From assembly GCA_963558185.1 (NCBI GenBank), contig CAUWFE010000001.1, forward strand, positions 68,029 through 132,028: a stretch of 64,000 nt of DNA. The letters run 5' to 3'. The stretch comes from an uncultured Clostridia bacterium. GTDB lineage: Bacteria; Bacillota; Clostridia; TANB77; CAG-508. Under the pieces are notes generated by a model. The model saw nothing but the letters and a program-made list of their open reading frames with translations, ran no database searches and was not told the origin of the DNA. Each line of letters opens with the position of its first letter. Within the stretch, counting starts at the first letter, position 1. Below are positions 1 to 64,000 of the stretch, piece after piece. The position numbers and the translations under genes are program-made.

Positions 1-413
1 CATTAATTGATTTTGATAAAAACATATCAGAAGATACCATAAAATGGTGTAATAAAATGAAAGAAGAAGGAATAATATGCTGCATACTTTCAAACAGTAA
101 TAAAAAAGAAAAAGTAGAAATGGTAGCAAATAAATTACAACTTCCATATTTCTATTTTGCTACAAAACCATTAAAAAGAGGCTTTAAAAAAGCAATAAAT
201 AAAATACAAGAACAAAATAAAACAATAAAAAATGAAAATATAGCAACAGTAGGTGATCAAATATTTACAGATATAATAGGAGCAAATAGATTAGGATTAT
301 ATCCAATTTTATTAAAACCAATAGCAGAAAAAGATATATTTGTAACAAAAATAAAAAGACCAATAGAAAATTATGTAATAAAAAAATGGAAATCAAAAGA
401 GGAAGGAAAATAG
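1..413 (+). CDS. HAD-IIIA family phosphatase, YqeG-like (5' end outside window)
   Basis: Frame is open from nt 3 upstream of the listed ATG (LIDFDKNISEDTIKWCNK-MKEEG). ILSNS and VGDQIFTDI motifs are typical of YqeG-type HAD hydrolases. Confidence 0.7.
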   Translation, partial: LIDFDKNISEDTIKWCNKMKEEGIICCILSNSNKKEKVEMVANKLQLPYFYFATKPLKRGFKKAINKIQEQNKTIKNENIATVGDQIFTDIIGANRLGLYPILLKPIAEKDIFVTKIKRPIENYVIKKWKSKEEGK

Positions 414-416
414 AAA

Positions 417-1169
417 ATGTTTATAAATGAAATCAACATCATATATTATATAGTAGTTGGGATATTAGGAATTATAGCAGGTCAATGTATAGACTGGTGT
501 AATATACGATTACCAGAATATGAAAAAGTAATCTCAAAAGAATTTTTTACAAAATATTTAAAAAGCACAAAACCAAAATATTTACTATGGTTAATTATGG
601 CAATAATATATATGACACTTTTAGCAACAATTGGGTGGGGCAATAGTATATTATCTAAGTTAGAATTAATAAAATATATGCTGTTAAGCCCAATGTTAAT
701 TTCAGCATTTATGATAGATTGGAAGTTGCAAATTATACCAAACAGATTAAACCTAACAATGTTTGAAATAGGATTAGTAATTACAGTAATACAAGGAATT
801 TTCAATATAAATATTGCAATTAATATGTTGCTAGGTTCTTTAGTAGGAGCAGGAATATTTTTATTAATAACAATAATAGGTGGAGCAATAGCTGGAAAAG
901 AGGCAATGGGATTTGGTGATGTTAAATTAATGGGAGCATTAGGACTATTTTTTGGCTGGACTAATATGATTATAATATCATTAATTTCATTTTTACTAGG
1001 AGCAATAATAAGTATTATATTAATAGTAACAAAAATAAGAAAAACAGATGAATATATTCCATTTGGACCTTTTATTGTAATATCAGCATTTATTGTAATG
1101 ATAGTGCCAAGTGCTATGCTAATATATGTATTGCTAAAAATATTTACACTAGGTATGTATAAAGGATAA
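417..1169 (+). CDS. Prepilin (type IV leader) peptidase, A24 family
   Basis: Polytopic membrane protein with the GFGDVKLMGALGLFFGW aspartyl-protease motif. It starts 4 nt after the preceding stop. Confidence 0.8.
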   Translation: MFINEINIIYYIVVGILGIIAGQCIDWCNIRLPEYEKVISKEFFTKYLKSTKPKYLLWLIMAIIYMTLLATIGWGNSILSKLELIKYMLLSPMLISAFMIDWKLQIIPNRLNLTMFEIGLVITVIQGIFNINIAINMLLGSLVGAGIFLLITIIGGAIAGKEAMGFGDVKLMGALGLFFGWTNMIIISLISFLLGAIISIILIVTKIRKTDEYIPFGPFIVISAFIVMIVPSAMLIYVLLKIFTLGMYKG

Positions 1170-1195
1170 TTAATTTGTAAGGTGGGAATAAAACT

Positions 1196-2263
1196 ATGAA
1201 TGCAAATATAAGATGGTTAAGAGAAAAAATGAAAATGTTAGATTTAGAAGGAATGATTATATCAAATCAGAACAATATAAGATATCTAACAGGAATAATA
1301 GCAGAAGGTACTTTATTAATTACTAGAAAAGAAAATATATATTTAACAGATGCAAGATATGTAGAAGAAGTAAATAGTATTTTGACCATTGATGACGAAA
1401 TAATTGTACATGAATACAAAGACTTTACAACAGATGAATATGAAAATTTCTTTTTATTTTGTGAAAATGTAGGATTTGAAGAAAATGACATGACATATGC
1501 ACAATATAAAGAATGTATGCATAGATACAAAATAAATAATATGCAAGAAACAGAAGGTATAATAGAAAAACAAAGAATGATAAAAGATGATGAAGAAATT
1601 TCTAAAATAACAAAAGCTTGTGAAATTACAGATAAATGTTTTGAACATTTAAAAAAATTTATAAAGATAGGTCAAACTGAAAAAGAAATAGCATTAGAAA
1701 TAGAAAGATTTTTCAAATTAAATGGAGCAGAAGATGTATCATTTCCACCAATAGTTGCATCTGGTAAAAATTCTTCTAAACCGCATGCAATTCCAACAGA
1801 CAAAAAAATAGAATTAGGAGACGTTATTACAATAGATTTTGGCTGTAAATATGAAGGATATTGCTCAGACATGACAAGAACAGTATTTGCAGGATATATT
1901 CCAGAACAAATAAAAGAAATATATGATTTAGTTTTAAATAATCAACTTCAAACAGAAAAAGAAATGAAAGAAGGAGCAAATGCTAAAATATTAACAAGAT
2001 TAGTAAAAAATGACTTTGAACTAAATGGTTATGATTTAGTGCATGCATTAGGACATGGAGTAGGATTAGATATACATGAATATCCATTTATATCTAATCA
2101 AGATATAAATTTAAAAGAAAAAATGGTCATAACAAATGAACCAGGAATATACATTCCAGAAAAATTTGGAGTAAGAATAGAAGATACAGTATTAATTTTA
2201 AAAAATGGATGTATAAATTTAACAAAATCTGATAAAAATTATACTATAGTAGATAAAGTGTAA
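1196..2263 (+). CDS. M24 family Xaa-Pro aminopeptidase/dipeptidase
   Basis: Pita-bread fold motifs DFGCKYEGYCSDMTRT, HGVGLDIHE and NEPGIY..GVRIED. Sits in the usual position upstream of efp. Confidence 0.85.
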   Translation: MNANIRWLREKMKMLDLEGMIISNQNNIRYLTGIIAEGTLLITRKENIYLTDARYVEEVNSILTIDDEIIVHEYKDFTTDEYENFFLFCENVGFEENDMTYAQYKECMHRYKINNMQETEGIIEKQRMIKDDEEISKITKACEITDKCFEHLKKFIKIGQTEKEIALEIERFFKLNGAEDVSFPPIVASGKNSSKPHAIPTDKKIELGDVITIDFGCKYEGYCSDMTRTVFAGYIPEQIKEIYDLVLNNQLQTEKEMKEGANAKILTRLVKNDFELNGYDLVHALGHGVGLDIHEYPFISNQDINLKEKMVITNEPGIYIPEKFGVRIEDTVLILKNGCINLTKSDKNYTIVDKV

Positions 2264-2363
2264 ACAAAGTATACATAAAAATTTACAAACTATTGATTTT
2301 TATTACTTTTTGTGTTATTATAAAAAATGATTTTAAACAAGAAGTTAGAAAGGGGTAAATAAT

Positions 2364-2930
2364 ATGGCAGAAGTATATATGGCAGGAGATTTTAGAAATG
2401 GAACAACATTTGAAATGGAAGGAAACGTATATAAAGTAGTAGAATTTCAACATGTAAAACCAGGAAAGGGTTCAGCTTTTGTAAGAACAAAATTAAAAAA
2501 TGTAATAACAGGAGCAGTATTAGAAAAAACATTTAACCCAACAGAAAAATATCCAGGAGCAGAAATTGAAAAAAGAGAAATGCAATATTTATATGCTGAT
2601 GGAGATTTATATTATTTTATGGATAATGAATCTTACGAACAAATGCCTTTAAACAAGGAACAAATTGGAGATGCTTTAAAATATATTAAGGAAAATATGA
2701 ATGTAAAAATTCTTTCATATAAAGGAAATGTATTTTCAGTAGAACCACCAATGTTCGTAGAATTAGAAGTTACATATACAGAACCAGGATTTAGTGGAAA
2801 TACAACTACAACATCTGGAAAACCAGCAAAATTAGAAAATGGATATGAAGTATCAGTTCCTTTATTTGTTAATATAGGTGATATTATTAGAATTGACACA
2901 AGAACTGGCGAATATATGGAAAGAGTTTAA
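2364..2930 (+). CDS. efp: Elongation factor P
   Basis: 188 aa with [21 protein letters not shown], the canonical EF-P loop. GGGG RBS upstream. Confidence 0.95.
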
Positions 2931-2967
2931 TAATAAAATTGTGTATGCAGAAAGTGGAGGAAAGTTT

Positions 2968-3450
2968 ATGCCTGATTTAGGAGAAAAATATCAAAATATT
3001 ATAACAGATATAAAAAATACAATAAAAAATCCAGAAGAAGCAAAATTTATAGAAGAAAAAATGGCTGAGTTATCAATGATGTATATTAATATGATAGATA
3101 AAATAGTAACATCATCAGATGACAAAATTAATGAATTAGAAGATAGATTAGAACAAATGGAAGTAAAAATGGAAAAATTAAATGATAATATTCATGAAAT
3201 CACATCAGATATTTATGAAGAAGATGAATTTGATTTTGAAATTGTATGTCCATATTGTAATCATCAATTTGTAGTAGATATAAATGATGAAAATAATCTA
3301 AAAGAAGTAAAATGTCCAGAATGCAAAAATCTAATTGAATTAGATTGGAATGAAGAAGAACATTGTTCAGGACACTGTGAATCATGCAGTGCTTGTTCAG
3401 AAGAATTAGAAGATTTTGATGATGAACAAGACGAAAATGAAGATATGTAA
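2968..3450 (+). CDS. Coiled-coil / zinc-ribbon protein, acidic C-terminus, function unknown
   Basis: ATG at 2968 lies behind the GGAGG RBS, so the track start 2878 inside efp is rejected. CPYC..CPEC plus CSGHCESCSAC cysteine clusters. Confidence 0.6.
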   Translation: MPDLGEKYQNIITDIKNTIKNPEEAKFIEEKMAELSMMYINMIDKIVTSSDDKINELEDRLEQMEVKMEKLNDNIHEITSDIYEEDEFDFEIVCPYCNHQFVVDINDENNLKEVKCPECKNLIELDWNEEEHCSGHCESCSACSEELEDFDDEQDENEDM

Positions 3451-3458
3451 TATTAAAT

Positions 3459-3490
3459 AAAAGTAGGAGAATTTATTTTCCTACTTTTAT
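3459..3490 (+). terminator. Rho-independent terminator
   Basis: AAAAGTAGGA-N10-TCCTACTTTT hairpin right after the stop codon. Confidence 0.6.
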
Positions 3491-3562
3491 CAAATGATAT
3501 ATGATAAAATAGACAAAATTTATATATTATAGATTATAAAAATATATAAATAAATTAAACAT

Positions 3563-3638
3563 GCTATTGTAGCTCAGTTGGTAGAGCGGCAGCCTCGTAA
3601 TCTGCAGGCCAGGGGTTCGATTCCCCTCATTAGCTCCA
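3563..3638 (+). tRNA. tRNA-Thr (anticodon CGU)
   Basis: Cloverleaf folded by hand: D arm GCTC/GAGC, anticodon loop CTCGTAA, T arm AGGGG-TTCGATT-CCCCT, encoded CCA. There is one acceptor-stem mismatch. Confidence 0.88.
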
Positions 3639-3676
3639 CCTAAATAAAATCGTCGCATTATGGCGATATATTGATA

Positions 3677-3702
3677 AATCAACTGTAAAGGTTGATTTTT
3701 TC
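3677..3702 (+). terminator. Rho-independent terminator after tRNA-Thr
   Basis: AATCAAC-N7-GTTGATT followed by a T run. Confidence 0.6.
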
Positions 3703-3824
3703 TATTACAACATAACAAAAAATTTATAAATATAGTACACATTTTCCAAAAAATATGTTAAAATATATATGCTAGTTTAAAAATTAGCACAATAAAAAGA
3801 TATAAAATAAGAAAGGTGAAAAGA

Positions 3825-4742
3825 ATGTCATTTTTTGAAAAATTAAAACAAGGTTTAAGTAAAACAAAAAATTCCTTTGATGAAAAAATAAATCAAGTAT
3901 TTAGTGGATTCCGAAAAGTAGATGAAGAATTATTAGATGAATTAGAAGAAGCATTAATAATGTCAGATGTAGGAATGGAAACATCTGTAAAGATGATAAA
4001 TAATTTAAGAGCAAGAGTAAAAAAAGAAAATATAAAAGAAGAGCCAGAAGTAAAATCAGCATTAAAACAAGAAATGCAAAATATATTAGACCAAGAAGAT
4101 GCAAGCTTACACTTAAACACACATCCTTCAGTAATACTAATAGTTGGAGTAAATGGAGTTGGTAAAACTACATCTATAGGAAAAATAGCAAACAGACTAA
4201 AAAAACAAGGTAAAAAGGTAGTAATAGCAGCAGCAGATACATTTAGAGCAGCAGCAGTAGAACAATTAGAAGTATGGGCAAAAAGAGCAGAATGTGAAGT
4301 AATAAAAGGAAAAGAAGGAATAGACCCAGCATCTGTTGTATTTGATGCAATAAAAAGAACAAAAGAAGAAAATGCAGATGTATTAATTTGTGATACAGCA
4401 GGAAGACTACATAACAAAAAATATTTAATGGACGAGTTACTAAAAATTAAAAGAGTAATTGATAAAGAATTACCAGATGTTTCAAAAGAAGTATTACTAG
4501 TTTTAGATGCTACAACTGGTCAAAATGCAATTCAACAAGTAAAAGCATTTAAAGAAGCAGTTGATATAAATGGACTAATACTAACAAAATTAGATGGCAC
4601 AGCAAAAGGTGGAGTTGTATTAGGAATTGTAGAAGAAAATCATATACCTATTAAATTTATTGGCGTAGGTGAACAAATGGACGATATGGAAGAATTTAAT
4701 AGTAAAGATTTTGTAGAAGCATTAGTAGAAAGTAATAAATAA
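3825..4742 (+). CDS. ftsY: Signal recognition particle receptor FtsY
   Basis: GVNGVGKTTSIGK, DTAGR and TKLDGTAKGG SRP-GTPase motifs. ATG 3825 follows the AAGGTGA RBS. Confidence 0.93.
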   Translation: MSFFEKLKQGLSKTKNSFDEKINQVFSGFRKVDEELLDELEEALIMSDVGMETSVKMINNLRARVKKENIKEEPEVKSALKQEMQNILDQEDASLHLNTHPSVILIVGVNGVGKTTSIGKIANRLKKQGKKVVIAAADTFRAAAVEQLEVWAKRAECEVIKGKEGIDPASVVFDAIKRTKEENADVLICDTAGRLHNKKYLMDELLKIKRVIDKELPDVSKEVLLVLDATTGQNAIQQVKAFKEAVDINGLILTKLDGTAKGGVVLGIVEENHIPIKFIGVGEQMDDMEEFNSKDFVEALVESNK

Positions 4743-4822
4743 TATGAAGGAAGAAGTCTAGAAAAAGAAGTATAATTGTTTTCAATTAAAGATTTCTAAC
4801 CAGAGGAAAGAATGAGGTAAAT

Positions 4823-7672
4823 ATGGAAGAAAAAAATAATCAAACTTCCACAAAAGAAAACCAAGTAAAAAATAAAAAAATAAGACCAATTATAGTTTTA
4901 ATTTTCAGTATAATTGTAGCAATAATAGGATATGTAATATTAAGAGGAACATATTTAGAAACATATGAATTAGGAGAAAGATATGTAAACTCTTTCTGGA
5001 GAAATTTAAATTATATGGCAACTACATTTGTTATAAATTTTATAGTAATTTATAGCTTAATGTATTTCACAAATTCTAAAATAAAAAAAGGGTTATCAGA
5101 ATTTTTCGCACAAGAAAACAAGCCAATGCCAAAACTGTTAAATAAATCAATAAGTTTTATTGTAGCAATTATTGTTAGTATGTGCACATCTAATATAATA
5201 ATGGAAAAAGCTTTAATGTGCTTTAACTCAATAGAATTCGGGATGACAGATCCTTTATTTGGAATAGATATATCATATTTTGTATTTATTCAACCTTTTA
5301 TAGAATTTATGTTATGGTATGCGATGATAGCAATAATATTCCTTACAATATATACAATTGTATATTATATAATAACATTTAATATGTTTTTTGATGGAAT
5401 AGATAGAAAAACTTTAAAAAACAGCAAATTAATAAAACAATTAGCAAATAGTATTATGATACTTGCAGTTGTATTTGCTACATTTGTATTTATACAAACA
5501 TTTGATATAGAAACAAATAAATTTATAAGTTTGCAAGATGATGAAAGTACATATTCTTTGTATGGAGCAGGATTTGCTGATGTAACAATTCAACTTTGGG
5601 GATATAGAATTTTAGCAGTAGTAATTGTAGTTTCAGTATATTTAGCAATTAAATATTTTAAACAAGGAAAAACAAAAAAAGTAATAATATCTGTTGCAGG
5701 TGTTCCTACATATTTAGTTGGTTTATTTGTAGTAATAATGGGATTTAATTTAATTTTTGTAAATAATCAAGAATTAGATAAAGAAAAAAGATATATAGAG
5801 AATAATATAAAATATACAAAAGAAGCATATGGAATTAATATAGACGAAATTACATTGCAAGAGTCAACGGCAATTACATCAGAAGAAATTAAGAAAAATC
5901 AAGAAACAATTGATAATATATCAATTGTAAGTAAAGATGTATTACTAAAAGATTTAAGAAATAGTCAAACAGCAAAAGGATATTATTCATACCGTGACGC
6001 GAGCTTACAAAAGTATACAATAAATGGTAAAGAACAATTATTATATATTTCTCCAAGAGAAATTGTAGTTAATAGTTCTGGAACATATAATAATAAAACA
6101 TATGAATATACACATGGATATGGAGCAATTATTACTTCTGCAACCAATACAAATAATGATGGAACATTAAACCATGTTCAAAAAGGTTTTGAAAATAATG
6201 ATATAATATCAATATCAGAACCACGTATTTACTATGGAATGCAAACAGATGATACAGTAGTTACAAATAGTAAAGACAAAAAAGAATTCGATTATCCTAA
6301 ACTAGAATCAAGTGATGCAGAAAATGCAGAAAATATATATGATGGAAAAGCTGGCCTATCATTAAATTTATTAGATAGATTAATTTTATCAATTAAAGAA
6401 GGAGATCTAAAACTTGCATTCTCAGGTAATGTAACAGATAATAGTAAAATATTAACAAATAGAAATATAATAAAAAGAGCAAAAACAGTAATGCCATATT
6501 TATTATATGACGAAAATCCATATATGGTAGTAACAGACGATGGAAAATTAGTATGGGTATTAGATGCATATACAGTATCTAATCAATATCCATATTCACA
6601 AAAAACTACTATGCAGTTAACACCAACAAAAAAAATGGAATTAAATTATATTAGAAATTCTGTAAAAGTTTTAATTGATGCATATGATGGTACAATAGAG
6701 TTTTATATTACAGACAGAAATGATCCAATAGTTATGGCATATGATAAAATTTATCCAGAACTATTCCAAGAAGCAGATAAAACTATACAAGCAGATATTT
6801 TAGAACATTTTGTTTATCCAGAATATTTATATAAAATTCAAGCAGATATTATAGCAAGATATCATAATGTACAACCAGATGTATTATATCGTGGAGATGA
6901 TACTTGGAAAATAGCTACACACAATGCAGGTAGAGTACTTACTAAAAATGGAACAGAAATTGAACCATATTATATAATGGCAAACTTAGTAAATTCAGAA
7001 GAACCACAATTAGGCTTAGTATTGCCATACACTCCATATGGAAAACAAAATTTAATTTCATATTTAGTAGGAACATATGATAATAGTGGAAATTCAAAAC
7101 TAACAATATATAAATATTCAGCAGATAGCAATATTTTAGGTCCAATGCAATTAGATACACAGCTAGAACAAGACGAAACTATAGCAAAAGAAATAGAAAG
7201 CTTAAATGTAACAGGAACTAAAATTATAAAAGATTTAAAAATAATTCCACTTCAAAATACATTATTGTATGTAGAACCAATTTATCAAATAAGTACAGCA
7301 GAAACAGAAGAGGCACTTCCAATATTGAAAAAAGTAGTAGTAGCTTCAGGAAGCAAAGTTGCAATAGGTAATAACCTAAAAGAGGCATTAGCAAAATTAG
7401 TTTCTCAATACGCAGTAGAAATAGAAGTAGAAAATACAGACAGTGTAGAAGATTTAGTGCAAGCTATAATCAAAGCAAATAATAACTTAACAACTTCAAA
7501 TGAAAGTAATGATTGGGAAATGATAGGAAAAGACGTAAAAAAATTACAAGAATTAGTTAATAAATTAGAAACAGCAGTAGAAAAAGAAGAAAAACAAAAA
7601 AATGAAATTCAAAATAATATTATAAATTTAGATTCAAACGTAACTAATACTGTTGCAGGCGAAATACAATAA
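4823..7672 (+). CDS. UPF0182 family large membrane protein
   Basis: 949 aa with multiple N-terminal TM helices, a large soluble region and a coiled acidic tail. The architecture matches UPF0182/COG1615 proteins of Clostridia. Confidence 0.7.
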   Translation: MEEKNNQTSTKENQVKNKKIRPIIVLIFSIIVAIIGYVILRGTYLETYELGERYVNSFWRNLNYMATTFVINFIVIYSLMYFTNSKIKKGLSEFFAQENKPMPKLLNKSISFIVAIIVSMCTSNIIMEKALMCFNSIEFGMTDPLFGIDISYFVFIQPFIEFMLWYAMIAIIFLTIYTIVYYIITFNMFFDGIDRKTLKNSKLIKQLANSIMILAVVFATFVFIQTFDIETNKFISLQDDESTYSLYGAGFADVTIQLWGYRILAVVIVVSVYLAIKYFKQGKTKKVIISVAGVPTYLVGLFVVIMGFNLIFVNNQELDKEKRYIENNIKYTKEAYGINIDEITLQESTAITSEEIKKNQETIDNISIVSKDVLLKDLRNSQTAKGYYSYRDASLQKYTINGKEQLLYISPREIVVNSSGTYNNKTYEYTHGYGAIITSATNTNNDGTLNHVQKGFENNDIISISEPRIYYGMQTDDTVVTNSKDKKEFDYPKLESSDAENAENIYDGKAGLSLNLLDRLILSIKEGDLKLAFSGNVTDNSKILTNRNIIKRAKTVMPYLLYDENPYMVVTDDGKLVWVLDAYTVSNQYPYSQKTTMQLTPTKKMELNYIRNSVKVLIDAYDGTIEFYITDRNDPIVMAYDKIYPELFQEADKTIQADILEHFVYPEYLYKIQADIIARYHNVQPDVLYRGDDTWKIATHNAGRVLTKNGTEIEPYYIMANLVNSEEPQLGLVLPYTPYGKQNLISYLVGTYDNSGNSKLTIYKYSADSNILGPMQLDTQLEQDETIAKEIESLNVTGTKIIKDLKIIPLQNTLLYVEPIYQISTAETEEALPILKKVVVASGSKVAIGNNLKEALAKLVSQYAVEIEVENTDSVEDLVQAIIKANNNLTTSNESNDWEMIGKDVKKLQELVNKLETAVEKEEKQKNEIQNNIINLDSNVTNTVAGEIQ

Positions 7673-7696
7673 TTCAAGTATAAAAATAAAAAAAAT

Positions 7697-7735
7697 ACAC
7701 ACCATAAATGATAAAGAAGAGGTGTGTGTTTTTTT
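7697..7735 (+). terminator. Rho-independent terminator
   Basis: ACACACC-N17-GGTGTGT followed by a T7 run. Confidence 0.5.
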
Positions 7736-8033
7736 GAGTTATTATAAGATAAAAAGAAAAAATAAAATAAATTTATTAGAACGAAAAATAGATGAGCTAA
7801 ACCAAAATTTAATAAAATCAAATTTAATAGAAATATCAGAATTGCTGCAAAATAGAAGAAAAATGTTATTTAGGCAATTTACTTCAGGAATAGCAAAAGG
7901 TGTAGGAATAGGAATAGGAGTAACAATAATTACAGCTGTATTAATTATAGTTTTACAAAAGATAGTATCATTAAATATACCAGTGATAGGAGAATATATT
8001 GCAGATATAGTAGAAATTGTAGAAAAACGGTAA
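7734..8033 (+). CDS. Small membrane protein (DUF5665-like)
   Basis: TTG at 7734 behind GAGGTG. An N-terminal coiled segment is followed by a glycine-rich TM stretch, GIAKGVGIGIGVTIITAVLIIVL. The start is uncertain. Confidence 0.5.
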   Translation: MSYYKIKRKNKINLLERKIDELNQNLIKSNLIEISELLQNRRKMLFRQFTSGIAKGVGIGIGVTIITAVLIIVLQKIVSLNIPVIGEYIADIVEIVEKR

Positions 8034-8101
8034 ATAACTTGCAATTTAAGCACTTTTTTGCTAAAATAATAAAAGCAAAAAATGAGAAAAGGAGAAAAAT
8101 A

Positions 8102-9808
8102 ATGATAGATTTTAAACAATATATAGTAGAAAAAATAATGGAAAAAACAACTTTAGAAAAAGCACAAGTAGAAGAATGTATAGAAATTCCAAAAGATGAG
8201 AAAATGGGAGATTATGCTTTTACATGTTTCAAACTTGCAAAAATCTTTCATAAAGCTCCAAACATAATAGCACAAGAAATTTACGAAAAATTAGATGTGC
8301 AAAATGATGAATTAATAGATAAAGTAGAAATAGTAGGTGGATATATCAACTTTTTTATGAATCAAATATATTTTATAAAAAGTGTATTTGAGCAAGGCGA
8401 TTTTGGAATAGAAAATTCATATACAGTAGGGAATAATAAAAATATTGTAATTGATTATTCTTCACCTAATATAGCAAAGCCATTTCATATAGGTCATTTA
8501 CGTACAACTGTAATAGGTGGAGCCTTATACAATATATATAAATATTTAGGATATAATGTAACAGGTGTAAACCATTTGGGAGACTATGGAACACAATTTG
8601 GAAAATTAATAGAAGGATATAAAAGATGGAAAGACGAATATTTGATTGAAGAAAAACCAATTGATGAATTAACAAAAATTTATATACGTATTAATAAATT
8701 GTGTGAAGAAGATGAAAATGTATTACAAGCATGTCGTGATAATTTTAAGAAATTAGAAGAAGGAGACGAATATTGCTTAGAAATTTGGAAAAAATTTAAA
8801 GAATTAAGTTTAAAAGAATTCCAAAGAGTATATGACTTATTAGGTAGCAAATTTGATTCATGGAATGGAGAATCTTTTTACTCTGATAAAATGGACGAGG
8901 TAATTGAAAAATTACAACAATCAGGAAAACTAATAAAATCAGAAGGTGCTGAAATAGTAGAAATAGGAGAAGAGACAGCACCATGTATAATAAGAAAATC
9001 TAATGGTTCTACTACATATGCAACTAGAGATTTAGCAGCTATTTTATATCGTGCACGTACATATAATTATGACAAAGCAATATATGTAACTTCATATGAA
9101 CAAATATTACATTTTAAACAAGTATTTACAGTAGCACAATTATTAGGTTTAGAAGAAAAATATATAAAAGGTTTAGAACATGTTCCATATGGAATGGTTA
9201 GACTAGATTCAGGAAAAATGTCTACAAGAGAAGGAACAATAGTTAAATTAGAAGATTTATTAATAGAAGCAATTAGTAGAGCTAGAAAAATAATAGAAGA
9301 GAAAAATCCACAATTACCAAATAAAGATGAAATAGCAAAAAGAGTAGGATTAGGAGCTGTAATTTTTAATGATTTATCAAACAATAGAATGAAAGATGAA
9401 ATATTTAATTGGGATGAAGTATTAAACTTTCAAGGTGAAACAGGTCCATATATTCAATATATTTATGTAAGAACAAAAAGTGTATTAGAAAAGGCAGGTA
9501 ATCCAGAATTAAATTGTAGTAAGATTAATTTTGAATATATAAAAGATAAAGACACAATGCAAATTGCAAAATTATTATACCAATTTAAAAATATATTAAT
9601 TCAAGTTACAGAAAAAGAAGAACCATCAATTCTTTCAAGATATTTAATAGATTTAAGCCAAGCATATAGTAGCTTTTATAACAACAATAAAGTATTAGTG
9701 GAAGAAGAAGAAATTAGAAATGCACGTTTATATGTAACAAAAGTAGTAGGAGAAGTTTTAAAAATAGGTGCAGAATTATTAGGAATGCAAATGCCAGATA
9801 GAATGTAA
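8102..9808 (+). CDS. argS: Arginine--tRNA ligase
   Basis: Class I motifs PNIAKPFHIGHLR (HIGH) and GKMSTREG (KMSK). ATG 8102 follows the GGAG RBS. Confidence 0.93.
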   Translation: MIDFKQYIVEKIMEKTTLEKAQVEECIEIPKDEKMGDYAFTCFKLAKIFHKAPNIIAQEIYEKLDVQNDELIDKVEIVGGYINFFMNQIYFIKSVFEQGDFGIENSYTVGNNKNIVIDYSSPNIAKPFHIGHLRTTVIGGALYNIYKYLGYNVTGVNHLGDYGTQFGKLIEGYKRWKDEYLIEEKPIDELTKIYIRINKLCEEDENVLQACRDNFKKLEEGDEYCLEIWKKFKELSLKEFQRVYDLLGSKFDSWNGESFYSDKMDEVIEKLQQSGKLIKSEGAEIVEIGEETAPCIIRKSNGSTTYATRDLAAILYRARTYNYDKAIYVTSYEQILHFKQVFTVAQLLGLEEKYIKGLEHVPYGMVRLDSGKMSTREGTIVKLEDLLIEAISRARKIIEEKNPQLPNKDEIAKRVGLGAVIFNDLSNNRMKDEIFNWDEVLNFQGETGPYIQYIYVRTKSVLEKAGNPELNCSKINFEYIKDKDTMQIAKLLYQFKNILIQVTEKEEPSILSRYLIDLSQAYSSFYNNNKVLVEEEEIRNARLYVTKVVGEVLKIGAELLGMQMPDRM

Positions 9809-9897
9809 AATAAAGTGCAAAATAGAACTATAATTGAACAATAGAATGTAAATGGTAGATAAAATTGAACAAAGGAAAGGTAGAAAATAAAAAATAA

Positions 9898-11250
9898 ATG
9901 ACAAAATATGAAAATAAAGATATAGTTATACCAATAGATAAAGATAATATAAGTATTACTTTTTCTAAAGATAAATGTGTAGAATGTGGAATGTGTAAAA
10001 ATATATGCTGTAATGAAATAACAGTAGGTAAAATGTATGATTTAAAACAAACAAATGATGATCCGGTTTGCATTAACTGTGGGCAATGTGCTAATATTTG
10101 CCCAGTTGATGCAATTTGCGAAAGATATCATTATAAAGAAGTAAAAGAAATAATAAAAAAACATGAAAAAATTGTAATAATTAGTACTGCACCAGCAGTA
10201 AGAGTTGCTCTAACAGAAGAATTTGAAAATAAAATAGAGTTTGAAGAAGGCAAAATGGTAGCTTTATTAAAAGAACTAGGAGCAAATTATGTACTAGATG
10301 TAACTTTTGGTGCAGATATGACAATTATAGAAGAAGCAGCAGAATTAACAAAAAAATTGCAAGAAGAATCTAACAAATTACCACAATTTACAAGCTGTTG
10401 TCCTGCATGGGTAAAATATGTGGAAATATTTTATCCTGAATTTATAAAAAATTTATCAACTACTAAAAGCCCTATTGCAATGCAAGGAATTACAGTAAAA
10501 AATTATTTTGCACAAAAAATGGGAATAAACCCTAAAGATATATTACATGTAGTTATTGCACCTTGTACAGCTAAAAAGTATGAAATTAATAGAGAAGAAT
10601 TTGTAACAAATGGTTTAAAAGATACAGACTATGTATTAACAACACGAGAACTAATAAAATTGGTACAAGAAGAAAATATTAATTTTGCAGAATTAAAAGA
10701 TGCTTCATTTGATAGTATTATGGGAAAAGGAAGTGGTGCTGGACTTGTATTTGGAGCTTCTGGAGGGGTGGCACAAGCAGTATTAAGAACAGTTTATTAT
10801 AATATTACAAATTCAAACCCACCAGATAATCTTATAAATTTAGTAGAAGTGCAAGGCTTAAAAGGAGTTAAAGAAGCAACTGTAAATATAGGAGATAAAT
10901 CTATAAAAGTTTGTGTAATTCAAGGAATGAGTAATGCAAAAAGAATACTTGATAGCATGAATGAAAATGAACATTCAAATTATGATTTTATAGAAGTAAT
11001 GGCATGTACAGGTGGCTGTGCTGGCGGAGGAGGTCAACCTAAATTACCAATGCTTAATGCTAAAGAAAGCAAGCAAACAAGAATGAATTTATTATATGAA
11101 AATGATAGTAAAATGCAAAATCGATTTAGCTATTTAAATTTTGAAGCATTAAGGGCATATAGTGATTTTTATGGAGAACCACTAGGAGAAAAAGCACAAA
11201 AAATGTTACATACAAAATATGAAAATAAATCATATTTTTTAGGAAAATAG
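9898..11250 (+). CDS. [FeFe] hydrogenase, monomeric, with 2x[4Fe-4S] ferredoxin domain
   Basis: H-cluster motifs TSCCPAWV, APCTAKKYE and MACTGGCAGGGGQP. Two N-terminal CxxCxxCxxxCP clusters. Confidence 0.9.
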   Translation: MTKYENKDIVIPIDKDNISITFSKDKCVECGMCKNICCNEITVGKMYDLKQTNDDPVCINCGQCANICPVDAICERYHYKEVKEIIKKHEKIVIISTAPAVRVALTEEFENKIEFEEGKMVALLKELGANYVLDVTFGADMTIIEEAAELTKKLQEESNKLPQFTSCCPAWVKYVEIFYPEFIKNLSTTKSPIAMQGITVKNYFAQKMGINPKDILHVVIAPCTAKKYEINREEFVTNGLKDTDYVLTTRELIKLVQEENINFAELKDASFDSIMGKGSGAGLVFGASGGVAQAVLRTVYYNITNSNPPDNLINLVEVQGLKGVKEATVNIGDKSIKVCVIQGMSNAKRILDSMNENEHSNYDFIEVMACTGGCAGGGGQPKLPMLNAKESKQTRMNLLYENDSKMQNRFSYLNFEALRAYSDFYGEPLGEKAQKMLHTKYENKSYFLGK

Positions 11251-11317
11251 AATATGTATAAAAAGTTAAAGAAAATTGTGTGAAAGCAAAATTCACAAAA
11301 AGTTCACAGTAATATCA

Positions 11318-11366
11318 TTGACAAAGTGACACAGTGTCATATATAATAATGACATTGTGTCACTTT
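11318..11366 (+). promoter_or_regulatory. Sigma-A type promoter overlapped by two palindromic operators (likely TetR sites)
   Basis: TTGACA (11318-23) and TATAAT-like (11342-47). Operators TGACACAGTGTCA (11327-39) and TGACATTGTGTCA (11350-62). Confidence 0.6.
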
Positions 11367-11403
11367 ACGTATATATCATGTTTCTAATAAAGGAGGGAAA
11401 AAA

Positions 11404-12012
11404 TTGCCAACAGAAACATTTTTTAAACTCTCAGAAGAAAAGAAAAATAAAATAATATTAGCAGCAAAAAAAGAATTAGCAAATGTAAATATAGAAGAAA
11501 TATCTATAAAAAATATTGTAGAAGAGGCAGAAATAGCAAGAGGAAGTTTTTATCAATATTTTGAGTCAAAAGAAGACCTAATAATGTATTTAATACAAAA
11601 TCAAATGAAAATTTTAAAAGAAGAGATAGACAAAAATTTAAGTAATACTGATGGAGATATTACACATGTATTTATTACTATATACGATAGTATCATAAAT
11701 CAAATAATAGAGCATAAAGATAAAAAAATATATGCCAAAATATTTTCTAACATAAAAGCTGGAGAAGATAACTATTTTTGGAGAAAAAATAATATACAAA
11801 ATGAGTGCAAACACTATGAGTTTTGTGAAAAATATATAAAAAAAGATACTTTAAATATAAAATCACAAGAAGACTTTGAAATTATTATTAATATTATGTA
11901 TGCAATTATTAGTTCGAGTATTGGTCATGTAATAAAAACTAGAGAATTTGAAAAAGAAAGAAATAACCTTATAAAGAAATTAGAATACATAAAAAAAGGA
12001 ATTGAAAAATAA
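11404..12012 (+). CDS. TetR/AcrR family transcriptional regulator
   Basis: N-terminal HTH (ISIKNIVEEAEIARGSFYQYFESKEDL). TTG start behind GGAGGG. Confidence 0.85.
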   Translation: MPTETFFKLSEEKKNKIILAAKKELANVNIEEISIKNIVEEAEIARGSFYQYFESKEDLIMYLIQNQMKILKEEIDKNLSNTDGDITHVFITIYDSIINQIIEHKDKKIYAKIFSNIKAGEDNYFWRKNNIQNECKHYEFCEKYIKKDTLNIKSQEDFEIIINIMYAIISSSIGHVIKTREFEKERNNLIKKLEYIKKGIEK

Positions 12013-12032
12013 GAAGGAGGAAGAAATAACAT

Positions 12033-14333
12033 ATGTTAAAAGTATTGAAAAATTTAAAATATTCAGCACTTTCTGTTATTGCAATTATAGCATTGTTATG
12101 TTTACAAGCTACAACAGACTTAGCATTACCAGATTATACTTCTAAAATTGTAAATGTAGGAATTCAACAAGGAGGAATAGAATATTCTACACCAGATGCA
12201 ATAAGAAAGTCACAAATGGATAATTTACTATTATTTACAAAAGATGATGAAAAAATATTAAAAGATTATGAACTAATAAATAAAAACTCATTATCTGAAA
12301 AAGAAAGAGAAAAATACTTAAAAGAATATCCGTTATTAGAAAATGAAGATATATATTTAAAAAAGAATTTAAAAGAAGAAGAACAAGAAGAACTAAAAAC
12401 ATATATGGTAGAGCCATTTATGATATTATCTAATTTAAATAATGAGCAAACACAAAATGAAATAAAACAGCAACTTGTGCAAAGTATGTCTGAGCAAGGA
12501 TTAACCTATGAGCAAATTGAAACTCAAAAACAATTATTTTTAAATATGGATATAATGGATATTTTAAAACAAATGCCACAAGAACAATTTGAGCAAATGT
12601 TACAAGAGGTTGATAAAAAGTTAAATTCTATGCAAGGCTCAATAATAGACCAAGCAGCTATATCATTGGCAAAAGAAGAATACAAAGCTATAGGAATGAA
12701 TACAGACAAAATACAAAATGATTATATATTTATGACAGGACTTCAAATGTTAGGAATAGCATTTATAAGTATGGTAGCAGCAGTGCTAATTATGTTACTA
12801 TCTTCTAGGGTAGCAGCAAAACTAGGAAAAAATTTAAGAGAGCAAGTATTTGAAAAAGTATTACAATTTTCAAGAAAAGAAATAAACAATTTTTCAACAG
12901 CATCATTAATTACACGTAGTACTAATGATATACAACAAATACAACAATTATTAACTATATTATTTAGAGTTGTAGTATATGCTCCAATAATAGGTATAGG
13001 TGGACTTATTAGAGTTATTACAAAAAGTAATACATCTATGGCATGGATTATTGCACTTGCAGTTGTATTGATTATGGCTATAGTAATAGTATTATTTATT
13101 GTAGCAATGCCAAAATTCAAAAAATTACAAGATTTAATAGATAAACTAAACTTAGTATCAAGAGAAATTTTAACAGGTTTACCTGTAATTAGAGCTTTTA
13201 ATACACAAAAACGTGAAGAAGCTAGATTTGATGATGCAAATAAAGTTTTAATGAAAACGAATGTATTTGTTAATAGAGCTATGAGTATTATGATGCCAGC
13301 AATGATGTTAGTTATGAATGGAATAATGCTATTAATCATATGGGTAGGTGGACACAATGTAGATGCTGGTATTATGCAAGTTGGAGATATGATGGCATTT
13401 ACACAATATACAATGCAAATAGTAATGAGTTTCTTAATGATTTCTATGGTATCAATTATGTTACCAAGAGCATCAGTTTCAGCTAATCGTATTGTAGAAG
13501 TACTAGAAACAGAGCCAAGTATAAAAGATAAAAAAGAACTAAAATCTTTTGATGAAAATAAGAGAGGTTTAGTAGAATTCAAAAATGTATCATTTAGATA
13601 TCCAGATGCAGATACAGAAATATTAGAAGATATTGACTTTACAGCAAAACCAGGAGAAACAACAGCAATTATAGGAAGTACGGGTAGTGGTAAATCTACA
13701 GTAGTAAACCTAATTTCACGTTTTTATGATGTAACAGGAGGAGAACTACTTGTAGATGGTGTTAATGTAAAAGATGTTAGCCAAAAAGAATTAAGGAAAA
13801 GAATTGGTTTTGTACCACAAAAAGGAATGTTATTTTCAGGAACAATAGAGTCAAATATAAAATATGGAAAAGAAAATATTTCAAACGAACAAATGATAAA
13901 TTCAGCACAAATAGCACAAGCAGAAGAATTTATAGAAGCAAAACCAGAAAAATATTTATCTGAAATAGCACAAGGTGGAAATAACGTATCAGGAGGACAA
14001 AAACAACGTTTATCAATAGCGAGAGCATTAGCAATTGATCCAGAAATTTTTGTATTTGATGATAGCTTTTCAGCATTAGATTTAAAAACAGATAAAAAAT
14101 TAAGAGAAGCCTTAGCCGAAAAAACAGAAAATAAAACAGTTATTATAGTAGCACAAAGAATTAGTACAATAATGAATGCAAATCAAATAATTGTACTAGA
14201 TGAAGGTAAAATAGTAGGAAAAGGAACTCATGAAGAATTATTAAAAAATTGCGAAACATATAAACAAATTGCGTTATCACAATTGTCAGAAGAAGAATTA
14301 AACAATAATAAATCAGAAGGAAAGGAGATGTAG
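12033..14333 (+). CDS. ABC exporter permease/ATPase fusion (heterodimer half A) with a long insert after TM1
   Basis: Walker A GSTGSGKST, signature VSGGQKQR, Walker B IFVFDD. A charged insert of about 200 aa separates TM1 from TM2. Confidence 0.9.
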   Translation: MLKVLKNLKYSALSVIAIIALLCLQATTDLALPDYTSKIVNVGIQQGGIEYSTPDAIRKSQMDNLLLFTKDDEKILKDYELINKNSLSEKEREKYLKEYPLLENEDIYLKKNLKEEEQEELKTYMVEPFMILSNLNNEQTQNEIKQQLVQSMSEQGLTYEQIETQKQLFLNMDIMDILKQMPQEQFEQMLQEVDKKLNSMQGSIIDQAAISLAKEEYKAIGMNTDKIQNDYIFMTGLQMLGIAFISMVAAVLIMLLSSRVAAKLGKNLREQVFEKVLQFSRKEINNFSTASLITRSTNDIQQIQQLLTILFRVVVYAPIIGIGGLIRVITKSNTSMAWIIALAVVLIMAIVIVLFIVAMPKFKKLQDLIDKLNLVSREILTGLPVIRAFNTQKREEARFDDANKVLMKTNVFVNRAMSIMMPAMMLVMNGIMLLIIWVGGHNVDAGIMQVGDMMAFTQYTMQIVMSFLMISMVSIMLPRASVSANRIVEVLETEPSIKDKKELKSFDENKRGLVEFKNVSFRYPDADTEILEDIDFTAKPGETTAIIGSTGSGKSTVVNLISRFYDVTGGELLVDGVNVKDVSQKELRKRIGFVPQKGMLFSGTIESNIKYGKENISNEQMINSAQIAQAEEFIEAKPEKYLSEIAQGGNNVSGGQKQRLSIARALAIDPEIFVFDDSFSALDLKTDKKLREALAEKTENKTVIIVAQRISTIMNANQIIVLDEGKIVGKGTHEELLKNCETYKQIALSQLSEEELNNNKSEGKEM

Positions 14334-14336
14334 CAT

Positions 14337-16166
14337 ATGCCAGGACCAATGGGAAAAGTTACGGGTAGAAAAAATAAAAATCAAGAAAAAGCAAAAGATT
14401 TTAAAGGAACAACAAAAAAGTTAATAAAAAATTATTTAGCAAATTATAAATGGTCATTATTAATAGTTATAGTATTTGCAATAGCAAGTACAATATTTGC
14501 CATTGTAGGTCCAAAGATTCTTGGTAATGCTACAACTGAAATTTTTAATGGTTTAATAAGCAAATTATCAGGAGGAACAGGAATTGACTTTGGAAAAATA
14601 GCAGGAATATTATTAACATTATTAGGCTTGTATGCAATAAGTTCGCTGTTTTCAATAATTCAAGGATTTACAATGACAGGAGTTGCACAAAAATTAACAT
14701 ATAGATTACGTAATGATTTAGCAATAAAAATTAACAAATTACCAATGCAATATTTCGATAAAAGAACAAATGGAGAAGTATTATCAGTTATAACAAATGA
14801 TATAGACACATTATCGCAAAATTTAAACCAAAGTATTACACAAATTATTACTTCAATTTGTACAGTTATAGGAATAATAATAATGATGCTATCTATCAGC
14901 TGGGAAATGACATTAATTTCTATTATAATTTTGCCAATTACTATTTTTGTAGTAGGAATTATTGCAAAATATTCACAAAAATACTTTAAGAGGCAACAAG
15001 ATTATTTAGGGCATGTAAATGGTCAAGTAGAAGAAGTATATAGTGGATATCTTATTGTAAAAGCATTTAACGGTCAAGATAAAGCATTAAAAGAATTTAA
15101 AAAACAAAATGACGAGTTATATCATTCAGGATGGAAATCTCAATTTTTATCAGGATTAATGCATCCATTAATGAATTTTATAGGGAATGTTGGTTATGTA
15201 GCAGTAGCAATTTTAGGAGGATATTTTGCTATTCAAGGAAAAATAACAGTAGGAAATATTCAGTCTTTTATACAATATAATAAGCAATTTACACAACCAA
15301 TTGCACAAATAGCGCAAATTTCTGGTATGTTACAAGCAATGATAGCATCAGCTGAAAGAGTATTTGAATTTTTAGAAGAGCCAGAAGAAACAAAAGATGT
15401 AGAAAATTCAATATCTACAGAAGGATTAAAAGGAAATGTTACATTTGACCATGTACACTTTGGATATGATGAAGATAAAACAATTATTAATGATTTTAGT
15501 GCAACAGTAAAAGATGGACAAAAAATTGCAATAGTTGGTCCAACAGGAGCAGGAAAGACAACAATGGTAAAATTATTAATGCGTTTCTATGATGTAAATC
15601 AAGGTGCAATATATGTAGATGGACATAATATTAAAGAATTTAATCGTGGAGATTTAAGAAAAATGTTTGGAATGGTGTTACAAGATACATGGTTATTCGG
15701 AGGAAGTATTAAAGATAATATTCGTTATGGAAAACCAGAAGCAACAGATAACGAAGTTATAGAAGCAGCAAAAGCAGCCCATGTACATCATTTTATAAAA
15801 ACACTTCCAAATTCATATGATATGGTGCTAAATGAAGAAACAAGCAATGTTTCAGCAGGACAAAAACAATTATTAACAATTGCAAGAGTAATTTTAGCAG
15901 ATCCAAAAATATTAATATTAGATGAAGCAACATCAAGTATAGATACAAGAACAGAAATTCAAATTCAATCTGCTATGGATAACTTAATGAAAGGAAGAAC
16001 AAGCTTTATAATTGCACATAGATTATCAACAATAAAAAATGCAGATTTAATATTAGTAATGAATCATGGAGATATAATAGAACAAGGTTCTCATGAAGAA
16101 TTACTTGCAAAAAATGGATTTTATGCAGATTTATATAATAGTCAATTTGAAGAATGTGAAGAATAA
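14337..16166 (+). CDS. ABC exporter permease/ATPase fusion (heterodimer half B)
   Basis: Walker A GPTGAGKTT, signature VSAGQKQL, Walker B ILILDEATS. Starts 4 nt after half A. Confidence 0.9.
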   Translation: MPGPMGKVTGRKNKNQEKAKDFKGTTKKLIKNYLANYKWSLLIVIVFAIASTIFAIVGPKILGNATTEIFNGLISKLSGGTGIDFGKIAGILLTLLGLYAISSLFSIIQGFTMTGVAQKLTYRLRNDLAIKINKLPMQYFDKRTNGEVLSVITNDIDTLSQNLNQSITQIITSICTVIGIIIMMLSISWEMTLISIIILPITIFVVGIIAKYSQKYFKRQQDYLGHVNGQVEEVYSGYLIVKAFNGQDKALKEFKKQNDELYHSGWKSQFLSGLMHPLMNFIGNVGYVAVAILGGYFAIQGKITVGNIQSFIQYNKQFTQPIAQIAQISGMLQAMIASAERVFEFLEEPEETKDVENSISTEGLKGNVTFDHVHFGYDEDKTIINDFSATVKDGQKIAIVGPTGAGKTTMVKLLMRFYDVNQGAIYVDGHNIKEFNRGDLRKMFGMVLQDTWLFGGSIKDNIRYGKPEATDNEVIEAAKAAHVHHFIKTLPNSYDMVLNEETSNVSAGQKQLLTIARVILADPKILILDEATSSIDTRTEIQIQSAMDNLMKGRTSFIIAHRLSTIKNADLILVMNHGDIIEQGSHEELLAKNGFYADLYNSQFEECEE

Positions 16167-16185
16167 CAATTGATAATAAAAAATA
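16137..16185. repeat. 49-bp direct repeat, copy 1 (last 10 codons of ABC gene plus 19 nt)
   Basis: Identical to 17471-17519 when read base by base. Confidence 0.9.
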
Positions 16186-16215
16186 GATAAGGAGAGAAAG
16201 CTTATCTATTTTTTT
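16179..16215 (+). terminator. Rho-independent terminator of ABC operon
   Basis: AATAGATAAG-N9-CTTATCTATT followed by T7. Confidence 0.75.
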
Positions 16216-16334
16216 GCTTTATATTTAAATTATTGCATAATGAAAACTTGACACGATATAGTATAATTAAAGTAGAAGTTTATTGAAAAACCAAGAAAAT
16301 GGTTTCTAAGAAAAAGGAGTGAAAAAATATAATT

Positions 16335-16556
16335 ATGGATAAAGAAGAGTTATTAATATTAAAAGAAAAGTGTTTGCCAAAATATTTGTTAAAAGATATA
16401 GAAAATTATTTAAAATATAAGGATGATAAAAAATGTAATTTTGTTGATTGTCTAAAAGATGAAATTTATGGTTCCATTAATTCAGCTTTATATAGTGGTG
16501 AAATAACAAAAGAAATGGCAGAATATTTGAGAGAAAAATATATTTTTAATAATTAA
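16335..16556 (+). CDS. Hypothetical 73-aa protein, upstream partner of HipA-like kinase
   Basis: Intact ORF 17 nt upstream of the kinase gene. No recognisable HTH. Confidence 0.55.
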   Translation: MDKEELLILKEKCLPKYLLKDIENYLKYKDDKKCNFVDCLKDEIYGSINSALYSGEITKEMAEYLREKYIFNN

Positions 16557-16573
16557 AAAGGAGGAATAAAATA

Positions 16574-17461
16574 GTGAAATTGATTGATTTTACTAATTGT
16601 GAGGAATTAGAGTGGAATGGTTATAATGGAGCAAATGGAACAAAGAAATGTATAATATATAATGATAAAATATATTTATTAAAAATCCCATCATCAAATA
16701 AATATAGTAATGGAGCTATTAGCGAATATATTGCTTGTAATATTTTCCAAAGTATAGGAATAAAAACACAAAATACATTATTAGGAGTATATAAAAATAA
16801 TAATGAAGAACAATATGCTGTTGCATGTGAAGATTTTATATTAAATGAAAAAAATAAAACTTTAGATTTAAAGGATTTTGCAAGTTTTAAAAACCAAGTT
16901 ATATCATCATCAGAAAATGGATATGGAACTGAATTAGAAGAAATTCTCAAAACTATTGGAACACTAGAAATTATAGATTCTGTTGAACTGTGTGAACATT
17001 TTTGGAATATGTTTATTGTAGATGCATTACTTGGAAACTTTGACAGGCATAATGGAAATTGGGGATTTCTTGTAAATAGAAATACAGGTAAAGTAGAAAT
17101 TGCACCAATTTATGACTGTGCATCATGCTTGTACCCGCAATTATCAGAAGAAAAAATGGTTGAATATTTAGAAGATGAAGATGAAACAAATAAAAGAATA
17201 TATGTATTTCCAACTTCTGCTATTAAAATAAATAGTGAGAAAATTAATTATTATGATTTTATAAATTCATTAAAACATAAGGAATGCAATGAAGCTATAA
17301 AAAGAATAACACCAAAAATAGATTTGAATAAAATAAGAGATATTATAGACAACACACCAAATATAAGTGATGTTAGAAAAGATTTTTATAAAAGGATGAT
17401 TACAAGTAGATTTGAGAAAATAATAAAACCAGCGTATGATAAATTATCTTGTAGAATTTAG
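16574..17461 (+). CDS. HipA-like Ser/Thr kinase (HipA_C-type catalytic domain only)
   Basis: GANGTKK P-loop-like motif, LLGNFDRHNGNWGF catalytic loop and IAPIYDCAS, matching the HipA C-terminal domain pattern. GTG start behind AAGGAGG. Confidence 0.72.
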   Translation: MKLIDFTNCEELEWNGYNGANGTKKCIIYNDKIYLLKIPSSNKYSNGAISEYIACNIFQSIGIKTQNTLLGVYKNNNEEQYAVACEDFILNEKNKTLDLKDFASFKNQVISSSENGYGTELEEILKTIGTLEIIDSVELCEHFWNMFIVDALLGNFDRHNGNWGFLVNRNTGKVEIAPIYDCASCLYPQLSEEKMVEYLEDEDETNKRIYVFPTSAIKINSEKINYYDFINSLKHKECNEAIKRITPKIDLNKIRDIIDNTPNISDVRKDFYKRMITSRFEKIIKPAYDKLSCRI

Positions 17462-17470
17462 ATAAAGAAA

Positions 17471-17519
17471 AATAGTCAATTTGAAGAATGTGAAGAATAA
17501 CAATTGATAATAAAAAATA
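17471..17519. repeat. 49-bp direct repeat, copy 2 (non-coding copy of ABC 3' end)
   Basis: Identical to 16137-16185. Confidence 0.9.
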
Positions 17520-17553
17520 TCAAAGTAATATGTATATAATACGTAAAAAAGAG

Positions 17554-17589
17554 AAAAATAGATAAGTAAATAAAGCTTATCTATTTTTT
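17554..17589 (+). terminator. Rho-independent terminator, paralog of 16179-16215
   Basis: Same arms AATAGATAAG / CTTATCTATT with a different loop (TAAATAAAG), then a T run. Confidence 0.7.
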
Positions 17590-17629
17590 GGCAATAAGAA
17601 GATAAGCATAAAAAGAAAGGGTTGATAAT

Positions 17630-18067
17630 ATGGAAAAAATCGTAAAAGATTTAAATGTATTTTTATCAGATTTAAACGTATTTTTTAGAAAATTACAAAA
17701 TTATCATTGGTATGTAGAAGGAAGGAACTTCTTTTCAATTCATGAAAAATTAGAAGAATATTATGATGATGTATTTAAGCAAATTGATGAAGTTGCAGAA
17801 CATATATTAATGTTAAATTATGAACCATTAGCAACTATGAAAGATTATTTACAAAATGCAACATTAGTTGAAGCTCAAAATAAAAAAGTAAAGGAAGAAG
17901 AAATATTTAGTGTAGTAATGAATGATTATATCCAATTAATGAAAGAAGCAAAAGATATAAAAACGCAAGCAGACGAAAAACAAGTAGTGGAAACTTCAGC
18001 TTTTATAGATAATTATATTTCTGATTTTAATAAAAAAATATGGATGATAAGACAAATGATGGCATAA
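17630..18067 (+). CDS. dps: Dps family DNA-protection/ferritin-like protein
   Basis: LQNYHWYVEGRNFFSIHEKLEEYYDD is the Dps ferroxidase-site signature. Confidence 0.9.
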   Translation: MEKIVKDLNVFLSDLNVFFRKLQNYHWYVEGRNFFSIHEKLEEYYDDVFKQIDEVAEHILMLNYEPLATMKDYLQNATLVEAQNKKVKEEEIFSVVMNDYIQLMKEAKDIKTQADEKQVVETSAFIDNYISDFNKKIWMIRQMMA

Positions 18068-18162
18068 AGAATAATGCTCTATCTATTACTATAGGTAGGG
18101 TATTTTTACATATATGTTAAAAATTGTAACAAAATTGAAATATAAATGTAACCGAAATGTAA

Positions 18163-18191
18163 TTGTATTAAACAAAAGGATAATATATAAT
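18163..18191 (+). promoter_or_regulatory. Putative promoter of pilin-like gene
   Basis: TTGTAT-17 nt-TATAAT, preceded by three AAAT(T)GTAA(C/T) direct repeats. Confidence 0.45.
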
Positions 18192-18244
18192 TTAAGGTAT
18201 ATAGAATTTTGTAAAATATAATATGAAAAAGGAGAATAAAGAAA

Positions 18245-20047
18245 ATGCAAAAATTATTAAAAAATAAACAAGGTGTAACTTTAATAGCTTTAGTAGTGAC
18301 AATAGTAATATTAATTATTTTAGCAGCCGTTAGTATGACAATGGTGTTAGGAAATAACGGAATATTTGAGCAAGCAAAAAAAGGAGCAAATGCAATGGCA
18401 GAGGCAGAAGCAAATACGCAAGAAGGATTTAATAGTATGTCATCTGAAATTGATAAAATATTAAGTGGGAATGGAGGCTCTGAACAGCCGGAACAAATAA
18501 CAGAAGAAAAACCGAATGCTCCAAAAAAATAGATGGAATGAGTCCAATAAAATTTGTAGAACCAACAGAAAGTGAAAAAGGGCAAGTAGTGGATACAACA
18601 TGGGAAGATAGTGAATGGTACAACTATAAACAAAATAAATGGGCAAATACAAAAACACAAGATGGAAGTATGTGGGTATGGATACCAAGATATGCATATA
18701 AAATAACATATACAAACCCAAGTGATAAATCACAAGGAGGAAGTATAGATGTAAAATTTTTAATAGGAACATCAGATGATTATTATGATGAAGAAAGTAA
18801 AACAATAAAAACAGCCAAAAGGGTAACAACAAAAGAAGAAGTAGCAGATACAACAACTGATTATTATGTACATCCAGCCTTTACAAATGAAAGCAGTATT
18901 GATTTTGCAAATGGTGGTTGGGATAAAGAATTAGAGGGAATATATGTAGCAAAATTTGAAGCAGGATTCCCAGAAGGAAATAATACTGCACCAAATAAAA
19001 AAAGTTCGCAAACATATAGTCAAGAAACAGGATGGGTAAGAGCAGTAGAAGCAGGTACAAGTGGAGATTCAACACAACCAGCAAGAAACTGGCTAGATGG
19101 AATATATGATAAAACAGCAACAAGAATAAGCTATCCAGTATTCCAACCATTAACATATAGCATGAATTATATTAATCATAATGATGCATATAATATATCA
19201 AAAGCAATGAATGAAGAAGGAAACATATATGGTTTTAACTCAAATTCATCAGATACACACTTAATAAAAAGTAGTGAATGGGGAATGGTAAGTTATTTAA
19301 CACATAGCAAATATGGTATTGATGGAAAAAATGGAAATGAAATAGCAGTAAATAATGCAAGTTTAAATAGTGGAGATAGAAAAAGAACAGAAACTGCTGG
19401 AAAATCAGGAGTAGATAGTGTATATGGAATAACAGGAATGACACAAGGAAATACAGATGGTGTAGAAACTGTAGTAAAAATAGATGAAATACGAGCATTA
19501 AAAGCAAATACACCAACACCAACAGGAAGTATGTATGCATGGAATCAAAAAGGAGGAGTAACAGCTTCAACAACTGGAAACATGACAGGAATATATGATA
19601 TATCAGGAGGAACATGGGAAAGAACAGCATCATATGTAGCTAATAACCATAAATATTTACTAAAATTCGGAAAGTCAATAGGGTATAATGGAGATATATT
19701 AAAAATAGAAAGTACAAAATATACAATGGTATACCCACATGATAGTGTATTAGATAATACTAATGTTTTGGATACAGAAGAAAATTTTAATAAAGCAAGT
19801 GAAGCAAACTATAAGAAAAATACAAAAATATATGGCGATGCCATAAGAGAAACATCTATAGAAGGAATCGCAAATACATCATGGAACAAAGATTATTCAA
19901 ATTTTGTGAGTTTATACGGTCCATTTGTTACACGTGGAGGTTATTTATTAAATAGTTCTAGTACGGGCAGTTTTAGTTTCTTTCGCCATGATGGGCAGTA
20001 GTAATTTTGTTGGCGGATTCCGTACAACAGTTGTACCTATGTCTTAG
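18245..20047 (+). pseudogene. Prepilin-type N-terminal domain protein fused to FGE/SUMF1-like domain, interrupted by two frameshifts
   Basis: ORF 18245-18532 carries a class III leader (KNKQG-VTLIALVVTIVILIILA) and stops right after an A7 run. ORF 18538-20001 continues in the -1 frame. The expected C-terminal GFR..V motif is in another frame (19997-20047). Confidence 0.7.
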
Positions 20048-20073
20048 TATATTACCTGGAATATAAATAATAA

Positions 20074-20099
20074 AGTGTATAAAATATTTTCTATACACT
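20074..20099. terminator. Bidirectional hairpin between convergent genes
   Basis: AGTGTATA-N10-TATACACT. Confidence 0.45.
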
Positions 20100-20105
20100 C
20101 CAAAC

Positions 20106-20546
20106 CTACCCTTTAACTATAGCATTTCTTGCAAGCTCATCACAACGATTATTAAATTCATTATCAGCATGACCTTTAACTTTATGAAAAGTAATATCAT
20201 GAACTTTGGTAAAATTATATAATTCTTGCCAAAGTTCTTTATTTTTTACAGGACTTCCATCAGCTGTTTTCCAATTCTTCTTAATCCAATTAGTAATCCA
20301 ACCTTGTAAAAATGCATTTACAACATAAGCACTATCACTATAAACATCAATAGTACAAGGCTCTTTTACCAATTTCAAAGCCTCAATAACAGCAGTAAGT
20401 TCCATAATATTATTTGTAGTATCATTTTGAAAACCAGAAATTTCTTTTCTATAATCTCCAAACATCAAAATAGATCCCCAACCACCAGGACCAGGGTTAC
20501 CTGAACATGCACCATCAGTATAAATTGTAATATGCTTATTTCCCAT
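20106..20546 (-). CDS. rnhA: Ribonuclease HI
   Basis: [29 protein letters not shown] and [17 protein letters not shown] motifs. Confidence 0.9.
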
Positions 20547-20643
20547 ATAAATTTTCCTTCCTCATTGTAAAATTTAACATTTTATGTTATTATATCAGTA
20601 TAAGAAAATTTTATCAAGTATAAAGTTAAAAGGGGGAAATAAA

Positions 20644-21876
20644 ATGGCAACTGTTTTGGGAATTATAGCAGAATATAATCCATTTCATAATGGACATTTA
20701 TATCATATAGAAGAATCAAAAAGAAAAACAGGCGCCAAATATGTAATAGCAGTAATTACAGGAAACTTTGCACAACGAGGAGAAACCTCACTAGTAAATA
20801 AATGGGTAAAAGCACAAATGGCATTGCAAAGTGGAGTAGACCTAGTATTAGAATTACCAACTATATACAGTATATCTAGTGCAGAAAACTTCGCAGAAGG
20901 AGCAATTAAAATATTAGATAGTCTAAAAATAGTAGATACAATATCCTTTGGAACAGAAACAAGCGATTTAGCAGCATTAAACAATATTGTAACAGTATTA
21001 AGCAATGAACCAAAAGAATATAAAGCAATATTATCACATGAATTGCAAAAAGGAATTTCATATCCAAAAGCAAGAGATAATGCACTTATGATGTATCTAA
21101 ATGATATAAAAAGATATGCAAATATTTTATCAGAACCCAATAATACTTTAGCAGTTGAATATTTAAAAGCTATTAGAAAATTAAAAAGTCATATTATGCC
21201 AGTATCAGTAAAAAGAGAAAAGGTATATTATAATGATGAAAAAATAGTAGACGAATTTGCAAGTGGAACAGCTATTAGAAAGATGTTAATAAGAGAAGAA
21301 TTTAATAATATTAGAAAAGTAATGCCATATAATAATTACATGTTACTAAAAGAAGAAATAAAAAAAGGAAGAATAATTACAGATATAGAAGTATTTGAAA
21401 AAGAAATATTATATCAATTAAGAAAAATGACAACACAGCAAATAGCAGATTTACCAGATGTATCAGAAGGACTGGAATATAGTATAAAAAAAGTAGCAAA
21501 TTCTTGCAATAAAGTGTCAGAATTAATTAGTATGGTAAAAACAAAAAGATTTACGCAAACGAGAATACAAAGAATTTTATTATATGCACTTTTAGGAATA
21601 ACCAAAAAAGATATGCTAGATTCAAAAAAAATAGTTCCATATATTAGAGTTTTAGGAATGAATAATAATGGAAAAGAAATGTTATCAGATATTTGCACTA
21701 TAAATCCAAAAATTCAAATTGTAACATCTGTAAAAAAATATATAGATAACAACTATAATAAAAATTTAATACATATGTTAGAAAAAGATATTTTTGCAAC
21801 AAATGTATATACACTTGGATATGAAGGTCAATCTTTAGCAAATTTAGATTACACAAATCATATGGTTATATTATAG
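20644..21876 (+). CDS. tmcAL: Nucleotidyltransferase, UPF0348/TmcAL family (tRNA-Met cytidine acetate ligase-like)
   Basis: GIIAEYNPFHNGHLYHI HxGH motif. ATG 20644 behind the GGGGG RBS. Confidence 0.75.
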   Translation: MATVLGIIAEYNPFHNGHLYHIEESKRKTGAKYVIAVITGNFAQRGETSLVNKWVKAQMALQSGVDLVLELPTIYSISSAENFAEGAIKILDSLKIVDTISFGTETSDLAALNNIVTVLSNEPKEYKAILSHELQKGISYPKARDNALMMYLNDIKRYANILSEPNNTLAVEYLKAIRKLKSHIMPVSVKREKVYYNDEKIVDEFASGTAIRKMLIREEFNNIRKVMPYNNYMLLKEEIKKGRIITDIEVFEKEILYQLRKMTTQQIADLPDVSEGLEYSIKKVANSCNKVSELISMVKTKRFTQTRIQRILLYALLGITKKDMLDSKKIVPYIRVLGMNNNGKEMLSDICTINPKIQIVTSVKKYIDNNYNKNLIHMLEKDIFATNVYTLGYEGQSLANLDYTNHMVIL

Positions 21877-21898
21877 TCGGAAAGGAATGAGATAAAAA

Positions 21899-22477
21899 AT
21901 GAAAATAATTGGAGTAACAGGAAGCTCTGGAGCTGGAAAAACAAAAGTATGTGAATATTTAGAAAAAAAATATAAATGCGAAGTAATAGATGCAGACCAA
22001 ATAGCAAGAGAATTATCTAAAAAAGGCAGTATGTATTTAAATAGTATTATAGATAATTTTGGAGAAGATATTGTATATAAAAATGGTGCATTAAATAGAA
22101 AAAAATTAGCAAATATTATATATCAAGATAACGAAAAAAGAGAAAAATTAAATCAATGTACTTTTGATTATATAATAAAAGAAATAAAAGAACAAATAAA
22201 TAGTAGCATAGAAAAAGAACTAATAGTAATAGATGCTCCATTACTATATGAAAGCGGTTTAGATTCTATTTGTGACACTGTTATAGCAATAATTGGAAAT
22301 AAAGAAGAGCAAATTGAAAGAATTTGTAAAAGAGACGGAATAACAGAAGAAACAGCGTCAAAAAGAATAGAAATTCAAAACGATAATGAATTTTTTATAG
22401 AAAGAGCAGATATCATTATAGATAATACAGGAACAATAGAAGAATTAAAAAAAGAAATAGAAAATTTAAAATTATAG
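21899..22477 (+). CDS. coaE: Dephospho-CoA kinase
   Basis: IGVTGSSGAGKT P-loop and a length of 192 aa. Confidence 0.9.
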   Translation: MKIIGVTGSSGAGKTKVCEYLEKKYKCEVIDADQIARELSKKGSMYLNSIIDNFGEDIVYKNGALNRKKLANIIYQDNEKREKLNQCTFDYIIKEIKEQINSSIEKELIVIDAPLLYESGLDSICDTVIAIIGNKEEQIERICKRDGITEETASKRIEIQNDNEFFIERADIIIDNTGTIEELKKEIENLKL

Positions 22478-22489
22478 TATATAAAAATT

Positions 22490-22524
22490 AACTTGATGCA
22501 AAATAGACGTATCAAGTTTTTTTA
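22490..22524 (+). terminator. Rho-independent terminator
   Basis: AACTTGATGC-N9-GTATCAAGTT followed by T7. Confidence 0.7.
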
Positions 22525-22565
22525 TTACAAAAATATTACAAAAATATAACATTTGTATTACAATA

Positions 22566-22594
22566 TTGAATTGATGAGCAATTTGACATATAAT
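22566..22594 (+). promoter_or_regulatory. Putative promoter
   Basis: TTGAAT-17 nt-TATAAT. It lies inside the track ORF start, which argues for the ATG at 22628. Confidence 0.45.
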
Positions 22595-22627
22595 GAAGAA
22601 AAAAGAGAAAGTAGGGGAGTTGCGGAT

Positions 22628-23173
22628 ATGGAAGAAACTTTTGCAAATTATATTCTTGCTGAACCAGATTGGATAAGAAAAATGGAAATAATGTATTACT
22701 TAGAGAGAAAAGTAGATATATTTTTTGATAAATCTGTTGTATTTAAAACGCAAATTGCTAAGCTATTTATGGATGTAATGAACATAAATGTAGATAGAAA
22801 CTATGTTATTACAGCATGTTTATTATGTAATTGTAAAAAAGAAAAAGGAGTTATTACAGACTTAAACAAAATTAAATCTTTCGCTAAAGAAGGGGCAGAA
22901 TATTTAGAAACATTAGGATTTGATTCAAGATTTTGCAAAATATGTGAAGAAGTAAATAGATATAGTGGAAGTAACCCAAGAGAAAAAGAAAGTGATATTT
23001 TAGAACTTGCTGACCAATATGGAGGTCTATTATTAGATAGACCAGAAAGACCAGGCTTCAAACCAGAAGAAGCATTAGTTTTATTAGAATATAGAAATCT
23101 AAAAGATAAAGAAAATCGATATTTAGAGCAATTTAAGCAATTTGTAAATAAAATGCAGGAGGTATATGTATAA
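22628..23173 (+). CDS. Hypothetical protein (possibly a degenerate HD-fold)
   Basis: ATG behind the GGGGAG RBS. ITACLLCNCKK sits where HD-domain proteins carry LLHDIGK. Weak inference. Confidence 0.5.
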   Translation: MEETFANYILAEPDWIRKMEIMYYLERKVDIFFDKSVVFKTQIAKLFMDVMNINVDRNYVITACLLCNCKKEKGVITDLNKIKSFAKEGAEYLETLGFDSRFCKICEEVNRYSGSNPREKESDILELADQYGGLLLDRPERPGFKPEEALVLLEYRNLKDKENRYLEQFKQFVNKMQEVYV

Positions 23174-23427
23174 TGGGAAATAAATTAACACCAGCATTTG
23201 AAAAAATGCAACAAGAAGCAAATGATGCCAAAGATACAAAAAGACAAATTATTAATGCTTATAATACAGATGAATATATTATGAGTCAAATTAAAAAGAG
23301 GGAGATAGACATGATAAAAGAAGTTTCAAACGTACAGACAAATGAACTTCATATTCCACTAGATGAAATAGAAACTCTAGTAATTCGTAATCCAATAAAA
23401 AAACAAAATGATAAAGAAAGGGAATAA
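23173..23427 (+). CDS. Hypothetical 84-aa protein
   Basis: TAATG overlap with the upstream gene suggests translational coupling. Confidence 0.5.
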   Translation: MGNKLTPAFEKMQQEANDAKDTKRQIINAYNTDEYIMSQIKKREIDMIKEVSNVQTNELHIPLDEIETLVIRNPIKKQNDKERE

Positions 23428-23428
23428 G

Positions 23429-24622
23429 ATGGAAGAAGTTTTTGCAGATTTACACGTACACATAGGAAGAAGTGAAGAAGGAAAACCAATAAAGATAACA
23501 GCGGCAAGGAGTTTAAATTTTGCAAATATAGCAAAAGAATGTGCAGAAAGAAAAGGAATACAAATAGTTGGAATTATAGACTGTGCATCTCCATATGTAA
23601 TTCAAGATATAAAAAACTTTTTAAAAACAGGTGAAGCATATGAAATTCCAGATGGAGGAATTATATATAAAGATAAAGTTTGTATTTTATTAGGAAGTGA
23701 AGTAGAAACTTCAGAAGAAGGAAGAAATGGTCATAAAGGTGCGGCACATAATGTTTGTTTTTTTCCACACTTAAAAGATATAGAAGCTTTCTCACAAGAA
23801 ATGAGCCATCATATAAAAAACATAACATTAAGTACACAAAGATCTGACTTATCTGGATATGACTTAATAGATATAGTAGAAAAGTATAATGGAATTTTAA
23901 TTCCAGCACATATTTTTACACCACATAAAAGCTATTATGGAAATTGCACTGATAGGCTACAAAATATTTTTAAAGAAAAATATAACAAAATATTTGCAGT
24001 AGAATTAGGCTTAAGTTCTGATACAGAACTTGCAGATGAAATTTCAGAGCTGGAAAATAAAACTTTTGTAACTAATTCTGATGCACATTCATTACCAAAA
24101 ATAGCAAGAGAATACAATAAAATGTATATAGAAAATATATCATTTAAAGAAGTAGTAAAAGCTTTAAAAAATGAAGATGGCAGAAAAGTTTTAGCAAATT
24201 ACGGTTTAGATCCAAAGCTAGGAAAATACCATCGTACATATTGTGACGACTGTCAAACAACAATTGAAACAAAAGAACCCGTAGAAGAATGCCCAAAATG
24301 TGGTAGTAAAAATGTAACTTTTGGTGTTTTTGATAGAATAGAATTAATAAAAGATAAAAAAGTTTCAAAAAGTCCAGAAAATAGACCACCATATATTTAT
24401 CAGATTCCACTTGGATTTATTCCTGGTTTAGGTGCAAAAACAACAGAAAAATTATTAAATCATTTTGGAACAGAAATGACAATTCTACATAAACTCACAG
24501 AAGACGATTTAGAGGCAGTAGTAGGCTCTAAAATAGCACATACAATAATTAGGACAAAAACAGGAAACATGAATATACACTCTGGACGGAGGAGGAGTAT
24601 ACGGAAAAATATCATAAACTAA
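23429..24622 (+). CDS. Endonuclease Q-like PHP-domain protein (TIGR00375 family)
   Basis: N-terminal FADLHVHIGRS PHP motif, zinc ribbon CDDC..CPKCG and a C-terminal HhH-like segment. Confidence 0.7.
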   Translation: MEEVFADLHVHIGRSEEGKPIKITAARSLNFANIAKECAERKGIQIVGIIDCASPYVIQDIKNFLKTGEAYEIPDGGIIYKDKVCILLGSEVETSEEGRNGHKGAAHNVCFFPHLKDIEAFSQEMSHHIKNITLSTQRSDLSGYDLIDIVEKYNGILIPAHIFTPHKSYYGNCTDRLQNIFKEKYNKIFAVELGLSSDTELADEISELENKTFVTNSDAHSLPKIAREYNKMYIENISFKEVVKALKNEDGRKVLANYGLDPKLGKYHRTYCDDCQTTIETKEPVEECPKCGSKNVTFGVFDRIELIKDKKVSKSPENRPPYIYQIPLGFIPGLGAKTTEKLLNHFGTEMTILHKLTEDDLEAVVGSKIAHTIIRTKTGNMNIHSGRRRSIRKNIIN

Positions 24623-24697
24623 AAGATAAAAAGTTCTAAAAATAATATTTTTGAATAGACATTATGTATAAGTGATAAGCTGAAAGGTGGAAATATT

Positions 24698-25346
24698 ATG
24701 AGGGAACATAAGAAAAACAAAAAGATAGGAATAATTGAAATTGTAAAAAGACATATAGCTAATAATAAAAAAGAATATATTACAATTTCAATTATTTTTT
24801 TCATAGGTATTGTACTTGGTGTTATGCTAATAAATCAAGTATCAGAAAATAATGGAAAACAAATTCAGGAATATTTATCACAATTTATACAGGCAATAAA
24901 AACAGATTATAAAATAGATGAATCATTAGTATTTAAAAATGCAATTATAAGTAATGCAATTTTTGCTATTATATTGTGGCTCATGGGTTCTACTGTTGTA
25001 GGAATACCAATAGTATATGCATTCATTGCGGGAAAAGGTTTAAGCATAGGTTATACACTAGCATCAATTTTTGCAAGTATGGAATTACGGAAAAGCATTA
25101 CTATTTGGAGCCTCTAGTATAATAATGCAAAATATAATAATAATTCCATGTATGATAGCTATAGCAGTTAGTGGAATGAAATTATATGCATCAATAACTA
25201 AAGATAAAAGAAAAGAGAACATAAAACTAGAAGTTGTAAGGCATACAATTTTTTCAATATGTATGTGTATAGGGCTAGTAATTGCATCTTTTATTGAGGC
25301 ATATGTTTCAAGTAATTTAATGATGATGCTAGCAAATTATTTGTAG
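24698..25346 (+). pseudogene. spoIIM: Stage II sporulation protein M, frameshifted
   Basis: Two overlapping ORFs (24698-25117 and 25071-25346) together give one SpoIIM-like polytopic protein. The frame changes within 25082-25088. Confidence 0.7.
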
Positions 25347-25505
25347 AATTTTAATAAATGATAAACTATGCTTTTTAAAAATAAAAAGATACATAATTTG
25401 TAGAATTTTGACAAAAATACTTTACTTTTTATGTGTAATTTGATATAACATATATGGTTTATGTAAATTCTACATAACAAAAAAATAGAGAATAGGGGAG
25501 CGAAA

Positions 25506-26387
25506 ATGGAAAAACAGATTAAACTTTTTTTAGAATTTCTTCAAAATGATAAAAAGGTATCAGAAAATACTTTACAATCATATAGAAGGGACATAATATT
25601 TTTTAATAAATATGTAGAAACAAATAGAATAAATTATGCAAAAGCAAATGAAGAAGATATACATAACTATTTAGAATACTTACAAGAAATAGGGAAAAAA
25701 GCTTCAACAATATCAAGAAATTTAGCTTCAATTAGATCTTTTTACCAATTTTTAATAAAAAATAAAAAAATAAAAAAAGATCCAACTATAAATATTCAAT
25801 CTCCTAAAATAGAGAAAAAAGCACCAAGTGTGTTAACAGCACAAGAAGTAGAGCTTCTTTTAGAACAACCAAAAGATGTTGATTTAAAAGGAACAAGAGA
25901 TAAGGCAATGTTAGAATTTGCCTATGCAACAGGAATGAGAGTTTCTGAAATAATAGACTTAAATATAGATGATGTGAATTTAGAAGAAGGGTTTGTAAAT
26001 TGCCATCAAGGTAATAAACAAAGAAATATTCCTTTAGGAACAATGTCTTTAAAAGCATTAAAGGAATATTGCCAAGATGCAAGGCCTATATTAATTAAAA
26101 GTGAAGATGAAAAAGCTTTATTTGTTAATATTAATGGACAACGTTTAACAAGACAAGGTTTTTGGAAAATAGTAAAATACTATAAAGAACAAGCTCACAT
26201 AACAAAGGACATTACTCCACATGTATTAAGACATTCTTTTGCAACACACTTATTACAAAATGGAGCAGATTTAAAAGCAATACAAACAATGTTAGGCCAT
26301 TCAGATATATCTTCAACACAAGTATATATGCAATTTCAAGATGAAGGTTTAAAGAACGTATATAAAAAAGCACATCCTAGAGCTTAA
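25506..26387 (+). CDS. xerD: Site-specific tyrosine recombinase XerD-like
   Basis: ATGMRVSE, HVLRHSFATHLL, LGHSDISSTQVY catalytic R..HxxR..Y pattern. Next to spoIIM, as in Bacillus. Confidence 0.85.
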   Translation: MEKQIKLFLEFLQNDKKVSENTLQSYRRDIIFFNKYVETNRINYAKANEEDIHNYLEYLQEIGKKASTISRNLASIRSFYQFLIKNKKIKKDPTINIQSPKIEKKAPSVLTAQEVELLLEQPKDVDLKGTRDKAMLEFAYATGMRVSEIIDLNIDDVNLEEGFVNCHQGNKQRNIPLGTMSLKALKEYCQDARPILIKSEDEKALFVNINGQRLTRQGFWKIVKYYKEQAHITKDITPHVLRHSFATHLLQNGADLKAIQTMLGHSDISSTQVYMQFQDEGLKNVYKKAHPRA

Positions 26388-26404
26388 AATTTAAATATAA
26401 CAAA

Positions 26405-26440
26405 TCTAAGAACTGCTAAATATTTTTGGTAGTTCTTAGA
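26405..26440 (+). terminator. Hairpin after xerD
   Basis: TCTAAGAACTGC-N12-GGTAGTTCTTAGA. The T run is weak. Confidence 0.45.
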
Positions 26441-26485
26441 GATAAAATTTTAGATAAAAATTTTTATGAAAAAATAAAAAAAGTG

Positions 26486-26514
26486 TTGACATTATATAAA
26501 AAATACAGTATAAT
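26486..26514 (+). promoter_or_regulatory. Promoter of tRNA-Gly
   Basis: TTGACA-17 nt-TATAAT, 25 nt upstream of the tRNA. Confidence 0.6.
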
Positions 26515-26539
26515 AAAAATCGTTCTGAAGAATATAAAT

Positions 26540-26613
<74 letters not shown>

Positions 26614-26619
26614 AGTTTT

Positions 26620-26660
26620 AACAACTTACAGACTAAACAGTTTGTAGGTTGTTTTTTTTC
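26620..26660 (+). terminator. Rho-independent terminator after tRNA-Gly
   Basis: AACAACTTACA..TGTAGGTTGTT followed by T8. Confidence 0.65.
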
Positions 26661-26761
26661 TAATAATTTATCAAATATATATTGAAATTTTTTCATATAT
26701 GATGTATAAAGATATATATAATAAAATACTATAGAAAAATTAAAGAATGAGAGGTAATTTA

Positions 26762-29497
26762 ATGGAAGAAAAATGGTATTCTAAAAGTGTAGAAGAAATA
26801 CAAAATAAGTTAAATACTGATAAAGACAAAGGTTTAACAGAAAAGCAAGTAGCAGAAAGTAGAAAAAAATACGGTAGTAACGAGTTAAAAGAAAAAAAGA
26901 AAAAAAGCTTATTAGTTAAGTTTTTAGAACAATTCAAGGACTTTATGATAATAATATTAATTATAGCAGCTGTAGTATCAGGAATTGTAGGAGTAATGGA
27001 AGGCGAAGGAATTACAGATACGATAATAATTTTAGTAGTAGTAATAGTTAATGCAATAATTGGAGTAATGCAAGAAAATAAGGCAGAAAAATCTTTAGAA
27101 GCATTACAAAAATTAAGCAGCCATGCAGCAAAAGTTGTTAGAAATGGAAATATGCAAGTATTACCTTCAAAAGAATTAGTGCCAGGTGACTTAGTTATTT
27201 TAGAAACAGGAGATTATGTACCTGCAGATTTAAGAATAATAGAATCGGCTAATTTAAAATCACAAGAATCATCACTAACAGGAGAATCAGTTCCAGTAGA
27301 AAAAACAGAAGAAATTATGCCAGATGAAGAAATTGGAGTAGGAGATAGAAAAAATATTTTATTTTCTTCAAGTTTAATTACATATGGTAGAGGTAAAGGA
27401 ATAGTAGTTTCAACAGGAATGAATACAGAAGTTGGAAAAATTGCTGAAATAATAAATGAAACAGAAGAAACAGTAACACCTTTACAAATAAAATTAAATA
27501 AATTAGGAAAAACACTAGGAATTGTTGCTATTATTATATGTATAGTCATATTTATATTAGGTTTAAGTTATGGAAAAAATCCTATAGATATGTTTATGAC
27601 AGCTGTAAGTTTAGCAGTTGCTGCAATTCCAGAAGGCTTAGCAGCTGTATCTACTATTGTACTAGCAATAGGTGTGCAAAGAATGGTAAAGAAAAATGCA
27701 ATTATAAAAAAATTACCAGCAGTAGAAACTTTAGGAAGCAGTACAGTAATATGCTCTGATAAAACAGGAACATTAACACAAAATAGAATGACAGTACAAA
27801 AAATATTTGTAAATAATTCTATGTATACAATGGAAGAAAAATCTAATATAGAAAATGCAGATATGCTAATTAAAATTAATATGTTATGTAATGATACAAA
27901 AATAGCAGAGGATGGAACATTAGCAGGAGACCCTACAGAAACAGCATTAGTAGACATGGGACTAAAATTAGACTATGGAAAAGAAATATATGAACAATAT
28001 CCTCGTATGCAAGAATTACCTTTTGATTCTACAAGAAAGTTAATGACAACAGTAAATAAAATTGGAGATAAATATGTAGTATGCACAAAAGGTGGAGTAG
28101 ATGAACTTTTAAAATGCTGCAATAGCTATTTAGAAAATGGAAGTGTAAAAAATAATTTACAAGAATATATTTCTTCAATACAAAAAAACAACGAAGATAT
28201 GGCAAAAGAAGCACTTAGAGTGTTAGCATGTGCATATAAAGAAATAGATAATATACCAACACAAGAAGAAATGAAAAATATTGAAAAAGATTTATGTTTT
28301 GTAGGTCTTGTTGGAATGATAGACCCACCAAGAGAAGAAGCAAAATTAGCAGTACAAAAATGTAAAGACGCAGGAATAAAAACTGTAATGATTACAGGTG
28401 ACCATAAAATTACAGCTACTGCAATAGCAAAAAAATTAGGAATATTAGAAAATGAATCAGAAGCAATTACAGGTATAGAACTAGAAAATATGTCACAAGA
28501 AGAACTTGAAAAAAATATTAGAAATTATAGTGTATATGCAAGGGTAAGCCCAGAACATAAAGTAAGAATTGTAAAAGCATGGCAAAAAAATGGAGAAATA
28601 GTTGCCATGACTGGAGATGGAGTAAATGATGCACCAGCACTAAAAACAGCAGATATTGGATGTGCAATGGGTATTGTAGGAACTGACGTTGCAAAAGAAG
28701 CAGCAGATGTTATTTTAACAGATGATAATTTTGCAACAGTTGTATCAGCAGTTGAAGAAGGAAGAAGAATTTATGATAATATTTTAAAAGCAATTCAATT
28801 CTTAATTTCTAGCAATGTAGGTGAAATTGTTATAATTTTCGTAGCAATGCTACTAACACCTTGGCTTGGTAGTCTATTTGGAATAGATGTAAATTTAATA
28901 GAACCATTATTACCAATTCATATTTTATGGATAAATTTAGTAACAGATTCACTTCCAGCATTAGCATTAGCAGTAGATCCAGCAGAAAAAGATGTTATGA
29001 AAAGAAAACCTAAAAAGCATAAAGGAATATTTACAAAAGGAATGACTTGGAGAATAATATACCAAGGTATTATGATAGGTGGAATTACATTAGTAGCATT
29101 TATATTAGGCTTAGCAACTCCAGATGCAGTAATAGAAGAAATAAGACTGGCAAATGCAGACTTAGCAAATTTATCTACAGAAGTATTAAAGGTAGAAGTT
29201 GCACAAACAATGGCATTTACTGTATTAGCATTATCTGAATTAGTACATGTATTTAATATACGAAATAATACAAAATCAATATTTAAAACAGGTATAGCTA
29301 GCAACAAAAAACTATTATTGGCAATTGGTGTGTCAGCATTACTTATGATTACTATATTAGTAGTTCCAGCATTACGCCATATATTTAGCGTTCCAGTTCT
29401 TCCAGTAGGAAATATTATTGAAATAGCATTACTTATACTTTCACCAATAGTAATAGTAGAAATAATGAAATTATTCCATATAAATGGAAAAGACTAA
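26762..29497 (+). CDS. P-type Ca2+-transporting ATPase (P2A, SERCA/PMCA-like)
   Basis: CSDKTGTLTQN phosphorylation site, TGES, MITGDH and MTGDGVNDAPALK motifs, with 10 predicted TM segments. Confidence 0.9.
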   Translation: MEEKWYSKSVEEIQNKLNTDKDKGLTEKQVAESRKKYGSNELKEKKKKSLLVKFLEQFKDFMIIILIIAAVVSGIVGVMEGEGITDTIIILVVVIVNAIIGVMQENKAEKSLEALQKLSSHAAKVVRNGNMQVLPSKELVPGDLVILETGDYVPADLRIIESANLKSQESSLTGESVPVEKTEEIMPDEEIGVGDRKNILFSSSLITYGRGKGIVVSTGMNTEVGKIAEIINETEETVTPLQIKLNKLGKTLGIVAIIICIVIFILGLSYGKNPIDMFMTAVSLAVAAIPEGLAAVSTIVLAIGVQRMVKKNAIIKKLPAVETLGSSTVICSDKTGTLTQNRMTVQKIFVNNSMYTMEEKSNIENADMLIKINMLCNDTKIAEDGTLAGDPTETALVDMGLKLDYGKEIYEQYPRMQELPFDSTRKLMTTVNKIGDKYVVCTKGGVDELLKCCNSYLENGSVKNNLQEYISSIQKNNEDMAKEALRVLACAYKEIDNIPTQEEMKNIEKDLCFVGLVGMIDPPREEAKLAVQKCKDAGIKTVMITGDHKITATAIAKKLGILENESEAITGIELENMSQEELEKNIRNYSVYARVSPEHKVRIVKAWQKNGEIVAMTGDGVNDAPALKTADIGCAMGIVGTDVAKEAADVILTDDNFATVVSAVEEGRRIYDNILKAIQFLISSNVGEIVIIFVAMLLTPWLGSLFGIDVNLIEPLLPIHILWINLVTDSLPALALAVDPAEKDVMKRKPKKHKGIFTKGMTWRIIYQGIMIGGITLVAFILGLATPDAVIEEIRLANADLANLSTEVLKVEVAQTMAFTVLALSELVHVFNIRNNTKSIFKTGIASNKKLLLAIGVSALLMITILVVPALRHIFSVPVLPVGNIIEIALLILSPIVIVEIMKLFHINGKD

Positions 29498-29503
29498 AAA
29501 AAT

Positions 29504-29545
29504 AAGAATATATATAAATTACAATATATATATTCTTTATATTTT
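29504..29545 (+). terminator. AT-rich hairpin terminator
   Basis: AAGAATATATATA-N8-TATATATATTCTT. Confidence 0.4.
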
Positions 29546-29621
29546 TAAATGTAATATGTTGAAATAACTAGAAAAATGAATTATACTATATATAGTAAGA
29601 AAAAATATGAGAGGTAAAAAA

Positions 29622-30611
29622 ATGAAAAGAAAAAATATTTTAGGAATATTATGTTTAATAATAGTTATTATAATGATTTGCATAAATATATCAAATGTAT
29701 ATGCTAATAATGAAGAAGATAACCATATAGATGATGAGGTAAATACATATTTAGGATTAAATGGAAATGCTGATTATGCAGCTGTATTTCAAAACAATAG
29801 TTCTAATGACATATCCCAAGCTTTTTTGAAATATTTTGATGTTCAGAATCTAATAAATACAAAGGCAGAAATAGATTTAGCTATAACATATTTAAAAGAG
29901 ATAGTAAATTACAAATATTGGTCTAAACCGGATCCAAATTACCCACCAAGAGTCGAATATCCTTTAGGAAGTGGAAAATTATATGGAGATATTGACCCAA
30001 TAGCATTTGACGGTAGTGTGTCTGTTGATAAAGAATATTTGAATAATAGGAAAGGCTCTTTTGGAGATTTAACAAAGATATTAATAAATGAAATGCAAGA
30101 GAAATATGAATTGAATAAAGAGCAAGAAAATCAATTAAATGAAATTGAAGCAGAAAATCAGAATGTAATAGAAAGTGATCGAAGAGAGGAAGAAATTGCA
30201 AATGAAATTTATGACAATAATTATCATCCACAAGACGAGGTAGATAAAAATCAAGATAAAGAATACACAATATCAGGTACTGTTATAAGACCAGGAGGAA
30301 GTTCAGTTAATGGTAGTGATATAACAAGCCCGGCAGATAACCCAGAAGATTATAGACCAGGAGAAATGGGAGATAATGTAACTTTAGTAAAACTAGGAGG
30401 AATAATAACAGGAGGGCTTAAAATAGTAGGAATTATTGCATCAGTATTAATATTAGTTATTTTAGGAATAAAATATATGACTGGTACAATACAAGAAAAA
30501 GCAGAATACAAAAAAACAATGATACCATATATAGTAGGAGCAGTATTTTTAGGAGCAGGAGGAGTATTAATAGAACTTATATTTAATCTAGTATCTGGTT
30601 TAACATTTTAG
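29622..30611 (+). CDS. Secreted/membrane-anchored protein with C-terminal two-helix hairpin (VirB2/TrbC-pilin-like topology)
   Basis: Signal peptide ending VYA-NNEE, an acidic coiled middle region, and a C-terminus with two TM helices separated by KYMTGTIQEKAEYKK. Confidence 0.55.
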   Translation: MKRKNILGILCLIIVIIMICINISNVYANNEEDNHIDDEVNTYLGLNGNADYAAVFQNNSSNDISQAFLKYFDVQNLINTKAEIDLAITYLKEIVNYKYWSKPDPNYPPRVEYPLGSGKLYGDIDPIAFDGSVSVDKEYLNNRKGSFGDLTKILINEMQEKYELNKEQENQLNEIEAENQNVIESDRREEEIANEIYDNNYHPQDEVDKNQDKEYTISGTVIRPGGSSVNGSDITSPADNPEDYRPGEMGDNVTLVKLGGIITGGLKIVGIIASVLILVILGIKYMTGTIQEKAEYKKTMIPYIVGAVFLGAGGVLIELIFNLVSGLTF

Positions 30612-30668
30612 AATTATTTAATATCGATAAATTTATAAAAAATAAAACACAAAAAGCATATAAATAAT

Positions 30669-30705
30669 AACCCTAATGTAAAAAACATTAGGGTAAAATT
30701 TTTAG
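30669..30705 (+). terminator. Rho-independent terminator
   Basis: AACCCTAATGT-N5-ACATTAGGGT followed by AAAATTTTT. Confidence 0.6.
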
Positions 30706-30734
30706 TTAAATTTACCTTGCAAACTAATAAATAT

Positions 30735-30875
30735 ATGATATTACAGTCAAAAAACTGTAATAAAAAACAAGATTTTAAAATTTTAACTATAAAAAGGCAT
30801 AATGCCTCTTTCCCCAAAAGTTTCGCTTTGGGGATTTATTAATTTAATAGCTCTTTTCTAGTATAAATAAGTACA
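30735..30875. repeat. 141-bp direct repeat, copy A
   Basis: 134/141 identical to 32337-32477 with no indels. Contains hairpins ATTACAGT..ACTGTAAT, AGGCAT-A-ATGCCT and CCCCAAA..TTTGGGG. Confidence 0.9.
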
Positions 30876-31288
30876 TTCGAAATTAATTTACGTCCTTCAT
30901 TTGTTAAATAATATTTGTTTTTTTCGTGCCACTTTTTTTATAATTCCATCTGCAAGTTGCTGTGTTTCTTTAAAATTTTCTATATATGAAAAAGAGTTAT
31001 TATACATTTCATATTTTATATTGTTCTTATTGAGAATTTTAGAAAGATATTCTCTTCCATATCAAGACAAAGAATATGAAACTTTATTTGATAGCGTGAA
31101 AAACAAATATAAGTTACAAGAAAATTCATCTCTATCATATGAAAAAGGTATTATCAAGCTTACCAACTTTGGATTAAATTTTATTGAAATATGTATTTCT
31201 TAATTTATTTATAAATAAACAAATATATAAATTCAAATAGTGTATAACTTTATTAAGCAATTCATATAATATTAATGTCAAATTTAGT

Positions 31289-31317
31289 TTGACAAGTTAA
31301 ATATTATATGCTAAAAT
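31289..31317 (+). promoter_or_regulatory. Near-consensus promoter with extended -10
   Basis: TTGACA (31289-94), 17 nt spacer, TGc-TAAAAT (31309-17). No protein gene lies downstream on this strand. Confidence 0.65.
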
Positions 31318-31323
31318 ATATTT

Positions 31324-31556
31324 AACTTAACCCTCCACTACTTTCGTAGTGAGACGGGAGCCTAAATGATTTTGGAGAGTTCAAAGCAACTCTCCTTTTA
31401 ATATAATAGGAAAGTTCTCCAAACTTTCCTATTATATTAAAAGCTTCGCTAAACATTTCACACAAATTTTATTTCATAAAATTTGGCGAGCGAACAAAGA
31501 CGAGGCATGAAAAGTCATTAAAAATGTTGAAAATATTAATCATGCCTCTTTTGTTC
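31324..31556 (+). ncRNA. Candidate structured sRNA (about 230 nt), convergent with MazF-like gene
   Basis: Bounded by a promoter and a terminator (GAGGCATGA..TCATGCCTC plus T run, 31502-31555). Hairpins at 31336-51 and 31374-95, plus a 22-bp stem at 31395-31443 with a CUCCA loop. Family unknown. Confidence 0.45.
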
Positions 31557-32252
31557 TTATTTCGTAAAAAATTTTATAATTTGTTTATCAATCAAATCAA
31601 GTGATTCACCAGATATTTTCACATTTCTTCTAACAGTATCTTTAAAAATTCTTTGTTTGCTAATTGTTGTTATTTGATTAATTAAAGCAATGCTATCCTT
31701 CTTCATTTTAGAAATTTCGTTCTCCATTTTTTTTATATATTTTTGTTCTTTTTCTATTATATTTTGAATGTTAATAGGCACATCATCTATTTTTTCTAAT
31801 TCATATAATATTTGCTGTAACTTTTGCTTTTCTTTTTCAATTTTCTCTTTAAAAACATTATAAAGTTCTTTTCCAAGATTTACAGAAGATAAATAATAGT
31901 TTTTACCATCTTTTCTTGATGTTAATGGAATAACATTCAAAGCACCGTTTCTTGTATTATCATATTTATTTAAAACAATACAATAATGCAAGCCACCTAA
32001 TTCATTTCCAATATTAAACCCTAAGTTTACTTTTATAACATCACCACGAGAGTACATACCAGATTTTGAAATATCAAATGTTCCTTCTTCATCATGATAT
32101 TCAGCGAAATCATTTATCCAATAAGCTAATAAATCACTTTTCTTATATTCATTTAATTCTATATGTTTTAAAAAAGATAAATCTAATCTATTCAAAGAAT
32201 TATCCTTATGTATAATTGCATTATTTTTTAGTTCAATTTCATCATTATTCAT
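31557..32252 (-). CDS. Long MazF/PemK-like endoribonuclease toxin homolog with N-terminal extension and coiled-coil insert
   Basis: SRGDVIKVNLGFNIGNELGG, VIPLTSRK and SIALINQITTISKQRI align with the PemK/MazF core. ATG 32252 behind GGAAGGTGA. The track start 32294 lies upstream of the promoter. Confidence 0.68.
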   Translation of the reverse strand: MNNDEIELKNNAIIHKDNSLNRLDLSFLKHIELNEYKKSDLLAYWINDFAEYHDEEGTFDISKSGMYSRGDVIKVNLGFNIGNELGGLHYCIVLNKYDNTRNGALNVIPLTSRKDGKNYYLSSVNLGKELYNVFKEKIEKEKQKLQQILYELEKIDDVPINIQNIIEKEQKYIKKMENEISKMKKDSIALINQITTISKQRIFKDTVRRNVKISGESLDLIDKQIIKFFTK

Positions 32253-32284
32253 AGTATCACCTTCCATAATTTTGGTATGACAAT

Positions 32285-32313
32285 ATTGTATCAAACATTT
32301 GTTTAAAATGCAA
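32285..32313 (-). promoter_or_regulatory. Promoter of MazF-like gene
   Basis: On the minus strand, TTGCAT-17 nt-TACAAT, about 26 nt upstream of the start codon. Confidence 0.55.
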
Positions 32314-32336
32314 CAGCGATTGAAAAATAATTTATT

Positions 32337-32477
32337 ATGTTATTACAGTCAAAAAAATGTAATAAAAAGCAAGATTTTAAAATTTTAACTATAAAAAGGT
32401 ATAATGCCTCTTTCCACAAAAGTTTCGCTTTGAGGATTTATTAATTTAATAGCTCTTTTCTAGTATAAATAAATACA
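32337..32477. repeat. 141-bp direct repeat, copy B
   Basis: See copy A. There are 7 substitutions, several of them in hairpin arms. Confidence 0.9.
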
Positions 32478-32719
32478 AAAGTTTCTAAAATTCCATTGAT
32501 TTTTTCTTAATTCTGTTGTATTATATTCATTGTAAACCTCCTTAATTAGCTATGCTTATTTAAACAGGAACAAAAGCTTAAGCTTGAGGTTCCGATATTA
32601 TTATTGTAGCATAGACTACGTGCACCATAGAGTGCTTTATATTAGTATAATCAACATAAATATTATACTATATTAGCAAGCTAATCTAAAGAGGTTTACT
32701 TTTTTTATACAAATTTAGG

Positions 32720-32749
32720 TTGCGGACTTAGTCTGCCGTATGATATAAT
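32720..32749 (+). promoter_or_regulatory. Promoter of LCP/polysaccharide locus
   Basis: TTGCGG-18 nt-TGa-TATAAT (extended -10), 30 nt upstream of the start. Confidence 0.5.
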
Positions 32750-32779
32750 ACACATAAAAAAGTCGAAATAGGAGAAAAT

Positions 32780-33931
32780 ATGAGCGGTAAACATTCAGAA
32801 GAAGGAAGAAAAAGAATAAAAAACGAACAAAACAATAATAAATATGCAAACTATTCAGAAAATGAACAAAGAATGAAAGAAAGACAAATAAAACAACAAC
32901 CAAAAAAGAAGAAAAAAAATAAAGCGATAAAAATTATAGGAATTATCATTTTAATTTTAGTTCTAATATTAGCAGGAGTTGTAGGTGGAGCATATTGGTA
33001 TGTTCATGATAAATTAGGAAAAATGCAACAAGTTGAAATAGATGAAGATAATTTATCAATAGATAATAAAGTACAGCAAAATTTATCTGGATACAGAAAC
33101 ATTGCACTTTTTGGTGTAGATAGTAGAGATGATGACTTAGGAAAAGGCAACAGAAGTGACTGTATAATTATTGCAAGTATAAATAATAAAACTAAAGAAG
33201 TTAAACTATTATCTGTGTATAGAGATACTTATTTACAAATAGAAGGACATGGACTAGATAAGGTAACTCATGCATATGCATATGGAGGTCCAGAACTTGC
33301 AATACAAACATTAAATACTAATTTAGATTTAAACATAAAAGAATTTGTAACAGTAAACTTTGATTCAGTAGCAGCAATTGTAAATAAATTAGGTGGAGTT
33401 ACAATAAATATAGAACAGTCAGAAATTAAATATATAAATGAATATATAGATGCAACATCTAAAATAACAGGTATTTCTTCAAAGCATGTAACAAAATCAG
33501 GAAAACAAACCTTAGATGGAGTTCAAGCTGTTGCATATTCTCGTATAAGATATACTGCTGGAGGAGACTATAAAAGAACAGAACGTATGAGAAATGTATT
33601 AGAAGCAATGGTCAATAAAGTAAAAACAAAGAGCATTGGAGAAATAAATGAAATATTAGACTATTCATTACCAATGATATATACTAACATAAATGCTAAT
33701 GATATAATTGCATTAATACCAGATGCATTAAATTATAAAATAACAGAAAGCATAGGATGGCCATATGATACAAAAGGAATTACATTAAGTGCATGGTATG
33801 GAGTGCCAGTAACATTAGAATCAAATGTAATAAAATTACATCAAGAATTATTTGCAAAAACAGATTATACACCAACTGAAACAGTGCAAGAAATTAGCAA
33901 TAAAATAATCAAAAAAACAGGATATAAATAA
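32780..33931 (+). CDS. LytR-CpsA-Psr (LCP) family glycopolymer ligase
   Basis: Basic N-terminus, one TM helix, and LCP core NIALFGVDSRDD..RSDCIIIAS..RDTY..HAYAYGG. Confidence 0.88.
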   Translation: MSGKHSEEGRKRIKNEQNNNKYANYSENEQRMKERQIKQQPKKKKKNKAIKIIGIIILILVLILAGVVGGAYWYVHDKLGKMQQVEIDEDNLSIDNKVQQNLSGYRNIALFGVDSRDDDLGKGNRSDCIIIASINNKTKEVKLLSVYRDTYLQIEGHGLDKVTHAYAYGGPELAIQTLNTNLDLNIKEFVTVNFDSVAAIVNKLGGVTINIEQSEIKYINEYIDATSKITGISSKHVTKSGKQTLDGVQAVAYSRIRYTAGGDYKRTERMRNVLEAMVNKVKTKSIGEINEILDYSLPMIYTNINANDIIALIPDALNYKITESIGWPYDTKGITLSAWYGVPVTLESNVIKLHQELFAKTDYTPTETVQEISNKIIKKTGYK

Positions 33932-33938
33932 ATATAGT

Positions 33939-33993
33939 GTGTCTAAGATTTTATAACAAAGTTAAGTTTCAAAAAGTCTTAGACATATTTTTT
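33939..33993 (+). terminator. Hairpin terminator
   Basis: GTGTCTAAGATTTT..AAAAAGTCTTAGACAT followed by a T run. Confidence 0.5.
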
Positions 33994-34102
33994 AAATCAC
34001 TTGTTTATGTAAATTAATAACTAATCATAATAAAAAAGACTAAAAATATTGACATATTAGTTAACAAAATATATTATTCATAATAGAAAAAAATCTAAAT
34101 GA

Positions 34103-34813
34103 ATGGGAGTAGCAAAACAAATGGAAATAAATCAAACAAGATATGATGAAAAATTGCTTATAACCACAGAAATTATAAAGAAAACAGAAGAAATTACTAT
34201 ATATAGATATATAAAAAGAATAATTGATATTGTAATTAGTATTATAGGAATTATACTATTAATTCCTATAATTGCTATCCTATGGATAGCAAATTTCGTA
34301 TCAAAAGATAATGGACCTATTTTTTATACTCAAGATCGCATTGGTAAAAATGGAAAGTACTTTAAATTATACAAATTTCGTTCTATGGTAGTTGGAGCAG
34401 ATGAAAAACTTACAAAATATTTAGCTGAAAATGAAGAAGCAAGAAAAGAATATAGAAAATATAAAAAATTAAAAAATGACCCTAGAATAACACCTATAGG
34501 AAAATTTATTAGAGAAACAAGTATTGACGAATTTCCACAATTTATTAATGTTTTAAAAGGAGATATGAGTTTAATAGGTCCACGTCCATATCTACCAAGA
34601 GAAAAAGAAGACATGAAAGATGCATATTACTACATTATAACATGTAAACCAGGATTAACAGGTTTATGGCAAGTAAGTGGTAGAAGTGATGTAGATTTTG
34701 AAAATAGATTAAAATTAGATTTAGAATATATAGAAAAAGAAAGCTTTACATATGATGTAAAACTATTCTTTAAAACCATAGCTAATATGTTTAAAAGAAG
34801 TGGAGCAATATAA
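34103..34813 (+). CDS. Undecaprenyl-phosphate sugar phosphotransferase (bacterial sugar transferase family, priming enzyme)
   Basis: KFRSM, DEFPQFINVLKGDMSLIGPRP and GLTGLWQVSGRS motifs. The start may instead be ATG 34121. Confidence 0.88.
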   Translation: MGVAKQMEINQTRYDEKLLITTEIIKKTEEITIYRYIKRIIDIVISIIGIILLIPIIAILWIANFVSKDNGPIFYTQDRIGKNGKYFKLYKFRSMVVGADEKLTKYLAENEEARKEYRKYKKLKNDPRITPIGKFIRETSIDEFPQFINVLKGDMSLIGPRPYLPREKEDMKDAYYYIITCKPGLTGLWQVSGRSDVDFENRLKLDLEYIEKESFTYDVKLFFKTIANMFKRSGAI

Positions 34814-34832
34814 AAAGAAAGGAAAATAAATT

Positions 34833-35936
34833 ATGAAAAAGTATGATTATATAATTGTAGGAGCAGGCTTATTCGGAGCAATTTTTGCATATGAAGCAAA
34901 TAAAAAAGGAAAAAAATGCTTAGTAATTGAAAAAAGAAGTCAAATTGCTGGAAATATTTATACAGAAGAAGTAGAAGGAATACAAGTTCACAAATATGGA
35001 GCACATATTTTCCATACAAATAATAAAGAAATATGGAATTATATAAATCAGTTTGCAGAATTTAATAGATACACCAATTCACCAATAGCAAGATATAAAG
35101 ATGAACTATATAATATGCCATTTAATATGAATACTTTTCATGCTTTATGGGGAGTATTCACACCAGAAGAAGCCAAAAACAAAATAGAAGAAGAAAAGAA
35201 AAAATACGGAGTAGAAAATCCAAAAAATTTAGAAGAACAAGCTATAAATTTAGTTGGAAAAACTATATATGAAAAACTAGTAAAAGGATATACAGAAAAA
35301 CAGTGGGGAAAAAGAGCAACAGAATTACCAAGTTTTATAATAAAAAGGTTACCAGTAAGATTTACCTATGACAATAATTACTTCAACGATTTATATCAGG
35401 GAATACCAATAGGTGGATATACTAAAATTATAGAAAAAATGTTATCAAATATAGAAGTAAAATTAAATTGTGACTTTTTTGAAGATGAAGATAATTTTAA
35501 AATGATGGCAGAAAAGATAATATTTACAGGACCAATAGACGCTTACTACCATTTCAAATATGGAGAACTAGAATATAGAAGTTTAAAATTTGAAACAGAA
35601 GTATTAGATATGTCAAATTATCAGGGAAATGCAGTAGTTAATTATACAGAATATGATATTCCATATACAAGAATAATAGAACATAAACATTTTGAATACG
35701 GAACTCAAGAAAAAACAGTAATAACTAGAGAATATCCAGAAAAATGGGAACAAGGAGAAGAACCTTATTATCCAATAAATGATGATAAAAATAATGAACT
35801 TTATGAAAAATATAAAAATCTAGCTAAAGAAGATAATAATGTAATTTTTGGAGGAAGATTAGGACAATATAAATATTACGATATGGATAAAGTTATTGCA
35901 GAAGCATTAAAATTAGTAGAAGAGGAATTAAAGTAG
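34833..35936 (+). CDS. glf: UDP-galactopyranose mutase
   Basis: YDYIIVGAGLFG FAD fold, HKYGAHIFHT and YPINDDKN..FGGRLGQYKYYDMD. Confidence 0.93.
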   Translation: MKKYDYIIVGAGLFGAIFAYEANKKGKKCLVIEKRSQIAGNIYTEEVEGIQVHKYGAHIFHTNNKEIWNYINQFAEFNRYTNSPIARYKDELYNMPFNMNTFHALWGVFTPEEAKNKIEEEKKKYGVENPKNLEEQAINLVGKTIYEKLVKGYTEKQWGKRATELPSFIIKRLPVRFTYDNNYFNDLYQGIPIGGYTKIIEKMLSNIEVKLNCDFFEDEDNFKMMAEKIIFTGPIDAYYHFKYGELEYRSLKFETEVLDMSNYQGNAVVNYTEYDIPYTRIIEHKHFEYGTQEKTVITREYPEKWEQGEEPYYPINDDKNNELYEKYKNLAKEDNNVIFGGRLGQYKYYDMDKVIAEALKLVEEELK

Positions 35937-35945
35937 GGAGAAAAA

Positions 35946-37091
35946 ATGATAGTATATATACTTATGTTATTGATATCTATTTTATTTATATATATATCAC
36001 AAAAACAAACAAAAAAATGGGCAAAAATATTATGCTATATAATGGCAGCAATGCCATTTTTCATTGTATCTGCTTTTAGATATGATGTGGGAACAGATTA
36101 TTTATATCGTTATACAAATGATTATAATAGAATGCTAAAAGGGGCAAATGTATCGAACTTAGAAATTCTATTTAAAGCAATAATGTACTTTTGTATGATA
36201 TTTACAACAAAACCATATATGATGTTTTTTATAACTTCAGCATTAATTGTTGGATTAATTATGGGAACAATATTTAAACAATCTAAAAATAAAATATTAA
36301 GTGTATGTATTTTCTTTTTAGGTGGATTTTTCTTTGATTCATTAAATATAATGAGGCAGTATTTAGCTATGAGTATAGTATTTTTTGCATATCAATTTTT
36401 ACTTAAAGACAAAAAATGGTATTTATTATATACATTGTTAGTAATAATAGCAACATTAATTCATTCATCAGCCATAATGATGCTTGTGGCAATATTATTA
36501 ACAAGAAAAATGTTAGTAAGTTGGAAATGGGTAATACCAATATCAATACTTATTTTAATATTAAATGAAAATTTAATTAAGGTATTAGAACTGATACTAC
36601 AAAATACTAGATTTAATGTATATTTAACAGGAAAATATGCTAAAGGAGATATATCATTTTTATTTATTGCAGAAAATTTAATTATATATATAGCTATGTA
36701 TTACTTATATTCAAAAAATAAAAAGTTGGGAAATATACAAACTCAAGATATTTTATTTTTAAATATTCAAGCATTAGCATTAATATTAATGGTATCGGGT
36801 TCTTGCCATATGTTATTTATTAGAATAGCATTATATTTTTCAATATTCCAAGTTATATCTGTGCCATACTATATAAATAAAATGCCAACAAAAGAAATTG
36901 CAGAAGATATAAAAAAGGTAACAAAAAATAAAATAAAAATAGAAAAAATAGTGCCTAAAATGAAAAAAATTGTAACAATTGTAGTTATACTTTGCTTTTC
37001 TTTTGCATTTTTAAGAACAAATATTATGAATAATACAAATGAAGTTTTACCATATAGAACAATTTTTAATACTAAAATAAAAATAAATTAG
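35946..37091 (+). CDS. EpsG family polysaccharide polymerase (Wzy-like)
   Basis: About 11 TM helices and an FRYDVGTDY motif near the N-terminus, typical of EpsG. Confidence 0.72.
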   Translation: MIVYILMLLISILFIYISQKQTKKWAKILCYIMAAMPFFIVSAFRYDVGTDYLYRYTNDYNRMLKGANVSNLEILFKAIMYFCMIFTTKPYMMFFITSALIVGLIMGTIFKQSKNKILSVCIFFLGGFFFDSLNIMRQYLAMSIVFFAYQFLLKDKKWYLLYTLLVIIATLIHSSAIMMLVAILLTRKMLVSWKWVIPISILILILNENLIKVLELILQNTRFNVYLTGKYAKGDISFLFIAENLIIYIAMYYLYSKNKKLGNIQTQDILFLNIQALALILMVSGSCHMLFIRIALYFSIFQVISVPYYINKMPTKEIAEDIKKVTKNKIKIEKIVPKMKKIVTIVVILCFSFAFLRTNIMNNTNEVLPYRTIFNTKIKIN

Positions 37092-37101
37092 AGGAAGATA
37101 T

Positions 37102-39399
37102 ATGAAAGTAGATTTTATAACAAGACATGCTATACCAAATTATGGTTCAATTTTACAAACATATGCAACACAAAAAATATTAGAAAAATTAGGTTGCGAT
37201 TCAGAAGTTATTAATTATATTCAATTAGAAGAAACAGGAGGAAAAACAATTGCTACAAATTGTAATATACAAAGTAATAATCTAAAATCAAAACTAAAAA
37301 GAATTGCATATTTAATTGTACAACAACCGAATGTAACACACATGCATTCAAAATTTGCACAATTTAGAAAAAAATATTTAAAACAAACAGATAAAGAATA
37401 TCATACAATATATGAATTAAAAAAAGATTTACCTAAAGCAGACATATATTGTACTGGTAGTGACCAAGTATGGGCAAAAATAGGAGCTAAAGATTATGAT
37501 GAAGCATATTTTTTAGAATTTGTACCAGAAGGAAAAAGATGTATATCATATGCAGCAAGTTTTGGAAAAAGTAAAATAGATGAAAAATTAGAACAAAACT
37601 TGCCACATTTATTAAAAAAATATGAAACAATACTAGTTAGAGAAAACACAGCAGAAGATATTATAAAAAATAAAGGATTCAACAATGCAAAACAAGTGTT
37701 AGACCCAACTTTACTATTAGATAAAGATGAATGGAATGTAATTTCAGAAAAAAATAAATTAGAAAACAAAGAATATATATTAGTCTATCAATTACATCAT
37801 AATAAACAAATGGAAAATTATTTAAAAGAGCTAAAAAAACATACAAAATTACCTATTTATAGAATTCATCCATCTATATATTATGGTACAAAACCTGGTA
37901 AATTTTTATATTTACCAACACCAGGGCAATATATTAGCTACATAAAAAATGCAAAATACATAGTAACAGACTCTTTTCATGGAACAGTATTTTCTCTAAT
38001 CTTTAATAAGAATTTTGTAGATATTTTACCAGGTGAAACTTCTACAAGAATTGAAAGTATTTTAAAATTGGTAAATCAAGAAAATAGAATAATAAGAGAT
38101 TTTAATAAATTTAATTGGTTAGAAGAAAATATTGATTATACACAAATAAATAAAATATTAAAAGAGCAAAGAGAAATATCTTTAAATGATTTCAAAAAGG
38201 CTATCTATAAAGATACAAAAAATAATGTGCAAAATATGATGAATCAGAAAAAACAATGTACAGGTTGTAGAGCATGTGAACAATTATGCCCTAAAAATGC
38301 AATTCATATGGTAGAAGATGAAGAGGGATTTTTAACACCTGAAGTTGACCATAATTTATGTATAAATTGTGGCATATGTGCAAATAAATGCCCACAACTT
38401 AGAAATATCGAGAAAAAAGTAGAACAAGAATGTTATGCAGCAAAAATAAAAGATAAAGAAACTTTAATGAATAGCTCATCAGGAGGTATATTTTCAGTAT
38501 TAGCAAATCATGTTTTAAAACAAAATGGTAAAGTTTATGGGGCTATTTTTACAGAAGATTTACAAATAGAACATATAGGGATTGATAAAATTTCAGAAAT
38601 GAAAAAATTAAGAGGTTCAAAATATGTTCAAAGTAATACAAAAAATACTTTTTCAGAGGTAAAACAAGACTTAGAAAATGGTAAAAAAGTATTATATTCA
38701 GGTACTCCTTGTCAAATAGCAGGACTAAAAAATTACTTAGGTAAAGAATATGAAAATCTTTTTACAGTAGATATTGTATGTCATGGAGTTCCAAGCCCAC
38801 AACTATTTAAAAAATATATAAATAATATAGAAGATAAATATAAGGGTAAAATAACAAATTTTTCTTTTAGAGAAAAAGAGAAAAGAGGATGGGGAAAAAA
38901 TTTAAAAATAGAGTTAGATAATGGAAAAGTAATTCAAAAATTTTCAGACTTAGATCCATATTATAAATCATTTTTAGCAGGAGATATTTGTAGAGAAGTA
39001 TGCTATGAATGTAAATATTCAACTAGAAATAGAGTGGGAGATATAACAATAGCTGATTACTGGGGAATAGAATATGAACATCCTGAATTTATAGATAATA
39101 ATGGAATTTCAGCTGTAATGCTTCAAACTCAAAAAGGTAAAAATATGTGGAAAGAAATAGAAGAAGAAATAGATAGCATACCAACAACCATAGAAAAAAT
39201 TGCAAAACATAATCATAATTTAAAACAACCAACTAAAAGAAATAGTATTAGAAATAATGTATATAAAGGATTAGAAAATAAAGAATTTAATACATATTGC
39301 AAAGAAAATTTATATTTTAAAAAGAAGTTAAAAGATAGAATAAAAAGCTTAATATCAGAAGAAAGCAAAAGAAAATTAAAAAAGATGCTAAAAAAATAA
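37102..39399 (+). CDS. Fusion: polysaccharide pyruvyl transferase + FrhB-like (F420 hydrogenase beta-type) 4Fe-4S protein
   Basis: The N-terminal half has NYGSILQ and GSDQVW motifs, as in 41817-42884. The C-terminal half has 2x CxxCxxCxxxCP plus GSKYVQS and GTPCQIAGL, as in 42900-44054. Confidence 0.8.
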   Translation: MKVDFITRHAIPNYGSILQTYATQKILEKLGCDSEVINYIQLEETGGKTIATNCNIQSNNLKSKLKRIAYLIVQQPNVTHMHSKFAQFRKKYLKQTDKEYHTIYELKKDLPKADIYCTGSDQVWAKIGAKDYDEAYFLEFVPEGKRCISYAASFGKSKIDEKLEQNLPHLLKKYETILVRENTAEDIIKNKGFNNAKQVLDPTLLLDKDEWNVISEKNKLENKEYILVYQLHHNKQMENYLKELKKHTKLPIYRIHPSIYYGTKPGKFLYLPTPGQYISYIKNAKYIVTDSFHGTVFSLIFNKNFVDILPGETSTRIESILKLVNQENRIIRDFNKFNWLEENIDYTQINKILKEQREISLNDFKKAIYKDTKNNVQNMMNQKKQCTGCRACEQLCPKNAIHMVEDEEGFLTPEVDHNLCINCGICANKCPQLRNIEKKVEQECYAAKIKDKETLMNSSSGGIFSVLANHVLKQNGKVYGAIFTEDLQIEHIGIDKISEMKKLRGSKYVQSNTKNTFSEVKQDLENGKKVLYSGTPCQIAGLKNYLGKEYENLFTVDIVCHGVPSPQLFKKYINNIEDKYKGKITNFSFREKEKRGWGKNLKIELDNGKVIQKFSDLDPYYKSFLAGDICREVCYECKYSTRNRVGDITIADYWGIEYEHPEFIDNNGISAVMLQTQKGKNMWKEIEEEIDSIPTTIEKIAKHNHNLKQPTKRNSIRNNVYKGLENKEFNTYCKENLYFKKKLKDRIKSLISEESKRKLKKMLKK

Positions 39400-39414
39400 A
39401 ATGGAGGATAAAAA

Positions 39415-40407
39415 TTGAGAGTAAGTATTATTATTCCAGCATATAATGCAGAAAAATATATAGAAAAATGTATAGAAAGTATATTGCCACAATTAACAAG
39501 TGAAGATGAAATTATATTAGTTAATCCAAGTTCAACAGATGAAACAAAAAAGATATGTGAAAATTATGTGCACAAACATAATAATATTAAACTATACAAC
39601 ATTGAAAAATCTGGACCATCAAAAACAAGAAATGTAGGAATAGATAACGCAAACGGTAAATATGCTATATTTTTAGATGCAGATGACTATGTAGAACCAA
39701 ATTACTTAGAAATAATGTTACAACAAGTAGAAAAAGACCAACTATTAATATGTGCATATAAAATGATTCAGCAAGAAAGTGGAAAAGAAAATATAAAACA
39801 ATTTTCAAAACAAATAGAATTGGTAGAATTTGAGAATATAACTAAACTATATGAAAAAGAATTATTAAATTTAGTATGGAATAAAATATATGACTTAGAA
39901 CTGATAAAGAAAAATAATATAAAATTTGATGAAAGATATTATAAAGGGGAAGATTTATTATTTAACCTTAAATATATACAATATATTAATAGTATAAAAG
40001 TAATACCTAATGTTTTATATAATTACATAAGCAAAAAAACAGGAATTAACAGAGGGCATGTAGAACCTTTACAAGTAAGACTTGAAAGGACAAAAGAAAT
40101 ATATAATGAATGTGTAAAAATAAGTAAAGGAAAGAATATACATAATATAAAGAGAATGATTATAAATTTATACTTTTTACATTTAAGAAATTATATTAAA
40201 GAAGAAAAAATATATAATCCATTCAATATAATAAAAACTTTTAGAGAAAAAACAGATATAGAATACTTATTTCAAGAAAACTTAGATGCACAATTAGAAT
40301 CATTAAAGAAAATGTATGCAAAAAAACATATAATAAGAATGTATATAAAAAATAGAATATATATGAAAAAAATTGATATTGAAACTAGAAAGGAAAAACA
40401 TGAATAA
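39415..40407 (+). CDS. Glycosyltransferase family 2
   Basis: VSIIIPAYNAEKYI and FLDADD (DxD). TTG start behind GGAGG. Confidence 0.85.
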   Translation: MRVSIIIPAYNAEKYIEKCIESILPQLTSEDEIILVNPSSTDETKKICENYVHKHNNIKLYNIEKSGPSKTRNVGIDNANGKYAIFLDADDYVEPNYLEIMLQQVEKDQLLICAYKMIQQESGKENIKQFSKQIELVEFENITKLYEKELLNLVWNKIYDLELIKKNNIKFDERYYKGEDLLFNLKYIQYINSIKVIPNVLYNYISKKTGINRGHVEPLQVRLERTKEIYNECVKISKGKNIHNIKRMIINLYFLHLRNYIKEEKIYNPFNIIKTFREKTDIEYLFQENLDAQLESLKKMYAKKHIIRMYIKNRIYMKKIDIETRKEKHE

Positions 40408-41809
40408 AGAAAAACAATTATTAAAAAATACAGCAATTATATCTATTGGGAAAATATGTACACAAATAATTACCTTTTTCTTATTGCCATTATATACAGC
40501 AGTACTTTCAACAGAAGAATATGGAATTGTAGATATATTAAATACATTAATATTTCTTTTAATACCAATTTTAACTTTGCAGATAGAACAAGGAATTTTT
40601 AGATATTTATTAGAAAAAAAGGATGAAAAAAAAGAACAACAAAAAATTATTACATCATCAATTCTATTTTGTGCTTTACAAACAGTTATATATTTAATTT
40701 TATTTACTATAATAAGTCCTTTAATACATAATAATTATAAATATTTTTTATCTGTTAATTTAGTAGCAAATGTATTTTCATCTGTTTTATTACAAACAAG
40801 TAGAGGATTACAAGATAATGTAACATATGCAATAGGAAGTTTTTTATCTGGATTTTTTACAGTAATATTAAATGTAATTTTTATTGTATTTTTTAAAATG
40901 GGTGCATATGGAATATTAACAGCAACATTAATAGGAAATGTAATATGTACTTTATATATCGTATTTAAGAAAAAAATATACCAGTACATAAAAATTAAAT
41001 ATTTTGATAAATATGTACTAAAAAATATGTTAAAATATTCTATACCACTAATTCCAAATGCACTATCATGGTGGATAGTTAATGTTTCAGACAGAATGAT
41101 AGTTACTTTATTTTTAGGGGTAGCAACAAATGGTATATATTCAGCTGCAAATAAATTTTCAGGAGTGCTTGTTGCATTAAATGGAATTTTCAACATAACA
41201 TGGACAGAATCAGCAGTTATGAACATAAAAGGCGAGGATAAAGATGAATTTTTTACAAAAATGTTTTCAACAACACTTAAAATATTTGGTTCGCTAGTTT
41301 TAGGAATAATTGCTTTTATGCCATTTGTGTTTCCAATATTAATAAATGCAAAATTTGGTGATGCATATTACCAAATTCCAATCTTATTAGTGGGAATTGT
41401 ATTTAATATATTAGTAAGTTTTTTAGGAGCGATATATGTTGCTAAAAAGATTACTAAAGAAATATCAAAGACTTCGATATTAGCAGCTATTATAAATATA
41501 GTTATAAATTTATCATTAATTAAATTTATTGGATTATATGCAGCTTCTTTATCAACTACAATAGCATACTTTATTATGTTCATATATAGATATATTGATT
41601 CTAAAAAATATGTAAAAATAAAAGTTAATCCAATTTTTATAACATCTATGATAGTAATATATGCTATAACTATAATAACATATTACATAAGAAACTTTGT
41701 TATTTCTGGAATAGTTGCACTAATTGTTGTAATATATACAATATATATTAATAAAAATAATGCGAAATTTATTGTAAATATATTAAAGAATAAATTTATA
41801 AAAAGGTAG
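40400..41809 (+). CDS. wzx: Oligosaccharide flippase (Wzx, MOP superfamily)
   Basis: About 12-14 TM helices with the usual LLKNTAIISIGKI N-terminus. ATG 40400 overlaps the upstream stop. Confidence 0.82.
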   Translation: MNKEKQLLKNTAIISIGKICTQIITFFLLPLYTAVLSTEEYGIVDILNTLIFLLIPILTLQIEQGIFRYLLEKKDEKKEQQKIITSSILFCALQTVIYLILFTIISPLIHNNYKYFLSVNLVANVFSSVLLQTSRGLQDNVTYAIGSFLSGFFTVILNVIFIVFFKMGAYGILTATLIGNVICTLYIVFKKKIYQYIKIKYFDKYVLKNMLKYSIPLIPNALSWWIVNVSDRMIVTLFLGVATNGIYSAANKFSGVLVALNGIFNITWTESAVMNIKGEDKDEFFTKMFSTTLKIFGSLVLGIIAFMPFVFPILINAKFGDAYYQIPILLVGIVFNILVSFLGAIYVAKKITKEISKTSILAAIINIVINLSLIKFIGLYAASLSTTIAYFIMFIYRYIDSKKYVKIKVNPIFITSMIVIYAITIITYYIRNFVISGIVALIVVIYTIYINKNNAKFIVNILKNKFIKR

Positions 41810-41816
41810 GAAGCGT

Positions 41817-42884
41817 ATGAAAAAAGTAGGAATTGTAACAATTTATGACACTAATAATTATGGAAATAGATTACAAAATTATGCCATGCAAGAAATTTTA
41901 AAAAAATATGATTTAGATGTTGAAACATTAAAAAATAATGCTAATACAAATATAAAAAATAAAAAAGTAGTAGAAATTTTAAAAAGAATAAAAAATTTTT
42001 TTAATAAAGTAAAAAATATTACAAATAAAAGAGCAAGATATTTTAAAGATTTTGATAAAAATATTAATTTTGCTAAAAAAGAATTAAGATATGAAAATGC
42101 TTCTAATTTTGAAAATAACTATGATTATTTCATAACAGGAAGTGACCAAGTGTGGAATCCATATTTTGGTAGACTAACAGACATAGATTTATTAAAATTT
42201 GCTAAACCAAACAAAAGAATTAGTATAGCGGCAAGTTTTGGTGTAAATGATATAGATAAAAAATATAATGAAAAATGTAGTAATGAATTAAAAAAATTTA
42301 AAGCTATATCTGTAAGAGAAAGAGAAGGAAAAGATATAATAAATAAAATATCTGATGATATAAAAGAAGTAGAAGTAGTATTAGATCCAACAATGATGTT
42401 AACAGCAGCAGAATGGGAAAAGGTTATAAAAAAACCAGAAAGTTTAAAACAAGAAAGATATATTCTTAACTATTTTTTAGGTGAGTTAGATGATAAAATC
42501 AAAGAAAAAATAGAAAGAATAGCTAAAGAAAATAATTGTAAAATAATTAATTTGTTGGATAAAAGAGAAGAAATGTATAATTCTGGGCCAAGTGAATTTT
42601 TATATTTAATAAAACACGCATTTTTAATATGTACTGATTCTTTTCATTCATGTGTTTTTTCAATTTTATTTGAAAGACCATTTCTAGTAATAGAGAGAAA
42701 ATCTAAAAATAATATGAGTTCAAGAATATATACATTACTTAATACATTTAAATTGCAAAATAGAATTATAAAAGATGATATACACGAAGATATAATAAAA
42801 ATAGACTACACAGAAACAATGAAAATATTACAAGAAGAAAGAAAAAAAGAAGAAAACTTTATAAAAAATGCATTAGATATATAG
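41817..42884 (+). CDS. Polysaccharide pyruvyl transferase
   Basis: NYGNRLQNYA, GSDQVWNP and TDSFHSCVFS motifs. Confidence 0.8.
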   Translation: MKKVGIVTIYDTNNYGNRLQNYAMQEILKKYDLDVETLKNNANTNIKNKKVVEILKRIKNFFNKVKNITNKRARYFKDFDKNINFAKKELRYENASNFENNYDYFITGSDQVWNPYFGRLTDIDLLKFAKPNKRISIAASFGVNDIDKKYNEKCSNELKKFKAISVREREGKDIINKISDDIKEVEVVLDPTMMLTAAEWEKVIKKPESLKQERYILNYFLGELDDKIKEKIERIAKENNCKIINLLDKREEMYNSGPSEFLYLIKHAFLICTDSFHSCVFSILFERPFLVIERKSKNNMSSRIYTLLNTFKLQNRIIKDDIHEDIIKIDYTETMKILQEERKKEENFIKNALDI

Positions 42885-42899
42885 TAAAGGAAGAAAAAA

Positions 42900-44054
42900 A
42901 TGATAGTAGAAAAAGAAAAATGCTATGGTTGCAATGCTTGTATGAATATTTGCCCAAAACAAGCAATAAAAATGGAAAAAGATGAAAAGGGTTTCTTATA
43001 TCCAATTGTAGATAAAGAAAAATGCATAAATTGTGATTTATGTAAAAAAGTTTGTCCAAGCTTAAACTGCGAAGAACAAAATAAAAGAGTTCCTAGTACA
43101 GGTTTTGCTTGTATTAATAAAGATGAAAGCATTCGAATAAAAAGTTCTTCAGGTGGAATATTTACTTTAATAGCACAAGAAATATTAAAAGAAAATGGAG
43201 TAGTTTTTGGAGCAAGGTTTGATAAAAACTTTAAAGTTGTACACGATTACATAGAAAAAAAGGAAGAGTTAGATATATTTAGAGGCTCTAAATATGTTCA
43301 AAGTGAAATAAAAGATACATATAAACAGGTAAAAAACTTTTTAGAACAAGGAAAAAAAGTATTATTTACAGGAACACCTTGTCAAATAGAAGGCCTATAC
43401 AATTATTTAATGAAAGAATATGAAAATTTATATACACAAGATTTTATATGTCATGGAGTACCTTCTCCTGAATTTTGGAGAAAATATTTGCAACATATAA
43501 CAAAGAATCAAAATAACATTGAAAATATAAATTTTAGAGAAAAAATAAAATATGGTTGGAATGATTTTAGTTTACTAATCAGATATAATAATAAAGAGTA
43601 TAATAAAACTAATTCTAAAGATTTTTACATGCAAATGTTTTTATTAGATGTAGTTTTAAGAGATTCTTGCTATTCATGTAAATTTAAAAACTTTCAAACT
43701 AAAGCAGATATTACATTAGGAGACTTATGGGGAGCTAAAGACATAATTCCAAAAATGCATGATAATAAAGGTCTATCAATCGTTTTTGTTAATAGTAAAA
43801 AAGGAAAAGAAATATTTAACAAAATTATGCCATATATGAAAGTAGAAGAAATTACTTTGGAAAAAGTTGGAAAATACAATAAAGGCTTATTAGAAACAGC
43901 TAAAAAACCCAAAATAAGAGAAGAATTTTTTATGGATTTAGAAAATAAATCTTTTAATAAAGTAGTAAAAAAATATAAGAAGCGCTTTGTTGGAAGTAAA
44001 AGATTTATTAGAAAATGTAAAAATAAATTGAAAAAAATAGTAAAAGTTAAATGA
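42900..44054 (+). CDS. FrhB-like (coenzyme F420 hydrogenase beta-type) 4Fe-4S dicluster protein
   Basis: CYGCNACMNICP and CINCDLCKKVCP clusters, GSKYVQS and GTPCQIEGL. Confidence 0.8.
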   Translation: MIVEKEKCYGCNACMNICPKQAIKMEKDEKGFLYPIVDKEKCINCDLCKKVCPSLNCEEQNKRVPSTGFACINKDESIRIKSSSGGIFTLIAQEILKENGVVFGARFDKNFKVVHDYIEKKEELDIFRGSKYVQSEIKDTYKQVKNFLEQGKKVLFTGTPCQIEGLYNYLMKEYENLYTQDFICHGVPSPEFWRKYLQHITKNQNNIENINFREKIKYGWNDFSLLIRYNNKEYNKTNSKDFYMQMFLLDVVLRDSCYSCKFKNFQTKADITLGDLWGAKDIIPKMHDNKGLSIVFVNSKKGKEIFNKIMPYMKVEEITLEKVGKYNKGLLETAKKPKIREEFFMDLENKSFNKVVKKYKKRFVGSKRFIRKCKNKLKKIVKVK

Positions 44055-44068
44055 TATGGAGAGATAAC

Positions 44069-44860
44069 ATGAAAAATATAAAAATTATAGTAGCAACACA
44101 TAAAAAATATCAAATGCCAGAAGAAAAAATGTATTTACCTATTCATGTAGGAAAAGAAGGAAAACAAGATTTAGGATATACTGGTGATAATACAGGAGAT
44201 AATATTTCAAATAAAAATAACTTTTATTGTGAATTAACAGGAATGTATTGGGCATGGAAAAATTTAGATGCAGACTATATAGGATTATGCCATTATAGAA
44301 GATATTTTTCATGTAGCAAAAAAATACCAAAAGAAGAACAAGAAAAATTTAAAGCAGTTCTTCATGAAGATGAAGTAAACAAAATAATAGAAAAAACAGA
44401 TGTTATATTACCTAAAAAAAGATCATATTTTCATATTGAAAATCTATATGACCACTATAAACATACAATGTATGTAGAACCATTAGAAGAAACTAGAAAA
44501 ATAATAGAAGAAAAATGTCCAAAATATTTAACAGAATTTGATAAATTACATAAAAGAACATCAGCACACATGTTTAATATGTTTATAATGAAAAAGGAAA
44601 TTTTAGATAAATATTGTACATGGCTTTTTGATATTTTATTTGAATTAGAAAAAAGATATAATCCATATCAATATGATAGTTTTCATGCACGATATTTAGG
44701 AAGAATTTCTGAATTACTATTAGATGTATGGATATATACAAATAAAATAAGCTATGAAGAAGTAAGAGTAATTGACATGCAACCTGTTAATTGGTGGAAA
44801 AAAGGTACAAGCTTTTTAAAAGCAAAATTTACAGGAAAAAAATATGATAAAAGTTTTTAA
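44069..44860 (+). CDS. DUF4422 family putative glycosyltransferase
   Basis: IIVATHKKY.., CELTGMYWAWKN and IGLCHYRRYF are characteristic of DUF4422. Confidence 0.72.
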   Translation: MKNIKIIVATHKKYQMPEEKMYLPIHVGKEGKQDLGYTGDNTGDNISNKNNFYCELTGMYWAWKNLDADYIGLCHYRRYFSCSKKIPKEEQEKFKAVLHEDEVNKIIEKTDVILPKKRSYFHIENLYDHYKHTMYVEPLEETRKIIEEKCPKYLTEFDKLHKRTSAHMFNMFIMKKEILDKYCTWLFDILFELEKRYNPYQYDSFHARYLGRISELLLDVWIYTNKISYEEVRVIDMQPVNWWKKGTSFLKAKFTGKKYDKSF

Positions 44861-44867
44861 AAAGTAG

Positions 44868-44908
44868 AATCTGGCTGAAAATAATTACAATTCTTTTTCA
44901 GCCAGATT
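44868..44908 (+). terminator. Hairpin terminator
   Basis: AATCTGGCTGAAAA-N13-TTTTCAGCCAGATT. Confidence 0.55.
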
Positions 44909-44934
44909 TACATATTTAAGAAGGGATTAGGTAA

Positions 44935-45909
44935 ATGGAAGATTTAATTAGTGTAGTATTACCAATTTATAAAGTAGAAAAATATTTAGAAAAATGTGTA
45001 GAAAGTGTAATAAAACAAACATACAAAAATATAGAAATAATTTTAGTAGATGATGGCTCACCAGATAATTGTCCTAATTTATGTGATGAATATATGAAAA
45101 AAGATAACAGAATTAAGGTAATTCATAAACAAAATGGTGGACTGTCAGATGCAAGAAATGCAGGAATAAATATAGCAAAAGGAAAATATATTACATTTAT
45201 AGATTCAGATGACTATGTAGACTATGATTATGTAGAATTCTTATATAAGGCAATAAAAGAAGCTAATGCTCAAATGTCAATAGCTTCACACCGAGTAATT
45301 TATGATAGTGGAAAAATAATTGAAAAGGCAACAAATGAAAATAGTGTATTAGAGCCAAAAAAAGTTTTAGAAAGAATTTTATATGACGAGGGAATTGACT
45401 TATCTTCATGGGGAAAATTATATTTAACAAGTTTATTTAATAATGTTAAATTTCCAAAAGGAAGATTATTTGAAGATTCAGCAACAACATATCTTTTAGT
45501 AGAACAATGTGATAAAATTGCAATAGTATCAGAAAGTAAATATAATTATATAATTAGAGGGGAATCTATTACAACAGCAAATTTTTCACCTAAAAAGATG
45601 GATTTAATAACTTCAACAACAGAAATGACAAATTATATAAAAAATAAATATCCAGATTTAACAAGAGCAGCTAATAGAAGATTAATGTATGCATATTTAT
45701 CAACAATTTCACAACTTGCAAATAGCAAAACAAAATATCCTAAAGAGCAAAATGAATTAGTACAATATATTAAAGAAAATGGAAATATGATATTAAAAGA
45801 TAAAAGAGCTAAAAGAAGGGATAAATTCGGAATATTGTCATTGAAATTAGGTTTTACAAGTTACAAAATAATTTGGAAAGCATATTTAAAAATAACAAAA
45901 AGAGTATAA
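44935..45909 (+). CDS. Glycosyltransferase family 2
   Basis: ISVVLPIYKVEKYL, VDDGSPD and FIDSDD motifs. Confidence 0.88.
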   Translation: MEDLISVVLPIYKVEKYLEKCVESVIKQTYKNIEIILVDDGSPDNCPNLCDEYMKKDNRIKVIHKQNGGLSDARNAGINIAKGKYITFIDSDDYVDYDYVEFLYKAIKEANAQMSIASHRVIYDSGKIIEKATNENSVLEPKKVLERILYDEGIDLSSWGKLYLTSLFNNVKFPKGRLFEDSATTYLLVEQCDKIAIVSESKYNYIIRGESITTANFSPKKMDLITSTTEMTNYIKNKYPDLTRAANRRLMYAYLSTISQLANSKTKYPKEQNELVQYIKENGNMILKDKRAKRRDKFGILSLKLGFTSYKIIWKAYLKITKRV

Positions 45910-46096
45910 ATATATTTACAATTAAAAAAATAGTGTTATTATATTTATAACAGACTATAAAATGGTACAGAATTTGTAAAATTTCTCCATAAGCATTCGT
46001 CAGTTTATTGATTATATTTCAAAGCATTCTAACAAAAATAATTAGAAACCATTAAATAGTAAAAACAAAAGTATAAAAGAAAGAAGGTACAAAAAT

Positions 46097-47047
46097 ATGA
46101 AAGAGGAACCAAAAAAAATTGAAGAAATGAATGGATTTAAAGATTTAAGAATAGTGGATAATTTTTATCAAACATCTAGCTTTTTTCCAATGCCTACCAC
46201 AGAAATTGGAACATTAAATGAAGATGGAAAAACAAACTTAGGTTCATATTCATTATGCTTTCCATACTATATTGCTGGTAAGGAATATTATGCAATGATA
46301 TTATGTTGTAGAAATAGTTCTAATACAGCAAAAAATATATTAAGAACAGGAAAATGTAGTATTAATTTCATTACAGATAAGAGGGCATACTTTAAAGAAG
46401 CAGTAAGGCTAGGATATCCTGGAGAAACAACAGATGAAAAAATGAAAAATTGCAAATTTACATTAGTAGATGGAAAAAGGGCAAGAGAAAATTCTAATGA
46501 ACAATATCCTAAAATAGTAAAAGAAGCATTTCAGGTATTTGAATGTACATGGGTTAGAGAATTAGATAATGCTCAAAATGATACTGTACAAGAAGAATAT
46601 ATGCCACCATATCATCAATTTAACGGAATTACAAGCGAGCACGGAGCTCATTTTATATTAAAAATAGATAATATATTAATGAAAGAAAAATATTATAATG
46701 CAATTATAAATGGAGTAACTCCATATAACTTCCCAAATGTACCAGTTGATTATGGATATAGAGATAGTAAAAATTTTTGGTATACTCGCTTTAAAAGACC
46801 AATAGCAGAACCAATACCAGATGATAAAGGAATTAGCTTAGATACTGTAAAGTATGCAGCAGGTAGAATAGATCCAGAGGTAAAATTCACAGACGAAGCT
46901 TGTGCAAAATTAGTAAAAGTACCACGTGTATTTTTAAATACTGTGCTTAAAGGTTGTGTAGCTTGGGCAAAAGAGAATAATGTATCTTTGATTACAGATA
47001 AAGAAATGGATATAATAAATGATAAAAGAAATAAAGAAAAAAAATAG
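46097..47047 (+). CDS. Hypothetical protein, possibly flavin-reductase-like split-barrel
   Basis: Intact 316-aa ORF with an RBS. The domain guess is weak and rests on PMPT..IGT..G..N and T..NI...G.CSINF patterns. Confidence 0.45.
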   Translation: MKEEPKKIEEMNGFKDLRIVDNFYQTSSFFPMPTTEIGTLNEDGKTNLGSYSLCFPYYIAGKEYYAMILCCRNSSNTAKNILRTGKCSINFITDKRAYFKEAVRLGYPGETTDEKMKNCKFTLVDGKRARENSNEQYPKIVKEAFQVFECTWVRELDNAQNDTVQEEYMPPYHQFNGITSEHGAHFILKIDNILMKEKYYNAIINGVTPYNFPNVPVDYGYRDSKNFWYTRFKRPIAEPIPDDKGISLDTVKYAAGRIDPEVKFTDEACAKLVKVPRVFLNTVLKGCVAWAKENNVSLITDKEMDIINDKRNKEKK

Positions 47048-47112
47048 AATAAAATACTTGCAAAAAACATAAAAATAATATATAGTAAAGAAAAAAAGAA
47101 AGGGTGTTTTTT

Positions 47113-47451
47113 ATGGAAGAAAATAATCAAAATGAAGTATTAAAAGAAGAAGTAACTATGCAAGGAAATGAAACAGTTAATACAGAAAAGCAAAATGATA
47201 ATATAAGCAATAATAAATCTGGCAAAAAATTAAATATTTGTGCATTAATTAGTTTTATCTTTTCTTTAATAGGAATTGTAATAGCAGGGTTACCTTGTGG
47301 AATAGTAGCTACAATTACAGGTATCATCGGATTAGTAACATTTAAATCAGAAACAGAAAATAATAGATGGATGGCAATTTTTGGTTTATGTGCAGGAATT
47401 ATAGAAATTGTAATTATGGTAATATATATGATGACATTATCAACTTTATAA
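47113..47451 (+). CDS. DUF4190-like small membrane protein
   Basis: Polar N-terminus followed by two glycine-rich TM helices (ALISFIFSLIGIVIAGLPCGIVATITGIIGLV). Confidence 0.6.
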   Translation: MEENNQNEVLKEEVTMQGNETVNTEKQNDNISNNKSGKKLNICALISFIFSLIGIVIAGLPCGIVATITGIIGLVTFKSETENNRWMAIFGLCAGIIEIVIMVIYMMTLSTL

Positions 47452-47465
47452 AATAATAAAAAACA

Positions 47466-47502
47466 AAACAAGTATAATATGAAAACTATACTTGTTTTTT
47501 TT
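47466..47502 (+). terminator. Rho-independent terminator
   Basis: AAACAAGTATA-N10-TATACTTGTTT followed by a T run. Confidence 0.7.
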
Positions 47503-47608
47503 ATGATATAATGATGGTGTGCTAAAATTTTCTTAAGATTTACATTTACTAGAAAATCTTACACACGCTTTTTTAGGCAAATATGTTCACAAAAAATTCA
47601 CAAAAAAA

Positions 47609-47635
47609 TTAGCAATCTATATTGACATTTGCTAA
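47609..47635 (+). promoter_or_regulatory. Degenerate CIRCE-like inverted repeat overlapping the hrcA promoter
   Basis: TTAGCAATC-N9-ATTTGCTAA with TTGACA (47622-27) inside the spacer. Confidence 0.4.
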
Positions 47636-47658
47636 AAAAGGTTATAATATATAACAAG

Positions 47659-47685
47659 TTAGCACTCAAAGGTTAATAGTGCTAA
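47659..47685 (+). promoter_or_regulatory. CIRCE operator (HrcA binding site)
   Basis: TTAGCACTC-N9-TAGTGCTAA against the consensus TTAGCACTC-N9-GAGTGCTAA. Confidence 0.85.
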
Positions 47686-47700
47686 TAAGGGGTGAAAAAA

Positions 47701-48783
47701 GTGGATGACAGAAAGAAAAAAATACTACAAGCAGTAATTGATGAATATATCAATACAGCAGAACCAGTTAGCTCTGGTGCACTAGTAAAAAAATATGGTT
47801 TAGATTATAGTAGTGCAACAGTTAGAAATGAATTAGCAGAATTAGAAAACAATGGTTACTTAGATAAAACACACACTTCATCAGGCAGAGTACCTTCAGA
47901 AAAAGGATATAGATTTTATGTAGATGAATTAATGAAAGAAGATAATATTTCATTAGAAGAAATTAAATATATACAAAATAAACTTTCAACTAAAATAAAT
48001 GAAATAGAAGATTTAACAAAAATTACAACATCTACACTTTCAGAAATAACACATTATACAACAATTGCAATAGGTCCTAGACCAGAAACACAAATAATAG
48101 AAGAAATAAAATTTGTATTACTAGGTACAAGAATGCTTATGGTTGTAATCATAACAGATAATGGTTTAGTAAAAGAAACAATTATAAAATATGAAAAAGA
48201 TATTACAGAAAGTCAGGTAGAAACGTTAAATAACTTATTTAATTCAAAACTAAAAGGTAAGCCACTAAGTAAAATAGATAAACCGATGGAAGAATATATT
48301 TTATCTGAAATTAATTATAGCATTGATGTAATAAAACCAATAATAGAACAAATAAATAAAGTAATTGAAAAAGAGGAAGAAGTTTATTACCAAGGTACAG
48401 GAAAATCATTTGAACTACCAGAATTTAAAAGTTTAGATATAGCAAAAAATTTTGTAAATGTATTAGATACAAAAGAATTAATGTTAGAAATGCTAAACTC
48501 TGGAGTAGCAAAAGATATTAATGTATATATAGGTGATGAAAATGAACAAAAAGAATTAAAAGACTTTAGTGTAGTTACATTTAAACATACTGTAGGAAAT
48601 AAAGAATTAGGAACAATAGGAATTATAGGCCCTAAAAGAATGAATTATTCTAAAGTAATTTCAGTAATGAAATATATAAGTCAAAAATTAAATAATAATC
48701 TTCAAATAAATAATCTTGAAGAGGAAAATAAACCAAAAGAAGAAAAGGGAGGTATAAAATGGCAGAAAAAGAGGAAGAATTAA
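47701..48783 (+). CDS. hrcA: Heat-inducible transcription repressor HrcA
   Basis: KKILQAVIDEYINTAEPVSSGALV winged-helix N-terminus. GTG 47701 (or 47692) behind AAGGGG. Confidence 0.9.
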   Translation: MDDRKKKILQAVIDEYINTAEPVSSGALVKKYGLDYSSATVRNELAELENNGYLDKTHTSSGRVPSEKGYRFYVDELMKEDNISLEEIKYIQNKLSTKINEIEDLTKITTSTLSEITHYTTIAIGPRPETQIIEEIKFVLLGTRMLMVVIITDNGLVKETIIKYEKDITESQVETLNNLFNSKLKGKPLSKIDKPMEEYILSEINYSIDVIKPIIEQINKVIEKEEEVYYQGTGKSFELPEFKSLDIAKNFVNVLDTKELMLEMLNSGVAKDINVYIGDENEQKELKDFSVVTFKHTVGNKELGTIGIIGPKRMNYSKVISVMKYISQKLNNNLQINNLEEENKPKEEKGGIKWQKKRKN

Positions 48784-49271
48784 AAAATAATCAAGAAGTT
48801 AAAGAAGAAATAACAGAAGAAGCAAAATTAAAAGATACAATATTACTTCAAAAAAATCAATTAGAAGAAAAAGAAGACCAACTAAAAAGAATAATGGCAG
48901 AATTTGATAACTTTAAAAAAAGAAGTAACAAAGAAAGAGAAACACTATATAATTCTTTATTAGGAGATATATTCACATCTTTGTTACCAGTTATAGATAA
49001 CTTGGAAAAAGCAGTAGAAGCTAATACACAAGATGCAAGTTATAAGCAAGGAGTGGAATTGGTCTTAAAGCAATTTAAAGATGTATTAACAGCAAATGGA
49101 GTTGAAGAAATTAAGGCTTTAGGAGAAACTTTTGATCCAACATATCATGAAGCAGTTGCATCTGTAGTAGATGAAAATCTTGGAGAAAAAGAAATAAAAG
49201 AAGAATATAGAAAAGGTTACAAAATAGGAAATAAAGTAATTCGCCATTCAATGGTAGTTGTAGCTAATTAA
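48759..49271 (+). CDS. grpE: Nucleotide exchange factor GrpE
   Basis: AEFDNFKKR..., FDPTYHEAV and MVVV C-terminus. Operon position supports the call. Confidence 0.92.
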   Translation: MAEKEEELKNNQEVKEEITEEAKLKDTILLQKNQLEEKEDQLKRIMAEFDNFKKRSNKERETLYNSLLGDIFTSLLPVIDNLEKAVEANTQDASYKQGVELVLKQFKDVLTANGVEEIKALGETFDPTYHEAVASVVDENLGEKEIKEEYRKGYKIGNKVIRHSMVVVAN

Positions 49272-49355
49272 AAAGTGTTATCTGTGAAATTCTATTCACA
49301 AATATGCACAAAAATAAAGTTAAATAGTTAAAAATAAATTATTCAAAATATATAG

Positions 49356-51230
<1,875 letters not shown>

Positions 51231-51251
51231 TAATAAATTTGTTAGAATAAC

Positions 51252-51286
51252 GGAGGTTAGAGAATAAACTCTAACTTCCAATTTTT
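51252..51286 (+). terminator. Hairpin/partial terminator between dnaK and dnaJ
   Basis: GGAGGTTAGAG-N6-CTCTAACTTCC followed by AATTTTT. Confidence 0.55.
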
Positions 51287-51311
51287 AAGTTAAAAGCTTG
51301 AGGAGGAAAAA

Positions 51312-52478
51312 ATGGCAGGTAAAAGAGATTATTATGAAGTACTTGGAGTAAATAAAACAGCAACTGATGAAGAATTAAAAAAAGCATATCGTAAACTTGC
51401 AAAAAAATATCATCCAGATGCTAATCCTGATAACAAAAAAGAAGCAGAAGCTAAATTTAAAGAAGTAAATGAAGCATATGAAACATTATCTAATCCGGAA
51501 AAAAGAAGAATGTATGACCAATTTGGACCAGATGGATCACAAGGATTTGGAGGAGGTTCAAGTGGATATGGACCTTTTGGAGGACAAAATGGCTATTATT
51601 CATATACATCATCAGGTTTTGATGGATTTGATGACTTAGGAGATATTTTTTCTTCTATTTTCGGTGGTGGCTTTGGAGGAGGTTCAGGAAGAGCTAGCAA
51701 AACAGGACCTACAAAAGGAGCAGACTTAAAAGCAAGTATTGATATAACCTTTGAAGAAGCATATACAGGAGTAGAAAAAGAAATTATAATATCAAGAGAT
51801 GAAACTTGTCCAACTTGTAATGGAAATAAAGCAAAACCAGGAACAAGTGTAGTCACTTGTAGTATGTGCCATGGAACAGGAACTATAAAACAAGTACAAA
51901 CAACAATATTAGGTCAAATGCAAACACAAAGAACTTGTTCAAACTGTAAGGGAACAGGAAAAGTGGTTAGTGAACCATGTGAAACTTGTAGAGGAAAAGG
52001 AACTATCAGAAAACAAGCTAAAATAAAAGTTAAAATTCCTGCTGGAATAGATGACAATCAAACTATAGTACTAAGAGGAGAAGGAGAACCAGGAGAAAGA
52101 GGAGGAAGTAAAGGAGATTTATACATAGTAGTTAGATTAAAAAAACATAGTATATATACAAGAAGAAATGAGAGAATATTATGTGATATTCCAATAACTT
52201 TCACACAAGCAACATTAGGTGCAGAATTAGAAATTCCAATGGTGGATGGAACTATAGAAAAGTATAAAATTCCAGAAGGAACACAAACTGGAACATCATT
52301 TATAATTAGGAATAAAGGCTTTAAATCAGTAAATGGAAATTATCAAGGAGATTTTGTATTTACAGTTCAAGTACAAATTCCAAAAAGATTAAGTAAAGAG
52401 CAAAGAGAATTATTAACAGAACTTGCTAAAACTATGGGAGAGCAACCACCAGTAAAGAAAAGAGGAATTTTTGGTTAA
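51312..52478 (+). CDS. dnaJ: Co-chaperone DnaJ
   Basis: J domain ([11 protein letters not shown]), G/F region and four CxxCxGxG zinc motifs. Confidence 0.95.
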
Positions 52479-52494
52479 TATTCAATATAGTTTA

Positions 52495-52536
52495 AATAGA
52501 GTATATTATTGAATGATAATATATTCTATTTTTTTC
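52495..52536 (+). terminator. Rho-independent terminator
   Basis: 15-bp stem AATAGAGTATATTAT / ATAATATATTCTATT followed by T5. Confidence 0.7.
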
Positions 52537-52674
52537 CATTTTTTATGTTGCAAAATATAATGCAGTTTGGTATAATACAAATAAAAATTACATATTTGAC
52601 ACAAAACTAGTATAAAAAACAATAAAATAAATAGTCAAATCTCATATGAAAAAATTAGGAAATGGTAAACATAT

Positions 52675-53430
52675 ATGGAAAAATATTATATTGAAATTAA
52701 AGGGCAAAAAATAGATGTAGTATTAAGAAGATTCAAAAATAGTAAAAAAATTAAAATATATTTTAGAGAAGATATATTAAATGTAAGTATGCCTATAAAA
52801 ACAACTAAAAATCAAATAATTACATTATTAAAACAAAACGAAAATAGTATATATGATTCATATTTAAAAATGGTAGAGCAAAAGAAAGAATTAGATGAAA
52901 TGATAAAAAACTATTGGAAAACAGGGGAAACAATATTGTATTTAGGCGAAACATTTAATATAGAAACTAAACAAAATAAAGAATGCCAAAAGATAAAAAT
53001 AAGAATAGAAAAAGAAACAAATAAATTTTATATACAAATTCCAAGCAATATGCAAATAGGAACCCTAGAAACAAAAGAAAAGATAGATAAAGAAATTAAA
53101 AAAATTTTTAAAAATGAAACATATAAAATAGTACAAAAAAAGTTACCATATTGGAGTGAAGTTACAAATATTCAATATAAAGAGTATTCTGTAAGAGATG
53201 CTATTAGCAAATTTGGAAGTTGTACTCCAAAAACAGGAAAACTTCATTTTAGTGCACGAATAATAATGTTATCGGAAAGAATTATAGATGCTATAATAGT
53301 ACATGAATTATGTCATTTCGTACATGCAAACCATAGTGAAAAGTTTTATTCTTTAGTAGAAAAATATATACCAGAGTATCGAGATATAGTAGTTTGGTTA
53401 AAAAGTAATGGTAATGTAATATTATTTTAA
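52675..53430 (+). CDS. YgjP-like M48/DUF45 metal-dependent hydrolase
   Basis: FGSCTPKTGKLHFS and VHELCHFVHANHSEKF (HExxH). Confidence 0.8.
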   Translation: MEKYYIEIKGQKIDVVLRRFKNSKKIKIYFREDILNVSMPIKTTKNQIITLLKQNENSIYDSYLKMVEQKKELDEMIKNYWKTGETILYLGETFNIETKQNKECQKIKIRIEKETNKFYIQIPSNMQIGTLETKEKIDKEIKKIFKNETYKIVQKKLPYWSEVTNIQYKEYSVRDAISKFGSCTPKTGKLHFSARIIMLSERIIDAIIVHELCHFVHANHSEKFYSLVEKYIPEYRDIVVWLKSNGNVILF

Positions 53431-53435
53431 ATAAA

Positions 53436-53470
53436 AAGAACTTTAAGAAATTTCCTTAAAGTTCTTTTTT
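53436..53470. terminator. Bidirectional terminator
   Basis: AAGAACTTTAAG-N7-CTTAAAGTTCTT flanked by A and T runs. Confidence 0.7.
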
Positions 53471-53516
53471 AGAGAAATCATAGAGTAAATTTTATAAGAA
53501 CACTTAAAAATCAACA

Positions 53517-54233
53517 TTATTTAAAATGTAAAAAAGTACTATTGTCATTTGATATTTTGTTAGCTTCTTCTTCAGTTAAATATTCGTTTTTTACCATACT
53601 TGCTAATACTTGTTTTTGACGTTGTTTTGAAAGTGAAAAATTTTCATAAGGAGAATATATAGAAGGGGCATTTGGAATACCAGCAAGCAAAATACTTTCT
53701 GCATCAGACATATTTTGTGGTTCTTTATTAAAATATCCTAAAGAGGCATCTTTAATAGAATAATAACCATTTCCAAAATAACAAGTATTTATATAAAGCT
53801 CTAAAATATCATTTTTTGAATAATGTTTTTCTATTTCAAAAGACATAAAAATTTCAGCAATTTTTCTAGTAAATTTCTTTTCCTGAGTAAAGTATATGTT
53901 TTTAGCAAGTTGTTGTGTAATTGTGCTACCACCTTCTACTAAACTCATTGCCTTAATATCATTTACTACAGCTCTTCCAATTGCAATAATGTCAATTCCA
54001 GGGTGATTAAAGAAACGATGGTCTTCTACAGAAACAACAGCATTTTGATACATTTTTGGTATAACAGAAAGAGAAGTATAATTTTCTTTATTTCGTATTT
54101 GTGCTATTTTTTCTTCGAGAGGAGAAACTTCAATAGAAGTTTTGTACATAGAATATCCATTACCAATTATTAATAAAGAAATGCTTAAAAACATTAATAA
54201 TATAACTAAAATTATTCTTTTAAAAATTTTCAT
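53517..54233 (-). CDS. Monofunctional peptidoglycan glycosyltransferase (GT51)
   Basis: EDHRFFNHPGIDI, GGSTITQQLAKN and RKIAEI motifs. One N-terminal TM helix. ATG 54233 behind the AGAAAGGA RBS. Confidence 0.85.
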   Translation of the reverse strand: MKIFKRIILVILLMFLSISLLIIGNGYSMYKTSIEVSPLEEKIAQIRNKENYTSLSVIPKMYQNAVVSVEDHRFFNHPGIDIIAIGRAVVNDIKAMSLVEGGSTITQQLAKNIYFTQEKKFTRKIAEIFMSFEIEKHYSKNDILELYINTCYFGNGYYSIKDASLGYFNKEPQNMSDAESILLAGIPNAPSIYSPYENFSLSKQRQKQVLASMVKNEYLTEEEANKISNDNSTFLHFK

Positions 54234-54376
54234 AATTCTCAATCCTTTCTATTACTATTATACAGAAAATTCGACAAAAAAGGAATTGAAAAATGTGACA
54301 AAGTACTTACATTTTTGTAAGAAAGGTGAAATATTAATATAAAATTTGAAAAATAATATATGTTCTATATAAAAAA

Positions 54377-54407
54377 CTGAACTTTAAGGTCATTCCTTAA
54401 AGTTCGG
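54377..54407 (-). terminator. Terminator of tyrS
   Basis: CTGAACTTTAAGG-N5-CCTTAAAGTTCGG. On the minus strand it is followed by T6. Confidence 0.7.
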
Positions 54408-54412
54408 TTTTG

Positions 54413-55624
54413 TTATAATAATTTATGAAATACTTTTTTACCCTTTTTCAAAATAGCATATCCACAAGAAAAATCATTATCATTTAACATATAATTTATA
54501 TCTGATATTTTTTCATCATTTAATGATATACCACCTTGAGAAATTAAAGTTCTTGCTTGTCCTTTAGAAGGTGCAAAACCAACTAAAATCATAGCATCTA
54601 TTATAGAAATATTTTTATTATCTATTTTTGTAGTAGGCATATTATCTAAATTTCCATTGCCACAGAATAAAGCATTAGCACATTCTTCAGCTTTTTTTGC
54701 TTCTTCTTCACCATGAATTAATTTTGTAATTTCAAAAGCGGCAACTTTTTTAGCTTCATTGATATTTTCATCTTTTAAATTAGAAAGGCGATTTACTTCA
54801 TCCATAGGTAAAAATGTAAGTAGGCTTAAAACAGTTTTAACATCTTCATCTGCAATATTTCTCCAATATTGATAAAAATCATAAGGAGAAGTTTTTTCAG
54901 GGTCTAGCCATAACGCACCTTTTTCTGTTTTTCCCATTTTCTTTCCTTCTTTTGTAGTAAGAAGTTTAAAAGTTAAACCATAAGCATCATTTTTACCAAC
55001 TTTGCGTACTAATTCTACACCACCTATAATGTTTGACCATTGGTCATTACCGCCCATTTCTAATTTACAGTTATATTTATCATGTAATACTAAAAAATCA
55101 TATGATTGCATTAACATATATCCAAGTTCAAAAAAAGTTAATCCTTTTTCCATTCTTTGTTTGTAGCATTCTGCTGCAAGCATACGATTAATAGAAAATA
55201 GGGAACCAATATCTCTCATAAATTCTACAAAGTTTAAATTCAAAAGCCAATCTGCGTTATTTACTATAATAGCAGCATTTTCTCCTTCAAAACTTAAAAA
55301 TTTAGAAAGTTGTTTTTTAAAACATTCTACATTGTGATTAATTTCTTCGCGAGACATCATTCTTCTCATATCTGTTTTTCCAGAAGGATCTCCTATTGTA
55401 GCTGTGCCTCCACCAATTAATATAATAGGTTTGTGACCTGCTTTTTGCATTTGTGAAGCAACCATCATAGAAACAAAATGGCCTACATGTAAACTATCAG
55501 CAGTTGGATCAAAACCAATATAAAAAGCAACAGATTCTTTATCAAGCAATTTTTTAACTTCTTCTTCATCTGTTATTTGCTCAATATAACCACGTTCTCT
55601 TAAAATTTCAATAACATTTGACAT
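54413..55624 (-). CDS. tyrS: Tyrosine--tRNA ligase
   Basis: [12 protein letters not shown] (HIGH), KMGKT (KMSKS) and a C-terminal S4 domain. Confidence 0.95.
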
Positions 55625-55686
55625 AAGTCATTCCTCCTTAATAAATACGCTTTCCATATTTTAGCATAAAAGGTAAAAAAAAGCAA

Positions 55687-56445
55687 TTAGAAAATTAAAT
55701 CCTCCATAGAGTATAAGCCAGCATTTTGACCAGATAAGAAAATTGAAGCTTTAATAGCACCTTCTGCAAATACTTTGCGAGAATATGAAGTATGTGTAAC
55801 AGATAAAGTTTCATTTTCACCCATAAATTGAACTGTATGTTCACCTACAATATTTCCACCACGAATAGAAGAAAAACCTATTTCATTTTTAGAACGTTTT
55901 TCATGTTTAGAGTGTCTATCAAATTCATAATTGTGTTTTGCAGAAAGGACTTCATTAATTTTATCAGCTAATAATAGGGCAGTACCACTTGGACTATCAA
56001 TTTTTCTATTATGATGAGTTTCTATAATTTCAATATCTGTATTACTTAGATTTTTAGCTATAATTTGTAAAATTTTTCCCATTAAAAATATATCAAAAGA
56101 CATGTTAGCAGATTGAAAAATTGGAATACTTTGTGAATATTCATGTATCTTAATATTTTCTTCTTCTGTAAAACCTGTGGTTGCAATTACCATTGGAATA
56201 TTTTTTGCTTTTGCATATTCTAACATATTAATAGTTGCAACAGGAATAGAAAAGTCAATAATAACATCAGGCTTTTCTGAAATTTTTAGTAAATCACTAA
56301 TATTTGTATAAACATTAAAAGCATATTTACCAGTATTTTCTTTGTCAAAACCTCCCCATAAAGAACAATTTTCAAAATTATCTATAGAGCTAATTACTTC
56401 TTGTCCCATTTTACCATTACACCCATTTACTAAAATTTGTATCAT
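55687..56445 (-). CDS. dapB: 4-hydroxy-tetrahydrodipicolinate reductase
   Basis: NGCNGKMG Rossmann motif, ETHHNRKIDSPSGTA signature. Confidence 0.92.
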   Translation of the reverse strand: MIQILVNGCNGKMGQEVISSIDNFENCSLWGGFDKENTGKYAFNVYTNISDLLKISEKPDVIIDFSIPVATINMLEYAKAKNIPMVIATTGFTEEENIKIHEYSQSIPIFQSANMSFDIFLMGKILQIIAKNLSNTDIEIIETHHNRKIDSPSGTALLLADKINEVLSAKHNYEFDRHSKHEKRSKNEIGFSSIRGGNIVGEHTVQFMGENETLSVTHTSYSRKVFAEGAIKASIFLSGQNAGLYSMEDLIF

Positions 56446-56478
56446 ATAAACCTCCTTAAAAGAGCCTTAAATTAGGCT

Positions 56479-57360
56479 CTATATATTAAAATTTTTCATT
56501 ACTTTTTTTAAATTTTCTTCTTTTTCAGCACTCATAGGAATTAAAGGTAAACGCGGAATTCCAAAATTATATCCTTTAATATTTAGGGCAGCTTTAACTG
56601 GAATAGGATTTACTTCAGAAAATAAGCTATTTACTAAAGGCAAGCAATCAAGTTGTTTTTTTAGTGCTTCATCAATTTTTCCTTCTAAAAAGTCATACAC
56701 CATTTGATGAGTAAATAAAGGCTCAATATTTGATAATACAGAAATAACACCTAAACCACCTAGTGAAAGAATAGGTACAATTTGATCATCATTTCCAGAA
56801 TAGATTGCAAGTTCATCTTTACATAGTGCAGAAATTTGTGCAACTTGTGAAATATTACCAGAAGCCTCTTTAATTGCCACAATATTATCTATTTTAGATA
56901 ATTCTAAACATGTTTCAGGAGTAATATTAACACCAGTTCTACTAGGAACATTATATAAAATAATAGGAATTTCAACACTTTGGCTGATTGCTTTATAGTG
57001 AGAAATTAAGCCTGCTTGTGTTGTTTTGTTATAATAAGGTGTAACAACTAAAATTCCATCAGCGCCAATACTTTCAGCATATTGAGATAATAATATAGCA
57101 CTTTGTGTGCAATTACTTCCAGTTCCTAATATAACAGGAACACGTTTATTAACAACATCTATAGCAAATTTCATAGTTTCTTTTCTTTCGGCATCTGTCA
57201 TTGTAGCACTTTCACCAGTTGTACCACAAACTATTAAAGCATCTATCTTATTTTTTATTTGCTCTTCTATTAATTTTTCAAATTCCTTAAAATTAATTCC
57301 ATTTTCATCAAAAGGTGTAGCTATTGCTGTTCCACAACCTTTAAATAATATTTTTTTCAT
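56479..57360 (-). CDS. dapA: 4-hydroxy-tetrahydrodipicolinate synthase
   Basis: GTAIATPF, CGTTGES, YNVPSRTG and IVAIKEASG (catalytic Lys). Confidence 0.93.
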   Translation of the reverse strand: MKKILFKGCGTAIATPFDENGINFKEFEKLIEEQIKNKIDALIVCGTTGESATMTDAERKETMKFAIDVVNKRVPVILGTGSNCTQSAILLSQYAESIGADGILVVTPYYNKTTQAGLISHYKAISQSVEIPIILYNVPSRTGVNITPETCLELSKIDNIVAIKEASGNISQVAQISALCKDELAIYSGNDDQIVPILSLGGLGVISVLSNIEPLFTHQMVYDFLEGKIDEALKKQLDCLPLVNSLFSEVNPIPVKAALNIKGYNFGIPRLPLIPMSAEKEENLKKVMKNFNI

Positions 57361-57395
57361 AATATATTTCAACCCTTTCTTAAATTAATATCTTT

Positions 57396-58418
57396 TTAAT
57401 TATCTTGTATTAATTTTTCTACAATTTGTACAGCATTACTTGCAGCACCTTTTCTAAGATTATCTGCAACTACCCAAAGATTAACTCCTGAATCTACGCT
57501 TTTATCACGTCTAATTCTACCAATAAATACTTCATCATGTCCATCAGCAGTACTTGCAAGTGGATATAACTCATTTTCATTAGAATTTTGAACTATAATT
57601 CCAGGAAAATGTGATAATGTAGAAATTAAGTCTTTCAATTCAAAATCTTTTTCAAATTCTACATTAATAGATTCGCTATGGCAATTAAAAACTGGTACAC
57701 GAACAGTTGTAGCAGTAATTTTTAAGTTAGGATTATTTAAAATTTTACGTGTTTCATTAATCATTTTTTCTTCTTCTTTTGTATATCCATTATCTAAAAA
57801 ACTATCAATGTGAGGTAAACAATTATTAAAAATAGGGTAAGGGAATTTTTGCAAATAATCTGTATTAGTAGATTTAGGAGAAGTAACAAATTGATTTATT
57901 CCTTGCTTTAAATCTTCAATACCACGAATTCCAGCACCTGAAACCGCTTGATAAGTAGAATATACAATTCTTTTAATATGATATTTTTCATCTAATGGTT
58001 TTAAAGCAACTACAGCTTGAATAGTAGAACAATTAGGGTTTGCTATAATACCATTATGTTTTTTTATGTCTTCTGGATTTACTTCTGGAACTATTAATGG
58101 AACATTATTGTCCATTCTAAAAGCACTGCTATTATCTACTACAATTGTACCTTTAGAAGCTGCAATAGGTGCATATTTTTTAGAAATATCACCACCAGCA
58201 CAGAAAATGGCAAAATCAAAATGTTGGTCAAAGGAATTTTCATTTAGTTCTTGTACAATATACTCCTTTCCCATAAAATTTATAGTTCTTCCACAAGACC
58301 TTTTAGACGCAAAAAGAACATACTCTGAAATAGGTAAGTGTTTTTCTTCTAAAACCTTCAGAGCTGTTCTTCCTACAACACCAGTAGCTCCCACTACTGC
58401 TAATTTGTAATTTTTCAT
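57396..58418 (-). CDS. asd: Aspartate-semialdehyde dehydrogenase
   Basis: VVGATGVVG, IANPNCSTI (active-site Cys) and RVPVFNCHS. Confidence 0.93.
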   Translation of the reverse strand: MKNYKLAVVGATGVVGRTALKVLEEKHLPISEYVLFASKRSCGRTINFMGKEYIVQELNENSFDQHFDFAIFCAGGDISKKYAPIAASKGTIVVDNSSAFRMDNNVPLIVPEVNPEDIKKHNGIIANPNCSTIQAVVALKPLDEKYHIKRIVYSTYQAVSGAGIRGIEDLKQGINQFVTSPKSTNTDYLQKFPYPIFNNCLPHIDSFLDNGYTKEEEKMINETRKILNNPNLKITATTVRVPVFNCHSESINVEFEKDFELKDLISTLSHFPGIIVQNSNENELYPLASTADGHDEVFIGRIRRDKSVDSGVNLWVVADNLRKGAASNAVQIVEKLIQDN

Positions 58419-58465
58419 ATAAGTCATCCTTTCAGCCATGTAAAAACAGGGCTATGAACATTAAA

Positions 58466-58493
58466 AATATAGAATATAATTATATTCTATATT
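58466..58493 (-). terminator. AT-rich palindromic terminator
   Basis: AATATAGAATATAA / TTATATTCTATATT. On the minus strand it is followed by T5. Confidence 0.55.
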
Positions 58494-58536
58494 TAATAAT
58501 GTTATTATATGATAAATTTAATAAAAAGTGAATAGT

Positions 58537-59343
58537 TTATGCTTTTTTTCTTCGTAATTTTGGAATAAAATGCTCAGCAAATTTGTACTTATCACGATTT
58601 TTAATATAAAATAATCCAATTACAGAGAAAACTACTGCTCCAATAAAATTAACTAATAAATCTTTCATAGTATCAATTATACCAAGATCAAGATATCCAT
58701 TATTAATTGTTGTCATTACAGGATTTCCATTGGAGTCATTAGCATATATGACAGTTTTTTCTATATCATTTAAAATTACAGGAATATTTTTTCCTTCTGG
58801 ATGTAATGAAACTGAAGAAAATGAACTTACAATTCTATCTTTTTGCATATCTGTTCTAACAATAGTATCAGCACCAAATTCAAAGAATTCCCATAAAACT
58901 CCAATTGTCATTGAAAAACAAAAGGCAACAATTGCAACAAATATAGGAGACAAATTAATTGACAATTTATCATTTTGATTTAAAATATCAATCATTGAAA
59001 ATCCAATTGCTGCACATAGAAAGCCATTTAATGTATGCAATATAGTATCCCAATATTTAAAGATTCCATAAAAATTTTGTATTTCTCCTAAAATTTCCGC
59101 TGAAAATATAAATAACAAGATAATAGATTCTAAAACAGAAGGGAGAGAAATATGCAATTTTCTATCTATTAAGTATGGAAGTGTAAATAAAACTAATGTT
59201 AAGAAACATAAAAATACACTATCCCAATTTCCATGTAGTACTTGAAATACTAAACATACAATTACTAATAATCGCAATATTATATATACCCATAATGTAG
59301 ATTTCTTATTTTCACTATAAAAATCTTTAATTTGACTAAACAT
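58537..59343 (-). CDS. Polytopic membrane protein (possibly DUF2238/YjdF-like)
   Basis: ATG 59343 lies 9 nt after GGAGG. 6-7 TM helices, with WEFFEFGAD..DMQKD motifs. Confidence 0.55.
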   Translation of the reverse strand: MFSQIKDFYSENKKSTLWVYIILRLLVIVCLVFQVLHGNWDSVFLCFLTLVLFTLPYLIDRKLHISLPSVLESIILLFIFSAEILGEIQNFYGIFKYWDTILHTLNGFLCAAIGFSMIDILNQNDKLSINLSPIFVAIVAFCFSMTIGVLWEFFEFGADTIVRTDMQKDRIVSSFSSVSLHPEGKNIPVILNDIEKTVIYANDSNGNPVMTTINNGYLDLGIIDTMKDLLVNFIGAVVFSVIGLFYIKNRDKYKFAEHFIPKLRRKKA

Positions 59344-59568
59344 ATAATAAAACCTCCTTTTTTTATTATACTTAGATATATCAAAAAATGTATTATAAGT
59401 CAATGAGTAATTGAAAATTTAAATATTTATGTGATGAAAATTATTAGTATTCTTAACTTGGAAATTTGATCAATATTAAGATATATACATTCTATAGAAT
59501 AATTTGTAGCTGTGAATTGTAATATGCAATATAATTGAAATAAAAATCATTAAAAACACAAAAAACAC

Positions 59569-59597
59569 TTGTATTTTACCCAAAAATGGTGTATACT
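59569..59597 (+). promoter_or_regulatory. Promoter of rimP-nusA-infB operon
   Basis: TTGTAT-17 nt-TATACT. Confidence 0.5.
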
Positions 59598-59623
59598 ATT
59601 ATTTGTATAGCAAAATGAGAAAG

Positions 59624-59648
59624 AAGAGTGGGAACAAATCCCACTCTT
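59624..59648 (+). promoter_or_regulatory. Leader hairpin upstream of rimP
   Basis: Perfect 10-bp stem AAGAGTGGGA-N5-TCCCACTCTT in the 5' UTR, consistent with the rimP-leader RNA motif described in Bacillota. Confidence 0.45.
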
Positions 59649-59671
59649 TAGTTGGTATAAGGAGGAAAAAA

Positions 59672-60127
59672 TTGGCTAGTATAGAAGAAAAGGTAGAAAG
59701 CTTAGTACAAAGCAAAATAAAAGAATTAGGGTATGAACTTTATGATGTACAATATGTAAAAGAAGCAAAAGATTATTTTTTAAGAATATTTATCGATAAA
59801 GAAGAAGGAATTGACTTAAATGACTGCGAAAAGGTAAATGACGCAATAAATCCTATCTTAGATGAAGCGGATTATATAAAAGAAGCATATTTTTTAGAAG
59901 TATCTTCACCAGGAATAGAAAGAGTAATAAGAAAAGATAAACATTTATCTCAAAGTATAGGTAAAGAAATTGAAGTAAAATTATTTAAACCCATAGAAAA
60001 TATAAAAGTTTATGATGGAATATTAAAAGAATATCAAGAAGATAAAATTACTATACAATTAGAAGATAAAGAAATAAATATAGACAGAAAAAATATTGCA
60101 TTAATGAAAATTAAATATAACTTTTAA
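59672..60127 (+). CDS. rimP: Ribosome maturation factor RimP
   Basis: TTG start behind AAGGAGG. Y..LEVSSPGIER motif. Confidence 0.88.
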   Translation: MASIEEKVESLVQSKIKELGYELYDVQYVKEAKDYFLRIFIDKEEGIDLNDCEKVNDAINPILDEADYIKEAYFLEVSSPGIERVIRKDKHLSQSIGKEIEVKLFKPIENIKVYDGILKEYQEDKITIQLEDKEINIDRKNIALMKIKYNF

Positions 60128-60142
60128 AAGGAGAGATTAAAA

Positions 60143-61273
60143 ATGAAAAGAAAAGAAAAAGTAGTAAAAAATGAACCAGCTATCAACAGTACAGAATTAA
60201 TTTCTGCTATGAATGAATTAGAAAAAGAAAATGGAATACAAAAAGACTATTTACTAGATGCTATACAAACAGCACTAGTAACAGCATATAAAAGAAATTA
60301 TGACTGTGAAGAAGAAAATGTAAAGATTACAATGGATAGAGAAACAGGAGAAATTCATATCTATTTACAAAAAGAAGTAGTAGAAGAAGTAGAAAATGAC
60401 AAAACACAAATAAGCTTAGAAAACGCAAAAAAATTAGATGCAAAATATAAAGTTGGAGATATTATAGAAAAAGAACTAGTACCTAAAAACTTTGGAAGAA
60501 TAGCAGCTGGTACAGCAAAGCAAGTAATAGTACAAAAAATTAGAGAAGCTTCACGTGAATTTTTATACAATGAATTTAATGAAAGAAAAGGAGAAATTGT
60601 ATCTGGAATAATACAAAAAGCAGATGGTGGAGTAGTAGTAGTTGACCTTGGTAAAATAGAAGGAATAATGACTATTAAAGAGCAAATACCAACAGAAAAA
60701 TATCATGTAAATGATAAAATAAGAGCATGCATAGTAGATGTAGAAAAAGGACAAAAAGGTAGCACACAAGTAATGATTTCACGTGCTTGTAATGATTTTG
60801 TAAGAAAATTATTTGAATTAGAAATTCCTGAAATTTATGAAGGAATTATAGAAATAAAAAGTGTATCAAGAGATGCAGGAAATAGATGCAAAGTAGCAGT
60901 ATATTCACAAAATCCAGATATTGATCCAGTAGGTTCTTGTGTAGGACAAAAAGGAATTCGTATTCAAAATATCATTAATGAATTAAATGGAGAAAAAATA
61001 GATGTTATAGAATGGAATGAAGATCCAAGTATATATATATCATCTGCATTACTTCCAGCACAAGTTATGGCTGTAGACATAAAAGAAGAAGAAAAATTTG
61101 CACAAGTAATAGTTCCAGATGACCAATTATCTTTAGCAATTGGAAAAGCCGGACAAAATGCTAGATTAGCAGCTAAATTAACAAATTGGAAAATTGATAT
61201 AAAAAGTGAATCTCAATTTAGAAAAATGATTGAAGAGATGCAAAATGAGCAAGAAGAACAAGTAGAAGAATAA
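60143..61273 (+). CDS. nusA: Transcription termination/antitermination factor NusA
   Basis: S1 domain and two KH domains (GVGSCVGQKGIRIQNI, LAIGKAGQNARLAAKLT). Confidence 0.95.
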   Translation: MKRKEKVVKNEPAINSTELISAMNELEKENGIQKDYLLDAIQTALVTAYKRNYDCEEENVKITMDRETGEIHIYLQKEVVEEVENDKTQISLENAKKLDAKYKVGDIIEKELVPKNFGRIAAGTAKQVIVQKIREASREFLYNEFNERKGEIVSGIIQKADGGVVVVDLGKIEGIMTIKEQIPTEKYHVNDKIRACIVDVEKGQKGSTQVMISRACNDFVRKLFELEIPEIYEGIIEIKSVSRDAGNRCKVAVYSQNPDIDPVGSCVGQKGIRIQNIINELNGEKIDVIEWNEDPSIYISSALLPAQVMAVDIKEEEKFAQVIVPDDQLSLAIGKAGQNARLAAKLTNWKIDIKSESQFRKMIEEMQNEQEEQVEE

Positions 61274-61306
61274 ATACAAGCTTAAAGAATACAATTAAAT
61301 AAGGAT

Positions 61307-61576
61307 GTGAGAATTTTGAAAAATTTACCAAAACGTACTTGTATAGGTTGTAATGAAGTGAAAAATAAAAATGAATTAATAAGAATAGTCAAAAACAAAA
61401 ATGGCGAAATAACAATAGACAAAACAGGAAAAGCAAATGGCAGAGGAGCATATATTTGCGATAACATAGAATGTTTAGAAAAAGCCATAAAAACAAAAAG
61501 ACTAGAAAGAACTTTTGAAACAAGTATAGATAAACAAATTTATGAAAGCTTAAGAGGTGTGATGATTGATAAATAA
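61307..61576 (+). CDS. ylxR: YlxR/RnpM family RNA-binding protein (DUF448)
   Basis: RTCIGC...L.R and GRGAYIC motifs. Confidence 0.85.
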   Translation: MRILKNLPKRTCIGCNEVKNKNELIRIVKNKNGEITIDKTGKANGRGAYICDNIECLEKAIKTKRLERTFETSIDKQIYESLRGVMIDK

Positions 61577-61886
61577 TAAAATTACAGGATTATTAGGTCT
61601 AGCTACTAAAGCAGGAAAACTTACATTTGGAACAGAAAGCGTAAAATCTACAATAATAAAAAAACAAGCAAAACTTGTTATTGTAGCTAATGATGCAGCA
61701 GATAGAACAAAGAAAAATTTTACTTTACTATGTGAAGAAAATAAAATACCAATTCGCATAACACAGAATATAGAAACAATAAGTCAATCAATTGGGCAAG
61801 TAAATAAAGCAGTAATTAGTATAAAGGATAAAAATTTTTCAGAAGGATTAATAAAAATAATTGATGGGGGTGATACTATTGGGTAA
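61566..61886 (+). CDS. ylxQ: L7Ae-family RNA-binding protein YlxQ
   Basis: [12 protein letters not shown] and [10 protein letters not shown] motifs. Operon position supports the call. Confidence 0.8.
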
Positions 61887-64000
61887 GATAAAAATATATG
61901 AAATAGCAAAAGAGCTAAACTTAGCCAGTAAAGAAGTATTAGAAAAGGCAAAACAAATAGGGTTAGAAGTAAAAAGCCATATGAGTGGAGTTGAAGAAGA
62001 CGAAGCAAACAAAATAAGAAACGCTTTATCATCTACTAAAAAAACAAATAAGGTAGAAGTAAAAGAAGATAAGAAAAAGGAAGATAAAAAAGCTCCAGTA
62101 ATTATTAGAAGAGAAGTTATAATCAATAATAATGAAGAAGAAAAAGAGCAAGAAAGAAAAAAACAAGCTCAAAAAAATAAACAAATGGGATTTGTTGAAA
62201 GAAATAAAAATGCAGATAGAAATATTGTATATAGAAACAAGCCTACAAAACCAATGACAGTTAGTGAACTATTTGGAATTGGTAAAAAAGAAGAGGTAAA
62301 AGAAACAACAAAACCAGAAATGAAAGAAGAGAAAAAAGAAAATATAGAAAAAGTAGAAAATGTAGAAAATACAGAAGAAGTAAAAATAGTTGAGATAAAA
62401 AAAGAAATAAAAGTAGAAGAAAAAAGAGAGGATGCAGTTCAAAGCAATAAAGAAAATATGACAGAAACAAAGAAAGTAGAAAATAATAACTATAAAAATA
62501 GCCAAAACAAAAATCAATATCAAAATAGAAATAACCAAAATAGAAATAATAATTTCAATAGAGAAAATAGTTACAATAGAGATAATCGTAACCAAAATAA
62601 TAAAGATAGAAATGGTTATCAAAGAAATAATTACCAAAATAGAAATAACCAAAATGGTAATAATAATTTTCAAAGAAGAAATAATAACTTCCAAAATCGT
62701 GATGGATATAATAAAAATCAAAATAATGGATTTAATAGAAGACCATTAGACGAAAGAGGAATTGATAGAAACATAAAAGATATTATGGCTTCTGATGTAG
62801 TAGAAAAAGAAAATCAAAGAGATTTTTCAACAAGAGCTTTAGATAAAGAAAAAAGTGAAAGAATTGAAAAATATGAAGAAAATAAAAAGAAAAATGCAAA
62901 AAACAAAAAAGGTTCTAAATTTAATGAAGAGTTTGATGGTGGAAAATTAAAAGATTTAAAACAAGTAGATAGATTATCAAATATGTTTGATGACCAAGAA
63001 GGTGGAATGCTTGATTATTATGATTTAACAACAGCAAGAGGAAAAAGAAACAAGAAAAAGCAAAATAAAAATCAAGAAGAAAGAACACAAAAAATCTTTA
63101 AATTAACAGAAATTACAATTCCAGAGACAATTACAGTAAAAGACTTAGCAACAGAGCTAAAAAAGACAACAGCAGAGGTTATCAAAAAATTACTAGGTTA
63201 TGGAATTATGGCAACAATAAATAATGATATTGATTTTGATACAGCATATTTAATAGCACAAGAATTTGGTGTTAATGCAACAAAAAAAGAAGAAGTAAAA
63301 GAAGAAGATATTTTATTTGATGAGTCTGAGGATAAAGATGATGAATTAGAAAATAGACCACCAGTTGTAGTTGTAATGGGGCATGTTGACCATGGAAAAA
63401 CATCTTTACTAGATGCTATAAGAAGTACACATGTTATAGAAGGCGAAGCAGGAGGAATTACACAACATATAGGTGCATATATGGTAAAAGTAAAAGGAAG
63501 AGAAATTACATTCTTAGATACTCCAGGACACGAAGCTTTTACAAGTATGCGTGCAAGAGGTGCTCAAATTACAGATATTGCAATTTTAGTAGTAGCTGCA
63601 AATGATGGAGTTATGCCACAAACTGTTGAAGCTATTAATCACGCAAAAGCAGCAGAAATTCCAATTATTGTAGCAGTAAATAAAATGGACTTACCAGAAG
63701 CTAATATAGATAAAGTAAAACAAGAATTAATGAAATATGAATTAGTACCTGAAGAATGGGGAGGAGACACAATATATGTACCTATCTCTGCTAAAAAGCG
63801 TACAAACATTGAAGAACTTTTAGAAATGGTAATCTTAGAAGCTGATGTATTAGAATTAAAAGCAAATCCAAAGAAACAAGCTAAAGGTGTAGTAATAGAA
63901 GCAAAATTAGACAAAGCTAAAGGACCAATTGCTTCAATGTTAGTACAAAGAGGAACTTTAGATGTTGGAGATACAATAGTAGTTGGCTCTTCTATTGGTA
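61879..64000 (+). CDS. infB: Translation initiation factor IF-2 (3' end outside window)
   Basis: TTG start behind GGGGG, N-terminus [14 protein letters not shown] domain [28 protein letters not shown]. Frame is open to nt 64000. Confidence 0.93.

Follow-up and report, generated by a model that had tools for sequence, protein, structure and literature searches.

Results

Layout of the locus

The window, i.e. the whole stretch of 64,000 nucleotides that was analysed, harbors a gene for a long MazF/PemK-like toxin and, convergent to it, a gene for a small RNA (sRNA). Both genes possess their own promoters and are separated by a structured element. The following features were assigned:

31276..31317, plus strand: sRNA promoter, near-consensus (predicted from the sequence by a promoter scan and by conservation)
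31324-31399, plus strand: conserved sRNA of about 76 nt (model R1, covariation, conservation in relatives)
5' end of the sRNA, plus strand: 5' tail AACUUAA (UUAACUUAA in the consensus; from the consensus structure)
31331-31358, plus strand: hairpin P1 (11 bp with bulges)
31359-31373, plus strand: invariant single-stranded linker AGCCUAAAUGAUUUU (from the consensus structure)
31374-31395, plus strand: terminator hairpin P2, GGAGAGTT..AACTCTCC (8 bp)
31396-31399, plus strand: U run of the sRNA, 3' of P2
31400..31556, plus strand: structured intergenic element of about 155 nt (absent from this place in about 60 related loci; copies elsewhere)
31557..32252, minus strand: long MazF/PemK-like toxin gene (Pfam, PHROG, PDB profile, Foldseek)
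32253..32343, minus strand: toxin promoter and short 5' UTR (alignment of 51 relatives)

The promoter scan placed the -35 hexamer TTGACA of the sRNA promoter at 31289-31294 and, after a spacer of 17 nt, an extended -10 region (TGcTAAAAT) at 31309-31317, from whose position the transcription start of the sRNA was inferred. With 11 of the 12 consensus positions and a TG ahead of the -10 box, this was the top promoter-like site of the region, and an alignment of about 60 related loci revealed an almost unchanged promoter sequence. A conserved inverted repeat (TGTCAAA-N5-TTTGACA, 31276-31294) overlaps the -35 region. The same promoter had already been noticed in a preliminary description of this DNA, all listed sequence features of which could be located in the AT-rich stretch 31289-31556: the hairpin GGAGAGTT/AACTCTCC at 31374-31395, a perfect inverted repeat of 22 bp (31395-31416 / 31422-31443), and the hairpin GAGGCATGA/TCATGCCTC (31502-31510 / 31540-31548). 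The latter extends to 31555 with its T-rich tail, and a distance of 8 nt separates its end from the stop codon of the toxin gene (31557-31559). The fold predicted for 31320-31562 has an energy of -78 kcal/mol (z = -10 compared to shuffles).

Two direct repeats of 142 nt (30734-30875 and 32336-32477), which are 95% identical and 1602 nt apart, flank an islet composed of an Abi_alpha fragment, the sRNA and the toxin gene. Each of them holds small hairpins and a terminator-like hairpin, and none of the 79 related toxin loci was found to contain them. The repeats could be att-like duplications resulting from integration or a duplicated sRNA/terminator unit. For the ORF fragment at 30901-31203 (+), Pfam gave a similarity confined to the C-terminal end of Abi_alpha (E = 1.9e-4, short of the cut-off), and PADLOC gave the entry PDC-S47 (3e-6); an abortive-infection gene has probably left this remnant. 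Since this probable remnant adjoins the toxin module, a decayed defence islet is suggested. Directly upstream of the left repeat, a secreted or membrane protein of 334 aa is encoded (29607-30611, +), whose T4SS-pilin/TrbC-like C-terminal segment (Pfam E = 5e-5, below the cut-off) hints at the context of a conjugative element.

Extent and conservation of the sRNA

Using model R1, the sRNA of the window obtained a score of 104.9 bits. The preliminary description had proposed a covariation analysis of syntenic homologs. In alignment A2, which comprises 31 sequences of two clades, compensatory changes were detected in 15 of the 19 pairs, a number reached by none of 500 shuffles, and 95.7% of the cells were paired compared to 39-61% in slid controls. 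Almost every unpaired nucleotide of the sRNA proved to be invariant. Among related loci, the nucleotide identity of the sRNA amounted to 88-96%, that of the toxin gene DNA to 80-92%.

Conservation ends exactly at P2 in about 60 related genomes, where the conserved part abuts the toxin stop codon; in relatives without the insert, the end of the P2 terminator lies about 17 nt from this codon. P2 together with TTTT was itself recognised by the scan as a site resembling an intrinsic terminator. The assumption of a single transcript of about 230 nt was thus not confirmed, because only about 76 nt are conserved and these end in a terminator-like site. Likewise, the 22-bp stem and the terminator believed to be shared with the toxin gene are not parts of this RNA, since both belong to a separate inserted element.

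Two further features exist in the window but are not conserved. The 11-codon ORF (MILESSKQLSF) varies in length and lacks an ATG in other clades, and was hence rejected as a coding product. Similarly, instead of the CUCC motifs, P1 mostly contains CCCUCU, while the motif in P2 becomes CUGUUC in clade B. Their interpretation as anti-Shine-Dalgarno sequences did not hold either, as pairing with the region of the toxin translation start was not significant: RNAduplex calculations with the sRNA and the start regions of 11 loci yielded z values of -1.3 to +2.0, no better than those of shuffled RNA.

An Rfam scan, which had also been proposed, covered the whole window and disclosed no family reaching its gathering score, and for the region of interest nothing relevant was obtained at E <= 10. 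Permissive scans of 31 related loci gave nothing relevant either; among the matches were neighbouring, unrelated OLE, tmRNA, T-box, abiF and Spy779816 RNAs. The results support the existence of a non-coding RNA gene which has no Rfam match and a functional tie to a MazF-like gene. Judging from sequence comparison, the sRNA is a real non-coding RNA gene with a predicted strong promoter.

The toxin gene

The toxin comprises 231 aa when translated from the ATG at 32252, which lies behind GGAAGGTGA; an upstream TTG (32294) would give 245 aa. Its suspected relationship to MazF was confirmed by a match to the Pfam family PemK_toxin (PF02452, E = 1.1e-12), the only Pfam family found. PHROG 1412 (phrog_1412) matched residues 18-230 of the 231 residues (2.5e-42), and a PDB profile search revealed similarity to EndoA of B. 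subtilis and to other MazF chains. An AlphaFold model of medium confidence (pLDDT 69) was compared with known structures by Foldseek. The top matches were MazF of S. aureus, B. subtilis and E. coli (TMt about 0.75), and the first 24 matches were all MazF structures, while CptN appeared at rank 43 (E = 0.49). The toxin was without match in PADLOC.

According to alignment A3, the protein is composed of a conserved N-terminal domain of about 70 aa, the MazF core and a variable coiled-coil insertion. Neither the N-terminal domain, which ends in the acidic stretch YHDEE, nor the insertion could be assigned to a Pfam family, and no MazE-like similarity of the N-terminal domain was detected in Pfam or PDB profile searches. 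The MazF motif GGvRP reads GGLHY in the toxin, with a histidine that is invariant at the position of the catalytic arginine (alignment A3 and PDB profile). Because this arginine of MazF is replaced, RNase activity of the toxin is only putative.

The toxin promoter consists of the -35 hexamer TTGCAT (32313-32308) and the extended -10 region TGATACAAT (hexamer at 32290-32285), between which a conserved palindromic sequence, AAACAAATGTTT, is situated (32291-32307). In 51 aligned relatives the promoter was conserved and the 5' UTR variable; homology stopped at 32343, the right-hand end of the cassette. The palindromes in the sRNA promoter (31276-31294) and in the toxin promoter may be operators, or the scar of an inversion by which the RNA gene was flipped in the clade of the window. 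No adjacent MazE/PemI gene or other conserved ORF was found in the cassette (31241-32343), and the genes upstream of the toxin gene vary from locus to locus, including prophage loci.

Linkage of the sRNA and the toxin gene in close relatives

By scanning species-representative genomes, 79 toxin-encoding loci were obtained, all of which belong to metagenome-assembled genomes (MAGs) of uncultured gut Clostridia. Sixty-six of them extend past the 3' end of the toxin gene, whereas in the other 13 the contig stops too early. Model R2 identified exactly one sRNA copy in every one of the 66 evaluable loci, adjoining the 3' end of the toxin gene, and no copy was found elsewhere in 419 kb of related loci. 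The absence of a conserved structured region at homologous toxin loci, named in the preliminary description as a finding that would speak against its proposal, was thus encountered in none of them. Only two parts of the window (31236/31263-31399 and 31554-32343) are common to the relatives. Hence, the conserved cassette consists of the toxin gene and its promoter and of the RNA gene of about 76 nt and its promoter, and of nothing else; its flanks, which include tRNA genes and a tmRNA gene, are unrelated between loci.

The convergent layout was found in 65 of the 66 loci, the exception being L065. Among the 66 loci there was no intact toxin gene without the sRNA, and six loci with 5'-truncated toxin genes have retained the sRNA or its remnant.

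Several loci (L052, L073) contain tRNA genes, which are typical integration hot spots, at the border of the cassette. In one MAG a tmRNA gene (L063, 3821-4175, -) lies directly beside the sRNA, and in another an OLE RNA (L065, 131-725, -) was found near the toxin locus.

The inserted element

The element at 31400-31556 separates the sRNA terminator from the toxin stop codon. Its parts are the 22-bp palindrome and AAGCTTCGCTAA, a small hairpin and GGCGAGCGAACAA, and a terminator hairpin of its own (31502-31548). As the conserved sequence of about 60 relatives stops at P2 and abuts the toxin stop codon, we regard the element as an insertion. The locus L017 carries a different insert of about 125 nt at the same place. 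A copy in L052 (939-1101, -) is 72% identical, exhibits compensatory changes in all three hairpins and is likewise placed directly 3' of a terminator. Nine further copies were found in metagenome contigs (L160-L163, L165-L169), where they are preceded by unrelated genes (rplL, a tRNA synthetase gene, a transposase gene) and followed by unrelated genes, too. The viral contigs searched did not contain any copies. Members of this dispersed family (in the window 31396-31556) are about 110-155 nt long and share a long AT-rich palindrome, AAAAGCTTCGCTAAA, a small hairpin, GGCGGGCGAACAA and an own terminator; they are often placed directly 3' of another terminator, and compensatory changes distinguish the hairpins of different copies. 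There was no Rfam match for the element, a permissive scan giving only miRNA-like matches to the palindrome. Its sequence relationships indicate that the element is a dispersed intergenic structure outside the toxin-sRNA module. A MITE-like element or an sRNA gene in its own right would be conceivable.

It is very improbable that the full transcript of about 230 nt (31320-31556) is the functional unit at this locus, with a leaky P2 and a palindrome and second hairpin that contribute to function. In the window there are just four U residues behind P2, and the whole stretch folds very stably (z = -10), both of which would suit such a unit. Its 3' 155 nt, however, are the dispersed element that lies behind unrelated genes in other contigs and is missing from about 60 related toxin loci.

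Same-strand arrangement in distant clades and phages

In L065, whose toxin is 53% identical to that of the window, the RNA is encoded about 100 nt downstream on the toxin strand. A protein search was seeded with this toxin, and the contigs of seven further toxins of its clade were fetched; all seven encode the RNA 50-75 nt downstream on the same strand. In this clade (53-69% identity) the RNA thus lies 50-100 nt downstream on the toxin strand in eight of eight distinct toxins, each RNA having its own TTGACA-17-TATAAT promoter. No terminator was detected between the toxin stop codon and the RNA promoter in the loci of this clade that were examined. Most of them are prophage lysogeny modules containing a CI-like repressor or ImmA, the toxin, the RNA and an integrase. 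The same position of the RNA was observed in viral contigs: where the RNA is present, the toxin gene adjoins it and the RNA lies downstream on the same strand with its own promoter (six of six). These six toxin-adjacent matches to a 19-mer of the clade-B RNA are the real copies, while the other 58 of the 64 matches in viral contigs fall into an unrelated phage coding region and were discarded. The clade-A motif had no matches in viral contigs.

With a profile of the toxin, 281 clusters (50% identity) were matched at E <= 1e-30. Of the 150 clusters listed, almost all comprise proteins of 230-300 aa that have the same architecture. Relatives at about 40% identity are encoded by 322 viral contigs. 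In 70 of 75 evaluable viral loci of this clade, a consensus promoter follows just past the toxin stop codon on the same strand. Model R2 detected only five of 80 loci of the clade, and its RNA was recognised by promoter, architecture and covariation instead. It is 85-104 nt long and comprises two G+C hairpins, an invariant single-stranded (A)AGAAGA(C/U) and a strong terminator; 12 of 19 predicted pairs covary and often there are two tandem repeats. The linker GGGAGCCUAAAUGAUUUU of the window resembles GGGCAUAAAUGAAGACA of this clade.

Examples from cultured hosts belong to the same picture. Streptococcus phage Javan166 has the order repressor, toxin, RNA, integrase. The S. aureus phage SapYZUs7 shows the same layout, and its RNA, a perfect double repeat of AUUUCCGGUAACCAAUCCGGCU, matches the Rfam family sau-63 (RF02394; E = 5.6e-9, 51.7 bits compared to a gathering score of 100). 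In a review table, Sau-63 is given as an sRNA of about 100 nt from SaPIn2 in strain N315, validated by Northern blot and of unknown function (PMC3053349). The position of the module between repressor and integrase is the usual place of prophage-encoded defence genes.

Two Rfam matches were noticed in the vicinity. In the viral contig L187 the toxin-RNA pair is followed downstream, after about 350 nt, by an abiF RNA motif (RF03085; 2503-2539, +) whose score of 37.1 bits equals the gathering score, so that two RNA-associated Abi-type modules are found side by side. Javan166 (L250) contains a match to the S. pyogenes sRNA Spy779816 (RF02589; 2843-2929, -; 76 bits, above the gathering score) on the opposite strand between the toxin-associated RNA and the integrase gene.

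Discussion

Comparison with known systems

MazF and PemK are textbook type II toxins, which are neutralised by a protein. The toxin studied here has the MazF fold in common with the MazEF and PemIK systems, and its motifs align to B. subtilis EndoA. It differs from MazF in being twice as long, in its N-terminal domain and coiled-coil insertion and in the histidine replacing the catalytic arginine, and a MazE/PemI gene is missing here. In the literature searched, no MazF/PemK toxin with an RNA partner has been described.

Type III systems (ToxIN, CptIN, TenpIN, AbiQ/antiQ) are similar in several respects. Their toxins belong to the wider Kid/MazF/ToxN fold class, the partner is a small structured RNA, a protein antitoxin is absent, and they are carried by mobile elements or prophages in a defence-like context; moreover, distant clades of the present family contain two tandem hairpin repeats. 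On the other hand, the type III toxins are ToxN, AbiQ, CptN and TenpN, whereas Pfam assigns the present toxin to PemK/MazF. The type III repeat array is located upstream of the toxin gene and separated from it by a terminator. The RNA of the window is single-copy, convergent and driven by its own consensus promoter, and even the two-repeat RNAs of the distant clades lie downstream of the toxin gene.

A single small, non-repetitive structured RNA can neutralise a prophage or defence toxin, as in AbiF-RCd22 from a Clostridioides difficile prophage (PMC12373285) and in AvcID, where the RNA acts in trans by direct contact with the protein. However, the toxins AbiF (Abi_2/AbiD/F) and AvcID (a deaminase) are unrelated to the MazF-like toxin, and RCd22 (abiF motif RF03085), which is encoded upstream of abiF, is unrelated to the sRNA. 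The window contains no match to the abiF motif.

The pemK motif (RF02913), going by its name, is also a structured RNA associated with pemK genes, and it is classed as Cis-reg. It found no match here: neither in the window (E <= 10) nor in the related loci (11 loci at E <= 0.1, 18 at E <= 0.01 and two at E <= 1). As to sau-63, the matching RNA in SapYZUs7 is syntenic and is likewise arranged as promoter, two hairpins and terminator, whereas the RNA of the window did not match sau-63 even at E <= 10; the homology of these two would follow from synteny only.

In the type I systems txpA/RatA and bsrG/SR4, RatA acts as an antisense RNA on txpA and SR4 on bsrG. Like these systems, the clade of the window possesses a strongly promoted sRNA convergent with the toxin gene and terminators arranged back to back. 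Type I toxins are small hydrophobic peptides (<60 aa), though, while the present toxin is a soluble MazF-fold protein of 231 aa, and the 3' overlap is not conserved in the present family, the genes being parted by 155 nt in the window.

Possible modes of action

Across the clades, the sRNA is strictly linked to the toxin gene, whatever its orientation. Since it always accompanies a toxin gene lacking a protein antitoxin, the sRNA is most likely to be an RNA antitoxin that had escaped recognition; the early wording "candidate RNA antitoxin or regulator" was a fair reading of an RNA gene tied to a toxin without protein antitoxin. Our best explanation, to which we give an even chance on the basis of the comparisons made, is a two-gene module in which the long, presumably toxic MazF-fold protein is combined with an sRNA of about 76 nt that would act in trans as a protein-binding antitoxin, similar to type III systems. 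The sRNA would bind the toxin protein directly and thereby neutralise it. P1 and the invariant single-stranded, A-rich linker AAAUGAUUUU might serve as a recognition element or as a pseudo-substrate for the RNase. Owing to the predicted strong constitutive promoter, the RNA would be present in excess. When transcription of the host is shut off, e.g. by an infecting phage, the RNA would decay and the toxin might be set free, resulting in abortive infection or maintenance of the element. A protein-binding antidote fits the data because the unpaired nucleotides do not vary, changes of the RNA sequence go along with those between toxin clades, hairpin units are duplicated in distant clades and the promoter has a consensus sequence. 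The duplicated units would pair with the dimeric MazF fold. Several points speak against this explanation: the predicted fold of the toxin (in a model of medium confidence) is that of MazF and not of ToxN, AbiQ or CptN, the catalytic arginine of MazF is replaced by histidine, and in the clade of the window the RNA is single-copy and located after the toxin gene instead of forming a repeat array before it. Furthermore, the N-terminal domain with its acidic end could itself inhibit the toxin, in which case no separate antitoxin would be needed.

The preliminary description favored a 3' overlap with the toxin mRNA at a shared terminator, as in txpA/RatA. In such a model the sRNA would be a cis-encoded antisense RNA that, overlapping the mRNA at a bidirectional terminator, leads to its degradation or to a block of its expression. 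In the clade of the window the genes are indeed convergent, P2 ends close to the toxin stop codon (about 17 nt) in relatives without the insert, and toxin transcripts reading through P2 would have a 3' UTR complementary to the whole sRNA. Nevertheless, we consider this antisense mechanism quite improbable. All more distant clades that were examined (40-69% identity) encode the RNA downstream of the toxin gene and on the same strand, which deprives the txpA/RatA-like geometry of its role as a general mechanism. Inserts of 155 nt with an own terminator (window) and of about 125 nt (L017) separate RNA and toxin gene, simple cis-antisense action does not require the near-total invariance of unpaired RNA nucleotides, and the toxin is an RNase-fold protein of 231 aa, not a small membrane peptide. 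As orientation flips and inserts are tolerated, antisense pairing in cis cannot be the mechanism of the whole family, even if the convergent layout could add an antisense component in the clade of the window.

Pairing of the sRNA with the toxin mRNA in trans, or a role mainly as a promoter-terminator insulator that closes the toxin unit, is very unlikely in our view. In favor of both, the toxin stop codon and the sRNA promoter of clades B and C have no terminator between them, so that the toxin mRNA, too, ends at the sRNA terminator there. For pairing in trans, on the other hand, no conserved complementarity to the 5' UTR, the start region or the coding sequence of the toxin was found, and the 5' UTR varies even between close relatives. 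An ungapped complementarity scan of whole toxin mRNAs gave only G-U-rich matches of 9-12 nt at non-homologous positions; a long duplex of -36 kcal/mol in the toxin coding region was dropped as it showed no local excess of conservation. A mere insulator would not need an invariant linker, a covarying P1 or a consensus promoter.

There remains the reading, unlikely but somewhat less so than the preceding ones, that the sRNA is a required cofactor, a sensor or a substrate of the toxin (scaffold or cleaved decoy), which is auto-inhibited by its N-terminal domain. The linkage to the toxin and the co-variation with its clades are as strict as expected for an antitoxin; in addition, the N-terminal domain is conserved, lacks a Pfam assignment and has an acidic tail, and PHROG 1412 is labelled "antitoxin mazE-like". 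With its YHDEE stretch, this domain could be an intramolecular inhibitor making a separate antitoxin unnecessary. Pfam and PDB profiles, however, did not disclose the MazE-like similarity. An antidote also fits better than a cofactor because RNAs persist next to truncated toxin genes, while an intact toxin gene without the RNA did not occur.

Significance of the module

Pending experiments, the preferred interpretation of the sRNA as a protein-binding antitoxin would make the locus a module that resembles type III systems but has a toxin of the MazF fold. A more far-reaching conclusion, which we put forward tentatively and rate slightly below an even chance, is that a large unrecognised class of RNA antitoxins exists. 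In this class a MazF-fold nuclease (PHROG 1412, hundreds of clusters at 50% identity) would be neutralised by a dedicated sRNA instead of MazE, and its members would be widespread in Bacillota, where lysogeny modules of prophages as well as chromosomal islets would carry them; S. aureus (sau-63) and Streptococcus phages would be included. If this is true, the class would represent a prophage-encoded anti-phage or maintenance module, and MazE would have been replaced by a small RNA in a widespread branch, which would bridge type II and type III systems. A function would then be assigned to the orphan S. aureus sRNA sau-63 as well as to PHROG 1412, which is frequent in phages and whose function is uncertain, and gut Clostridia, streptococci and staphylococci would possess an additional defence or maintenance module encoded by their prophages.

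Follow-up and report, generated by a model that had tools for sequence, protein, structure and literature searches.

A conserved small RNA (sRNA) gene adjoins an enlarged MazF/PemK-family toxin gene in the stretch of DNA that was analyzed (64,000 nucleotides, hereafter the window), and this RNA is probably the antidote of the toxin. The initial annotation of the same DNA described the toxin as an orphan, which is incorrect, given that an RNA gene is conserved beside the toxin gene and that the protein belongs to a large phage family, PHROG 1412. The explanation that we prefer, and which we put just short of an even chance, is a two-gene module in which the enlarged MazF endoribonuclease would be held by a dedicated sRNA through a type III-like binding to the protein.

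The toxin gene (31557..32252, minus strand) starts with the ATG at 32252, ends with the stop codon at 31557-31559 and encodes a protein of 231 aa. An in-frame TTG at 32294, which would extend the product to 245 aa, was rejected as the start, the homologs being 231 aa long. This ORF is a genuine MazF/PemK-fold protein, as is evident from Pfam, AlphaFold and Foldseek. The MazF/PemK core that had been read from the sequence is recognized by the Pfam model PemK_toxin (PF02452; E 9.1e-13, 48.8 bits compared to the cut-off of 23.1), the match consisting of two stretches separated by an insert, and a profile search of the PDB retrieved MazF/MoxT with E 3e-7. In the AlphaFold (AF2) model (pLDDT 94.9, pTM 0.87), helices 2-32 and 36-55 form an N-terminal extension, helices 129-152 and 160-181 form the insert, and the remainder is a MazF beta core, recognized as an SH3-like barrel, with a C-terminal helix. 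The protein consists of an N-terminal helical hairpin (residues 1-65), the first half of the MazF core (residues 66-127), a helical hairpin insert (residues 128-182), and the second half of the core with the C-terminal helix (residues 183-231); the extra N-terminal segment and the insert splitting the core, both proposed in advance of modeling, are each a helical hairpin, and both hairpins are family-wide and confidently modeled. The Foldseek search with this model confirmed the MazF fold: 50 of the top 50 PDB matches are MazF proteins, led by those of B. subtilis and S. aureus, with E-values down to 2.4e-7 and target-normalized TM-scores of about 0.8 (range 0.66-0.83).

Alignment of GGLH89Y of the toxin to GGVR25P of B. 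subtilis MazF places His89 at the position of the catalytic Arg (R25, equivalent to R29 of E. coli). The replacement of the Arg of G-x-RP in GGLHYCIVL had been noticed earlier, and it turned out to be common to the family: His89 is at least 90% conserved among 51 diverse members, which are 32-54% identical to the query. As judged by this alignment, the Arg to His change is a family-wide substitution rather than decay, and the activity of the toxin could be altered or lost as a result of it. In the same 51 members, W45, E56, G70, E84, G86, G87, P109, S112 and K199 are invariant, and H89, R69, K114, Q193, T196 and R201 are nearly so; this pattern of conservation indicates that selection maintains an enzyme-like protein. 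The loop P109-L-T111-S112 aligns with A-I-T48-A, which contains T48 of B. subtilis MazF (T52 of E. coli), with a register that is uncertain by one residue; in the family, S112 is invariant, whereas T111 is common yet variable.

The toxin gene has its own promoter and ribosome-binding site (RBS), as the initial annotation maintained. The RBS GGAAGGTG (32258..32265, minus strand) is located 5 nt before the ATG, and the homologs contain a GGAG-type RBS in the same position. The promoter, TTGCAT-17-TACAAT with a TG extension (32285..32313, minus strand), is composed of the -35 element TTGCAT (32308-32313), a spacer of 17 nt that contains the palindrome AAACA-AA-TGTTT, and the -10 element TACAAT (32285-32290). 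It was missed by a consensus scan because the -35 element matches in 3 of 6 positions only; across loci, this promoter is kept as TTGCAT..TGnTATAAT. It is apparently constitutive.

The sRNA gene, about 79 nt in length, occupies 31321..31399 of the plus strand. The RNA consists of a 5' tail, UUUAACUU, hairpin 1 (31331-31358), a conserved linker, and a terminator hairpin (31374-31395) followed by a U-run. Its promoter (31276..31317, plus strand) comprises the -35 element TTGACA (31289-31294), a 17-nt spacer and TGc-TAAAAT, with the -10 element at 31312-31317, and is near consensus in all clades (TTGACA-17-TGnTAAAAT or TATAAT); a palindrome, TGTCAAA (31276-31282) / TTTGACA (31288-31294), overlaps the -35 element. 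The convergent non-coding transcript that had been assigned to 31289-31556 is real, but the conserved RNA is confined to 31321-31399, and the earlier assignment was about three times too long. In the alignment of sRNAs, 97.7% of cells are paired, a value that is somewhat inflated because the alignment was fitted to the structure of the model itself, and compensatory changes were found in 17 of the 19 pairs. None of 500 shuffles equalled the observed pairing, slid controls reached 38-57%, and the z-score of the minimum free energy was -4.2. These comparative results indicate that the sRNA is structured and under selection. It encodes no peptide, because the AUG in the linker, which would start an 11-aa ORF, is not conserved. 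None of the 4227 Rfam models matched the sRNA, either when 29000-35000 was searched with E <= 1 or when 31230-31420 was searched with E <= 10; miRNA-like Rfam matches at 31397-31441 were discarded, since they merely reflect a perfect 22-bp inverted repeat.

The covariance model R2 produced 85 strong matches in 815 kb, one per locus and each directly after the toxin stop codon; the sRNA adjoins the toxin gene in 85 of the 85 loci with enough flank. One extra match, a weak one (L037, E 0.008), is located elsewhere. The loci that lack a strong R2 match are five in which the contig is cut off at the gene or at most 54 nt away from it, and L115 and L116, in which the matches are weak (E 0.005). In the reverse test, a 27-nt string of the sRNA was used as the query and retrieved 36 metagenome loci, and a MazF-like gene was found 22-49 nt beyond the RNA in 31 of them; among the others, two are cut by contig ends and three contain truncated remnants. 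The sRNA is found beside a degraded toxin gene in four loci, and neither the R2 scan nor the reverse test revealed an intact toxin gene that lacks the sRNA. These comparisons demonstrate strict linkage of the toxin gene and the sRNA gene, along with the structure of the RNA; in part, this linkage could be due to a compact cassette being inherited as one piece. The survey of homologs thus establishes that the non-coding neighbor, noticed at first in a single genome, is conserved with covariation. Between the self-contained toxin and the RNA-controlled toxin that the initial annotation envisaged, it is the latter that these counts (85/85 and 31/36) support strongly on comparative grounds.

The orientation of the sRNA gene relative to the toxin gene is convergent in the clade that includes the window, where the sRNA terminator is 1-20 nt from the toxin stop codon in most loci, and co-oriented in the sister clade (46-55% protein identity, chromosomal and viral contigs), where the sRNA has a promoter of its own. 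Because the sRNA is co-oriented in the sister clade, the convergent orientation, although present in the window as described initially, is not essential. The models R1 and R2 yielded no matches in Staphylococcus and Streptococcus phages or in family members with less than about 44% protein identity, which means that the RNA may not accompany every member of the family. Two other interpretations of the sRNA were rejected. A leader of the integrase gene would fit the co-oriented clade only, and fails in convergent prophage loci and in cassettes free of integrase; for an attachment site, the position would be wrong, the sRNA being located, as deduced from gene order, between the MazF-like and integrase genes in the viral loci examined.

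No co-oriented neighboring ORF that is credible as a MazE/PemI antitoxin was found within the window, in line with the earlier reading of the locus. In the clade with 63-94% identity, almost every genome has its own nearest upstream and downstream ORFs, which differ in identity, strand and distance, and the upstream neighbors are unrelated, occur on either strand and are typically 130-880 nt away. The window, L001-L006 and L013-L018 each have the cassette in a different, unrelated context. Comparison of these neighborhoods shows that the toxin gene has no conserved protein partner. Two ORFs were considered and rejected: in L001-L006, the 117-aa gene upstream of the close homolog is not an antitoxin gene but represents the C-terminal half of a disrupted inosine-uridine nucleoside hydrolase gene, and the 47-aa minus-strand ORF downstream of the toxin gene (31322-31465) overlaps a lineage-specific insertion and is not conserved. 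The mismatch with the canonical type II MazEF organization that was pointed out initially is therefore upheld, the toxin gene having a conserved promoter of its own and no adjacent antitoxin gene.

The cassette of the window is stand-alone, without a repressor or integrase, and is located between a membrane-protein gene and an LCP gene of a cell-wall polysaccharide locus. Two copies of a 142-nt direct repeat (30734..30875 and 32336..32477), 95% identical, bracket the inserted segment; the right copy abuts the upstream end of cassette homology, the similarity to cassettes of other genomes beginning at about 32331. An empty site (left flank, one repeat copy and right flank) had no exact matches in metagenomes, and hence insertion at the window locus is deduced from the repeats only. 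The contigs with an identical LCP protein all carry the cassette too, and a look-up of the 334-aa membrane protein returned no matches. An insertion specific to the lineage of the window (31409..31553) separates the toxin stop codon from the sRNA terminator and is missing from the cassettes aligned to the window (L001-L006, L013-L018). The region of this insertion contains a perfect 22-bp inverted repeat (31395-31416 / 31422-31443), and the long hairpin predicted there could serve as a bidirectional terminator. Partial copies of the insertion are present elsewhere in related genomes. A gene remnant on the plus strand (30901..31203), a C-terminal part with a weak match to phrog_2232, has full-length counterparts (162-196 aa) beside the cassette in L034 and L036.

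The toxin matches phrog_1412 with E 2.5e-42 (residues 18-230 compared to positions 10-235 of the 237 in the profile), and its family, PHROG 1412, includes 502 clusters (50% identity, E <= 1e-10). The lysogeny modules of phages have the gene order repressor, MazF-like gene, integrase, with HTH_3 and Peptidase_S24 domains, or HTH_3 and Peptidase_M78, encoded upstream of the MazF-like gene and Phage_integrase downstream of it. The genes cI and int flank the homologs of Streptococcus phage Javan166 and Staphylococcus phage 77, and the Javan166 protein (QBX23940) is 43% identical to the toxin over 97% of the query. Gene order and homology show that the module arose in the lysogeny module of temperate Firmicutes phages. 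The best match of the toxin among the defense models of PADLOC-DB 2.0 had E 0.36, that is, there was no match to a known defense system in this set. In the literature, we found no function described for the enlarged MazF family and no sRNA partner reported for MazF toxins.

In the module that we propose, the first gene would encode a MazF core with two helical hairpins and a His/Ser-Thr active site replacing Arg/Thr, and the second gene would provide the two-hairpin sRNA of about 79 nt from its own near-consensus promoter, both originating from a phage lysogeny module with the order repressor, MazF-like gene, sRNA, integrase. The abundant sRNA would bind the nuclease protein and hold it inactive, as type III RNA antitoxins do. 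If the supply of sRNA fails, for example, upon transcription shut-off by an infecting phage or upon loss of the element, the more stable nuclease would be freed and would cut RNA, leading to growth arrest or abortive infection. We infer nuclease activity, toxicity, neutralization by the RNA, the protein-binding mode and the role in defense or addiction. Type III-like protein binding is favored over an antisense mechanism because the orientation of the sRNA flips between clades and its complementarity to the toxin mRNA is at chance level: the longest complementary stretch is 6-10 nt, compared to the shuffled mean of about 8, and the z-scores of the duplexes range from -1.7 to +1.7. Base pairing in trans with the toxin 5' UTR or coding sequence, being no better than for shuffled sequences, was rejected accordingly. 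In the window, an insertion of 145 nt with a predicted terminator-like hairpin separates the two genes, yet both are intact. Relevant tandem repeats, a hallmark of type III, were absent from 30600-32800. A stronger form of the proposal, according to which this would be the first MazF-family toxin neutralized by a single-copy structured sRNA and not by MazE, representing a new type III-like branch with the hairpins as a platform for RNA binding or sensing, is possible, and we hold it more tentatively.

We consider it unlikely that the toxin is a self-contained effector, with the N-terminal and insert helices inhibiting the nuclease, or sensing, until a trigger arrives, and with the sRNA being linked to the gene but serving some other function of the phage, for instance, as a terminator or insulator that separates the repressor operon from the integrase gene, or as a regulator of another target. 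The family-wide, confidently modeled hairpins could autoinhibit the toxin and remove the need for an antitoxin, and the gene occupies the position where prophages carry single-gene exclusion or abortive-infection genes. The absence of matches to the RNA model in distant family members is consistent with this explanation, as is the presence of a different sRNA, Rfam RF02589, at the same position beside the integrase gene of Streptococcus phages. However, cassettes that lost the repressor and integrase in dozens of contexts always retain the sRNA along with its promoter and compensatory changes, and the sRNA has been seen with degraded toxin genes, whereas the reverse, an intact toxin gene without it, has not; these observations speak against a self-contained effector.

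Less likely again is a type I-like control by antisense or convergent transcription, in which the sRNA would act on RNA to reduce the expression of the toxin: transcription of the toxin gene would continue through the shared hairpin into the sRNA gene, after which the two transcripts would pair at their 3' ends and be degraded, or else the polymerases would collide. The close spacing of the toxin stop codon and the sRNA terminator, as found in most loci of the window's clade, fits this model, and on the toxin strand the tail that follows the terminator is A-rich and not U-rich, which makes read-through into the sRNA gene plausible; the palindrome at the sRNA -35 element, followed on that strand by a U-rich stretch, could end a long toxin mRNA. 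In the convergent clade, the two RNAs could thus overlap at the 3' ends as a result of read-through, as in the Bacillus precedents txpA/RatA and bsrG/SR4. Conversely, the sRNA of the sister clade is co-oriented, downstream and expressed from its own promoter, and cannot be antisense there; in the window, the 145-nt insertion with its long terminator-like hairpin separates the genes; the complementarity in trans to the 5' UTR and coding region does not exceed that of shuffled controls; and the covariation of hairpin 1 and the conserved single-stranded bases point to a role that depends on the structure of the RNA.

It is also quite improbable that the protein is not a toxin but an RNA-binding or RNA-processing protein, for which the sRNA would be a substrate, cofactor or guide, the two forming a small ribonucleoprotein that regulates lysogeny. 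The replacement of the catalytic Arg throughout the family is compatible with this possibility, as are the apparently constitutive promoter of the gene and the label 'antitoxin mazE-like' given to RefSeq phage relatives. That label, which is the label of PHROG 1412, appears unfounded, since the fold that was matched is that of the toxin, and the near-invariant His89, the invariant Ser112 and the substrate-groove motifs of MazF (QITTISKxRI) resemble a retained active site. Finally, an ordinary type II MazEF system that lost its protein antitoxin gene by decay in the window genome is highly improbable, given that the co-oriented HTH genes often located directly upstream in viral contigs (once abutting the toxin start) are phage repressors (HTH_3 and Peptidase_S24) or ImmA-type peptidases of variable type and size, that the window's clade has no conserved upstream gene and a conserved promoter belonging to the toxin itself, and that the toxin gene is adjoined neither by an ORF resembling MazE/PemI nor by a remnant of one.

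MazF is among the best-studied bacterial toxins and, to our knowledge, is controlled by a protein antitoxin in every known case. If the proposed module is real, a MazF lineage with an sRNA instead of a protein antitoxin would link the type II and type III classes and would imply that the type of antitoxin can change while the toxin fold stays. It would also mean that systems with RNA antitoxins reside in the lysogeny modules of Firmicute prophages and have spread as a minimal cassette of approximately 1 kb through gut Clostridia. The module occurs very frequently among the gut Clostridia of humans and animals, as well as in the poorly studied prophages of these bacteria, and its location between the repressor and integrase genes suggests a function in superinfection defense or prophage maintenance. 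The system is compact, with a single protein and a 79-nt RNA encoded in about 1 kb, and is directly testable, and the covariance model of the sRNA defines a new RNA family, so that its members can be annotated in gut metagenomes.

Among known relatives, the phage members of PHROG 1412 (ORF017 of phage 77, a homolog in phage P954, and QBX23940 of Javan166) have the same full-length architecture as the toxin described here. They are flanked by a repressor and an integrase, whereas the window copy is a stand-alone chromosomal cassette, and they are uncharacterized, with conflicting labels ('antitoxin mazE-like', 'PemK/MazF family toxin', 'hypothetical'). Unlike the window locus, Javan166 (L007) and phage 77 (L008) contain no match to the RNA model R2. 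The S. pyogenes small RNA 779816 (RF02589) is convergent between the MazF-like and integrase genes in Javan166 and L119, which is the same location as that of the sRNA described here. The pemK motif (RF02913) is a precedent for the association of a structured RNA with pemK genes of Firmicutes; it is described as a 5' cis-regulatory element, unlike the separate downstream sRNA gene of this locus. Neither Rfam model matches the sRNA.

With the type II MazF toxins (B. subtilis EndoA/MazF 4MDX, S. aureus MazF 4MZP and B. anthracis MoxT 4HKE), the protein shares the fold, the PF02452 family and the motifs RGD-x-V, GsE-GG, P-L-T-S and QI-T-I-K-R-L in the same order. It differs from them in being twice as large, owing to the N-terminal hairpin and the hairpin inserted in the core, in having His for the catalytic Arg, and in that the conserved neighbor of its gene is an sRNA gene rather than a MazE/PemI gene. 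The B. subtilis type I systems txpA/RatA and bsrG/SR4 have convergent RNA antitoxins that overlap at the 3' end; the RNA of the window's clade resembles these and SymE/SymR in being convergent and ending beside the toxin stop codon. However, the type I toxin is a small membrane peptide and the protein described here is a predicted soluble nuclease of 231 aa, and the RNA is co-oriented in the sister clade, with complementarity at chance level.

In type III systems, the antitoxin RNAs are tandem repeats located upstream of the toxin gene in one operon and are processed by the toxin. Conversely, the RNA described here is a single two-hairpin unit without tandem repeats, located downstream of the toxin gene in either orientation and equipped with its own promoter. 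The toxin itself matched MazF, with no ToxN/AbiQ structure among the top 50 Foldseek matches, and Pfam, NCBIfam and PADLOC yielded MazF/PemK matches only, with none to ToxN/AbiQ, CptN or TenpN. The fold of ToxN is related to that of Kid/MazF. Despite these differences, the module resembles ToxIN, AbiQ/antiQ, CptIN and TenpIN in combining a predicted endoribonuclease with a non-coding RNA and in its association with mobile elements and phages, and the logic proposed here, with an excess of RNA restraining a nuclease, would be that of type III.

The minus-strand gene at 31557-32252 encodes an enlarged MazF/PemK-family protein of 231 aa (ATG start, GGAAGGTG just before it), and its neighbour is a two-hairpin small RNA gene of ~79 nt at 31321-31399 (+), hereafter the sRNA. 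The Pfam PemK_toxin profile matches the protein at E 9.1e-13 (48.8 bits versus the cut-off of 23.1) in two stretches with an insert between them; NCBIfam MazF matches are weak, and PADLOC returned no match for the protein. In an AlphaFold model built from a 51-sequence alignment (mean pLDDT 94.9, pTM 0.87), two long N-terminal helices (2-32 and 36-55) precede the MazF beta strands, and a second helical hairpin (129-152/160-181) lies within the MazF core, followed by more strands and the C-terminal helix. The top 50 Foldseek matches of this model in the PDB were all MazF, including B. subtilis 4MDX, S. aureus 4MZP, and M. tuberculosis and E. coli structures (E down to 2.4e-7, target-normalised TM ~0.8), and the same assignment was obtained by a profile search of PDB sequences. 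These searches bear out the MazF/PemK core described in the initial annotation, which had also proposed the Foldseek check, while the predicted N-terminal extension and core-splitting insert reappear in the model and in the two-stretch Pfam match; all elements of that description are present in the sequence, far beyond chance.

The replaced arginine of the GGLHY motif was likewise read correctly: His89 aligns with the catalytic Arg25 (GGVRP) of B. subtilis MazF. In a conservation alignment of 51 members with 32-54% identity to the query, W45, E56, G70, E84, G86, G87, P109, S112 and K199 are invariant, and R69, H89, Y90, K114, K137, K184, Q193, T196, S198 and R201 are nearly so. Because H89 is near-invariant, the Arg to His change is, judged from this alignment, an ancestral, conserved feature of the family and not decay; a His-based active site would be compatible with its conservation. 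A word-indexed search gave 1202 relatives, among them proteins annotated as [quoted passage not shown]; an exhaustive search of 50%-identity representatives gave 947 at E <= 0.001, of which 502 reached E <= 1e-10. Members found in the latter search are mostly 225-300 aa long and align over query residues ~10-231; thus, the extension and the insert are features of the whole family. PHROG 1412 matches over the full length (E 2.5e-42), and its label "antitoxin mazE-like" is without visible basis. With 502 members at the stricter threshold and a conserved sRNA partner, the gene is not the orphan that it had been called.

A scan of species-representative genomes yielded 80 loci (52-94% protein identity), all from uncultured gut Clostridia. 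Among nearly all genomes of the window's clade (~63-94% identity), the nearest ORFs up- and downstream of the toxin gene vary in sequence, strand and distance. Homology to the window ends ~80 nt upstream of the ATG (32331) and ~40 nt past the sRNA promoter (~31240), and the same limits hold in two unrelated contexts, represented by homologous loci L001-L006 and L013-L018. The only upstream gene resembling an antitoxin candidate, a 117-aa ORF in L001, was rejected, being one half of a disrupted nucleoside hydrolase gene. The toxin gene is preceded by a conserved promoter of its own, TTGCAT-17-TGnTATAAT, whose spacer includes an AAACA-N2-TGTTT palindrome (32291-32307, -); the palindrome occupies the same position in other loci. 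Given the variable neighbours, the homology limits, the rejected ORF and the separate promoter, the type II organisation, with a protein antitoxin gene beside the toxin gene, does not apply, in agreement with the initial annotation. In L001 (5083-6001; also L002-L006), the toxin gene lacks its promoter and first ~4 codons, and what remains of it is fused to the end of a bisected inosine-uridine nucleoside hydrolase gene; these loci retain the sRNA gene, with TTAACA as its -35 element.

The sRNA gene has a near-consensus promoter (+; -35 TTGACA at 31289-31294, 17-nt spacer, TGcTAAAAT), and the second of its hairpins, at 31374-31395 (+), forms with a U-run the 3' terminator. A TGTCAAA-N5-TTTGACA palindrome (31276-31294) overlaps the -35 element; it differs from the palindrome of the toxin promoter and is apparently missing from the co-oriented loci that were read. 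Both palindromes could be operators, or TGTCAAA-N5-TTTGACA could be the terminator of a long toxin mRNA.

The two genes are tightly linked. With nhmmer, 84 of 101 loci were found to have the sRNA element directly 3' of the toxin stop codon. Two covariance models of the sRNA, R1 and R2, run on both strands of 92 sources (815 kb), gave 85 strong matches, one per locus and all adjoining the toxin gene, so the non-coding neighbour is conserved across the survey; the single further match away from a toxin gene is weak (L037, E 0.008). Loci without a strong match comprise five with a contig end at, or <=54 nt from, the gene and two viral loci with weak matches (E 0.005). Conversely, a search of metagenomes with a 27-nt sRNA string returned 36 loci: in 31, a MazF-like gene lies convergent, 22-49 nt past the sRNA; two are cut by contig ends; and three are truncated remnants holding the sRNA, 24-60 nt of the toxin 3' end and a partial sRNA promoter. 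In four of the 31 convergent loci the sRNA gene is retained beside a toxin gene that is degraded or carries an internal deletion, and no intact toxin gene without an sRNA gene was found among the loci scanned with R2. Such an asymmetry would be expected of an antitoxin. Two MAGs each carry two diverged toxin-sRNA modules on separate contigs (L074 and L080 in CANQJH01; L045 and L093 in CAUWGC01), and the paired sRNAs differ in sequence, which raises the question of partner specificity.

In an alignment of 86 sRNA rows (69 distinct), fitted to the model's own structure, 97.7% of cells are paired and 17 of 19 pairs show compensatory changes; none of 500 shuffles reaches the observed value, and slid controls give 38-57%. 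An independent MAFFT/RNAalifold run found compensatory changes in 8 of 14 pairs, and such changes are also visible by eye in the raw alignment. A peptide-coding role was excluded, as the linker AUG is not conserved, and no Rfam family, including the pemK motif RF02913, matches. Single-stranded bases are conserved at the 5' end (UUUAACUU) and in the linker (RAAGAYUUU/AAAUGAUUUU). Together with the conserved structure and the very strong promoter, they fit an abundant protein-binding RNA.

In the sister clade (46-55% identity), the sRNA is co-oriented with the toxin gene (L094, L096, L098-L101, L104-L113, L115, L116), with its own TTGACA-17-TATAAT promoter where read (L094, L096, L098, L100, L101), and is therefore not antisense to it there. 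Duplex energies of each sRNA with its own toxin 5' region do not depart from shuffles (z-scores -1.7 to +1.7), and the longest complementarity to the whole toxin mRNA, 6-10 nt, is what shuffled sequences would give. Co-orientation, lack of complementarity and an insertion in the window speak against a general mechanism based on pairing with the toxin mRNA. This, and the features fitting a protein-binding RNA, lead us to favour, tentatively and at somewhat under even odds, a type III-like mechanism, in which the sRNA would keep the nuclease inactive; a failing sRNA supply, whether from phage-imposed shut-off of host transcription or because the element is lost, would release it. Of the two possibilities raised in the initial annotation, a self-contained toxin or an RNA-controlled one, linkage and covariation favour the latter; that the helical modules autoinhibit the protein and the sRNA has another purpose is unlikely. 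Less likely still is an additional antisense layer in the convergent clade, where the toxin-strand side of the shared hairpin has no U-tract, so that read-through and 3' overlap would be possible, but in the window a 145-nt insertion (31409-31553) parts the two genes, both intact. Linkage and covariation provide strong evidence, but the function of the pair is wholly inferred; the type III-like hypothesis is easily testable by experiment.

By tblastn against phage genomes, relatives of the toxin protein occur in 110 Staphylococcus and Streptococcus phage records, that of Streptococcus phage Javan166 having 43% identity across 97% of the query. In Javan166 and Staphylococcus phage 77 (ORF017), the MazF-like gene lies between a cI-like repressor and the integrase, all co-oriented. 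IMG/VR holds 304 more relatives, many 1-3 kb or less from a contig end; the order on examined contigs is HTH_3 plus Peptidase_S24 repressor, MazF-like gene, Phage_integrase, with HTH_3 plus ImmA-type Peptidase_M78 in place of the repressor on some. The repressor-integrase interval is the typical prophage place for genes expressed in the lysogen. It is in prophage lysogeny modules that the MazF-like gene originated. A different Rfam RNA, RF02589 (S. pyogenes small RNA 779816; 76 bits versus the gathering score of 67), lies between the MazF-like and integrase genes, convergent to the former, in Javan166 (L007 4304-4390, -) and a related viral contig (L119 4804-4890, -). Its place in the closest phage relative hints that the pairing of an enlarged MazF with a small RNA may be general. 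In phage 77, two terminator-like hairpins with a promoter-like site ahead of them (L008 4136-4240, +) are found between ORF017 and the integrase gene; the element could be a small co-oriented transcript, and neither R1 nor R2 matches it.

In the window, the segment 30876-32335 is flanked by 142-nt direct repeats (30734-30875 and 32336-32477; 95% identical), the right copy adjoining the upstream limit of homology of the cassette, i.e., both genes with their promoters. The repeat, with several hairpins and a terminator-like stem, does not recur in the window outside these two positions. A gene of which only the C-terminal part is left (30901-31203, +) is located between the left repeat and the sRNA promoter; its counterpart is full length beside the cassette in L034 and L036. 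This is consistent with a larger piece inserted by recombination at the repeat and then decayed; the repeats may mark a Campbell-type insertion. A metagenome search for the locus without the insert found no empty site, and the cassette is present on every contig with the same LCP protein. The flanking genes (P-type ATPase, membrane protein, LCP protein, sugar transferase, UDP-galactopyranose mutase) are not those of a prophage. Within the 31409-31553 insertion are a perfect inverted repeat of 22 bp and a long hairpin that could be a bidirectional terminator; partial copies lie away from the toxin gene (L085 7661-7737, L069 994-1093, L089 9531-9564), and the insertion resembles a small dispersed palindromic element.

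Elsewhere, ~25 loci, the window not among them, have a conserved ~125-nt element directly upstream of the toxin promoter (L028 4800-4925; L023 2129-2244; L081 6308-6421; L043 3940-4042; L057 8176-8276). It also occurs elsewhere on the same contigs and could be a dispersed repeat aiding cassette movement; in L028 and L023, its opposite strand has a ~9-codon ORF (GGGAGGAACACTATG...) with a strong RBS. A full-length OLE (ornate large extremophilic) RNA (348 bits; L099 2131-2725, -; rabbit-gut Clostridia MAG) lies ~2.3 kb upstream of the MazF-like gene, and FuFi-1 RNAs (RF02986) lie 2-3 kb upstream in L101 (2710-2990, +) and L126 (638-859, +).

Compared with known systems, the toxin protein is a member of MazF/PemK by fold and sequence, with one defining catalytic residue replaced. 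The pair differs from type II in that the toxin gene has no protein antitoxin; from type I in that the sRNA lacks complementarity and the toxin is large and soluble; and from type III in that the sRNA has no repeat array and lies downstream, and the toxin is not of the ToxN, CptN or TenpN family. Literature on the function of this toxin family, or on an RNA partner for MazF, yielded no description. In a combination and layout that we did not find described, the pair would join a known toxin fold to a known principle, the RNA antitoxin.
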